A stretch of DNA of 63,605 nucleotides, the filler included, from Octopus bimaculoides (taxonomy: Eukaryota): assembly GCF_001194135.2 (NCBI RefSeq). It is 7 parts of 7 records of this genome, joined end to end, with 100 filler letters (N's around TTAATTAATTAA, not from the genome) between each part and the next. Parts side by side here need not be neighbours in the genome. Positions count along the whole stretch, not along the records: positions 27,196 to 43,974 come from NC_068984.1; 6 more parts are not named here. One strand, given 5' to 3'. Positions 1 through 63,605 of the stretch are shown one piece after another. Each line of letters opens with the position of its first letter. Positions within the stretch are counted from its first letter, which is position 1. Position numbers and translations under genes: made by a program. The notes under the pieces were generated by a model, which saw only the letters and a list, made by a program, of their open reading frames with translations, had not been told where the DNA came from and did not search any database.

Positions 1-43
<43 letters not shown>

Positions 44-501
44 AATACGATGATCACATGCTATGCACGTTCTTTCCAAGCACTGTTGTAAACAGTTAAA
101 ATGAAGTAAAATGTTAAATCTTTCTGCACATGCATAGCAGAGTCTAATGTCAATCTGTGCCACACCCCTTCACTCTGTATGCTTTAGTTTTGTTACTATA
201 GCAACTGTCCGGATACTTATTGATCAGACCGTGTATGTATAGAAATAAATGTGTGTGACAAGTTTCCACATGTTTTCTGTACCAATCTCTTTATAGAGTA
301 TATGTATATGTAACAGGAATTGACATGTTTGAGAGAAAACTTTCTATTAGAAATTACACTCGTAATCAAGGATTGCTGATGAAGACAAAAAGACGTTGCA
401 GAGTATATGCTAGTGAAATTGTGTCTGTAAAAAGATTTTGGCTTAGTCCTCTAGTAAATATATTGTATGTTACAAGAAATTCCAGCCAGGAATAAATCTT
501 C

Positions 502-2080
502 AAAGTTGGTGAGATTAATCTTGGCTAAATGAAAGATAGTTGCAGGGAGATATTAGGGATATGTAGTCGTGTGGTCTGTGTAACGGAAGTGAGATGGAGT
601 TGAACCCTCAATCAGAATCTTCACTGGCAAGGAAAATGGATATATATTCTGCATTGAAGAAGATGGAGTAGGCATACAATTGGCGGTGAAATGGACAGAT
701 CAAGTGCTTGTGGTGGTCAGAGTATGTGGTTGAATAATTAAGTTTAGGCTAGTTGCAGGTAATATGGTAACAACTGTGAGTCTTATTGTAGTCACAATCA
801 AGAATGACAGATAAGTAAAAATATATTTTCTATGAGCTGTTCTTGCAGGACCACAGCAAATAGCTAATGGCTCTAATGACTGATCTTTTCATTACAGCTG
901 GTGGCTTTAATGCATTTGTTGATCAGCAATAGGGCTTCTACTATAAATGGAGGCTTTGGGTAGATTGCAAGAAAAAAGAGGTGTCTAGGCTATTGGAATT
1001 TTATAATGCAAACTGCAACAACTTCTGAAACCATCTAGCTGTCATATCACCTGCAGCTCCCTGGGCTAACTGACTCCTCACTCATTAGGAAATGCGGCAG
1101 ACTAATGAATGATTCAGAGTCAACATTAGAGAAAGGATTTCATGGACCCAGTGGTATGTGCTAAACAGAAGGAAAGTCCCCCTGCTATATGTAACTTACT
1201 AAAAGTATTGCTGTGAACCACAAACTTTATCTAGGGATGGAGCAAGATTCTAGTCGAAAGAAGGGGGACATGGTGGTTAGTGGTGCAATGGTTAGAAGAA
1301 AGCCACAAAAGCTAAGAGAGAGAGAGAGAGAGCTGAAAAACTAAGGAGCTACAAATATTCTTTAGTCACAAAAGAAACTTGATGTTGGATATATTTAACA
1401 AGGAGACCACCTAAAACCAAAATTTACCAATATTCCATGTCATTTGAACCAAAGGCATGAAGTGTTTTCAATTGCAGTATTAGGCTATACTCTCGAATAG
1501 TTTATATGTAAAGATAATTGCACATTCACCCTCACAGACACTGCAAAGAAAGAAAACTGGAAATGCTACTATTTGTGATTTTTTAATAAGGAGAATATGT
1601 CAGAGAGAGAGAGGGAGGGAGAAAGGAACTACTCCAAAGTAGATCCAATTGAGATCCAGACATTAACAGTATTTGGCAAAGTAGGACACAATGGTTTCTC
1701 CATCCAAACTCTACAATATCGTGCAAAGGCAAGAAGCAATAATAGAGGCATCAGATTGATGAATAAAGTTTTTTAAATGCCAGAGATTTATTGGCTGAGC
1801 ATATCAGGGCAAACATTATTTTAAAGGATATGCAACTGGGGTTTGTATCAGCACTGAATACTACTAATGTCCTCTTGTTAGAGAGAGAAAGTTGACCAGG
1901 AGAAGGCGTTTTGCAAGATATAATATCATGAAATCTAGTTGTCACTTAGACAATGGAATGTAGATGAATGGCCTGTGTGAGTTAATATAAGCCGCATACA
2001 GAAATGTTGTTATAAAAATGAGATTTAGCAATGTTAAAAATTGAGAAAGCAGGTGTCCAAAAAGGCTTAGATCTGAGCCA
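502..2080 (+). mobile_element. Highly decayed RTE-clade LINE: APE endonuclease and reverse transcriptase remnants
   Basis: Manual translation gives KVGEINLG*MK...VCVTEVRW, IRIFTGKENGY...GVGIQLAVKWTDQVLVVVRVCG*IIKFRLVAGNMVTTV, TAGGFNAFV and RLLEFYNAN (APE-like). Further on are IRANIILKDMQLGFV, SLRQWNVDEW and GVQKGLDLSHL (RT-like; cf. MQFGF and GVHQGSVLSP). Many stops and frameshifts. Confidence 0.7.
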
Positions 2081-2247
2081 TCTCTGCTATAGTAGATTTC
2101 CACCTATGAAGAATATTTAAGAATTGTGTTACTTTTTCTTAAGATAATCAGTACTGTGTTATTGAAATTAATAACAATGAATTTATCTAATATATATCCC
2201 ACATATATTATCTATTAATCTTCCTTTTTTTTGTTTGTTATTTTCAG

Positions 2248-2287
2248 GAAAATTTGAAAAGAAAAGTGAAATGTCCAATGAAGCCAA
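2248..2287 (+). other. Candidate 40-nt internal exon of an unidentified host gene
   Basis: Strong acceptor (ttccttttttttgtttgttattttcAG) and a GTAAAT donor. Two open frames: ENLKRKVKCPMKP or KFEKKSEMSNEA. No homology recognised. Confidence 0.35.
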
Positions 2288-2369
2288 GTAAATATTTTAA
2301 ATTCTATATTACTTTTATTACACTGGATGCAAAATGTTAAATTGTCAATATATATAACTTGCTTTTATA

Positions 2370-2735
2370 GGCACATGTGTGGCTGTGTGGTAAGAAGTTG
2401 GCTTCTAAACCACATGGTTCTGAGTTCAGTTCCACTGTGTAGCACCTTGGACAAGTGTCTTCTACTATAGCCTTGGGTCAACCAAAGCTTTGTGAGTGAA
2501 TTTGGTAGAAGCCCGTCATATATGTATATCAATCTTTGCATCTGTGTTTGTTCCCCACTGCTACTTGACAACTGATGTTTGTCTCTCTAACTTAGCAGTC
2601 CAACAAAAGAGACCAATAGAATAAGTACTAGACTTCAAAAAATAATAAATCCTGGGATCGGTTCATTCAACTAAAAGTTTTCGGGACAATGTCCCAGAAT
2701 GAATGCAGTGAAGCAAAAGATAAAACATAAAAGAT
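2370..2735 (+). mobile_element. tRNA-derived SINE, family S1
   Basis: A-box-like TGGCTGTGTGG, B-box-like GAGTTCAGTTCC, then accttggacaagtgtctt. Homologous to 5335-5645, 46240-46393 and 52150-52332. Confidence 0.75.
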
Positions 2736-3034
2736 TTAAGACAAGTTCTAGAGTGTAATTTCATATTTAGGGTGCTAACAGAAGCACATTTCCATAAAAC
2801 TAGTAATTCTTTCTAATGTTGTTTGCTTCACTTAGCATCTCCATTCTTTCCTACAATTTTGATCCCCATCCATCAACATTTAGAATGGAAAGTGATTTTG
2901 TTTTTTGGGTTTTTTTAAAAACTTTCTTTGCTATTTTCTTTGCTTTGCTATATGCATGGATGCTTTTCTATTGTTGGGAAATTAGCTTTTGTACTTTCAT
3001 TCTCTTGATATTTGTTTACCAAACATTTCTACAG

Positions 3035-3870
3035 TTTAAGTGGAAACTGCATTTAGATTGCCACACTTGTAAATATCAGGCAAGCATTCAATCTAAAGGC
3101 TTCAGTATAAATCCACTTGATGACCATGTGGCCAGTAGTTTCAATATAGATCCACTTGATGACTATGTGGTCTCTGATTTCAATACAGTCAGTGACCACA
3201 TGGTCAGTGATTTTGGCTAAAATTCACTTGACCATCTGGTCAGTAGTTTCAATATAAAGTCACTTGATGTCCAAGTGGTCTGTGGACATCAGTGTCAGTT
3301 TAATGTTCCTTTTGTTAGTGACCCAATTATCTCAACTTACCATTATTGTACTTCAATCCATTTCTGAAATAATATTCTTCTCTCATAATTAAATTAAGCC
3401 TCGAAGATATCTAATTAACTCACAAACACTCCAGACTGTAGTGAAGAAGTTGTTCCTTTTTAAATTGATAAAATATGGCTCCTTTAGTTTTCTTTTTTGT
3501 CCCTTAATGAAGAATTTTAAGCTATTATTAAAATGAAAACTCTCTGTTTACTTGTTAAAGTCAAGAGCAACTTTTGAATTTTATTTGTGTTTATTGCATT
3601 TGATTTCATATTCAATGTTTACCAGGTTTAATTAAAATTCTGTAAGTCTCCATTTTAATGAAACACTACACAATTACTGTTATGGATTGCAGTAAACAAA
3701 CTTACTGTAAACCTGAATGCACATTCAACAGTTTAGGTAATGATGCTAACACAATAGCAAAACCACTTTCTGCTTGTTATACTCTATATTTTCCTAACTG
3801 AAGTGCAAGGTAACAAACATAAATTGAGAAAATTCTCAAAAATAAAATTAATAACAAATCTAATTCTGTG
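3035..3870 (+). other. Candidate 3' terminal exon / 3' UTR
   Basis: Acceptor ccaaacatttctacAG at 3033-3034. Splicing from 2287 gives an early stop in either open frame (...KPI* or ...EANLSGNCI*). AATAAA at 3841-3846. Confidence 0.25.
3101..3286. repeat. Degenerate ~39-bp minisatellite, 5 units
   Basis: Units begin at 3101, 3140 and 3179 (ttca[g/a]tata.atccacttgatgac.atgtgg...). Unit lengths 39, 39, 33, 36 and 39 bp. Confidence 0.8.
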
Positions 3871-4974
3871 TATTTCCATATATTTGTAGTTTATGTAGTT
3901 TTCTTTTTTACTCTTAGTAGTTAAAATAAAGTAGAATTTCTGAATAAATTACTTATTTATAAGGTTTTGGTGAGTTTTTTTTACTTCCCTTAACTATACC
4001 TGACAAATTCATTTTCTTTTCTAATGAGTTTGTTATGTTTACTACTTTTATATAACTTTTTACATTCATCATCACTGTCATCATAACAACTTTTCAAAGC
4101 TGGTTCTCTATAGCTATGCTCTGGATCTCAGCTTATTTACAAGAATGGAAATACAGTTTTCTCTCATGAAGTTATGTTTTAAATACTGCATCCTTTTCTC
4201 CCTCTTCACCTCTTTGTTATAACTTTTTTTGAAAAAGCACTATTTTATGTATCCTCTAATTTGTTGTCTCATGTATCCAAAGTTAATTATAGCTCATTTT
4301 ATTGTGTACCTTTGTCTAACTCCACCTCTTTTTTCCTGTACCTAACTCTACTTGTTTTTACTATGTTCATTCATGTAACTCTGTCTCCCCTGTCCTTTCT
4401 TACCTTCTGTACGTAGCTCTAACTTTACTGCACTATTGTCTAGCAATACCTCATACACCTTTGTAATCCATATATATTTCTTCATCTAAGACCAGTCATC
4501 TTTCAGTCATCAACATGAAGTAGCTAACTAACTAAATTAGGCTTTGGACTTAGAAAAACATGGTTTATCTCAGTATTGGGGTTACTTTATGTCCGTACCC
4601 ATGAGACGTAGCACTCAACAGCTCAGCTTTCAACAACAACAGTCAGGAATGCTTCACTCTATCTTTGGAAAAAGTGCTCAGTGTTGAATTTTAGTCTCTC
4701 CTAAAAATGTGGCTGGTTCTGAGAGAGAGAGAGAGAGAGAGATGTTTCCTGTATTAATTATTCTAATAAATGTGTTTCCACCACCATGATGTAATGAATT
4801 CCATAAATTAGAAATATGTATTTTCCTTGGTAATACATCTAGTCCTAAAAGTATATTGCTATTTCCACAAACACATGCACTCACACATATATTATATTAA
4901 GATTAATGCCACATTAAGCAATTAGTCAAGAATGCATTTCTTCCCTTTCTTTATTTACTTTTCTTAGTTTTGCA

Positions 4975-5180
4975 AGTTATTGGGTGACCTCACTCATACT
5001 GGTGTCATGAAAAGAGTACCCAATGCACAGTGGTTAATGTTAGGAAGGGTATCCAGCCATAGAAACCTGTCCAAAGCTGACATTATGGTCTGATGAAGCT
5101 CTGCAGCTCAATAGGTCATGTCAACCCATTCTAAGGCATGCCACCATGTAAAAGAGCTTTCAAATGATGATGGTGATGTA
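4975..5180 (+). mobile_element. Retroposon 3' fragment ending in a (GAT)n tail
   Basis: aaaagagtacccaatg...ttaggaagggtatccagccatagaaacc...aaatgatgatggtgatg. The short-repeat tail is typical of RTE-type LINEs and their SINEs. Family assignment is from recall only. Confidence 0.45.
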
Positions 5181-5334
5181 CATGCATGTGTATATAATAT
5201 ACATTTATATATGCATAAATAGGTATGTATGTATATGCATGTGTATGTACATATATATATATGTATGTATATACATGAGTGTGTGTGTGTGTGTATATGC
5301 ATCTATATGATTATATCTTTTATCTTTTTCACTC

Positions 5335-5645
5335 ATAGGACTCTGGTCATGCTGGGGTACCACCTTGAAGGGTTTACTGGATGAATTGGCTCCACTACTT
5401 ACTTTTTAAGCATAGAACTTATTGTCAGTCTGTTTTGCCAAACAGATAAGTGAAGCATTGTATGTGTGGAGATACACATGCAAACAAAAATGCATGCACA
5501 TAGATATATACATATATATGTGGTGTTTTTATCAGTTAGATCTACAGACTAGGGTTTGGCTGGCCTAGGGATAATGGAAAAGGCACTTAGACAAGGTGCT
5601 ACGCAGTAGGACTGAACGTGGTGCCATAGGATTGAGAAGCTCTGT
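5335..5645 (-). mobile_element. SINE family S1, diverged copy
   Basis: The reverse complement aligns with 2370-2735 (ttcagtcctactgcgtagcaccttg...ccaaa...taagttctatgctt). Confidence 0.6.
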
Positions 5646-5700
5646 ATGTATATATATATATATATTTGTGTTTATGTATATATATATATGTGTGTGTGTG

Positions 5701-5800
5701 NNNNNNNNNNNNNNNNNNNNNNNNNNNNNNNNNNNNNNNNNNNNTTAATTAATTAANNNNNNNNNNNNNNNNNNNNNNNNNNNNNNNNNNNNNNNNNNNN
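5701..5800. other. Artificial 100-bp scaffold spacer (44 N + TTAATTAATTAA + 44 N)
   Basis: The identical construct recurs at 27096-27195, 43975-44074, 46421-46520, 53739-53838 and 62202-62301. The 12-mer has stops in all six frames. Confidence 0.95.
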
Positions 5801-6666
5801 AATACTGGGCTAAACTAAATGCGAAAGATATAGACAGAGAAAAATCTCAGCAATGGATGAGAAGCTCAGGACTCAAAGCAGAGACTGAAAGATTTTTAAT
5901 TGCTGCACAAGACCAAAGCCTCCCCACCAGAAATTACCAAAAACACATAATGAAAAGAAATATAACAAGTAACTGTAGAATATGTGGAGATGGAGAAGAA
6001 ACAATAAATCATATTATTTCTGGCTGCCCAGTCCTGGCTAATAAGGAATATATTCACAGACATGATAGAGCTTGGACCTATATACACTGGAAGCTATGCC
6101 AACACTATGGAATAACAACAGAAAAAAAGATGGTGTAAACACATGCCAGAAAAGGTCACAGAAAACGAGAAAGCAACCATATTCTGGGATGTACCTATAC
6201 ACACAGATAGAACAATTAAGGCAAATAGACCAGATATAGTTGTCAAAGATCATGAAGAAGAAAAATGCTTTCTAATTGATGTATCAATACCAGCAGATGA
6301 CAACGTTTCTCTAAAAGAAATGGAAAAACTTTCAAAATACAACGACCTGGAAATAGAGATAACTCGAATGTGGAATCTAAAAACAGAAACATTTCCTACC
6401 ATAGTAGGTACCTTAGGTATAATAAAAAAATATTCAGACAAATACACAACAAAACACCAGGACTTACAAATATATATAACATACAGAAAATTGCACTACT
6501 GGGTACTGCACACATTCTACGCAAAACACTTTCAATACAGTAAACATAAGAGCACCCCAGCAAACCACTGCACATACCCAAGGCGCACAGAGCTGCGCTC
6601 GGTAGTGAAGTGAAAGCACGTTATAAAAATAAAACTACTGAACAACAATAATAATAATAATAATAA
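5801..6666 (+). mobile_element. R4/Dong-like RLE non-LTR retrotransposon 3' end, subfamily A, frameshifted
   Basis: FLIAAQDQSLPT, CCHC knuckle CRICGDGEETINHIISGC, RHD, RLE motif RPDIVV...LIDVSIP...EKLSKY, then a 3' UTR and an (AAT)n tail at ~6644-6666. Confidence 0.9.
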
Positions 6667-6774
6667 AAAGTTCCTACATTTATAACTGTAAGAAATGAAA
6701 ATGATAATGTCATCATAGTAATGTTTTTAGCTATACGTTTAAGTAAAATATATCAGATAATATATATTACACAT

Positions 6775-7100
6775 AAACGACCTGGCATATGTCTTAGGTG
6801 AAGGATTAGAAACTATATGCAATAAATAATATTCACCAAGACGAGAGTGTTCAAGTGTATAGCAATGATATTAATAAAGACTTATGAGTGTGGGAAATGT
6901 ATCAGAAGCGATATGAATAGATTACTGCGAAGCCTGGAAATGTGTCAAGATAACTTTAAAGAGAAAAATTCAGGAAACATACAATAAACTACGAGATCAG
7001 CTATACGATGAGCTTCTCTGTGGATTTGATCTTAGGTTTAGCTGATAAATGAATCATTCTAGGAGTAAATGCTTCCACCCTATATCCGACATGAACATAT
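6775..7100 (+). mobile_element. Possible very decayed LINE RT remnant
   Basis: DLAYVLGEGLETICNK and LYDELLCGFDLRFS resemble early RT motifs. Weak. Confidence 0.25.
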
Positions 7101-7479
7101 TTAATCGGCGTATTTCTCCACAACACAGATACTTATGTAAGGGACACAAGAAATATCCTGAAGATGTAACATTATCAAAATCACAATTTGGATATGAACG
7201 AAAAAAGACAATGTTATAAATGAGTTGCAAGATTATTCAGATTAGAAATAGGTGCTTACAACTGTAACTATTATGCAGCGATACAATATCTGTAGCAGGA
7301 ATGAGTTATACAAAAAGAGATTCACTGGAGAATATGTCTGAAAGTTATATAGTAGTAGTTAATATTAGGGCAAATAGCAAGCATAGCTGAGTATATTTAG
7401 AAGAGAAACGTAGTTTAACAGTATCCAGATGTTATTTTATATGACGACAATTAAAATAGAATATTGCAATTTTAAATTT

Positions 7480-8460
7480 TCAGATGACCAATCTGTGTTC
7501 AGACTGTCTTTGTACAAGGGCCATCCGAACACCCGCCTTCACCGTGAACAAGATTCAATCTTCTCTCTTTGCTCCTTTGCGCTACATGGGCTCAACTCCC
7601 CTCCTCTCTTCATCTGACATTTACATCCTCTATTCACTCCTCCCTACTTTCTCTGTTCATTGATACCACAATCTCCGCCCAGCCCACCCATATCTCCCCC
7701 ATACCCACTCTCACCCAACTCCCTACCCCCATACCAGCACTCAACATCCCAGTTCCACACCATACCCCACACCACACCACCACCTCACCACCCTGCACTA
7801 CTCCACACACACTAGCACTGACTACTTCCCAGAAGCCACACAGCACACCATCATCCGCACCCCCACACACCATCATCCACACACCCACACACAATATTCA
7901 ATAGCGTCATAGAACTATGTGGGTATGACTATACCACTATATGGGCAGCAACATGGTACACACACACACATCCTAGCACTGATCACTTCCTAGCACCCAC
8001 ACTAAACACCATCATCCAAACACCCACGCACAATCTTCAATAGCATCAACACGGATACCACATGTTACAGACGCACATAGATACGTACGCATACACGTCA
8101 AAGTCACTACCCCCTATCCACACACACAAACACGCTTATACATTCTCCCATACACAGACACGCACGCGCACCATCGTTTTGGGATCACCAATATTTTATT
8201 ATCCCCATTTCTTTCAGCCTCTTTTTCAAACGTTTTTCTAATCAGTAGCCAGGTTTGACCGCTAAATCCGCAATGTGTCTTTTTTTAAATTCTCTCTCTG
8301 TTTATTTTCTCTCATTCCTTTCTGTTCAAGAGCATATGCTCGAAATGTAAAAGACTTCTTCACTTTCCCGAGCGCCAAACTAATACACCTGCTTGTTATT
8401 CATACGCCTGTCTTCATCTTTTGTTTTTCTATAAATTTTTCTAAAATTTTTTCAACCAAT
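7480..8460 (+). mobile_element. 5'-truncated Penelope-like element (GIY-YIG C-terminus, C/A-rich 3' region, terminal repeat)
   Basis: RLHREQDSIFSLCSFALHGLN matches the PLE GIY-YIG C-terminal RxxREQxxIFxLxSxxPxGLN pattern. The terminus gagcatatgctcgaaatgtaaaagacttc is homologous to 51141-51170. Confidence 0.7.
8318..8353 (+). ncRNA. Degenerate minimal type I hammerhead-ribozyme-like motif
   Basis: Helix I CTTT/AAAG, core CTGTTCA (canonical CTGANGA), helix II GAGC-atat-GCTC, GAAA, then ATGT (ACGT with CpG decay) and A at the cleavage position. Confidence 0.45.
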
Positions 8461-8528
8461 GTGTGCGTGTGCATGTATGTATATATGTATGCATTTGTTA
8501 TATATATGAATGTATGTATGTATGTATA

Positions 8529-8562
<34 letters not shown>

Positions 8563-8652
8563 CATATGTATATATTCATAGATATGTTTTAATGTATCTA
8601 TAAATATGTACATGTAAATATGTATGTGCACATATATATGTATACATATATA

Positions 8653-8721
<69 letters not shown>

Positions 8722-9068
8722 TTGTGTGTACGTGCGCGTGTGTATGTGTGTGTGCGTGTGTGCGTGTGTGTGCGCGTGTGTATTATGCTATATATATTTC
8801 AATAGATGTTTTTGTGTATATATCCGAAACGAAAACTACAAGGACAGCATATACTGTGTAAACGTATTTTACTCCAAAAGCAAGGACGCACTCACCCAGC
8901 ACCCACAACAGGATATTTTCTGTGTATAAGAAGTTCGTAATATAGAAATATAGACCGTGCTGACGTATATTTGTACAATAATTATGCTTGTTTTAGTCTC
9001 CGATCTGCTCTGATCGTGAGGATATTTGATCAAAAATCATTTCAGTCATAACCAACATAATGTGTATA

Positions 9069-9129
<61 letters not shown>

Positions 9130-9689
9130 NNNNNNNNNNNNNNNNNNNNNNNNNNNNNNNNNNNNNNNNNNNNNNNNNNNNNNNNNNNNNNNNNNNNNNN
9201 NNNNNNNNNNNNNNNNNNNNNNNNNNNNNNNNNNNNNNNNNNNNNNNNNNNNNNNNNNNNNNNNNNNNNNNNNNNNNNNNNNNNNNNNNNNNNNNNNNNN
9301 NNNNNNNNNNNNNNNNNNNNNNNNNNNNNNNNNNNNNNNNNNNNNNNNNNNNNNNNNNNNTATGTGTATTTCTTCTATCTTAATGAATAAAAATTCTTCT
9401 GATAGAATAAATGGGTTAATAGAAACCAATGTAGCAAAGAACACAAAATAACTGTGGTTAGCTCCTGTTTTTAAGGCAGGAACTCCTTGAAATTTTGGGT
9501 ATTTGAGTATATTTAAGAATTTAAGGATTGGAGAAAACGCATGTTATAATTGCATACATAAATACACATACACAAACACACACATATACATGCATACTGA
9601 TACACACACACACACACACACACATATACATATATATATATATGCGCATATACACATACATACACATGTGCACCCGTATGTGTTGGTAT

Positions 9690-10640
9690 GTGTTGTCCAT
9701 ACATGGGTACGTATTCCGCAACCAGAGAGCTACAACAACATCAGCAGGAAGAGTAACTACTCCTGGAACACTGTTAGATACATTACATCCCACCTAGAAG
9801 GATATACCTTTGCTATCCAGGAACAAGATACAGCTAGTAAATACCTGATAAACAAGAGTAATAAATATATTACCAAACCTCCACGTTGTGACAATAAATG
9901 TCGGTTCTGGTATACCAGGGCAGAACATACCACCCACATCATCATCAGCTGCCACGAAATGCGTACAAGATACCACCTGCCCATAAGACATGATATATTT
10001 GCGAATATTATTTACAATGCTATCCGAAGGAAAGATTGCTCTGACTTACACATCAAAGGCATATCAGAACCAATATGTATTCACACCTTTAAAAACAAGG
10101 AAAACTGGTGGAACACTATAATAAAAACAACAATTCTGTGCAAACACAAGAGAGCTGATATTGCTTTGTGGAATAAGGAACAGAGACCATGCACTGTTGT
10201 AAAGGTCAGTTGCCCAGCAGATGTGAATGCACAACATTCACGTTGAGTTAATGCTTAATTTATAACTCTTGCACCTTGACTTTGAATTTTCATTTTTACT
10301 TGTCACCATAGGTGCATTATGTCATATACCAACAAATTTACACTATAACCTACAAATACTTTGTCTTTTGAAGAAAAAGAAAAAGAAATTTAAACGGATT
10401 GTCTAAATCCATTTTATTAGTGACAGAGCGAATATTTGTAAGACATTCCAAAGATTCTCCACCTGAGATTCCTTAGGTGAATACATGGACACACTTGGGT
10501 GTATGCACCTACAACTTAACCGGCAAACCAACTCAACTGCATATATAGAAACACTGTGAGCTCCCTTAACTGAAAGAGTTTTATCGGTGGCTTTGTTAGC
10601 GAGCGGTTTGAACACTTTAAGAACATAAACAAATGTCTAA
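9690..10640 (+). mobile_element. R4/Dong-like RLE retrotransposon 3' end, subfamily B-like, degraded
   Basis: IHGYV, ITSHLEGYTFAIQEQD, CRFW...THIIISC, YHLPIRHD, WWN...KRADIALWN...VKVSCPADVN. Related to 42603-43738. Confidence 0.8.
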
Positions 10641-11466
10641 GAAAACACAGACACACACACAGCCCCCACCACACACGTACACAGACACACGCATAGATAC
10701 ATACAAATTATATGTAAATGTAGTTCGAAAGAGTATTGGATGGTTCATCACACAAGAGCTTTTGACAGTAAGTTATTTAGTTCTATAAAACCGTGTTAAT
10801 GTGTGTAGAAGCACCAACGATCAATACAGAGGTCACCTCTGTAAATTGTTGGGTTGCTTGTGTGTTTTGCTTAGGAGAAGAGTTGACCTCGGTTTGCAAG
10901 CGTGTATAAAGTGAAAATAAACCTATGTCCTATCACAGCAACTAATTTATCACTGATAACTTTGTGGGGTTTGATCTGTTCACCGAGACTACACAGTGTA
11001 TGAAATTTGATACTGTCGTAATATTTAGGCACACACATATAAGATAATAACCGCATAGAAAAGCTATGTTAATATAATGATAGTAGTGGTTACACGTGTC
11101 GCATGGTTAATACATATAAAAGAAAAAATCTTATGTTTATATAATCAGATTCTTGTCATTATAGAACAATGAAACACAAGTAACAACGTTTTGACAGTTT
11201 TGTGTATTGCTCTCTAGTATGCTTTCACAGTCTTCGGGCAAAATATCTTAATGGGCTTTGTTTTTACAAATGTTAGTCTTTTTTATGCTTACAGCACTAA
11301 GCCTTTGTTATATAGACACATTCATGTCGACATGCTATAGCAGGTATACATGTAATCATATACATCGAAGCACCCGCACGCGAGGTCACACATACAAACT
11401 CGCACACATTCCCTACGCAAATTTATGTTTTATATTCTGTTCATAATTACATACATATAAATTGCG

Positions 11467-11557
<91 letters not shown>

Positions 11558-14392
11558 NNNNNNNNNNNNNNNNNNNNNNNNNNNNNNNNNNNNNNNNNNN
11601 NNNNNNNNNNNNNNNNNNNNNNNNNNNNNNNNNNNNNNNNNNNNNNNNNNNNNNNNNNNNNNNNNNNNNNNNNNNNNNNNNNNNNNNNNNNNNNNNNNNN
11701 NNNNNNNNNNNNNNNNNNNNNNNNNNNNNNNNNNNNNNNNNNNNNNNNNNNNNNNNNNNNNNNNNNNNNNNNNNNNNNNNNNNNNNNNNNNNNNNNNNNN
11801 NNNNNNNNNNNNNNNNNNNNNNNNNNNNNNNNNNNNNNNNNNNNNNNNNNNNNNNNNNNNNNNNNNNNNNNNNNNNNNNNNNNNNNNNNNNNNNNNNNNN
11901 NNNNNNNNNNNNNNNNNNNNNNNNNNNNNNNNNNNNNNNNNNNNNNNNNNNNNNNNNNNNNNNNNNNNNNNNNNNNNNNNNNNNNNNNNNNNNNNNNNNN
12001 NNNNNNNNNNNNNNNNNNNNNNNNNNNNNNNNNNNNNNNNNNNNNNNNNNNNNNNNNNNNNNNNNNNNNNNNNNNNNNNNNNNNNNNNNNNNNNNNNNNN
12101 NNNNNNNNNNNNNNNNNNNNNNNNNNNNNNNNNNNNNNNNNNNNNNNNNNNNNNNNNNNNNNNNNNNNNNNNNNNNNNNNNNNNNNNNNNNNNNNNNNNN
12201 NNNNNNNNNNNNNNNNNNNNNNNNNNNNNNNNNNNNNNNNNNNNNNNNNNNNNNNNNNNNNNNNNNNNNNNNNNNNNNNNNNNNNNNNNNNNNNNNNNNN
12301 NNNNNNNNNNNNNNNNNNNNNNNNNNNNNNNNNNNNNNNNNNNNNNNNNNNNNNNNNNNNNNNNNNNNNNNNNNNNNNNNNNNNNNNNNNNNNNNNNNNN
12401 NNNNNNNNNNNNNNNNNNNNNNNNNNNNNNNNNNNNNNNNNNNNNNNNNNNNNNNNNNNNNNNNNNNNNNNNNNNNNNNNNNNNATATATAAGTATATTA
12501 ATAATTATGCGTGTACATATATAAACTCTCTCATCTCCCTACATCTTCTCTTTCTGTCTGACGCTTTTACGAGTGGTGTGTGTGTATGTGTGTATGTGTG
12601 CGTGCGTACGCGCGCGAGTGTTGCGCTTTCCACCTAGCCGAGTAAGTGCAGTCAACCTGCACCTATCACTTCAATTCTCGCTGTTTCACTCACTGATTCT
12701 CCTTTCCCTCTCTCTGTATTATATAAAACGTCATTGAAGGAATCAACATATATATCGGCTATTATTATATTACTATTTAGAATATATAAATATTATGAAT
12801 ATATATATGCGTATCTTTCAATGTATACACTTGGTTAAGTATGTATATACAAGCTTATTTTTTTTATAAATAGGATCTGAAATACTTTGATGAAGTATTT
12901 GCGCTTGAGTGGTTAATTTGTAAAGTTGAATACATTAAAACTTAATATAGTCATTCTCTCAAAATTTTAATATGTTAGTTTGATGAAGGTATGTGCATCT
13001 TTTATAGATATATCGGATAATGTGTATATGTGTTTATATATATANNNNNNNNNNNNNNNNNNNNNNNNNNNNNNNNNNNNNNNNNNNNNNNNNNNNNNNN
13101 NNNNNNNNNNNNNNNNNNNNNNNNNNNNNNNNNNNNNNNNNNNNNNNNNNNNNNNNNNNNNNNNNNNNNNNNNNNNNNNNNNNNNNNNNNNNNNNNNNNN
13201 NNNNNNNNNNNNNNNNNNNNNNNNNNNNNNNNNNNNNNNNNNNNNNNNNNNNNNNNNNNNNNNNNNNNNNNNNNNNNNNNNNNNNNNNNNNNNNNNNNNN
13301 NNNNNNNNNNNNNNNNNNNNNNNNNNNNNNNNNNNNNNNNNNNNNNNNNNNNNNNNNNNNNNNNNNNNNNNNNNNNNNNNNNNNNNNNNNNNNNNNNNNN
13401 NNNNNNNNNNNNNNNNNNNNNNNNNNNNNNNNNNNNNNNNNNNNNNNNNNNNNNNNNNNNNNNNNNNNNNNNNNNNNNNNNNNNNNNNNNNNNNNNNNNN
13501 NNNNNNNNNNNNNNNNNNNNNNNNNNNNNNNNNNNNNNNNNNNNNNNNNNNNNNNNNNNNNNNNNNNNNNNNNNNNNNNNNNNNNNNNNNNNNNNNNNNN
13601 NNNNNNNNNNNNNNNNNNNNNNNNNNNNNNNNNNNNNNNNNNNNNNNNNNNNNNNNNNNNNNNNNNNNNNNNNNNNNNNNNNNNNNNNNNNNNNNNTATA
13701 TATATATAGGTGGCCGCCTACACTTTTTTCTGCAAAATAGGGGTAGTTTATCCTGTTCAGGCTATATTATTTGCATTATCCTGCGTTTGAAAATTTAAAA
13801 TCACTTCTTTAACTTTCTAAGACATCTCAACGCTTCTAAAAGCAAACTTCGTTTGTTTGTTTGTTTACGTTTATCGTAATTTGAATTTAATATATATATA
13901 TTATTTTGCAGGATTGTTACAACCATTGTCTTTTGAAAGAATGGACTTTTACAACATTTTTCTGCTAAGTATCCTTTGCCCTTTCAGGTTTATACCCGAT
14001 TACTTATCGCATTGTTTTATGTTCTGTTTAACTTCTCATAAAAGTGGACTTCACCTCAACTTGGGAAAATAACATTTCGGAGAAGTTCTCGAATCTTGTT
14101 TTCAATTTGCAAAAATCTCAAGTTTAAATCTATGAGAGCCATTACTGTTCAATTCATTTCAGTTGACATTGAACCTACACTCTATCTTAAGAATTTGACA
14201 TGAATCGACACCCTGTCCACAACTGTAAAATCTAAAGCAAGCTTTAACCTCAATACTAACATCAAATTACACAATCCCCTAAACCACGATCGAGATTCTT
14301 ACTCAGCTTGCACTAAAGCACACTTCTCCCTTAACCGGTGTCGGAATATTCCAAGGTTTTGTCAATGATATTCTGTAACTTGTATTTTGCAG

Positions 14393-14465
14393 AGTAAATC
14401 TAACGCCAGACAAAGAAGGGACACTTTTTGTTATAATCTATGTAGCTATTCCAAATATAACTACG
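14393..14465 (+). other. Candidate 73-nt exon
   Basis: Acceptor ttgtattttgcAG, donor G|GTAAGT. Open frames SKSNARQRRDTFCYNLCSYSKYNY or VNLTPDKEGTLFVIIYVAIPNITT. Confidence 0.3.
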
Positions 14466-14577
14466 GTAAGTTAAAATCATGTTTCTCTTATTAACGGGAA
14501 GTACACGCGCAAATGCAGATTCACGTACCTTAAAATGCAGTCTACTATCAAATTATGGCTTGAAAAACCTCTTTCAG

Positions 14578-14615
14578 TAGTAATTGCATGCGATTCATAT
14601 AACACACAACATAGC
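14578..14615 (+). other. Candidate 38-nt exon
   Basis: Acceptor aacctctttcAG, donor GTAAGT. Phase-compatible with the first frame of 14393-14465 (…YNYVVIACDSYNTQHS). Confidence 0.2.
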
Positions 14616-16142
14616 GTAAGTGCAATGTCTCTGTGTACACAACTCATTCGGCACCATATGAAGGATTTCAAAAGTACGAACAAGTTTAGTGCGAACTAGG
14701 GAAGTGTTGTTTTACGTAACATTTCAATGTTCTTAATGATAAAGAACGGAATATTGGAAATGTTAATCCTCTCAGACAAGCGTTTTCATAATTTAGTAAC
14801 CATATCAGTTGACCAGTTGGAATTATCTTTATACGTGTACACAACTTCGTCTCTAACAGAATATCAAAATAAAAGTACTAAAATGGATACACTTATAAAA
14901 CAGAGTCATATGCCTTACTGAAAGATATCAATCGTGTGATATACGAAACTAATATGCATCTGTGTTGATCTAGTTTTGTCAAATGATCACATTATATAGC
15001 TTTTCAAAATTGGGATAACCAATCTATGATTAATCCATAAATTGGAGCTCTGCCCTGTAATTGCATTTCCAGTCCTCAAATTTTATGGTTCCAAATTTTA
15101 TGGTTCCAGTATTAGTTTTAAGTAATGAACTAATACTACATATAACGACACCAAGTGTAAAGGGTGCATTGCCATGTTCACATACAACGTTGAAGTTCAT
15201 ATACAACGTTGCTGGTGAATGAACTACAGCTCTCCAGTTTTCAGTATTTCTTTTATTAACATTAACTTTTATTAATAATTTACTTTCGAGATAGAAGTAA
15301 CGAATAGTTTGGTTATGCGATCATGAAAAACAGGCTGGGAATAATATGTGGTGATTGACTAAGAAAGCATCTAAAACCAGACTACCGATTAGTTAGCAGA
15401 GAAACTAAGAACTAAATTACTGGAATTAAATATGAAGTAGATTACGTAATGTAGACAAAATATTACATAGAAACCAGGTAATGATCTATTAAGCGCAAAC
15501 TTGTAGTTTAAGTAAACATTAAGACAGCAATATGAACACTGTAGTGTGATAAACTTAGCACTATTTTATGGTTTATTTCTAATGCATTTTTATGTATATA
15601 ATTTAAGATTTATTTTGGAAGGGGTATATCCTCACGACAGATTCATGGAGTTGTCAAATCATGGGAACATGGAATCACATAAGATGCATTCATACTAATT
15701 TAATGTGAGATTATGCTTCACAACCTGGAATGTTTGTTCAATAAACAAGTTATTTCCCATTTACAACATATAATTTATACTTAAGGTGACTAGATTTATA
15801 ATATTTCATAAATTTTCATTATCTAATGAATGTATTTGATTTCAGTGATATCTAATATAGAATTTCGCTACCGTTGTTGCCGTTGATGGTGTTATGCTTA
15901 TTGGTCATGTTTACATTATGGGTACGAATATTATTGTAGCTATTGATATTGTATGAATAAGAGTAAATTTGTGATGTTTATCTGTGAATAATCTAATATG
16001 ATTATCGATCAGTCTCTAATAATTGGTTAATAGAGTTTGCAGTTTTTCACTTTAAGCAGACATGCAGTCACTCACGCAGCCTGTGAGTAAGAGTATGTGC
16101 CTGTGCGTGTACGTGTGTGTTTATTGTGAGCGTTCGTGCGTT

Positions 16143-16224
<82 letters not shown>

Positions 16225-19134
16225 TTTGTGTTCGTATGTGTGTATTTGTGTGTGTGCAAAAAGAGAAAGATAGGGTGAATGAAATACAAGGTAGAAAGAA
16301 GATGCTTATGAAAACTGAAGTATATATGAAAACTGGAAAAAGGAAGCATAATTGTTAACGTACGATTCAATTGCGGACATCAGTTTTATTAAAACTATCC
16401 TTCACATTGATCTGTACCAACTCAAAATAGTTAAAATTGAACGCGTTAAGTCCTTTTATATGTTCTTCATAAACAGACGCATAACTTTGAGTTAGACTGC
16501 ATATGGGAATGAGTTAAGATAATGTGAAATTAATGGAATAGTATATATGTAAATTTAACGTTACATGAAAACTGTGGAAAGTTTTTAACTCAATTTGAAG
16601 AGCTTTGTTTCTGGTGCTCATCGAACAAGCATATTAATATCATATAAATATTCTAAATGGAATTTGACAAATATGTATAGATTTTGTGTTTCGGTAATAA
16701 ATCTAGTATGAGTAATAATACGTATCTCTGTGTGATAATCTACCAGGCTTTTATCAGTTTTTCTCTATATATAGTTAGAAAGTAAATTCCATCTCTAATT
16801 TATGCACGCACGTACACACACACACGCACGCACACCCACACACATATGCACGCCCAAACACAAACATATGTGTGGTTTGTATGCATGCCTACGTTTGTGA
16901 GTGAGAAAATGCGTTCATGCCTGTGAGATACGACACATATCTGTAATACAACTTTACGGAAATGTAAATTTAACTGAAATAATTCTGAAGTTGGAATGAA
17001 TATTGAAGATTTCGTTAATCAATAACTAAGAATGAAATATTGAAACAAAACCAAATTAGTACAAAATAACTAATTCCTTGCATGTTGTTGTAGTGAATTG
17101 AATGTAACAATTATTTGATCGCACGAATTTATGTAATTTTAATATGCTGTTTTATGTTGATGCATCCTACATTTCCTCTTCTTATAGTATGTTCTTATCT
17201 TACATATACTCTTCTTATCGCCTTTCATTTGTTCTATACTAATACGGGGATTACATAGTAGTTGTGAAACGTCTAGTAAAATTACAAATCGTTTATGTGT
17301 GCGTATTAACTTCGTTAATTCAATTTTTTTTTGTTTTTTTGTAGATATGAAGATATATTTTCCTTCATCATTCAGATATTTTGTTCGTTTAAACGAACCT
17401 GTCACATGATTGCAGATATTTAAAACGAAGACGTCAGAATAATAAGAACGCTGTACGGGGGGCTTATTTGCGTAAATATTCATCTTTTTCTAGCAGATTT
17501 CAAACTACGTTAAGATCAACTTTCCATTTCATATTTTTGAGATCTATAAAATGAGTACCAGTAAAGTAGAGGGATCGATTACTTTGCCCATACACGCCAA
17601 TCGTATTCTAGTATTGTGTCAATATTAGAGTCTAAAATAATGAAAACTAATATGATGTATAAAATTACAATATATATTTACTATAGAGGTGTCTTATTAG
17701 CAAGACCAAACATGAGCCATCAAACTTTTAAGTTTTGATGAAATTACTGCAAATGATTGAAATTCTACAACTGTAATATTAATCGATATTCAAACGTTAC
17801 TCAAAATTAGTCAAAAGAAAGCACAACAGTAAACGACAAAGATAAACAAACTGTTTTCATCAGAATTATGATTGTCTGATTATGAACTCTCCTATTGCTT
17901 ATCAAACGCATGCTCAAATATAAACGGCTTCAGAAAGACGATTGTTGAATATATAGGACTTAAAAACTGTCAGTCATTTTTTAACACGCTTTCCAAATTA
18001 TTTAAAATGTCAATTGGAATGCAATTCCAGCTTGAATAAGATAGGGAGAAAGCCAGCTACTATTGTGCTGAAGCTATTAAAGAATATAATATCACCAAAT
18101 ATCAAAAGAACAGAAGTGATATCACATGTTAAGCAATCAAACCCATCACAAAATTCTCTAGAACAATACACATCAGGCACAGTGGATAGCAAAACAATAA
18201 AAATATGCTAAATTTCAGCGCTATTGATTTGGACATTTAGATATCATATGTACGTATTTTACACACTAAATATTAAGAAAAACAATGTAAAAATATGACT
18301 ACAATTATGTGATGATAAATATATACCTCTAAAACATGAACCCAATGAATTCAGGGAAAAATACACCTTGTAAAAGAATAAAACAACAAACCACCATTAA
18401 TCATATGTTTTGTTTCAATTTGCAACTTGCATATCGAACAAGAAAGGTGGAGATGCATCCAATTAAACAAATAACATTTCGCAATATATTAAATCAAGTT
18501 CTTAAGCTTTAAAAAAGAAAAGTTTTAGTGCATAATGCGTTTCCTTTAAAACTTTTTCCTTTCCTATCATGAGAGATCTCTTTAACGGACATCAGTACGA
18601 AAGGCACTTATCTCTGATTCCAAAAAAGATATGGATAACAAAAATTGATATTCCAAACGAGCTTACCTTAGAACAAGCAAATATCGTTAAGATTTTTAAA
18701 AAATACTCTGTTGACTGAAAACTATTACCGAGCGCTTGCGTCAAAAATACGTTAGGAATAAGAATTAAAATAATTTTTTAAGAATATATTTAATCTTCTT
18801 CTTAAGTGAAAACATAAAGTAGATATTTATTGTTTTATTAAATTTATTGTTTTATTAGATATTAAACGAATGGTTTGCTTGCATGATGGATTGATTTTAC
18901 CAAAGAAATATTCAGAAGTCGACTCTGAAGTCTGCATATTTATTAGAGTAAATCGTTTTCTGTCATTGAATTCTTTGACTTCATTCATAAGAGCACTAAA
19001 TTTATACACTTTTTTAATGTACCTTATTATAATTCTGATGTTCTAGGTTGAAACGCCAGTATTGCTGCCTTAATGGATTGTTCTGTTACTTGCTTATCGC
19101 TTTTGAGATTAAATTGTGGTTGGAATATATATAT

Positions 19135-19257
<123 letters not shown>

Positions 19258-20449
19258 GTTGTATGTGTGTATGTATTAATATATATAGACGAATGAGTAA
19301 ATAAATGTGTTTGTGCTTAGTTTTTGCGTATATTGTGTGAACATACAAGGAAAGTAATTGCTTTAACGGTTAATGCAGTAAATCGAAATTTGAATATGTA
19401 TGATTAGTAAATGTTTAAACAAATATCTAAGGCCAATTCTATTGTAATTTTATGTTATTGTGTATCATTTGGAAACCAATATTCTTTTAGTTGAGAGTGG
19501 ATATGTAAAGCGATATTGAAAGCGTTTAAACTCATCTGAGGATTCGTGATATAGATATTAAATCGCAATGCTATATAAGGAAACACAGCTTCGGTGTAGA
19601 CGGTCATTGATTTTAAATGGGTACAATATATAAGAATAAGTAAATGTATATTTATATCAAAATACTGAGTAAACATAGAAAGGTTTTCATTAATTTCAAA
19701 ATCGAAGTAACTGCATGGAGAGTGAGTGTGTAACTTACATAATTAAATTCTGTAGAAAATACATAAAAAAATCTGAACATTTGCTCATCATACATATTTA
19801 AAATTCAAATTACTGTTCCAATCGTTTGCACTACTACATCTCTTGCATATTATCATGATATGGAATTTAAAATTTTTATTTTGTTATTGCTCTTAAAATC
19901 TTTTCCAACATGTTGGTATTCTTAAAGCGCTACTTCTCCTTTAACTGCTACTTCTACTGAATAAATACACCGCTCGTTTCATATTTATATTTCACGGCTA
20001 TTACACTTAGCCAAACCTATATATATTTCAATCACCTCGCGCCACTTTCACTATTATATAACTACAATTGTGTTCATAGTTCATGACAACGTGATCAGTC
20101 AAAAGATGAAATGCACAGATGCACTTACTCACAAAAATGACATACATACATACATATATAATATTTGCGTATGTACAAGCATGTATTTTTTTTCATGTTG
20201 CCGCAACCGAGATGCGTCTTACAATGCTACATCAAGAATCTTTATTCCCCATTAGTCTCGATTAAGATTTTCATTTCTTGTTATATGTCTGTGCCATTAC
20301 CATCAATATAGTTAAGTGGTCTTCTTTCTGTATTAGGGCACATGTGTCTCCAAGATAAAATATATGGTATGGTCTGTTTAGTATGAGAGCATGGTTAGTA
20401 ATGTCTACTCTGAGTTGAACGATAATAGTAGAGAAGAGTGAAATGTGTT

Positions 20450-21110
20450 ATACATCTCTTTAATATTGTATTCAAGCCATGCGAGTTTTAAGTCATCACG
20501 AGGAAACCGGTGCATGTATTATCAAGGCTGTCTTCAAGAACGTCCTTCTCCATAGTCGAGGTTTCAGCTCTATGTAGATGGACGTTCTCTACACACATCC
20601 TGAAGATCAGCATTCTTCACTTTGAAACACCTTGAACTGCTTTAAAGCTTACCATAGGCACTCCTTGCATATCATGAAGTCTTTCTTACTGTCATCAACA
20701 TAGGGCCCAAGGTTCTTGAAGTCATATTCCTCCTTGAGATGTGTGTCATCCGTAGAACAAACTGGAAGCTGGCTTTCGCTATTATTGATCGTCATATATC
20801 CAATCGTTTTTTGCATAGAGAATTTGACCGACTTTGGCTGCAGCATTCTTAAGTGCCCCATGAAATGCAGCTTTAGTTAAGGTTAGTTTTAGCATTCCTA
20901 GTGGTACTAAATTCTTATTTGAACATTGCTTTCTTAAAATGTCTCCTGGCAGTTTCTACCTTTTCAGTGGAAGTCAAAGTTAAAGACGTCTTCTTTCTCA
21001 TTTCTGGTAGCAATTCCAGTACTCTGTTGACGGTAGTGAGAGCCAGATGATGATATTTCCAAAGTTTACATGTAAAATTTTGCAGTTTTGTATGAGTAGC
21101 AACAATCTTT
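20450..21110 (-). mobile_element. Decayed RTE-clade LINE reverse transcriptase fragment
   Basis: Minus strand reads HFKKAMF (cf. DFKKAFD) and QKTIGYMTIN...EEYDFKNLGPYVDDSKKDF (cf. KTKYM...DFKYLGS). Confidence 0.6.
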
Positions 21111-21863
21111 TGCAGTCCTGTAGCCTTTCATGTACTTGCCATTCCTATTGGCGATTCTTTTGCATGTGAAGAGTGAATCTGGAAGCCTTAGTACAGCAGG
21201 CATACACACACTCATATACACACATATAAACTATACATACATCGTACATGTGCGTTTCTATAATCAATACACACCCATTGCGAAATGCAAACGGCGAATA
21301 TATATGTTAGTAATACATCTCATTATATACTTTATTGCAATACAGAAGCAAACTACTTATAATGGGATTCTATTAATTTGTTATAGGTTTCATGTATGTG
21401 TACGTATGAGCGTGTAATACATACATACACACATACATACATACATACATACATACATACATACATACATACATACAATAATTCGAACGGAAGCCTGGCC
21501 AACTCAAATTACATTGCGGGCTACTTCAATCACAGAAAGTCTTTTGAGAGCCACTAGTATACTTTATGCACTAATAGCCAAATAATCAAATTACATAATT
21601 GATTTTCATACATTTCTTTCGTTTAAAATTATAAAATAGTAGGGTATTGCTTTATTACCACTTATGAATTAAAAAAATGTCTTGAAACAAATGTTTTACA
21701 CAAACAATTTTATTTTGAAATTAAACACAATACCTCAAGAAAGTATCAAGCGGGCCGCAGGATAAAAGTCTGCACGCTACATGAGGCACGCAACCTCCAG
21801 GCTTTCCGGCCCTGTACATACATACATGTATGTGCATGCACACATATATATGCATATAGATAA

Positions 21864-21896
<33 letters not shown>

Positions 21897-24739
21897 NNNN
21901 NNNNNNNNNNNNNNNNNNNNNNNNNNNNNNNNNNNNNNNNNNNNNNNNNNNNNNNNNNNNNNNNNNNNNNNNNNNNNNNNNNNNNNNNNNNNNNNNNNNN
22001 NNNNNNNNNNNNNNNNNNNNNNNNNNNNNNNNNNNNNNNNNNNNNNNNNNNNNNNNNNNNNNNNNNNNNNNNNNNNNNNNNNNNNNNNNNNNNNNNNNNN
22101 NNNNNNNNNNNNNNNNNNNNNNNNNNNNNNNNNNNNNNNNNNNNNNNNNNNNNNNNNNNNNNNNNNNNNNNNNNNNNNNNNNNNNNNNNNNNNNNNNNNN
22201 NNNNNNNNNNNNNNNNNNNNNNNNNNNNNNNNNNNNNNNNNNNNNNNNNNNNNNNNNNNNNNNNNNNNNNNNNNNNNNNNNNNNNNNNNNNNNNNNNNNN
22301 NNNNNNNNNNNNNNNNNNNNNNNNNNNNNNNNNNNNNNNNNNNNNNNNNNNNNNNNNNNNNNNNNNNNNNNNNNNNNNNNNNNNNNNNNNNNNNNNNNNN
22401 NNNNNNNNNNNNNNNNNNNNNNNNNNNNNNNNNNNNNNNNNNNNNNNNNNNNNNNNNNNNNNNNNNNNNNNNNNNNNNNNNNNNNNNNNNNNNNNNNNNN
22501 NNNNNNNNNNNNNNNNNNNNNNNNNNNNNNNNNNNNNNNNNNNNNNNNNNNNNNNNNNNNNNNNNNNNNNNNNNNNNNNNNNNNNNNNNNNNNNNNNNNN
22601 NNNNNNNNNNNNNNNNNNNNNNNNNNNNNNNNNNNNNNNNNNNNNNNNNNNNNNNNNNNNNNNNNNNNNNNNNNNNNNNNNNNNNNNNNNNNNNNNNNNN
22701 NNNNNNNNNNNNNNNNNNNNNNNNNNNNNNNNNNNNNNNNNNNNNNNNNNNNNNNNTATATATATAGTTATTTTGAAATGTAACTCAGGTGCGTGCGAAG
22801 ATTAGCATAAGGCCTCTGAATAATCTAATAATTTAGTTTACCAATGTTGGTCTTAACGGAATCTCATAAACATGACGTCACGTGTCTTATTGATTAGATG
22901 TCCCCTGTGTGCACGTATATGCAGGTGCACATATGGACGCACATATGCAAATACACACATATATTTGTATGTATAAATATATGCATGCATCTTGCTGTGT
23001 TTTTGTGCTTGGATGCAAGTATGTGTGTATGCATGGTATGTACGTATGTATGTATGTATGTATGAATGGATGGATGGATGGATGGATGGATGGATATGTG
23101 TACACACATGTTGTGATCAGAAATGTGTACAATATAATGTTTTGAATTATATATTTGTATTCTGAAATATCGTAATATAATTGGATTCAAATCTAATATA
23201 CTTACGTGCCTAAATTAACATATGATTTCCTTGTGACACAACAAAAGTAACTTTGTTTTTTGCATGGTGTACTTGTATCATTTTCGGTGGTTATATTAAG
23301 TTAGTACTATGAAACAAATTATCGAATTAAGTATGTGATAACTAACTAGATAAAGAAAATAGGAGTGAGACATATGCAGTTAGAATATTTTATATACGTT
23401 CCTCAGTATGAATTTAAATATTGCTCATCATTATGTTACTTATATACTGTAATCTCATGAATCAAATAAATATCGATTATTGTTGTCAACATCCTCGCTT
23501 TGAAGTCTGTCTTCCCCACATACGCCTTACGCTGTCTCTTCCTTAATTACAATTTTCTTATTACTAATCACATTTCACCGTAGCATGAGTAATCTATATT
23601 ACGTAGGTATTTCCAATAAACGCAATGCCAACACTTTTCTTCCGGGTATTTTAAAATGAACCTTTTTAAAAAAAAATGTGTTATACTAAGCCTGTATAAT
23701 GTCTCTTATCTCAGTGTTTCACTTATATATATTGATTTATTATTTTAAAATTTCAATTCGAAGAATTTACTGAAAACGTTTTTACTCTCAATTTTGCGTT
23801 CAGAACTCTGTTTCAGATGGACTAACAATGTAAATAACCAACATCAGACGTTGAGAAGTAGTGATCAACAATTAAATAGTGTAACTGTTGTAATTTTTCT
23901 TCATCTATAATTGAATTTTCTGATAGGTATAATATGACTACAAACAATAAATTTATAATTCATCTCAGCCAAACAAAACATTATTTAATTTTCGAAACAA
24001 TATCACAAATGTTTATTTGTATATTCTCCATATCCACATACTTATTTTATAAAACAAAAGCTAAAATTTTTCTTTATACTTTTTCTAAGGCTAAGTGAGG
24101 TGTCAAACCACGTTAACACATGTGATTTTAACAATTCTTACTGCCTCTAGCGGTATAGTTAAGACAACGGAGTTATAATTTGCTAGCATTTTCTTTGTTT
24201 GTACTATGTGTAAGTAAACAAAATGACCTCTGCTTTTCAAATATCTTAATCACCATCGCCTTCTTCATCTTACTACTTTTTCTATTATTTCTTTCTAAAG
24301 ACGTTAACGTTTGCTCGACCGGCGAAAAGCGAGTCAGTCAGGAATCCTCTACGTGATCATACAGCTTGTTAGAAATAGTAACCAAAGACCTCTACAATTA
24401 TATCCTAGTAGTTCGAAAATATTTTAGATAACGTAGTCCTGTTACAGAAAGATGAACAATATTGACATGGGTTGTTTGTGATTGTAGATCTGTTCGATTA
24501 AGATTAACATTGCGCTAATCGGCCACGTCTTCTTTATCAAATAACACAGGATAAAGCTTCCAACATGTCAATGTTTTTGAATAAAATTTTTATCTGACAA
24601 TTTTGAAATATAAATACTAAATGCATTTAAATATTAAGTATTAAAATAAAATGTCAGTATGAAACTTTTTGGTAAAAATCCAGAAATTTCTTGGAAAGTA
24701 TTATGGAATAAAATGTTGTATTACGTAATTAAATATACT

Positions 24740-24940
24740 GGTTTCCAATTTTGCACAAGGCCAGCAATTTCAGAGGGTCAGTCAATTACAGCGGCCCCAG
24801 TTCTAGACAGGTACTCATTTTATAGACCCTTGAAAGGCAAAAATCAACCTCGGCGGAATCTGAACTCCGAATGAAAAGACAGGCACAATACCGCTAAGCA
24901 GGTTGCCCGGCGTAGTAAATTTGTTACCAGCACGCCGCCT
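24740..24940 (-). mobile_element. tRNA-derived SINE, family S2
   Basis: The reverse complement starts aggcggcgtgctgg, has B-box-like gagttcagattcc and gaggttgatttttgcctttc. Aligns with 56373-56572. Confidence 0.75.
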
Positions 24941-25354
24941 AACGCAATTTACTATATTAATTTATTTCAACTAATAATGGTTTATATTACATGTAAATAA
25001 TGGCAAATATAATCAAAAACAATCTTACCATACATATTAAAATTTCTTTTATTGACTCTAGATACAAAAATTTTATAAGTTAACATTATTTAAAGTTGAA
25101 TATGAATACTGGAAATAAGAGACAAACTATTAACCATCAATTGTGGGAGGGGGGGCAAACTGGTTGCGAAAACATATAAAAATAGATTTCTCCCATTGGT
25201 GATAGATTATATATTGGAAGGAGTGAAACTGATTTTACAAAAGCCAAATTAGGCTTTATCAGGATTTTAACTCATAATTTGAATAGAATACCCAAATCAT
25301 CTAATTAGTTCTCTGATGCTTCTGCACTTTTAGTGTGCAGTAAAATGTTGGAAC

Positions 25355-25502
25355 GAGGGCAGCAATTCTGGTATTTATATCATCGACCCCACTAAAGGCA
25401 AAGTCGACCTCGGTAGAATTTGAACTCAGAACGTAAAGACAGACGGAACGCCGCTAAGCATTTTGGCCTGCATGCTAACGATTCTACCAACTTGCCGCCT
25501 TG
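25355..25502 (-). mobile_element. SINE family S2
   Basis: aaggcggcaagttggtagaatcgttagc...gagttcaaattctaccgaggtcgactttgcc. Confidence 0.75.
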
Positions 25503-25664
25503 AGAGTGCAGCAAAATATTAAATGTTAGAAATATACGAAGATGGGCGTAACATTTGCACATTTAAATTTCGAACAATTTAAAATAATAATAGAAAATTT
25601 ATTTTATGCTTATTGTAGTTAAGGCCAACAGTAATCAAGCCTGATTTTTCTGTCCCGCCTACAG

Positions 25665-25780
25665 GCATTGTAACCCTATATTTTCACAACGGCTGATTGT
25701 CGACTATGTTAATCAGTCACTTCGTTGCTTAATGTAATACAAGTGCGAACTGATTGAACAACTTGGGGTTATCAGCTAAC
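25665..25780 (+). other. Candidate 116-nt non-coding or UTR exon
   Basis: Acceptor tttttctgtcccgcctacAG and donor GTAAGT. Stops in all three frames. Confidence 0.25.
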
Positions 25781-26244
25781 GTAAGTACATAACTTCTACT
25801 GCAGTTTTGAAAATTTCAACATTATTTATACAGCTTTGCTTTTTATCGATACAAATTGTATAACAGTAAAACTACACAACATTAACATTTCTACCAGTTT
25901 CTAATAAATCCCATCCCAAACTCCATCAACCTGTTTACTTTAATAATCTTATCTGCTGAGTTACAAGAAGCACAATTCAGCGTTTGCATAGCAGAATAAA
26001 ACGTGGAAAATGGCGGAAAATTAATTGAAATACTTTAGTCAGAAATCCGATATTTAATCCACCCTGATATTACAAAACTTGAACAAGTGATTAAAGGAAA
26101 GACGCTTATAAAAAGAAACGTTATCAGTGCTGACAAGAACAACATAAATATTGATCATATATTACAAGTAAAGGATCAAGTCTGTTAATATTAAAAGTCA
26201 GTGTTGCTTCTAGGAGTAACAGTAGAAGTATTAATGACTGAAAA

Positions 26245-26458
26245 ACGCAGCTAGTTGGCAGGATCATTAACACGCTGGATAAAACGCTTGTCGGTCTATA
26301 AACCGTCTTTACGTTCTGAGTTGTAATACTGTCGTGATCGACTTTGTTTTTCATCCTTTCGGGTCGATAAAATAAATACCAGTTCAATAATAATAGTCGA
26401 TATACTCGACTTCCCTACAACCCTAAGACTGCTGGTCCCGTGACAAAATTTGAAACCT
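26245..26458 (+). mobile_element. SINE family S2, diverged
   Basis: gttggcaggatcattaacacg...gttctgagtt...tcgactttgtttttcatcctttcgggtcgataaaataaatacc...tttgaaacc. Confidence 0.7.
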
Positions 26459-28600
26459 TTATTTATATATTTACCTTTACAGATCTAGATGTAATACATG
26501 CACATGACTACTGTTAGCGCAACTTTGGGTTGTGTTTACGAGACAAAAAACGTAAAGTTGTACTGGAAATTGTCCATATTTCATAGATTATATACTTTAA
26601 ACTGTAGAATTCGAGCATAAAATTCATTTCATAGGGTTGATATTATAAAATACGACAACCGATTAATTTCCACAATTTCAAATCGGGCATGTATATTTGA
26701 ATGTCATACATACATTACACATACGTGCGTTTTGTTTTGTTTAGACACCTGTATATATATAGATGTATATTCATATACATAGATATTGTTATATATATCC
26801 ATAGATATATAAATACTTAAGCATATATTGATATATATGTACATATATGTATACAAACACATATTAGGATAGTACAGTTTTCACGAAGCTTTATCTGAAA
26901 TGTTTTAAATATTGTGATTCAAGTCGAAAGCATGCTAGTTATAAGAAAAAAAAAATTAATAATGCAGGTCAATGGCTAGTATTATCACTTGCCATTTCAA
27001 TATTTCAGAAAATGAACAGAGAAAAGGTGTTAAGGTCTGGCCACCTGACTCTCCTGCTCAGTAGCGTATGTGTAGAGGAACGTATATACAAATACNNNNN
27101 NNNNNNNNNNNNNNNNNNNNNNNNNNNNNNNNNNNNNNNTTAATTAATTAANNNNNNNNNNNNNNNNNNNNNNNNNNNNNNNNNNNNNNNNNNNNTATAT
27201 ATATATATATATATATATATGTTTGTATGTATGTTTACGGAAAATAAATAAATATATCTCATCAAATTATGCATTTATGTCTCAATACAATATATCACCC
27301 TAGTTCAATGGGTAGAATATAACAAGAGGGTATTTTCATTAGGGAAATTTATAAATTTATCGACATCTATTTCTATTCACTCTCTCTTTCTCTCTCACTC
27401 CCTATCTCTCTCTCCCTCTCTCTGCTTCTAACAGGACGTGCACTCACAGGACCTCAAAGTCTGTGCACACATACACGCATATAGATATATGTCTGTGAAT
27501 TCGTGCGTGCATGATGAGTGCATGTGTGATATATGTTACTGTTCGCGTACATACACGCTTGCACGTGTGTGCGTGTCTGAATTTGTTTGTTTGTGTGTGT
27601 GTTTGCGTGTGTGTTTGTGTGTGTATGTGTGTGTGTTTGTGTGTGTTTGTGTGTTTGTGTGTATGTGTGTGTGTTTGTGTGTGCGTTTATGTGTGTGTGT
27701 TTGTGCGTGTTTGTGAGTGCGTGCNNNNNNNNNNNNNNNNNNNNNNNNNNNNNNNNNNNNNNNNNNNNNNNNNNNNNNNNNNNNNNNNNNNNNNNNNNNN
27801 NNNNNNNNNNNNNNNNNNNNNNNNNNNNNNNNNNNNNNNNNNNNNNNNNNNNNNNNNNNNNNNNNNNNNNNNNNNNNNNNNNNNNNNNNNNNNNNNNNNN
27901 NNNNNNNNNNNNNNNNNNNNNNNNNNNNNNNNNNNNNNNNNNNNNNNNNNNNNNNNNNNNNNNNNNNNNNNNNNNNNNNNNNNNNNNNNNNNNNNNNNNN
28001 NNNNNNNNNNNNNNNNNNNNNNNNNNNNNNNNNNNNNNNNNNNNNNNNNNNNNNNNNNNNNNNNNNNNNNNNNNNNNNNNNNNNNNNNNNNNNNNNNNNN
28101 NNNNNNNNNNNNNNNNNNNNNNNNNNNNNNNTGTGTGTGTGTGTGTGCGTGCGTGCGTGTGTGTGTGTGCGTGTGTAGAAAAATGCTTATGATTCAATAA
28201 ATAAGTTCGAAAAAGAAAATGGTTGTGTTTAAGTAGTGAACGTTATAAGCGTATTAAAATATGAATTTTCTCTGATATATATCGTCAGTGCATCTCTTCT
28301 ATAAGTAAACAGAAATTAAATGCTCTCAGAATGAAAATTCCATCAGCCGTTAATTTCTTGGTTGCGCTCTCTTTAAATATCACACAAATGTAAGAATTGC
28401 AAGCTAATCTTTTTAAACATCTCATCCTTCTTCATTTAATGGCCGAGTTTTCAGACATTTAATTTTCTTTCAATTTTTGGGGTTACTCCATCGTGTGGTT
28501 CTTAGTCTTTTCTGCTAACCTTTCAATGATATCTCTCTGAGCTCTGTAGCGGATATTCTGTTTATATGTCTGAAATTTATTCTCAGAAAATTATTACCAA

Positions 28601-28787
28601 TATTATTATTATTATTATTATTATTGTTCAGTAGTTTTATTTTTATAACGTGCTTTCACTTCACTACCGAGCGCAGCTCTGTGTGCCTTGGGTATGTGCT
28701 GTGGTTTGCTGTGATGCTGTAATGGTTACTGTATTAAAAGAGTTTTGCGTAGGATGTGTGCAGTGCCCAGTAGTGCAATTTTCTGTA

Positions 28788-28790
<3 letters not shown>
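28601..28790 (-). mobile_element. Very short 5'-truncated subfamily A RLE element with (AAT)n tail
   Basis: Near-identical to 6478-6660 in reverse (QKIALLGTAHILRKTLLIQ* plus 3' UTR). (TTA)n on both sides on the + strand. Confidence 0.9.
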
Positions 28791-28827
<37 letters not shown>

Positions 28828-28910
28828 TCAATTTTGGTTCTGTTTCTTGCCGAGTGTCTTCCCGACATCTAGGGCAAACACTCTCACTGTATACATTGGC
28901 CGGCCATTAA
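28791..28910 (-). mobile_element. 3' UTR plus (AAT)n tail of another retroposon, probably belonging to 29120-29965
   Basis: Minus strand ...gatgtcgggaagacactcggcaagaaacagaaccaaaattgaaataataat. The link to the 29120-29965 copy is inferred from position and orientation. Confidence 0.45.
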
Positions 28911-28949
28911 AATAAACACATCAGGTTCATCATTTAGAAAGTCAAGTTA

Positions 28950-28998
<49 letters not shown>

Positions 28999-29119
28999 GA
29001 GAAACGAGAAAAAGGAAAGAAAGAATAAAGGGCAAAAGGTAAAAATAGAAAACACATACACAAAAAGAAAAAAAATGAAGAAAGAAGACAAAGAAAAAAA
29101 AGGGAAAACAAGGAAAGAA

Positions 29120-29965
29120 ATTTCACAGCGTTAATGCTCTTCTCAATACGTGCAACGTACCAGTTAAGACAATCTTTTGCGTTTCTTGCTTGCATGGTGA
29201 GCAAAGCATCATACTCAAATAATTTTCAGTTCCTTGAATGATCATTCCAAGTGCTCCTACAGTCACTGGTATTGTAACCATGTTGAGAAACCACATTCTT
29301 TCGATTTCAATGGGCAACTCTTTATATTTTCTGAGCTTGTCAAATTCTGATATTATGATCACGAGGAATGCTCGTGTCAATCAATAAACTGACTTTATTG
29401 TTTTGGTCTTTCTCAACAACATCTGGCCTATTAGCTTTGATGGTTCTGTCTGTATGCACTGGAAAGTCCCAAAGAATCGTTACATTTTTCTCCATCAGTT
29501 ACAGCCTCAGGGTAGTGCTTCAATCATTTGTCAGCTGCGTTGATTTTATAATGCTGACATATTAACCAGTGTAGATATGGACCAACTCTGTCATATCTTG
29601 ATTTATACTCTATAGGTGCAAAAACTTTAGAGTCAGAGATTAGGTGTTTCAATCTCATCGTTGCGGTATCGGCACTTTGGGGTATACTCCATTTTTCATC
29701 ATAGTGACTTAGTAGTTCCGGGTTAGTAGGCTCTTGTCTTGAGCAGCTAAGATGAAGCATTCGTTCTCTACTTTAGCTCTGAGCTTCGTAGAAAATTGAT
29801 GATTGTGCTTCTGATCTACATCAGCGTTTTTGGAACGGCCACATATTTGCCATGCAGAGGTTTTTGCTCCCACATATCAGCCAATTGTATATACAGTTTT
29901 TTTTCTTAGCTATTGATATGACTTTCTTTGCAACAACAGTTGCTGCACTTCCATCGTGCTTTTCA
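29120..29965 (-). mobile_element. R4/Dong-like RLE retrotransposon fragment (third subfamily)
   Basis: WEQKPLHGKY...FILAAQDKSLLTRNY, RYDRVGPYLHW, and RLE C-terminus KLRKYKELPIEIERMW...IPVTVGALG...QKIVLTGTLHVLRRAL*. Confidence 0.8.
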
Positions 29966-29971
29966 ATAATG

Positions 29972-30031
<60 letters not shown>
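29966..30031. repeat. (TAA)n microsatellite between two head-to-head RLE fragments
   Basis: Directly visible. Confidence 0.95.
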
Positions 30032-30034
<3 letters not shown>

Positions 30035-31075
30035 TTTGTGGATAGAATCGAGAAACCGAAAATTCGTGGACAGAATGGTGGAACCGTATGGCATATTATC
30101 AGAAAATGTACGTCACTAGCCCAGAAAGAATATAAGAGACGTCACGACAATATAGCAACGATTGTCCATTGGACACTTTGCAACAAGTATGGACTTGACA
30201 GAGAAAATTAAGTGGTGCGAACATAAACCAGAAGACATCATAGACAATGATAATTGGACACTATGCAACAAGTATGGACTTGACAGAGCAAAAAAGTGGT
30301 CAGAACATAAACCCGAAAGCATCATCGAAAATGGTAATGCAAAATCCTATGGGATTCTATGATTCAGTGCGACCATGAGATAGAGAATAGGAAACCAAAC
30401 ATAGTGTTAATTCTTTTCTACACTCGGCACATGGCTCGAAAATTTGGAGAGGAGGTCAGTCGATTAGATCGACCACNNNNNNNNNNNNNNNNNNNNNNNN
30501 NNNNNNNNNNNNNNNNNNNNNNNNNNNNNNNNNNNNNNNNNNNNNNNNNNNNNNNNNNNNNNNNNNNNNNNNNNNNNNNNNNNNNNNNNNNNNNNNNNNN
30601 NNNNNNNNNNNNNNNNNNNNNNNNNNNNNNNNNNNNNNNNNNNNNNNTGCAACAAGTATGGACTTGACAGAGCAAAAAAGTGGTCAGAACATAAACCCGA
30701 AAGCATCATCGAAAATGGTAATGCAAAATCCTATGGGATTCTATGATTCAGTGCGACCATGAGATAGAGAATAGGAAACCAAACATAGTGTTAATTGAGA
30801 AAGAAGGCAAACGATGCTGGATCATAGATATAGCATGTCCAGATGACAACATGTTATGCGATATGGAAGAAAGAGAAGTCGATAGATTTGACAGGTTAGC
30901 TTGGGAGGTTAAGAAGTTGTGGTCGCTGAAAAAGGTGGTAGTAATACCAATAATTGTCGGAGCCCTGGGAACAGTGAGTAAAAATCTCGAGAAGTACATG
31001 GAACAAGTAGGAGCTGGAAAAAGGGTGGAGCACTTGCAGAAAACAGCACTGCTTGGAACCACTCGAATGCTCTGA
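30032..31075 (+). mobile_element. R4/Dong-like RLE retrotransposon fragment (fourth subfamily), mosaic and gapped
   Basis: TVWHIIRKCTSLAQKEYKRRHDNIATIVHW and RKPNIVLIEK...IIDIACP...IPIIVGALG...LQKTALLGT. It starts directly after the (TAA)n tract. Confidence 0.85.
30413..30476 (-). mobile_element. 3' end of an S2-type SINE, cut by a gap
   Basis: ctttctac...ggcaca.ggc.cgaaa.tttgg.gagg...gtcgatta is homologous to 50208-50260 and 53685-53738. Confidence 0.6.
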
Positions 31076-31303
31076 TGCAGATGGAATCAACATGAAGAAA
31101 ACGGCAAAAAGAGAGTACCAGGGCAAGTGAGAAAAATATTGGCTGCAAAGCCGAATGCCAGAAACATAATCTCGGCAATAAACTCGCGCGAAGTCGCAGC
31201 AGTTCGGTATGGTGCTGGAATTCTGAAGTGGACAGAGGAAGAGCTAAAGGAGATATACAGGAAGTCAAGAAAGCTCCCAACGATGCATGGAGCCCATCAT
31301 CCA
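31074..31303 (+). mobile_element. Post-RT (thumb) fragment of an RLE retrotransposon, out of normal order
   Basis: VRKILAAKPNARNIISAINSREVAAVRYGAGILKWTEEELKEIYRKSRKLPTMHGAHHP. In R4/Dong ORFs this lies upstream of the CCHC and RLE domains. Confidence 0.75.
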
Positions 31304-32479
31304 TGACCCTACCGAGATAACAAAACCTAAGATAGCCTGCAGTAAGTTTTAGATAATTGGGATGCGATCGTCAAATTGCTGGAAAATTTTTCTTGCTAAC
31401 ACGGCACAAGTGATTTTCCCTTTTCCCATCTATTCGGAAAATTTAAATGATTATGACATGAGGTAAACACCTTAGTGAAATTTCATAGCTGCACGTATTG
31501 AATTTCTTTAGAATATTCTTCGTAGTTACTTAGAAACGGTCTGTCAAGAAGCATTTTACAATTTGCTAGTTTGATGTCATATCTAAGTTTGATAATTAAA
31601 CATTCGGAAAAAAATGTTGATGTTATTTTTGTTACTGCATTTAGCATTTTCACCTAATCAATTAAGTCAATTATAAGAATACCGTCATTAAGGTTATTTC
31701 TTCCATAGTTTTATACAGTATCTACGATATTTCAGAAATTGTCTTGACAGGGATCTTGTTTCTACTTAATGAATGGTTCAATATAATTGAGTATATTTTA
31801 TGCATTGGATTGTTTTCTATAACCCATTTCCCTACTTCAATTCTTAATTTAAATGAATTCCTATACCGTAATCTGAAGTAATCTTCTCGAGGTTCATTTC
31901 TATAGTTTCTGCTAAATCTTTACATATCTCTCCTTAATTTTTAAATCAGTAACACAATGATCTATTACACAATGTCAGTCTAATTTCCATTAGTTGAATA
32001 CGTAATAAAATGACTGTTTTGCTGTGAACAATACTTGTGCACGAGTAAATATCCACAAACCAACAGATAAGCATAAGGAATTCGTCGTAATTAAATTAAT
32101 TTCTTTTAAATTAAGAAATGGGATATAGAACACAATCTAATACATAAAATATGTTCAATTATATTGAGCCATTCATTAAGTAGAAAGAGGATTATTTCAA
32201 GTTAGTTTCTAAAATATCGTAGATATTGTACTAAAATATGGTAAAAGGAACTTTAATGGTTGTATCCTTAAAACTGAATTAATGGAACCTCTCGTGCAAG
32301 TCAACTCGCCTCTAGATGATTATAGATGGACATCCCGGGCTATAGATAGATGGAAATGCGTAATACTCGGAGCCCCTGTTTACAGCCTGGTTGCCTGGTC
32401 ATCAAAGGCTAGATGGAATCGAACCGAATATCATCTCAATCGCTAGAGCAAGACTTTGCCATCTGTATTTTTACTTTAA

Positions 32480-32825
32480 TGGGTTCTCCGTTTGTCTGAC
32501 GATGAGTATTCTGTGGTACGATCATCAGAAAATCTGATTCAGTAAATTAATGTGTAAGCGAGTGAGTATTCCACAGATATGTGTACTATGGCCTCAACTG
32601 TTAGGTATAATCAGAGTGACGAAAGTGTGACCAGCCTGGACCCTTATATTTCAGGTAAAATCCAATGGGCTCCTAGACAGTTGTCCATCTCCCAACAGTT
32701 TCCCTTATAGAATATGCAGAGATCTGAGGCTATGTTAAAATAACTCACCCGAGATAGCACGCTTTAGGATTGAAACCGAGACCTCATAATTCTGAATCGA
32801 GTGAACCACATCCTGGCCATGCCTG
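32480..32825 (-). mobile_element. Old degenerate SINE related to the S3/CORE types
   Basis: gtgcaag/gcgagtgagtattccacagatatgtgtac and aagtgtgaccagcc are similar to 32925-33010. tRNA-like end near 32760-32825. Confidence 0.45.
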
Positions 32826-32842
32826 TATCTACAAAATTATTT

Positions 32843-33547
32843 GTTGTTGTTGGCACTCCGTCGCTTACGACGTCGAGGGTTCCAGTTGATCCGATCAACG
32901 GGACAGCCTGCTCGTGAAATTAACGTGCAAGTGGCTGAGCACTCCACAGACACGTGTACCCTTAACGTAGTTCACGGGGAGATTCAGCGTGACACAGTGT
33001 GACAAGGCTGACCCTTTGAATTACGGGCACAACAGAAACAGGATGTAAGAGTGAGAGAAAGTTGTGGTGGAAGAGTACAGCAGGGTTCGCCACCATCCCC
33101 TGCCGGAGCCTCGTGGAGCTTTAGGTGTTTTCGCTCAATAAACACTCACAACGCCCGGTCTGGGAATGGAAACCGCGATCCTATGANNNNNNNNNNTTCC
33201 AGTTGATCCGATCAACGGGACAGCCTGCTCGTGAAATTAACGTGCAAGTGGCTGAGCACTCCACAGACACGTGTACCCTTAACGTAGTTCACGGGGAGAT
33301 TCAGCGTGACACAGTGTGACAAGGCTGACCCTTTGAATTACGGGCACAACAGAAACAGGATGTAAGAGTGAGAGAAAGTTGTGGTGGAAGAGTACAGCAG
33401 GGTTCGCCACCATCCCCTGCCGGAGCCTCGTGGAGCTTTAGGTGTTTTCGCTCAATAAACACTCACAACGCCCGGTCTGGGAATGGAAACCGCGATCCTA
33501 TGACCGCGAGTCCGCTGCCCCTAACCACTGGGCCATTGCGCCTCCAC
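32843..33547 (-). mobile_element. tRNA-derived SINE family S3 with target-site duplication (assembled with an internal duplicate)
   Basis: Head gtggaggcgcaatggcccagtggttagg (A box), ggtttccattcc (B-box-like), (AAC)n tail. TSD acaaa[a/c]ttattt at 32831-32842 and 33548-33559. Confidence 0.9.
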
Positions 33548-35049
33548 ACAAACTTATTTATACAATGTAAATTAATGTAAAACTAAAATTTACTTGAAGC
33601 TCTGAAGAATAGTATTTAGCAAAGAATACCGATAATATTGTTAATCAGTGAGAAATGAAATTCAAATTTTGATCCCACATATGTAAATACATAAATACAG
33701 CAAGACTAGGATTCATAACTGCTTTTGTGCTTTATTCAATTTGTTCCTCAATGTAATTATATATTATTTCGACGCAGTTTATGTATCGTGTTAATATGGA
33801 TTCTTATTATATATTCTTATGCTATTTCCTCAATAATTGATTAAACTTCTCTTAAATACAATCTTGTCATTCGAAATTGTCATCTAAATAAAATATTGTA
33901 TTAGAAACCTGTGAGGAAACTTCTTACATTGAAGACAGCTCCAAAAGAAACCAGTTGTTAGTTCTTATTTATTATGTATCTCATTCCTATGGCACGGTAA
34001 GTGTTCCTGGCTTATTTTCACGTGCATTTTATATTAGCTATTACAGAAGTAAGCCTTAAGTGCGTATATATATATATATATNNNNNNNNNNNNNNNNNNN
34101 NNNNNNNNNNNNNNNNNNNNNNNNNNNNNNNNNNNNNNNNNNNNNNNNNNNNNNNNNNNNNNNNNNNNNNNNNNNNNNNNNNNNNNNNNNNNNNNNNNNN
34201 NNNNNNNNNNNNNNNNNNNNNNNNNNNNNNNNNNNNNNNNNNNNNNNNNNNNNNNNNNNNNNNNNNNNNNNNNNNNNNNNNNNNNNNNNNNNNNNNNNNN
34301 NNNNNNNNNNNNNNNNNNNNNNNNNNNNNNNNNNNNNNNNNNNNNNNNNNNNNNNNNNNNNNNNNNNNNNNNNNNNNNNNNNNNNNNNNNNNNNNNNNNN
34401 NNNNNNATATGTCTGTGAGTTTGTCTGTCTGAAGGTATGTATGTATGTATGTATATTTATGATTTTGCTCATGAAAAGGAGAGCATTATATTGATAAGAT
34501 ATAAAACATGAAGCGCTAAATGGCGGCCACATTTCCTTTTCTGAACTCTTTTCTGGTTTTGGTGGATAAATGAGTTGTATATTGTAGCCATAAACTTTCC
34601 ATTCTGAATACAGCTTATTAATACTAATATTCATTTCTAACATACTACAACATAAATTTAGAGAGGAGCGAGGGAGAAGAGTTATAATGTGAGTACGAGT
34701 TTTCTTGACCCTGGGAAATTTATGAGCAAAGTTGTTCCTGAGGGGATAGGAACATAGCAGATAAATGATTTTCTCCTGTACTTTGCTCCGTCATAACCAT
34801 GATAGTAGCATATTACGATAGTCACGTTGCGTTCCATTCTGGGGGAAGTGAATTGATAGATCAAATCAACACCGTTACTTCACAATTGCTTTATTTCAAC
34901 CGACCTGAAATGAAGTAAGTCAAAGTAAAACATCAGGTGGGATATATGAACACAAAATGCAAAAATGCGTAACAAAATAGACGAAGTAAATTACTCAGAT
35001 ATTCTACCGTTTCTGATAGTCTTTTCGTAATAATATTTTGTTATTTATG

Positions 35050-35760
35050 TCCGTCGACGGAGTATAGACATAAAGTATCTTCTTTCGGTGTTTTAAACTT
35101 CCCTCTTCAACCTTGCTTTCCTTTTCAAGTGAAACTTTAAACAAGTTGATGACGGCTTGACCAAAAACGAAGAGCTGTCTTTAGCTTTCTCAGGTTCGCA
35201 TATGACACAGACACAGCCTGTTTCACTAAAGCCACCCGACAAATGAAGATTGCCAGTTCTTCCCGATCAAGGGAAGGTAGCAGAACGACCTTCATAATAG
35301 ATCAGCTGATACCCGGATCCATCCCTCACGTTACAGCAGATTTGACATAACCTCACAAGACAGCAGTGCTCGGGTGTATGGCAAGTGCGAACAGAACGGT
35401 TGCGTTGCGCTACACTCAACTCGAGCCGGCACGGTTGACAGTATTTCAACGCATGTGGAGGTTATCCTGGACTGGCAACGTTCCATGTAAGAGCGCCAGA
35501 CCTTTTAGTTTTGGAAACTATCCCTGGGCCCCGACTCAATAATCATCCAGATCTGAGCAGCCTGTTGATTTTCGTCGACATCCAGCGTCTTTCCAGGGAC
35601 ATTTTCGTTTTTGCCCGCCAGTGACCTTCTATGTTATGCCAATGTGGAATTTCGGTCAACCGTGGTACCATATAGGCAGAGGGTTATGAGCGTCTGATGA
35701 CATTATAGTTGCAGGTGTCCTTCTCCAGCGTACAATTGATTCAGAGCTGCAGCTCTGTCA
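35050..35760 (-). mobile_element. L1/Tx1-like LINE ORF2 C-terminal fragment, decayed
   Basis: LALLHGTLPVQDNL, EELAIFICRVALVKQAV and GQAVINLFKFHLKRKARLKR are homologous to the + strand copy at 35820-37013. Confidence 0.7.
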
Positions 35761-35819
35761 GAAATGAACTGTAGAAGAAGAATGAAACAAAGAGTGAACA
35801 CACACATACACTTTCAAGA

Positions 35820-37013
35820 AAGAAGCTGGAGATGTCGCAACCGTAACACATGTCTGTGCATCTTCAGCCACGGTATGTCCAATTCTCCACACAGCGTTCC
35901 GATGGTTAGGCGATCCATTTGCTGTCAACACCGGCTAAATGGAGGGCTAGCCATGCCGTGGTAGATGATGCGCAGACATGCGCTGAGACTGCGACATCTC
36001 AGGTACTTCATAGACGACAGTGAACAGGTGTGGTCGCCGTTTGTGCGGCGCGCTTTCCTGCAGCTCGTCTCAGAGACCGAGGCTAGGCGAATGGAACCTC
36101 GAGTGCCGCCTTGTTCGCAAGCAACTCTGCTGTTCGGGACAAAACTTGTGCGACTTCAATTCCACAAAGGCGTTCTATAGGGACCTATGGACAATCACCA
36201 GACATTCCTGGCTTTGCACTGCTATCGAGAAGTATTACCCGTTCGAGATAAGCTCTACAGGCACGGTTTGAGATACACCGGACCGACTTGCTTGAGATGC
36301 GACGAAACCGTTCTGCACGCACTCATGCAGTGTCAAGCCACTTCGGACCTTTAGGCTTATGCCGGACGGCTGCTATCAAGTGGGGGACGAGTTTACTTGT
36401 CGGCCGAAGCTATCGGGAAAATTTCTCCGCCACCTCCCCTTAACCGGGAGGCAAGGCAATCTTCATCGTAATGGTGGCCATAGTGAAAGAATGTGTGCGG
36501 TGGACTCGAGCGAAAGTTTTAGAGACAAACACTTACCTCTCTGGCCAATCGCTCATCAACTTTTTCAAGTACCACTTGAAAAGGAAGGTGAGAATACAGA
36601 GGAAAATTTTGTCTCGTGAATGTTTAAATAAAAGGTGGGTGAATGTAGCAAAGATGGTATATGCGAGTGACGAAACCACTTTGAGCATGATCCTGTAAAT
36701 CGAAGAGAGAGAGAGAAAGAGAGAAAGAGAAAGATAGAGAGAGCACTTCGCTCTCGTGTGTTTATTCCCTCCCTGCCTGGGGTTGCCGTGGTCTTTTCCG
36801 TAGGCTTTTCTTTCCACGGATAAACCTAATTTTGCTTTATACATTTTTAATATTTTCTGTGATACACGACCCCTTTTGATAATTTTTTTTCTCACGATCC
36901 CTTTTGATCAGTATTTTATTTTTCTCCCTTTTTTTTCTATTTTCGAAAAGAAAAGCTCTACTTTGTATTTTGTCCCCTCTGTGCTCCGCCGTGTGGCTAA
37001 TAAAGAAACTTAC
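35820..37013 (+). mobile_element. 5'-truncated L1/Tx1-like LINE (ORF2 C-terminus, 3' UTR, AATAAA)
   Basis: ICCQHRLNGGLAMP, CYREVLPVRDKL, CLRC-ETVLHALMQC zinc knuckle, AIVKECVRWTR...FFKYHLKRK. AATAAA at 36999-37004, then (CTAT)n. Confidence 0.85.

Positions 37014-37058
<45 letters not shown>
37014..37058. repeat. (CTAT)n microsatellite
   Basis: Directly visible. It abuts the Tx1-like 3' end. Confidence 0.95.
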
Positions 37059-37059
<1 letters not shown>

Positions 37060-37227
37060 CTACTTATATATATATATATATATATATCTTCTTTCGCTTA
37101 AATTTACAGTAACTATCATGTTGTGTGTGTGCACGTGCGTGTATACGTGTATATAATTGTATATATATGTACGTGTGTGTTTGTGTGCGTGTGTACATGT
37201 TTATACAAGTATATATGGGTGTATACG

Positions 37228-37745
37228 CTTGTTGTTGTTGTTGTTGTTGTTCTTCTTCTTCTTCTTCTTCTTCTTCTTCTTCTCCTCCTCCTTGTTCTCC
37301 TTTCGTTCTTCTTTCATTTCTTCCTCTCTTTCTCTTCCTTCTTCTTCTTCTTCTTCTTCTTCTTCTTCTTCTTCTTGTTCTTCTTCTTCTTCTTCTTCTT
37401 CTTCTTCTTCTTCTTCTTCTCCTCCTCCTGGTTCTCCTTTTCGTTCTTCTTTCATTTCTTCCTCTCTTCCTCTCCCTTCTTCTTCTTCTTCTCCTTCTTC
37501 TTCTCCTTCTTCTTCTCCTCCTTCGTCTTCTTCTTCTTCTTCTTCTTCTTCTTCTTCTTCTTCTTCTTCTCCTCCTCCTTGTTCTCCTTTTCGTTCTTTC
37601 ATTTCTTCCTCTCCCTTCTTCTTCTTCTTCTTCTTCTTCTTCTTCTTCTTCTTCTTCTTCTTCTTCTTCTCCTTCTCCTCCTCCTTCTCCTCCTTTTCGT
37701 TCTTCTTTCCTCTCTTCCTCTCTTCCTCTCCCTTCTCCTTCCCTA
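37228..37745. repeat. Compound (GTT)n-(CTT)n polypyrimidine array with higher-order unit
   Basis: (CTT)n blocks separated by recurrent ctcctcctcct(t/g)gttctccttt(t)cgttctt(ctt)tcatttcttcctctc at ~37282, ~37420 and ~37569, plus a partial unit at ~37680. Confidence 0.95.
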
Positions 37746-37810
37746 TCGTCTATCTTTTTCATGATTCCAAGTTTTCAGCCTCATTATTTTTCAGTCATGA
37801 ATTTATATGC

Positions 37811-37860
<50 letters not shown>

Positions 37861-38158
37861 CCATATTACACACCACACATACATATATACAAATATATAT
37901 ATGCCCACATATGTATATATATTTTGATTTATGTGCACGCGTATGTATGCATATACATATAAGTATACACATACACACACACAATACACACACACACAAT
38001 ACACATATACATATATTCAAATATATATGTCCACATATGTATGTGTATATAGAAATATAGGCATAAGTATATATACACATATATATATATATATACTTAT
38101 ACATACTTATATCCATAGACACACACAGTCACACACCGACAAAAACACACACCTATAC

Positions 38159-38198
<40 letters not shown>

Positions 38199-38953
38199 AG
38201 GTGAGATTTACATATCAACGTATATATAGTTAGACACACAAAGACATAGAAACATAAATATATACACAGAGAGACAGAGAGAAGGAGAGAGTTTGATAAA
38301 TAAAAAAAAAAAAATGCTAAAGAGAAAAGGGGTTAGTTAGAGACTGACGTGTGTCAATGTAATTAGTCTATCATCGTTCTCATCTCTGGACATGTATTTG
38401 TATGTATGGGCGTGCGTGCGTGCGTGCCTGCGTGTGACCCTGTGCGCATGTGCGTATGATTGCTTGCATGAGTGTATACAGAGAACGTAAGAAACAGAAG
38501 AACTAAGATTTATAGAGACACATTCATATTTTAAATCTTTTACTCTGTCTCTCTCTGCCTCACACTCTCGCAATCTCCTCCACAACCATTCTCTTTTTAC
38601 TATCTCTCCATCCTCTGTTCCTATGTTAGCCCTCTCTTTTTTTTTTCCGTACATTATACTTCCCTCCTACATACTTCCTATCAATACCCACCCTTCCCCT
38701 ATACTCCTCCTATCTCTTGTGTTCACTCCGTGCCATTTAATCAATAAATACCTTTAGAAACTCATTTTAATCGATGTGTGCCTCCGCATTTTGCTGGCCA
38801 CAACTTCCAACACTCCGCCCCGTTTATGTGTTTTTGTAGCGAAGAGGAGGAGATTACAGTTTTCATTCAGTTCGAGTTGTCAGCGTCATAGAGCCACACA
38901 TCATAACTAATAAAACAAAATACAAATTGTAACACAAATCATATGGGTGAATA

Positions 38954-39037
<84 letters not shown>

Positions 39038-39064
39038 ACACACACATATACACATACACACAGA

Positions 39065-39222
39065 GTTAGAAAGATAGATAGATAAATAGATAGATAGGTA
39101 GATAGATAGATAGACAGATAGATAGATAGATAGATAGAGAGTTAGGTAGAACGAGAGAGATGTGATAGAGAGATGTGATAGATGCATAGATAAGATAGAA
39201 AGATAGATAGATAGATAGATGG
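39065..39222. repeat. Imperfect (GATA)n microsatellite following (CA)n
   Basis: Directly visible. Confidence 0.9.
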
Positions 39223-39647
39223 GTAAAATGTACGTAGTGGCGTTTAGGTGTATAAACACACACACCCAAACACACACACTTATATGTATATGAAAGGGAT
39301 GTGAATATGTATGTGTATATGTGGGTGGGTGCGTGGGTGAGTGTGTGTGTTTGTAAGTTTTTGTGTGTGTTAAATATATTCGTGAAATTAATGCCGTCAA
39401 AGGCAGTGGGCCAAAATATAAAGGGCCTGTCCACCTGATTTTAGGAACACACACTGAAGGGAGATTTTGCGAGAAATACCTCCCATTGCAAATATCTTCC
39501 TCATTCGTTGTCTTTCGCTACAAATGCATAGTTAACATCGGACGAATATCTTCTCGGTTCATACCATAAATTGATAAATGAATTTATAAACAAAAACAAA
39601 AAAGGAAAACAAAATCACAGGAAAAAGAGGCATACAGAATAGAAGAG

Positions 39648-39686
<39 letters not shown>

Positions 39687-40387
39687 AGTATTAACAGGAC
39701 AACTTCGACATAAAAAGTAACGTTCTTAAACTACATCATAACTTGAAAAGAATATATATACACACATGCACACACACACACTATCTCACATACACACACA
39801 CTCAGACATATACATGTATATATATGTATACATAGATAATTGTATATATAAAATATGATGCTATATATAAATATATATATTATTGATTAATGGTTATATA
39901 CTTTACACAGAAAATTCTTACAAAACATAAAAAAAAAATTAAAAACAGTAAAAATTTTAAGAATCAGCAGTATTAATATTCAATCTTGAAAGTATATATA
40001 ACTACATATATATATATTCATGTTCATATAGAAACATACATAAATATATACATATATGTATACATATATTTACATATGATATATACTTGTATATATATGG
40101 ATGCTCGTATGTACAGATATATACAAAATAACACGCATATACATGTATGTTCAATTGCCGAATTATTTTCGCATATTTTTAACACAGAAGTGTTATAAAC
40201 TTGTGCATAACCCTACTGTGTGTATAGTAATATTTATTTCAACCGTTTTTTTCATCAAGTCATCTCTCCGCATCTTTTGTACGGCGTCGACATCAACTTG
40301 GGCGTGTACAGGACTCGATTTATAGGTATACATTCACATACATATACGCACGCACACATATACACGTAGACATACGTTCGCACACGA

Positions 40388-40452
<65 letters not shown>

Positions 40453-41687
40453 TATATATGTTTGTAGATATGTGTGTATGTATGTTTAAATATCTATAGC
40501 TATATACGTACATTTACTTACATCTATATTTCTATACAAAGGTGTATAGAAACAAGCAGGTCAAAGACTGCCAGTAACTAAAAGACCTTTGCCCAACGTT
40601 TAACTCCCCAAACACCGGAGAACTATCAAAGCTAAAGGCTCAGGCCAAGAGAGTCAGAAACTTTTTCACTGTAAAGTTACCGTTTCTCGCCGTTAATCTG
40701 TAAGTTAAACACTTTTGTTTACCATATTTTTATTTATATCACAATTCATTTTATCGTCTGTTTTGTACTGACAAGTGACATGGTCGCCATCGTAGTAGAT
40801 GAATAAAGCTTCGTTGACAGGACGAAGACAATTTAAGATACGTCAACCGAACTCGCAAACTGGCTCCAAATTCCAGTCCATGTTACTTGATAGAGTTGTG
40901 CAAGAAATATTCACAATATATTTGAATGTCGCTTTATTGTATCTTAGACATCATGACAAGTGAACGAGGTTTCATATTAAACTGTTTCTAAAGTAGGAAT
41001 TGCGATACACAGGACAATCGAGATACCGTAACACAAAATGTTTTAATTAATGACAAGATTTAAGACACTTGTGAGAAAGATATACTTAAAAAATTAAACA
41101 CCACCCCATATGAAACATTATATCATATGTATTTTAACCCTTTACCTGTTCAAAGTATTTTCATAAGTTTGTCCTAAAGAAAAAAAAAACTAAAAGCAGT
41201 TCATATATAAAGATTCATATATATGTGCCGCTATCTGACGGTTGTTGTTACAGCATCATAAAATTTTCGATTTAATGAACAATAACAAAGGCAGAACCTT
41301 CTCTTGTTTTTTTCTTTCGCTTTTCTTTTTTTTTTTGTCCGAGGTTGGGTATTCTGGGTACAGAAGGTAAAGAGGAAAATGTAAAATAAATAGATAGATA
41401 AATAAAATAAATAAAACAGAAACGGTTTGTGGGTAAAGGGACTTGCTTCACAGACAAGATTACCAGGAGTTAAGTTAAAATCATGCTGTCTTTGCAGATA
41501 CACACATGCACTGATGTACATGAGCTTAGAAGTACAAACACAAAGACNNNNNNNNNNNNNNNNNNNNNNNNNNNNNNNNNNNNNNNNNNNNNNNNNNNNN
41601 NNNNNNNNNNNNNNNNNNNNNNNNNNNNNNNNNNNNNNNNNNNNNNNNNNNNNTATATATATATATATATGATTCTTCATAAAAATA

Positions 41688-41915
41688 CGGGGGAAAGCTG
41701 AAAAGTTCCTAGCGTTGGATAAAAGAAAATACAGGAGTTACAGGGTTAGTAAATTATGATTTTATTCAACATATGCTATTCCTCGCTCAGATTAACACAC
41801 TTATTGCAGTGGTCCTTCAGTCTTTCTAAGACCTGTAAAAGAACTCGGAAGTTTGGGCCTCCAACCAGACATGTCGCGATAGCCTTAATGTCAGGAATTT
41901 TTCAGCAACGCCTTG
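41688..41915. mobile_element. Mariner-derived MITE (228 bp) flanked by TA
   Basis: Imperfect TIRs cgggggaaagctgaaaagttcct / aggaatttttcagcaacgccttg. TA at 41686-41687 and 41916-41917. The body matches 45024-45130 and 46050-46089. Confidence 0.8.
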
Positions 41916-42602
41916 TATCAAGAGTGGTTTAGTATATGACGAAATCCCGCTTGTTGATGTGGGATCACCACCCCAAACTTTCAAAGTTTATTTCATGCCA
42001 TGCATCGCTTTGGTTAATTTGTCTGAGCGGCAGAGGCCCTAACATGGTCTGGTGCTGTTGTGAAAAGTTAAAGCTATTAAAATAAAACTTAAGAGTATAT
42101 TACCACTTTTCAGTTTTTAATGTTGCGTTTGCAATGTTATAAGTTACATGAACGCTTCTAGGACCATAAAATAGATTTTATTCCCAAATTATATTCATGA
42201 GTGTTAATATGTGTGGCGGTGCATGACAAATAATATATTGAATATCCATACGTTTTCGAAACCTATGCTTTTCTTTTGCAAGTGTTCTGAGACAAAATAA
42301 CCAGTCTGTTTAAGATAATAGAATATACATATATATATATATATANNNNNNNNNNNNNNNNNNNNNNNNNNNNNNNNNNNNNNNNNNNNNNNNNNNNNNN
42401 NNNNNNNNNNNNNNNNNNNNNNNNNNNNNNNNNNNNNNNNNNNNNNNNNNNNNNNNNNNNNNNNNNNNNNNNNNNNNNNNNNNNNNNNNNNNNNNNNNNN
42501 NNNNNNNNNNNNNNNNNNNNNNNNNNNNNNNNNNNNNNNNNNNNNNNNNNNNNNNNNNNNNNNNNNNNNNNNNNATGTATGTATGTATGTATGCATGTAT
42601 GT

Positions 42603-43738
42603 CATTGATCAGTTTTATTTCAAGATTTATTGCCAATAGAGAAAGAGCCGGTTTCTAAACTAGATTCAAGGCTCCTACATTGGAATTTCAATATATCAAC
42701 AACTGGGTAATATATTTGTATGTATGTATATGTGCAGATTTGTATATTTTGCTATATGTATGTATCCTGATGAATATAGTTACATATCTAGACATGCTCA
42801 TATATATTTAAATAATAAACTTCTGAAAAGTTTTACGGATTTTTACAGTTTCAGTGATGGATTAGATCTATGGTCTTCGAATTAGCTTTCTCCTGTCTGA
42901 TTTTGGGAAGCATAATTTCTCGAGATTGATATTTAGACAATGTGTTACATATCCCAGGGCCTCAATAATTACATGTATAAAACTGAACTCTCAGCGTAGA
43001 TATTCTCTTTTTCACTGATCTTCAGCTGTATATTAATAATTGCTGGGTTGCTAATTTCCACAATTGCACACAATGTCTCCGCTCTGTCCCAAATCATTCT
43101 ATCAGGTCTGTTGTGCTTTCATTTTATTGAGGTCTTCACTTGCACATTCCACCAGTATTCATTTTTATTATAAGTCTTCTACCATATCGTGGGTCCTTAT
43201 TTCTTTGTCTTCGGAATTATTGTTCCGACGGATTTCATTGTAGAATGGCCTAGCTATAACATCATATCGCATCGATAGATAATACTCTGATTACATTTTC
43301 AGACAACTACTTATGATGTGGGTGATATCTTCGGTGTTAACTCCAAAAAGTCTGCATCGGTTGTCTCATTTTACAGCTTTTCCTGCATTTCTATCGCTTT
43401 TGTGCATCAGGTACTTGGTTGATATTTCCTGTTCCTGGATTGCAAACGCATACCCTTTAAAGTGGGAGGTAGTAATCCGACCATTGATCCATGATAAACT
43501 GCTTTGATGATTGATGTTACTATCATCTCGGAGCTTTCTACTAACATATCCATGCATAGTCTTCTGCTCATATAGGCTCATCCTTTCATCTGATGATACG
43601 TTGCGGTAGAATCGTGCGACTTCTTTAGGCATGTATTGCATGTATTCTAGGTTATCAGACAAAGAATGTCGATCAAGGAGCGGCTTCCAAATTCTTATCA
43701 GTTTCAACTATGCAAACTTGGCCAAGCGATACACTTCG
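42603..43738 (-). mobile_element. R4/Dong-like RLE retrotransposon, subfamily B, 5'-truncated, embedded in (CATA)n
   Basis: TMHGYVSRK...SSLSW...SHFKGYAFAIQEQEISTKYL, EDITHIISSC, EYWWNV...HNRPDRMIWD...IVEIS, then a 3' UTR. (ATGT)n directly on both sides (42575-42602, 43741-43790). Confidence 0.85.
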
Positions 43739-43769
<31 letters not shown>

Positions 43770-43885
43770 TGTATGTATGTATGTATGTATGTGTGTGTGT
43801 ATGCATGCATTTGTGTATGTATATATATATGTATAAATGTATGCATATATGTATGAATATGTATATACATATATATATATATGTA

Positions 43886-43926
<41 letters not shown>

Positions 43927-43927
43927 G

Positions 43928-43974
<47 letters not shown>

Positions 43975-44174
43975 NNNNNNNNNNNNNNNNNNNNNNNNNN
44001 NNNNNNNNNNNNNNNNNNTTAATTAATTAANNNNNNNNNNNNNNNNNNNNNNNNNNNNNNNNNNNNNNNNNNNNTATATATCGCTTAGGTATTGCAAGAT
44101 CTGGCGTAGAACTCAGTATACGTATAATTTAGAACGAAGTGTTAGACATGTATAGAGCAGTAATAAGAAAATGT

Positions 44175-44216
<42 letters not shown>

Positions 44217-44309
44217 TGTGTGAGTGAGTGTGTGTGTGTACGCTCATAGTTGTTGTGCTTAACAAGCAGTGTAACGTTGTGTTTCGTTGCATTGCAGCTT
44301 GACAATTAG

Positions 44310-44440
44310 AGAACGATAAAAGAATTACCAGTCTTAAAAAAATAAATAGTAAGGTCATTATAATCGACTAAATAGTAGAAGGAGGTGCTTCAGAATGGCC
44401 GCAACCCACTGACTGAAACCAGTAAAAGAATAAAAGAAAG
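44310..44440 (+). mobile_element. SINE 3' fragment (S1-type tail)
   Basis: aattaccagtc...tataatcgactaa...ggtgcttcagaatggccgca...gactgaaaccagtaaaagaataaaag is similar to 2620-2735. Confidence 0.5.
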
Positions 44441-45023
44441 TTACTGCAAGTTATTTCATATCAGTTTCTCTATTTTTCCACAGAACTACCTTATACATAC
44501 CTTGTTTATATACTGTCAGAGAGATTTTCTCCAAATGACTGGTAGACTGTAAAAAATTTTTCTCTGCGGTTTATATTACCGTTCAGCTAAGAAACTTTCG
44601 CAGCCAAAGAATCAAGCATTTAAAAAAAAAATGATTTGGAATAATTTCATGAAATTCGTCCCAGACCAACAACCTCCAAACTTAGCCCAGAGCTACACAG
44701 AGTTGAAAGATGAAATCTTTGAAAAAGAAAGATTTCATCTTTTCTGCATCATTAACTGTTGGCTACTTGCCAATGTATCAAATGATAAGCGGAAATATAT
44801 CTTTTGTATACTGACTTTTTTCATTATAAGAAACAGATTTTTCTCCAAATTCATCTTGTTTTATCATCAATATTTTAAAGATAGCAAGGAGAGATGAACT
44901 AGCAAAATCGGGGTCGGATAAAAAATAAAGACCTTTGCTCTGTTTAGTTATAGCCTATGCGTTGTGAGTTCAAAACCCACTGAAGTCAACTTCGTCTTTC
45001 AGCTCTACGAATTCAATAAACTA

Positions 45024-46089
45024 ATTTTATTCAACATATTCCCACCTCAGATTCATACATTTATTACGGCGGCCCTTCAGTTTTTCTAAGTCCTGTAAAA
45101 AGAACTAGGAAGGCAGGGTCTCCAACCAGCAATCACATCCGAATCGGAGTGAAATTTCGTTCCCTTGCGAGGTTTTTTCAATTGTGGAAAGTGGTGGTAG
45201 TCGGAGGGTGCCAAGTCAAGAGAGTAAGTTCGGTGGCTTACCAATTCGAAGCCAAAGTACTAGTACATTGTCCCACAAAAACAGAACACTACGGCGTTTC
45301 TACTTCGAAGCTTCACGTAGTTCGTCCAACAGAGACATTTGGCATTCTTCGTTGATGGTGCGACCCTTTGGCAGGTATTTATGAGGAGTATTCCGTCTTT
45401 ATATTAGAACACTGAAGCTAGAATCTTTCTAACTGACTTCTGGGTCCGAAACTTCTTGGGATGNNNNNNNNNNNNNNNNNNNNNNNNNNNNNNNNNNNNN
45501 NNNNNNNNNNNNNNNNNNNNNNNNNNNNNNNNNNNNNNNNNNNNNNNNNNNNNNNNNNNNNNNNNNNNNNNNNNNNNNNTGCAGAAAGCTTTCTTACCAC
45601 CAAAATGTCGTGGATGATGTAGCCAACTCTTTCGCGGGAACCCGCCAGAGGCTCAGCTAAAACTTCAGCTGAAATCCGGTGGTCCTCGAGAATCATGATA
45701 TGCACAGCGTCGGCTTTGTTCACTGGTTGCGGAAGTTCATCTGTAACCTCGAAATGACCAGTCCGAAAACTTAAAACCTAGATTTTCACTGTGGAACAAG
45801 ACGAGCAGCAGCCCTGCAAGACTTCCCTCCTCTCGCCCATGGATTTCCACGTCTTCTTGCCTTGCAAAAAAAAAAAGGAACTTCATGACCGCTCGTGCTT
45901 CAATCTTACCAAAATCCCACTTTAGGAGCTGCCATTATGCGTTAAGTTTGCACAAAAGAGAAAGATATATTGTATAACATCATGATTCTTTGCACATCTC
46001 CTAAATAATTGTCCTACCTCCCCTGTAAATGTAACAGTTCTACCCTTTCGCGACACACTTAAAGCCAGGAACTTTTCAGCACCACTTTG
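45024..46089 (-). mobile_element. Decayed mariner (DD34D) transposon with transposase pseudogene
   Basis: KIEARAVMKFLFLQG, HTH-like MILEDHRISAEVLAEPL...IIHDIL..RKLSA, KILASVF*YKDGILLI, YSLDLAPSDYHHFPQLKK (YSPDLAPSD motif). One TIR at ~46060-46089; the other appears lost. Confidence 0.9.
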
Positions 46090-46239
46090 TGTATAATGCG
46101 CGCACGCGCGCGTATGTGTATGTATAACCACTAACTTACGGAGACCTAAAAACATTATACCTGTTGTCGAGCGGTGGTGGGAGACAAAAAAAAAATCAGA
46201 TATAAAGATACACACATATATATACATATATGTACACCA

Positions 46240-46393
46240 GGCTTCATTCAATTTCCGTCTACTAAATCCACTTACAAGGCTTTGGTCGGCCCGAGGCTGT
46301 AGTAGAAGACACTCAACCAAGGTACCACGTAGTGGGACTAAACCAGGAACTCTGTGGTTAGGAAGCAAACTTCTTGCCATACAGCCACGCCTG
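46240..46393 (-). mobile_element. SINE family S1 (5' half, CpGs retained)
   Basis: caggcgtggctgtatggcaagaagtttgcttcctaaccac...ccttggttgagtgtcttctactacagcctcgggccgaccaaagcc. Confidence 0.8.
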
Positions 46394-46722
46394 ATATATA
46401 TATATATATATATATATATANNNNNNNNNNNNNNNNNNNNNNNNNNNNNNNNNNNNNNNNNNNNTTAATTAATTAANNNNNNNNNNNNNNNNNNNNNNNN
46501 NNNNNNNNNNNNNNNNNNNNTATATATATATACATATATGTATGTATGTATGTATATGTATATGGGCATCACACAGGGATAAGATTTCAAAATACGTATG
46601 AAAGTCTTGTAAATCCGATTATCGTTAATGCAAAACCCCGTAAAGCAACAGTGTTAAGGAATGTGAACTTTCGGTGTAAGCATTCTATCTGCTCGAAATA
46701 GAGCAGCGCAGTCACAAATACT

Positions 46723-46778
46723 CCAGCGGCAGCAACAGCAGAAGCAACAACAACAACAACGACGACGACGACGACGAC

Positions 46779-46839
<61 letters not shown>

Positions 46840-46940
46840 GTGATGATGGTGATGATGACGAAGGGTGATGATGGTGATTATGATGACTAATAATACTAAT
46901 GTTAATAATAATAATAATGGTAATAATAATAATAATAATG

Positions 46941-46991
<51 letters not shown>

Positions 46992-46992
46992 T
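46723..46992. repeat. Graded trinucleotide array CAG > CAA > CGA > TGA > TAA
   Basis: Directly visible. Confidence 0.95.
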
Positions 46993-47288
46993 GCATATAG
47001 TTGAAGATCACGTANNNNNNNNNNNNNNNNNNNNNNNNNNNNNNNNNNNNNNNNNNNNNNNNNNNNNNNNNNNNNNNNNNNNNNNNNNNNNNNNNNNNNN
47101 NNNNNNNNNNNNNNNNNNNNNNNNNNNNNNNNNNNNNNNNNNNNNNNNNNNNNNNNNNNNNNNNNNNNNNNNNNNNNNNNNNNNNNNNNNNNNNNNNNNN
47201 NNNNNNNNNNNNNNNNNNNNNNNNNNNNNNNNNNNNNNNNNNNNNNNNNNNNNNNNNNNNNNNNNNNNNNNNNNNNNNNNNNNNNNNN

Positions 47289-47332
<44 letters not shown>

Positions 47333-47589
47333 TATATATGCAGCTCTGACGCACGAACACGTTGCACATCCTGAAACACGCTGACTGCAATATTAGCTCT
47401 ATGCAAGAATAATGCATTATATTTCTTTTAGCAAATGCATCGTAGGATAAGTGTACCCAGATATGGTTCATAGGGATCATTTAAAGGATCCCTACTCTCT
47501 CGTCCCCTTTCTCTCTGTATACACGCATGCGTGTGCTTGTGGAATATGAAACACATCGATCTTTCTTATTTTTGACAAAATCAGCAATT

Positions 47590-47755
47590 TTAAAGATCGA
47601 AGGTATCTACTATATCAGCCCCAGTCCATGACTGGTATTCATTTTATTGAACCTGAAAGAATGAAATGCATTTGAATTCAGTACGTAATGAACCGGAAGA
47701 AAGACCGCTAAGCATTTTGTCCGGTGTGGTAACAATTCTGCCAATTTATCACCTA
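47590..47755 (-). mobile_element. SINE family S2, diverged
   Basis: aattggcagaattgttaccacaccggacaaaatgcttagcgg...tgaattcaaatgc...ttctttcaggttcaataaaatgaataccagtc. Confidence 0.6.
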
Positions 47756-48086
47756 ATATAAACACACATTAACATAAACTCATATCAATAAGGAATGTAT
47801 TAAATGAATATCTCCCGAGGTCTCCCTATTTTTGTTAGCACTGAAACTAGAATTTTACCCATGGCAAGCTCTGGAGCAAGATTATTTTTGTATAAAACCA
47901 GCAATTAATACCATATTTGATAGTACGTATAAGACACTTTTTTTTTTCCAAATACGCGTTTCAAAAATTAAAAACCACCCCGGGTCCCCTATGCAAAGTT
48001 GAGCCTCCTCTAAGCTAATTTTGTCCTTTACGCTGACTGTACTAGGTTAACTTCTACTTTGTCCTTCTCTATAATATTATTTGCTA

Positions 48087-48209
48087 GTTCGACTTTGCCT
48101 TTCATCCTTTCGGGGTCGATAAATTAAGTAGCAGTGAAACACTGGAGTCGATGTAATCGACTAGTCCTCTCTCCAAAATTTCAGGCTTTGTACCTATAGA
48201 AGAAAGGAT
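48087..48209 (+). mobile_element. 5'-truncated S2 SINE with 12-bp TSD
   Basis: TSD tattatttgcta at 48075-48086 and 48210-48221. Ends gaagaaaggatt. Confidence 0.85.
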
Positions 48210-48224
48210 TATTATTTGCTAAGT

Positions 48225-48450
48225 CAGGCAGCGACCTGGCAGAATCGTTAGCACGTTGGACAAAACACTCAACAATATTTCGTCCGTCTTTACGTTCTGA
48301 GTTCAAATCCATCGAGGTCGACTTTGCTTTTTATCTTTCGCGGGAGTGGTCAATAAAATAAGTACTAGTTGAGTAGTGACGTCGTTGTAATCGACATCCA
48401 CCCCCTCAAAAAAAAAACCTGCTGCCTTGGTGCCAAAAGTCAAAAACCAT
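48225..48450 (+). mobile_element. Full-length S2 SINE
   Basis: aggcagcgacctggcagaatcgttagcacg...gttctgagttcaaatcc...gaggtcgactttgc. Confidence 0.8.
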
Positions 48451-49078
48451 CATTACTTGAACTGCAAATGCTGAAATAATTGTGAAGCTTTATAAGTGTG
48501 GCATTAGTAATACCTTTGGTGGCACAGAAGATGATGCATGATCTGAAGACAGTGACGTCAATCGAGATATCAGCATCAGCAATGACAAGTTTATAGGATT
48601 TAATTATAAGGATTTGTCTGGTTTTTGAAGATGATTAAAACTTTTGTTTATATGTTTTGGTTTATGTTCATCCGTAGGGGAAGCCGGCTTTTTATAAAGT
48701 ATATTCTGCTTTGTTTTTCTTGCATCTTTTATTGCAAGTAATCATGAAGGATATTTTTATTCTGGTGATTTCTTACTTTATGTTCAGCAGTACAGCCTAC
48801 TTACTTTTTATATACAGTAATGTTTTCTGCTATAGCTAAGGTATTTTTGTTATGTATTGTGATGTATTGCTAGATTGTTTTAAATATTACATGTTTTAAT
48901 GCATTAACAACGTTTTTTTTTCCTGAATATACGATGTTGAATTGGGATGCGTCCAATGCGCCCATGCTTCTTTTATAACCACAGATGCAGTAATTTATGC
49001 AAGTTTCATCTACCTATGTCATTGATTACACGCAAAGAAATATCAAAAATCTATAACGGTTTGGCGTAAGTTAGAATA

Positions 49079-50200
49079 CATCACCCTAAATCTGACATCG
49101 AAAGGTTATATATACAATGAATTGAAGGTCCTAGAAGCCTTATACAACTAGAAAACGACTCTAAGATATTCACCATAAGATTACAGAAATATCTAACTCA
49201 GAACCAATAAAAATTGATACAAATAGCCACATAACAAGAGCAAAACGAAAAACTGTTTTCTGTTTTTAAGGATGTTGAGAAATACAAGAAAGAGGTCATA
49301 GCACCTGATAACAATGAAGAAAAGGAGAAAATGACAAAAGTTGTAAAGCAACTGAAATCTAAGCTAAAACAGGAACAGCAAAATACCATGGAAAAACGAC
49401 GGTAAGAAAAACCCTTACATGGCAAATACCAGGATAAGTTAAACGGAAAAGAAATAGACAAAGTAAAACCCCAACAACTGTTCAGAAGTTTAGAACTCAA
49501 AGGAAAGAGTGAAGGATTTTTAAATGCAGCGCAAGATCAAAGCCTCCCTACCATAAATGCATAATGAAGAAAACTACAAGCAACTACAGAAAATGTGGTG
49601 ATGGGGAAGATACAATAAATCATATTGTCTCTGGCTGCGCAGTCTTGATTCGGGAGGAATATATTCACAGACATGACAGAGTTGGGATTTATATACGCTG
49701 GAAGCTATGCCAACGCTATGGAATGACAACAGAAAAAATGATGGTATACATGTATCTTAGAAAAGGTTTTAGAAAATGAGAAAGTAACCATACTCTGGGA
49801 TATGCCAATACACACAGATAGGGAGATCAAAGTTAATTAGACTACATATAGTTGTCAGAGATCATCAAGACAAAAAGTACCTCCTAATCGACGTATCAAT
49901 TCCAACAGATGACAATGTGTCTCTAAAAGAAACAGAGAAACTCTCAAATAGAAAGATCTGGAAATAGAGATAACCCGAATGTGGAGCCTAAAATCTGAAA
50001 CAATCCCTATAATAATAGGTGCATTAAGTATGATTAAAACGCAGTTACAGACGAATGCATAGCCAAAACACCAGGACTTACGAATAAATGTAACATACAT
50101 AAAATAGCACTAGGCACCGTACACAGTACACAGAGCTGCGCTCAGTAGTGCAATGAGAGCATGTGATAAAAATAAGATTACTGAATAATAATAATAATAA
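49079..50200 (+). mobile_element. R4/Dong-like RLE retrotransposon, subfamily A, 5'-truncated and decayed
   Basis: HHPKSDIERLYIQ, KPLHGKY, GFLNAAQDQSLPT, CGDGEDTINHIVSGC, RHDRVG, IDVSIP. The 3' UTR matches 6570-6640 and ends in (AAT)n. Confidence 0.9.
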
Positions 50201-50204
50201 TATT

Positions 50205-50410
50205 AATAATCCTTTCTACTGGAAGTACAAGGCCTCAAATTTGGGGGAAGGGATTAAGTGATTACGTAACTGGTACTTATTTAATCGACCCCGAAAGGAT
50301 GAAAGTCAAAGTCGAACCCGGCGGAATTTGAACTCATAACGTAGCGACAGGCGAAATACTGCTAGGCATATCGTCCTGCGTGCTAAAGACTCTGCCAGCT
50401 CGCCGCCTAA
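50205..50410 (-). mobile_element. S2 SINE inserted antisense within the (TAA)n tail of the RLE element
   Basis: The reverse complement runs from aggcggcgagctggcagag to gtagaaaggattatt. (TAA)n on both sides (50184-50208, 50414-50510). Confidence 0.85.
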
Positions 50411-50440
50411 AGAAAAATAATAATATAAATAATAATAATG

Positions 50441-50507
<67 letters not shown>

Positions 50508-50593
50508 TAATATTTTTTTATCATGTTTTATTCGTTCATCTTTCGCTAATTAGGCCAAGTGGGAACATTTCTTTTGAAGATCTCCAATCATCA

Positions 50594-50624
<31 letters not shown>

Positions 50625-50791
50625 CCACACGCACAAACTTACACATGCACACGCAAACACATGCCAAATGCACACAGATACAAACATTCACGTACACATG
50701 CACATAGATATGCCTTTTATACATTTATGAATTACGTACGTTTGCTGTGCATATGAGATCGCAACTACGTAACACAATATGATTCATGTGA

Positions 50792-50825
<34 letters not shown>

Positions 50826-50847
50826 CATACATACATACATACATACA

Positions 50848-50881
<34 letters not shown>

Positions 50882-50989
50882 CATACATAGTACGTATATA
50901 TGTATGTCTAATGCAGTGAATGAATGTGCACAAACATGCAAAAGTACATGTGGACATACATTCATATTTCTTCCTTGCCACCTACATCA

Positions 50990-63605: not shown

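What the first reader, a model, noticed from the sequence alone, without database searches (positions are those of the whole stretch)
42575..43790. RLE retrotransposon embedded in a (CATA)n microsatellite: possible new target specificity
Seen: a 5'-truncated R4/Dong-like copy (minus strand) is joined without spacer to (CATA)n at both its 5' junction (~43738) and its 3' end (~42603). Subfamily A copies in this window are tied to (TAA)n instead. The related copy at 9690-10640 also sits in CA/CATA-rich flanks, though less cleanly. Established: RLE non-LTR elements are often site-specific, and Dong targets TAA repeats. Inference: this lineage targets a tetranucleotide microsatellite. That would be a programmable-looking endonuclease/RT system of interest for R2-style gene insertion tools. 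I do not know whether it has been described.
Basis: partly seen in the sequence, partly recalled or inferred. Interest (0 to 1): 0.72.

Follow-up and report, generated by a model that had tools for sequence, protein, structure and literature searches.

The report
Retrotransposon lineage that targets (CATA)n microsatellites
A dead, 5'-truncated copy of an R2-type (restriction-like endonuclease) retrotransposon sits inside a (CATA)n microsatellite in an octopus genome, and its relatives in other animals are nearly always flanked by (CATA)n too (or by (CTTA)n in a sister group), so the lineage appears to insert into this repeat on purpose, much as the known element Dong does with (TAA)n.

Summary
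A 1,138-bp copy lies on the minus strand at 43739->42602. It holds the last ~296 codons of a ~1,140-codon ORF plus a 206-nt 3' UTR. It abuts (CATA)13 at its 5' truncation point and (CATA)~7 at its 3' end, with no spacer. The 3' repeat runs into an assembly gap.

The host is an octopus. The best protein hit is an O. bimaculoides protein at 72% identity. The copy is long dead, with about 12 stop codons and 2 frameshifts.

I examined 22 independent copies or families from other genomes and metagenomes.
- Nine have the same tetranucleotide repeat at both ends; with the window copy that makes ten.
- Ten more have it at the only readable end.
- Two have it only at the 3' end.
- One more distant family ends in (CA)n.

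The element's sense strand is always the CATA or CTTA strand. 5'-truncated copies broken at different points still abut the repeat, so it is a target and not only a tail.

A sister group 81-86% identical in protein uses (CTTA)n. More distant relatives use (CA)n or, like Dong, (TAA)n. All share a covarying 3' UTR hairpin, which the window copy retains.

Microsatellite-specific RLE elements are already known (Dong, Togen, some HERO). This is a new member of that kind, of moderate interest. I could not resolve its clade (R4/Dong versus HERO) or check whether Repbase already lists it.

The parts
43740..43792 (-). 5' flanking target microsatellite: (CATA)13 on the element's sense strand, seen as (TATG)13 on the + strand. 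It continues in degenerate form to about 43855.
42602..43739 (-). 5'-truncated, degenerate copy of an RLE-type non-LTR retrotransposon. It corresponds to about aa 844-1139 of intact relatives plus the 3' UTR. It has about 12 in-frame stops and 2 frameshifts.
43303..43356 (-). CCHC zinc-knuckle remnant (CRLFGVNTEDITHIISSC; the second Cys is mutated to Phe) that precedes the endonuclease domain.
   Evidence: (zf-RVT, weak)
42996..43157 (-). Restriction-like endonuclease core, in a shifted frame: YWWN 43157-43146, RPD 43109-43101, VEIS 43061-43050, EKENIY 43013-42996. This is the PD-(D/E)xK triad that aligns with the RLE of R2.
42808..42810 (-). ORF stop codon. The C-terminus ...TVKIRKTFQKFII* matches the C-termini of intact relatives.
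42602..42807 (-). 3' UTR (206 nt), ending ...gatcaatga directly before the microsatellite.
42647..42672 (-). Conserved 3' UTR hairpin: 3-bp outer helix, UU bulge, 6-bp stem, 5-nt loop, C bulge. The window copy keeps 7 of the 9 pairs.
42575..42601 (-). 3' flanking (CATA)~7, which is tail and/or the remaining target. It is cut off by the assembly gap 42346-42574.

Best explanation
The feature is an old, inactive, 5'-truncated insertion of a single-ORF non-LTR retrotransposon that carries a restriction-like endonuclease (RLE), as R2 does. Its lineage integrates specifically, and in one orientation, into (CATA)n microsatellites.

Shown here:
- The element's identity and boundaries.
- (CATA)n at both junctions of the window copy.
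- The same arrangement in many independent relatives.
- A conserved, covarying 3' UTR hairpin about 50-60 nt upstream of the repeat.
- An N-terminal three-helix domain without zinc fingers.
- CCHC and PD-(D/E)xK motifs that align with R2 proteins.

Inferred, from the established R2 paradigm of target-primed reverse transcription:
- The protein nicks the (TATG)n strand of the microsatellite.
- The freed 3' OH primes reverse transcription of the element RNA. That RNA is recognised through the 3' hairpin, and its read-through (CAUA)n tail can base-pair with the nicked strand.
- Incomplete cDNA synthesis gives 5' truncation.
- The rest of the microsatellite remains on both sides.
- Each new copy is again embedded in (CATA)n. 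It therefore makes tailed transcripts and offers a fresh target, which explains the tandem arrays.

A sister group switched to (CTTA)n, one base different per unit. More distant relatives use (CA)n and (TAA)n.
For: Identity.
- The best hit is O. bimaculoides XP_052833275 at 72% identity.
- Intact relatives of 1,134-1,197 aa have RVT_1 plus zf-RVT.
- They align with the solved R2 proteins 9nl3, 9dou and 8gh6, at E from 1e-31 to 1e-16, including the CCHC, KPD, D/E and K motifs.

Junctions in relatives carrying (CATA)n.
- L004: (CATA)50 lies directly 5' of a truncated copy, with 'catacatacat' at the 3' end.
- L007: an intact copy is preceded by (CATA)41.
- L008-L011: an intact copy is flanked on both sides, in 4 samples.
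- L012: a tandem array in which each copy is flanked.
- L025: an intact copy is flanked on both sides.
- L002, L003, L013, L023 and L033: (CATA)n at the 3' end.

Junctions in relatives carrying (CTTA)n.
- L005, L006, L014 and L022: both sides.
- L019 and L034: 5' end.
- L020, L021, L029 and L031: 3' end.

Other points.
- In these loci, nearly every ACAT- or ACTT-class microsatellite abuts an element end, always in the sense orientation.
- Truncation points differ between copies, and non-element DNA lies beyond the 5' repeat.
- Hairpin: 95.4% of cells paired, 9 of 9 pairs with compensatory changes, 0 of 500 shuffles as good, slid controls 22-44% paired. Single-sequence folds recover it.
- The background for (CATA)n in the piece is 0.5-0.9%.
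Against: - Only one octopus copy is informative. The second octopus copy (L001) is truncated at both ends and sits in a C2H2 zinc-finger gene array with no (CATA)n.
- The window's 3' repeat is only 27 nt long before an assembly gap.
- Two relatives (L003, L013) have the repeat only at the 3' end.
- In one genome, the (TTAC)n arrays upstream of two copies belong to the end of another repeat family. Some 5' repeats are therefore tails of other elements. That is still a microsatellite target, but it also fits template switching.
- No empty site, cleavage assay or retrotransposition assay exists.
- The loci were chosen through their proteins and are not a random genomic census.
Confidence: 0.85

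Rival explanations
1. Tail only. (CATA)n is just the element's own 3' tail, as in many LINEs with microsatellite tails. The 5' (CATA)n of the window copy would then be a chance flank in a very microsatellite-rich genome.
For: The piece is 8% perfect simple repeats. L003 and L013 carry the repeat only at the 3' end. The 3' repeat always starts in the same register after the UTR, as a templated tail would.
Against: ACAT-class repeats are under 1% of the piece. Ten copies, the window's included, have the same repeat at both ends, and four more have it at a 5' junction that is the only readable end. These include copies truncated at different codons, and all are in one orientation.
Confidence: 0.04
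2. Template-switch chimeras. The reverse transcriptase jumps from the element RNA to the (CAUA)n or (CUUA)n tail of another RNA. That RNA could be another copy or an unrelated tailed retroposon. The 5' repeat would then be the tail of a second template, not pre-existing target DNA, and insertion sites need not be microsatellites.
For: Tandem arrays of copies are separated by the repeat: L012, the L014 mini-copy, and the (TAA)n copies in the piece. The 260 bp upstream of the (TTAC)n in L006 and L014 are 82% identical, so they belong to another repeat family that ends in that microsatellite.
Against: Upstream flanks of L004, L005 and L007 match no other flank among the loci and lack the element's hairpin. 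Intact full-length copies are also preceded directly by the repeat. In L008, L012 and L005 the downstream repeat is followed by unique DNA. Tandem arrays are equally expected from repeated targeting of tails.
Confidence: 0.07
3. Passive accumulation. The element inserts without sequence preference, and copies survive preferentially in microsatellite-rich, low-recombination DNA.
For: This explanation was proposed for Drosophila Waldo-A/B near CA repeats (PMC3812793). The window region is dense in simple repeats.
Against: It does not explain spacer-free junctions, one specific repeat unit per subfamily, the fixed strand orientation, or the pattern in repeat-poor loci such as L004, L006 and L013, where the only tetranucleotide arrays are those at the element ends.
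Confidence: 0.03

Closest known systems
Dong (R4 clade; Bombyx, Anopheles, Biomphalaria), specific for (TAA)n
   Same: It is a single-ORF non-LTR element with a C-terminal CCHC plus restriction-like endonuclease. It inserts into a microsatellite, leaving the repeat on both sides. Here, (TAA)n-flanked relatives are retrieved by the same C-terminal profile and also occur in this piece.
   Different: The target unit is CATA (or CTTA), not TAA. The (TAA)n-associated copy in the same piece is only about 15-30% identical over the endonuclease region. Whether this lineage falls inside the R4/Dong clade was not testable.
HERO families reported as microsatellite-specific (Kapitonov & Jurka 2014, Repbase Reports, cited in PMC4640811) and Togen, specific for (TG)n (PMC4640811)
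   Same: These are RLE-type elements with microsatellite specificity. According to PMC10294476, R2-Hero and R4-Dong types occur among molluscs almost only in cephalopods.
   Different: The papers I could read name no (CATA)n target. NeSL and Utopia relatives carry N-terminal zinc fingers, which this lineage lacks (0 of 36 full-length proteins).
Waldo (R1 clade), specific for (ACAY)n
   Same: It targets the same class of repeat, since ACAT equals CATA (PMC3812793).
   Different: Waldo uses an apurinic/apyrimidinic-type endonuclease at the N-terminus. The shared target is convergent.
R2 (28S rDNA-specific; solved structures 8gh6, 9dou, 9nl3)
   Same: The RT, CCHC and PD-(D/E)xK domains align. 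It has a single ORF, a structured 3' UTR presumably recognised by the protein, and uses target-primed reverse transcription.
   Different: R2 has N-terminal zinc fingers plus a Myb domain and targets one rDNA site. This lineage has a conserved three-helix N-terminal domain without zinc fingers and targets a simple repeat.
Stringent-type LINEs with a 3' stem-loop plus short tandem-repeat tail (e.g. eel UnaL2; from my own knowledge, Kajikawa & Okada 2002)
   Same: A conserved 3' hairpin is followed by a short-unit repeat tail, both likely needed to start reverse transcription.
   Different: Those are APE-type L2-clade elements and are not reported as microsatellite-specific.

Membership tests
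RLE-type non-LTR retrotransposons (R2 group in the Repbase sense) | Reverse transcriptase domain of non-LTR type | tested here: met
   Intact relatives hit RVT_1 at E from 1e-24 to 1e-27 and align with the R2 RT. The window copy itself is truncated downstream of the RT.
RLE-type non-LTR retrotransposons (R2 group in the Repbase sense) | C-terminal CCHC motif followed by a PD-(D/E)xK restriction-like endonuclease | tested here: met
   The window copy has CRLF..H....C at 43356-43303, then RPD, VEIS and EKENIY at 43109-42996. In relatives these motifs align with R2 KPD...D...EK..KY.
RLE-type non-LTR retrotransposons (R2 group in the Repbase sense) | No LTRs or TIRs, variable 5' truncation, defined 3' end | tested here: met
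   Copies are truncated at different codons yet share the same 3' UTR end.
Microsatellite-specific non-LTR retrotransposons | The same simple repeat abuts both junctions of independent copies, including 5'-truncated ones, in a fixed orientation | tested here: met
   Ten copies, the window's included, have the repeat on both sides. Ten more have it at the only readable end. Two have it at the 3' end only. All are in the sense orientation.
Microsatellite-specific non-LTR retrotransposons | Uninterrupted repeat at empty (pre-insertion) sites | not testable with these tools
   No orthologous or allelic empty sites were accessible.
Dong / R4 clade | Placement within the R4 clade in an RT phylogeny with reference elements (R4, Dong, Rex6) | not testable with these tools
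   No reference sequences for Dong, R4, Rex6 or HERO could be fetched. Only R2 proteins were available, via the PDB.
Dong / R4 clade | Target is (TAA)n (Dong) or 28S rDNA (R4) | tested here: not met
   The flanks are (CATA)n. (TAA)n flanks are seen only in a distinct group about 30% identical.
R2 clade proper | N-terminal zinc finger(s) plus Myb, and insertion in 28S rDNA | tested here: not met
   None of 36 full-length proteins has a C2H2/CCHC-like pattern in the first 430 aa. Pfam finds no N-terminal domain. The target is a microsatellite.
HERO clade | Placement in an RT phylogeny with HERO references | not testable with these tools
   No references were available. The literature says some HERO families are microsatellite-specific (PMC4640811).

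The most novel reading that the evidence does not exclude
Target choice in this lineage may be set largely by base-pairing between the element RNA's read-through microsatellite tail and the nicked target strand. The conserved 3' hairpin would serve only as the protein handle, and a protein DNA-binding domain would play little part. A copy that lands in a new repeat would then make transcripts with a new tail and pass on a new 'specificity'. That would explain the CATA->CTTA switch between proteins 81-86% identical, whose N-terminal domain shows no target-correlated change. Such a system could be re-aimed by editing a few nucleotides of RNA.
Probability: 0.25. Interest if true: 0.75.

Novelty: new member of a known kind. 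Interest (0 to 1): 0.5.

Why it matters
Site-specific RLE retrotransposons are the raw material for R2-style gene-insertion tools. They are also a model for how selfish elements find harmless landing sites. Four things matter here.
- This lineage is widespread: octopus, a probable cnidarian, and marine and other metagenomes. It includes intact ~1,140-aa ORFs.
- Its target is a 4-nt repeat.
- It has a natural one-base retargeting, from CATA to CTTA, between close relatives.
- It has a small, well-defined 3' RNA hairpin.

Together these make it possible to test what sets target choice in an RLE element that has no zinc fingers: the protein, or the RNA tail. For octopus genomics the result also explains one source of interrupted and expanded (CATA)n arrays. 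The window copy itself is dead and has no direct use.

Tried and rejected
- More octopus copies. Only one annotated protein (P0001/L001) exists in the protein collection, and that copy lacks both ends. The window's own ORFs are not in the collection. A BLAST of the 3' UTR against the piece and L001 found only microsatellite matches.
- Clade assignment. No Dong, R4, Rex6 or HERO reference sequences could be obtained. PMC2829327 is not held.
- Literature on an RLE element that targets (CATA)n/(ACAT)n. Nothing was found. Repbase cannot be searched.
- N-terminal domain. Pfam and a PDB profile search found nothing significant. An AlphaFold model (pLDDT 80) gives three helices. The best Foldseek match is a homeodomain at E=1.2, which is inconclusive.
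- Exact-pattern scan of metagenome contigs with the hairpin sequence: 0 hits. The protein-profile scan succeeded instead.
- Rfam. Only sub-threshold mir-297/mir-466-type hits on the TATG repeats, which are spurious. No known RNA family matches the 3' UTR.
- Idea that the (CATA)-rich stretches inside the 3' UTR (42718-42775) mark the true 3' end. Rejected, because the conserved hairpin and the terminal motif lie downstream of them.
- A short similarity between the 3' flanks of L004 and L013 was not significant by BLAST.
Full report
WHAT IS IN THE WINDOW

The finding's region lies in a very repeat-rich piece. Perfect simple repeats of 12 bp or more make up 8.1% of the non-N bases.

Translating the minus strand of 42575-43790 gives a recognisable but broken reading frame. 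The frame runs from '...HGYVSRKL...AIQEQEISTKYL' through a CCHC knuckle (CRLFGVNTEDITHIISSC, 43356-43303). It then passes, in a shifted frame, through YWWN...RPD...VEIS...EKENIY (43157-42996). It returns to the first frame for ...IIEALGYV...TVKIRKTFQKFII*, with the stop codon at 42810-42808. The copy has about 12 stops and two frameshifts.

Pfam gives only a weak zf-RVT hit. The best protein match is XP_052833275, 'uncharacterized protein LOC106878562' of Octopus bimaculoides, at 72% identity. The host is therefore an octopus.

Intact relatives are 1,134-1,197 aa long. The window copy matches only their last ~296 residues, so it is 5'-truncated downstream of the reverse transcriptase.

BOUNDARIES

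Nucleotide homology to the O. bimaculoides copy (L001, 80% identity) begins exactly at 43739. Upstream on the minus strand lies perfect (CATA)13 at 43740-43791. It then degenerates into other repeats up to the edge of the piece.

At the other end, the 206-nt 3' UTR stops at 42602 ('...gatcaatga'). It is followed at once by CATA CATG CATA CATA CATA CATA CAT (42601->42575) and then by 229 Ns.

There is one weakness. The 3' repeat is cut by an assembly gap, so its length and the true flank are unknown.

ACAT-class repeats cover 0.9% of the piece, or 0.46% without these two flanks. A single chance insertion into one is unlikely but possible. Two other (CATA)n arrays in the piece carry no insertion.

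IS (CATA)n A TARGET OR ONLY A TAIL?

One copy cannot answer this, and the only other octopus copy I could reach is uninformative. L001 lacks its 3' end, and its 5' end lies in a C2H2 zinc-finger gene array without (CATA)n. I therefore examined relatives.

Relatives flanked by (CATA)n (element on the + strand of each locus):
- L004: a copy truncated at about aa 830 is preceded directly by (CATA)50, with non-element DNA beyond. It ends '...tatgaaa|catacatacat'.
- L007: an intact 1,151-aa copy has its 5' UTR (GACACCG...) preceded by (CATA)41.
- L008-L011: the same intact 1,139-aa element in four samples has (TACA)n at the 5' end and (CATA)n at the 3' end. In L008 the repeat is followed by unique DNA.
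- L012: a distant relative (about 41% identity, 1,197 aa intact) sits in a tandem array in which each copy is bracketed by (CATA)n.
- L025: an intact 1,134-aa copy is flanked on both sides.
- L002, L003, L013, L023 and L033: (CATA)n at the 3' end.

Two of these, L003 and L013, have a readable 5' junction without the repeat.

Relatives flanked by (CTTA)n instead:
- L005 is truncated at the start of the RT. L006 is truncated at about aa 870. L014 is truncated within the RT and is followed by a second copy of about 100 bp. L022 is full length (1,148-aa ORF). All four have (CTTA)n on both sides.
- L019 and L034 have (CTTA)n at the 5' end.
- L020, L021, L029 and L031 have (CTTA)n at the 3' end.

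In every case the repeat is on the element's sense strand. In these loci, nearly all tetranucleotide arrays of these two classes sit at element ends.

Copies broken at different codons still abut the repeat, and unrelated DNA lies beyond it. The 5' repeat therefore cannot be part of the element or its tail. The simplest reading is insertion into a pre-existing microsatellite.

HOW THE FAMILIES RELATE

I built a neighbour-joining tree of the C-terminal ~260 aa, without bootstraps.
- The octopus copy falls inside the CATA group, at 42-47% identity to the others.
- The CTTA copies are nested next to the CATA copies L004 and L013, at 81-86% identity.
- L012 (CATA) and the L015-L017 family are more distant. 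The latter comes from a TARA ocean sample among others and ends in (CA)n.

The same C-terminal profile also retrieves a group about 30% identical that is flanked on both sides by (TAA)n (L037, L046, L051, L052 and others). That is Dong-like behaviour.

Such (TAA)n copies also occur in this very piece.
- A plus-strand copy at 30033-31075 is preceded directly by (TAA)22 at 29965-30032.
- A minus-strand copy (about 29471->29120, plus its UTR) ends at (TAA)12 at 28790-28827. That repeat is followed by another C-terminal fragment.

The picture is a large assemblage of RLE elements in which each sub-lineage is tied to one simple repeat.

The host of L004 and L013 is probably a cnidarian. The best named homologues of a neighbouring potassium-channel gene are from Nematostella, at 58% identity. 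The lineage is thus not confined to molluscs. This host assignment is an inference.

ANATOMY OF INTACT RELATIVES

Full-length elements are about 3.8-4.1 kb with a 5' UTR of about 220 nt. The start of that UTR is conserved: GACACCG......GGACGTG. They encode one ORF with these parts, in order:
- A conserved N-terminal domain of about 70 aa (R-N-R-D-Y..W..EL..DLY..Y...GYMKRLK.LWD..HP...LR.QA).
- A probable coiled-coil region.
- The RT, with an FVDD motif.
- The CCHC knuckle.
- The RLE.

None of 36 full-length proteins has a zinc-finger pattern in the first 430 aa.

The N-terminal domain models as three helices at mean pLDDT 80. The fold search was inconclusive: the best match is a homeodomain at E=1.2. 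A profile search of PDB sequences found nothing significant.

RT, CCHC and RLE align with solved R2 proteins (9nl3, 9dou, 9nl2, 8gh6, 8ibw) at E from 1e-31 to 1e-15. The catalytic KPD / D(E) / K positions are in register.

A CONSERVED RNA ELEMENT

All 3' UTRs, including the window's, share a block 50-60 nt upstream of the repeat. Its form is NCC-UU-[6-bp stem]-U(K)GUU loop-[stem]-C-GGN.

On a gap-free alignment of 12 sequences (A2), the 9 proposed pairs behave as follows:
- They are formed in 95.4% of cells.
- All 9 show compensatory double changes.
- None of 500 column shuffles reaches the observed pairing or covariation.
- Sliding the partners by 1-3 columns drops pairing to 22-44%.

I derived the structure by eye from these same sequences, which inflates the contrast with the slid versions. 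Even so, single-sequence folding recovers the hairpin independently in each of five elements.

The unpaired U5, U6 and C24 and the loop U16 are invariant, as expected of a protein-contact site. The window copy keeps 7 of the 9 pairs (block 42673-42645). This confirms that its 3' UTR really extends to 42602. No Rfam family matches.

MECHANISM

Shown: everything described above.

Inferred, from the well-studied R2 paradigm:
- The protein nicks the (TATG)n strand.
- The 3' OH primes cDNA synthesis on element RNA that is bound through the hairpin.
- The read-through (CAUA)n tail can pair with the primer.
- Abortive synthesis gives 5' truncation.
- 5' junctions mostly fall just after a complete CWTA unit. 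This hints at a fixed position for second-strand cleavage, though microhomology could give the same pattern.

The N-terminal domains of CATA-type and CTTA-type elements are very similar and show no target-correlated difference. The determinant of specificity is therefore open. It could be subtle protein changes or the RNA tail. That is the most novel reading not excluded. I give it about 25%.

RIVALS

- Tail plus chance flank is contradicted by the junction counts.
- Passive accumulation does not explain spacer-free junctions, one repeat unit per subfamily, or the fixed orientation.
- The one rival that is hard to exclude is template switching onto other tailed RNAs. In one genome the 260 bp upstream of the (TTAC)n in L006 and L014 are 82% identical, so they come from another repeat family that ends in that microsatellite. 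Tandem arrays are also common. However, other upstream flanks match nothing, and intact copies are also preceded by the repeat. Empty sites would decide the matter.

COMPARISON WITH WHAT IS KNOWN

Microsatellite-specific non-LTR elements are established.
- Among RLE types: Dong for (TAA)n, Togen for (TG)n, and some HERO families.
- Among APE types: Waldo for (ACAY)n, Mino for (AC)n, Kibi for (TC)n and Koshi for (TTC)n.
(PMC3812793; PMC4640811.)

Among molluscs, R2-Hero and R4-Dong types are reported almost only in cephalopods (PMC10294476).

I found no open paper that describes an RLE element specific for (CATA)n or (CTTA)n. Repbase and its Reports could not be searched, and no reference sequences were available for a clade test.

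I therefore file this as a new member of a known kind. It works like Dong. Membership in the Dong/R4 clade is untested, and Dong's own target criterion is not met.

VERDICT

- The window copy is a fossil.
- Interest is moderate (0.5). The result is not surprising in kind. It does offer a widespread, compact, zinc-finger-less RLE lineage with a natural one-base retargeting and a defined RNA handle.

Noticed in passing
window 28790-29471 (-) and 29965-31075 (+): A second, distinct RLE retrotransposon family in the same piece is tied to (TAA)n, as Dong is. A plus-strand 5'-truncated copy is preceded directly by (TAA)22. A minus-strand copy ends at (TAA)12, which is followed by yet another C-terminal fragment, so the copies form a tandem array. 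This family is only about 15-30% identical to the CATA element in the endonuclease region.
   Followed up: partly
window 31091-31303 (+): Right after the C-terminus of the (TAA)n-type copy comes a fragment that matches the post-RT 'thumb' region (about aa 715-785) of these elements. This out-of-order juxtaposition could be a second truncated copy or a rearrangement.
   Followed up: no
window 30240-30410 vs 30648-30797, flanking the N gap 30477-30647: About 150 bp are duplicated on both sides of an assembly gap. This is probably an assembly artefact and not biology.
   Followed up: no
window 32880-33503: A 317-bp unit is present twice at 100% identity, with a 10-N gap (33187-33196) inside. It is either a likely assembly artefact or a very recent tandem duplication.
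   Followed up: no
L001 9710-10837 (O. bimaculoides CM046628.1): The annotated gene LOC106878562 ('uncharacterized protein') is a fragment of this retrotransposon. The open frame runs on upstream into a C2H2 zinc-finger array, so the gene model is a retrotransposon remnant inside a ZNF cluster.
   Followed up: partly
L006 9549-9809 and L014 5624-5884: The 260 bp upstream of the (TTAC)n target arrays are 82% identical between two loci of one sample. In that genome the targeted microsatellite is the end of another repeat family, possibly a tailed retroposon.
   Followed up: partly
L004 11072-11140 and L013 8491-8560: The 3' flanks beyond the (CATA)n share short similar strings (ttatttgat[a/t]acgcaggt ... 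gcagatgtggacc). BLAST does not find this significant. It could be chance, 3' transduction or a shared target repeat.
   Followed up: partly
L003 4136-5532: Downstream of the copy lie TTAGGG arrays interleaved with a 144-bp satellite, a subtelomere-like context.
   Followed up: no
L015-L017; L043; L058: More distant relatives end in other simple repeats: (CA)n in L015-L017 (a TARA ocean sample among them), (TAC)33 in L043, and (ACGATA)n in L058. This suggests many repeat-specific sub-lineages.
   Followed up: partly
window 43741-43888: The TATG/TGTA microsatellite gives sub-threshold Rfam hits to mir-297, mir-466 and mir-1277. These hits reflect the repeat composition and are not miRNA genes.
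   Followed up: yes
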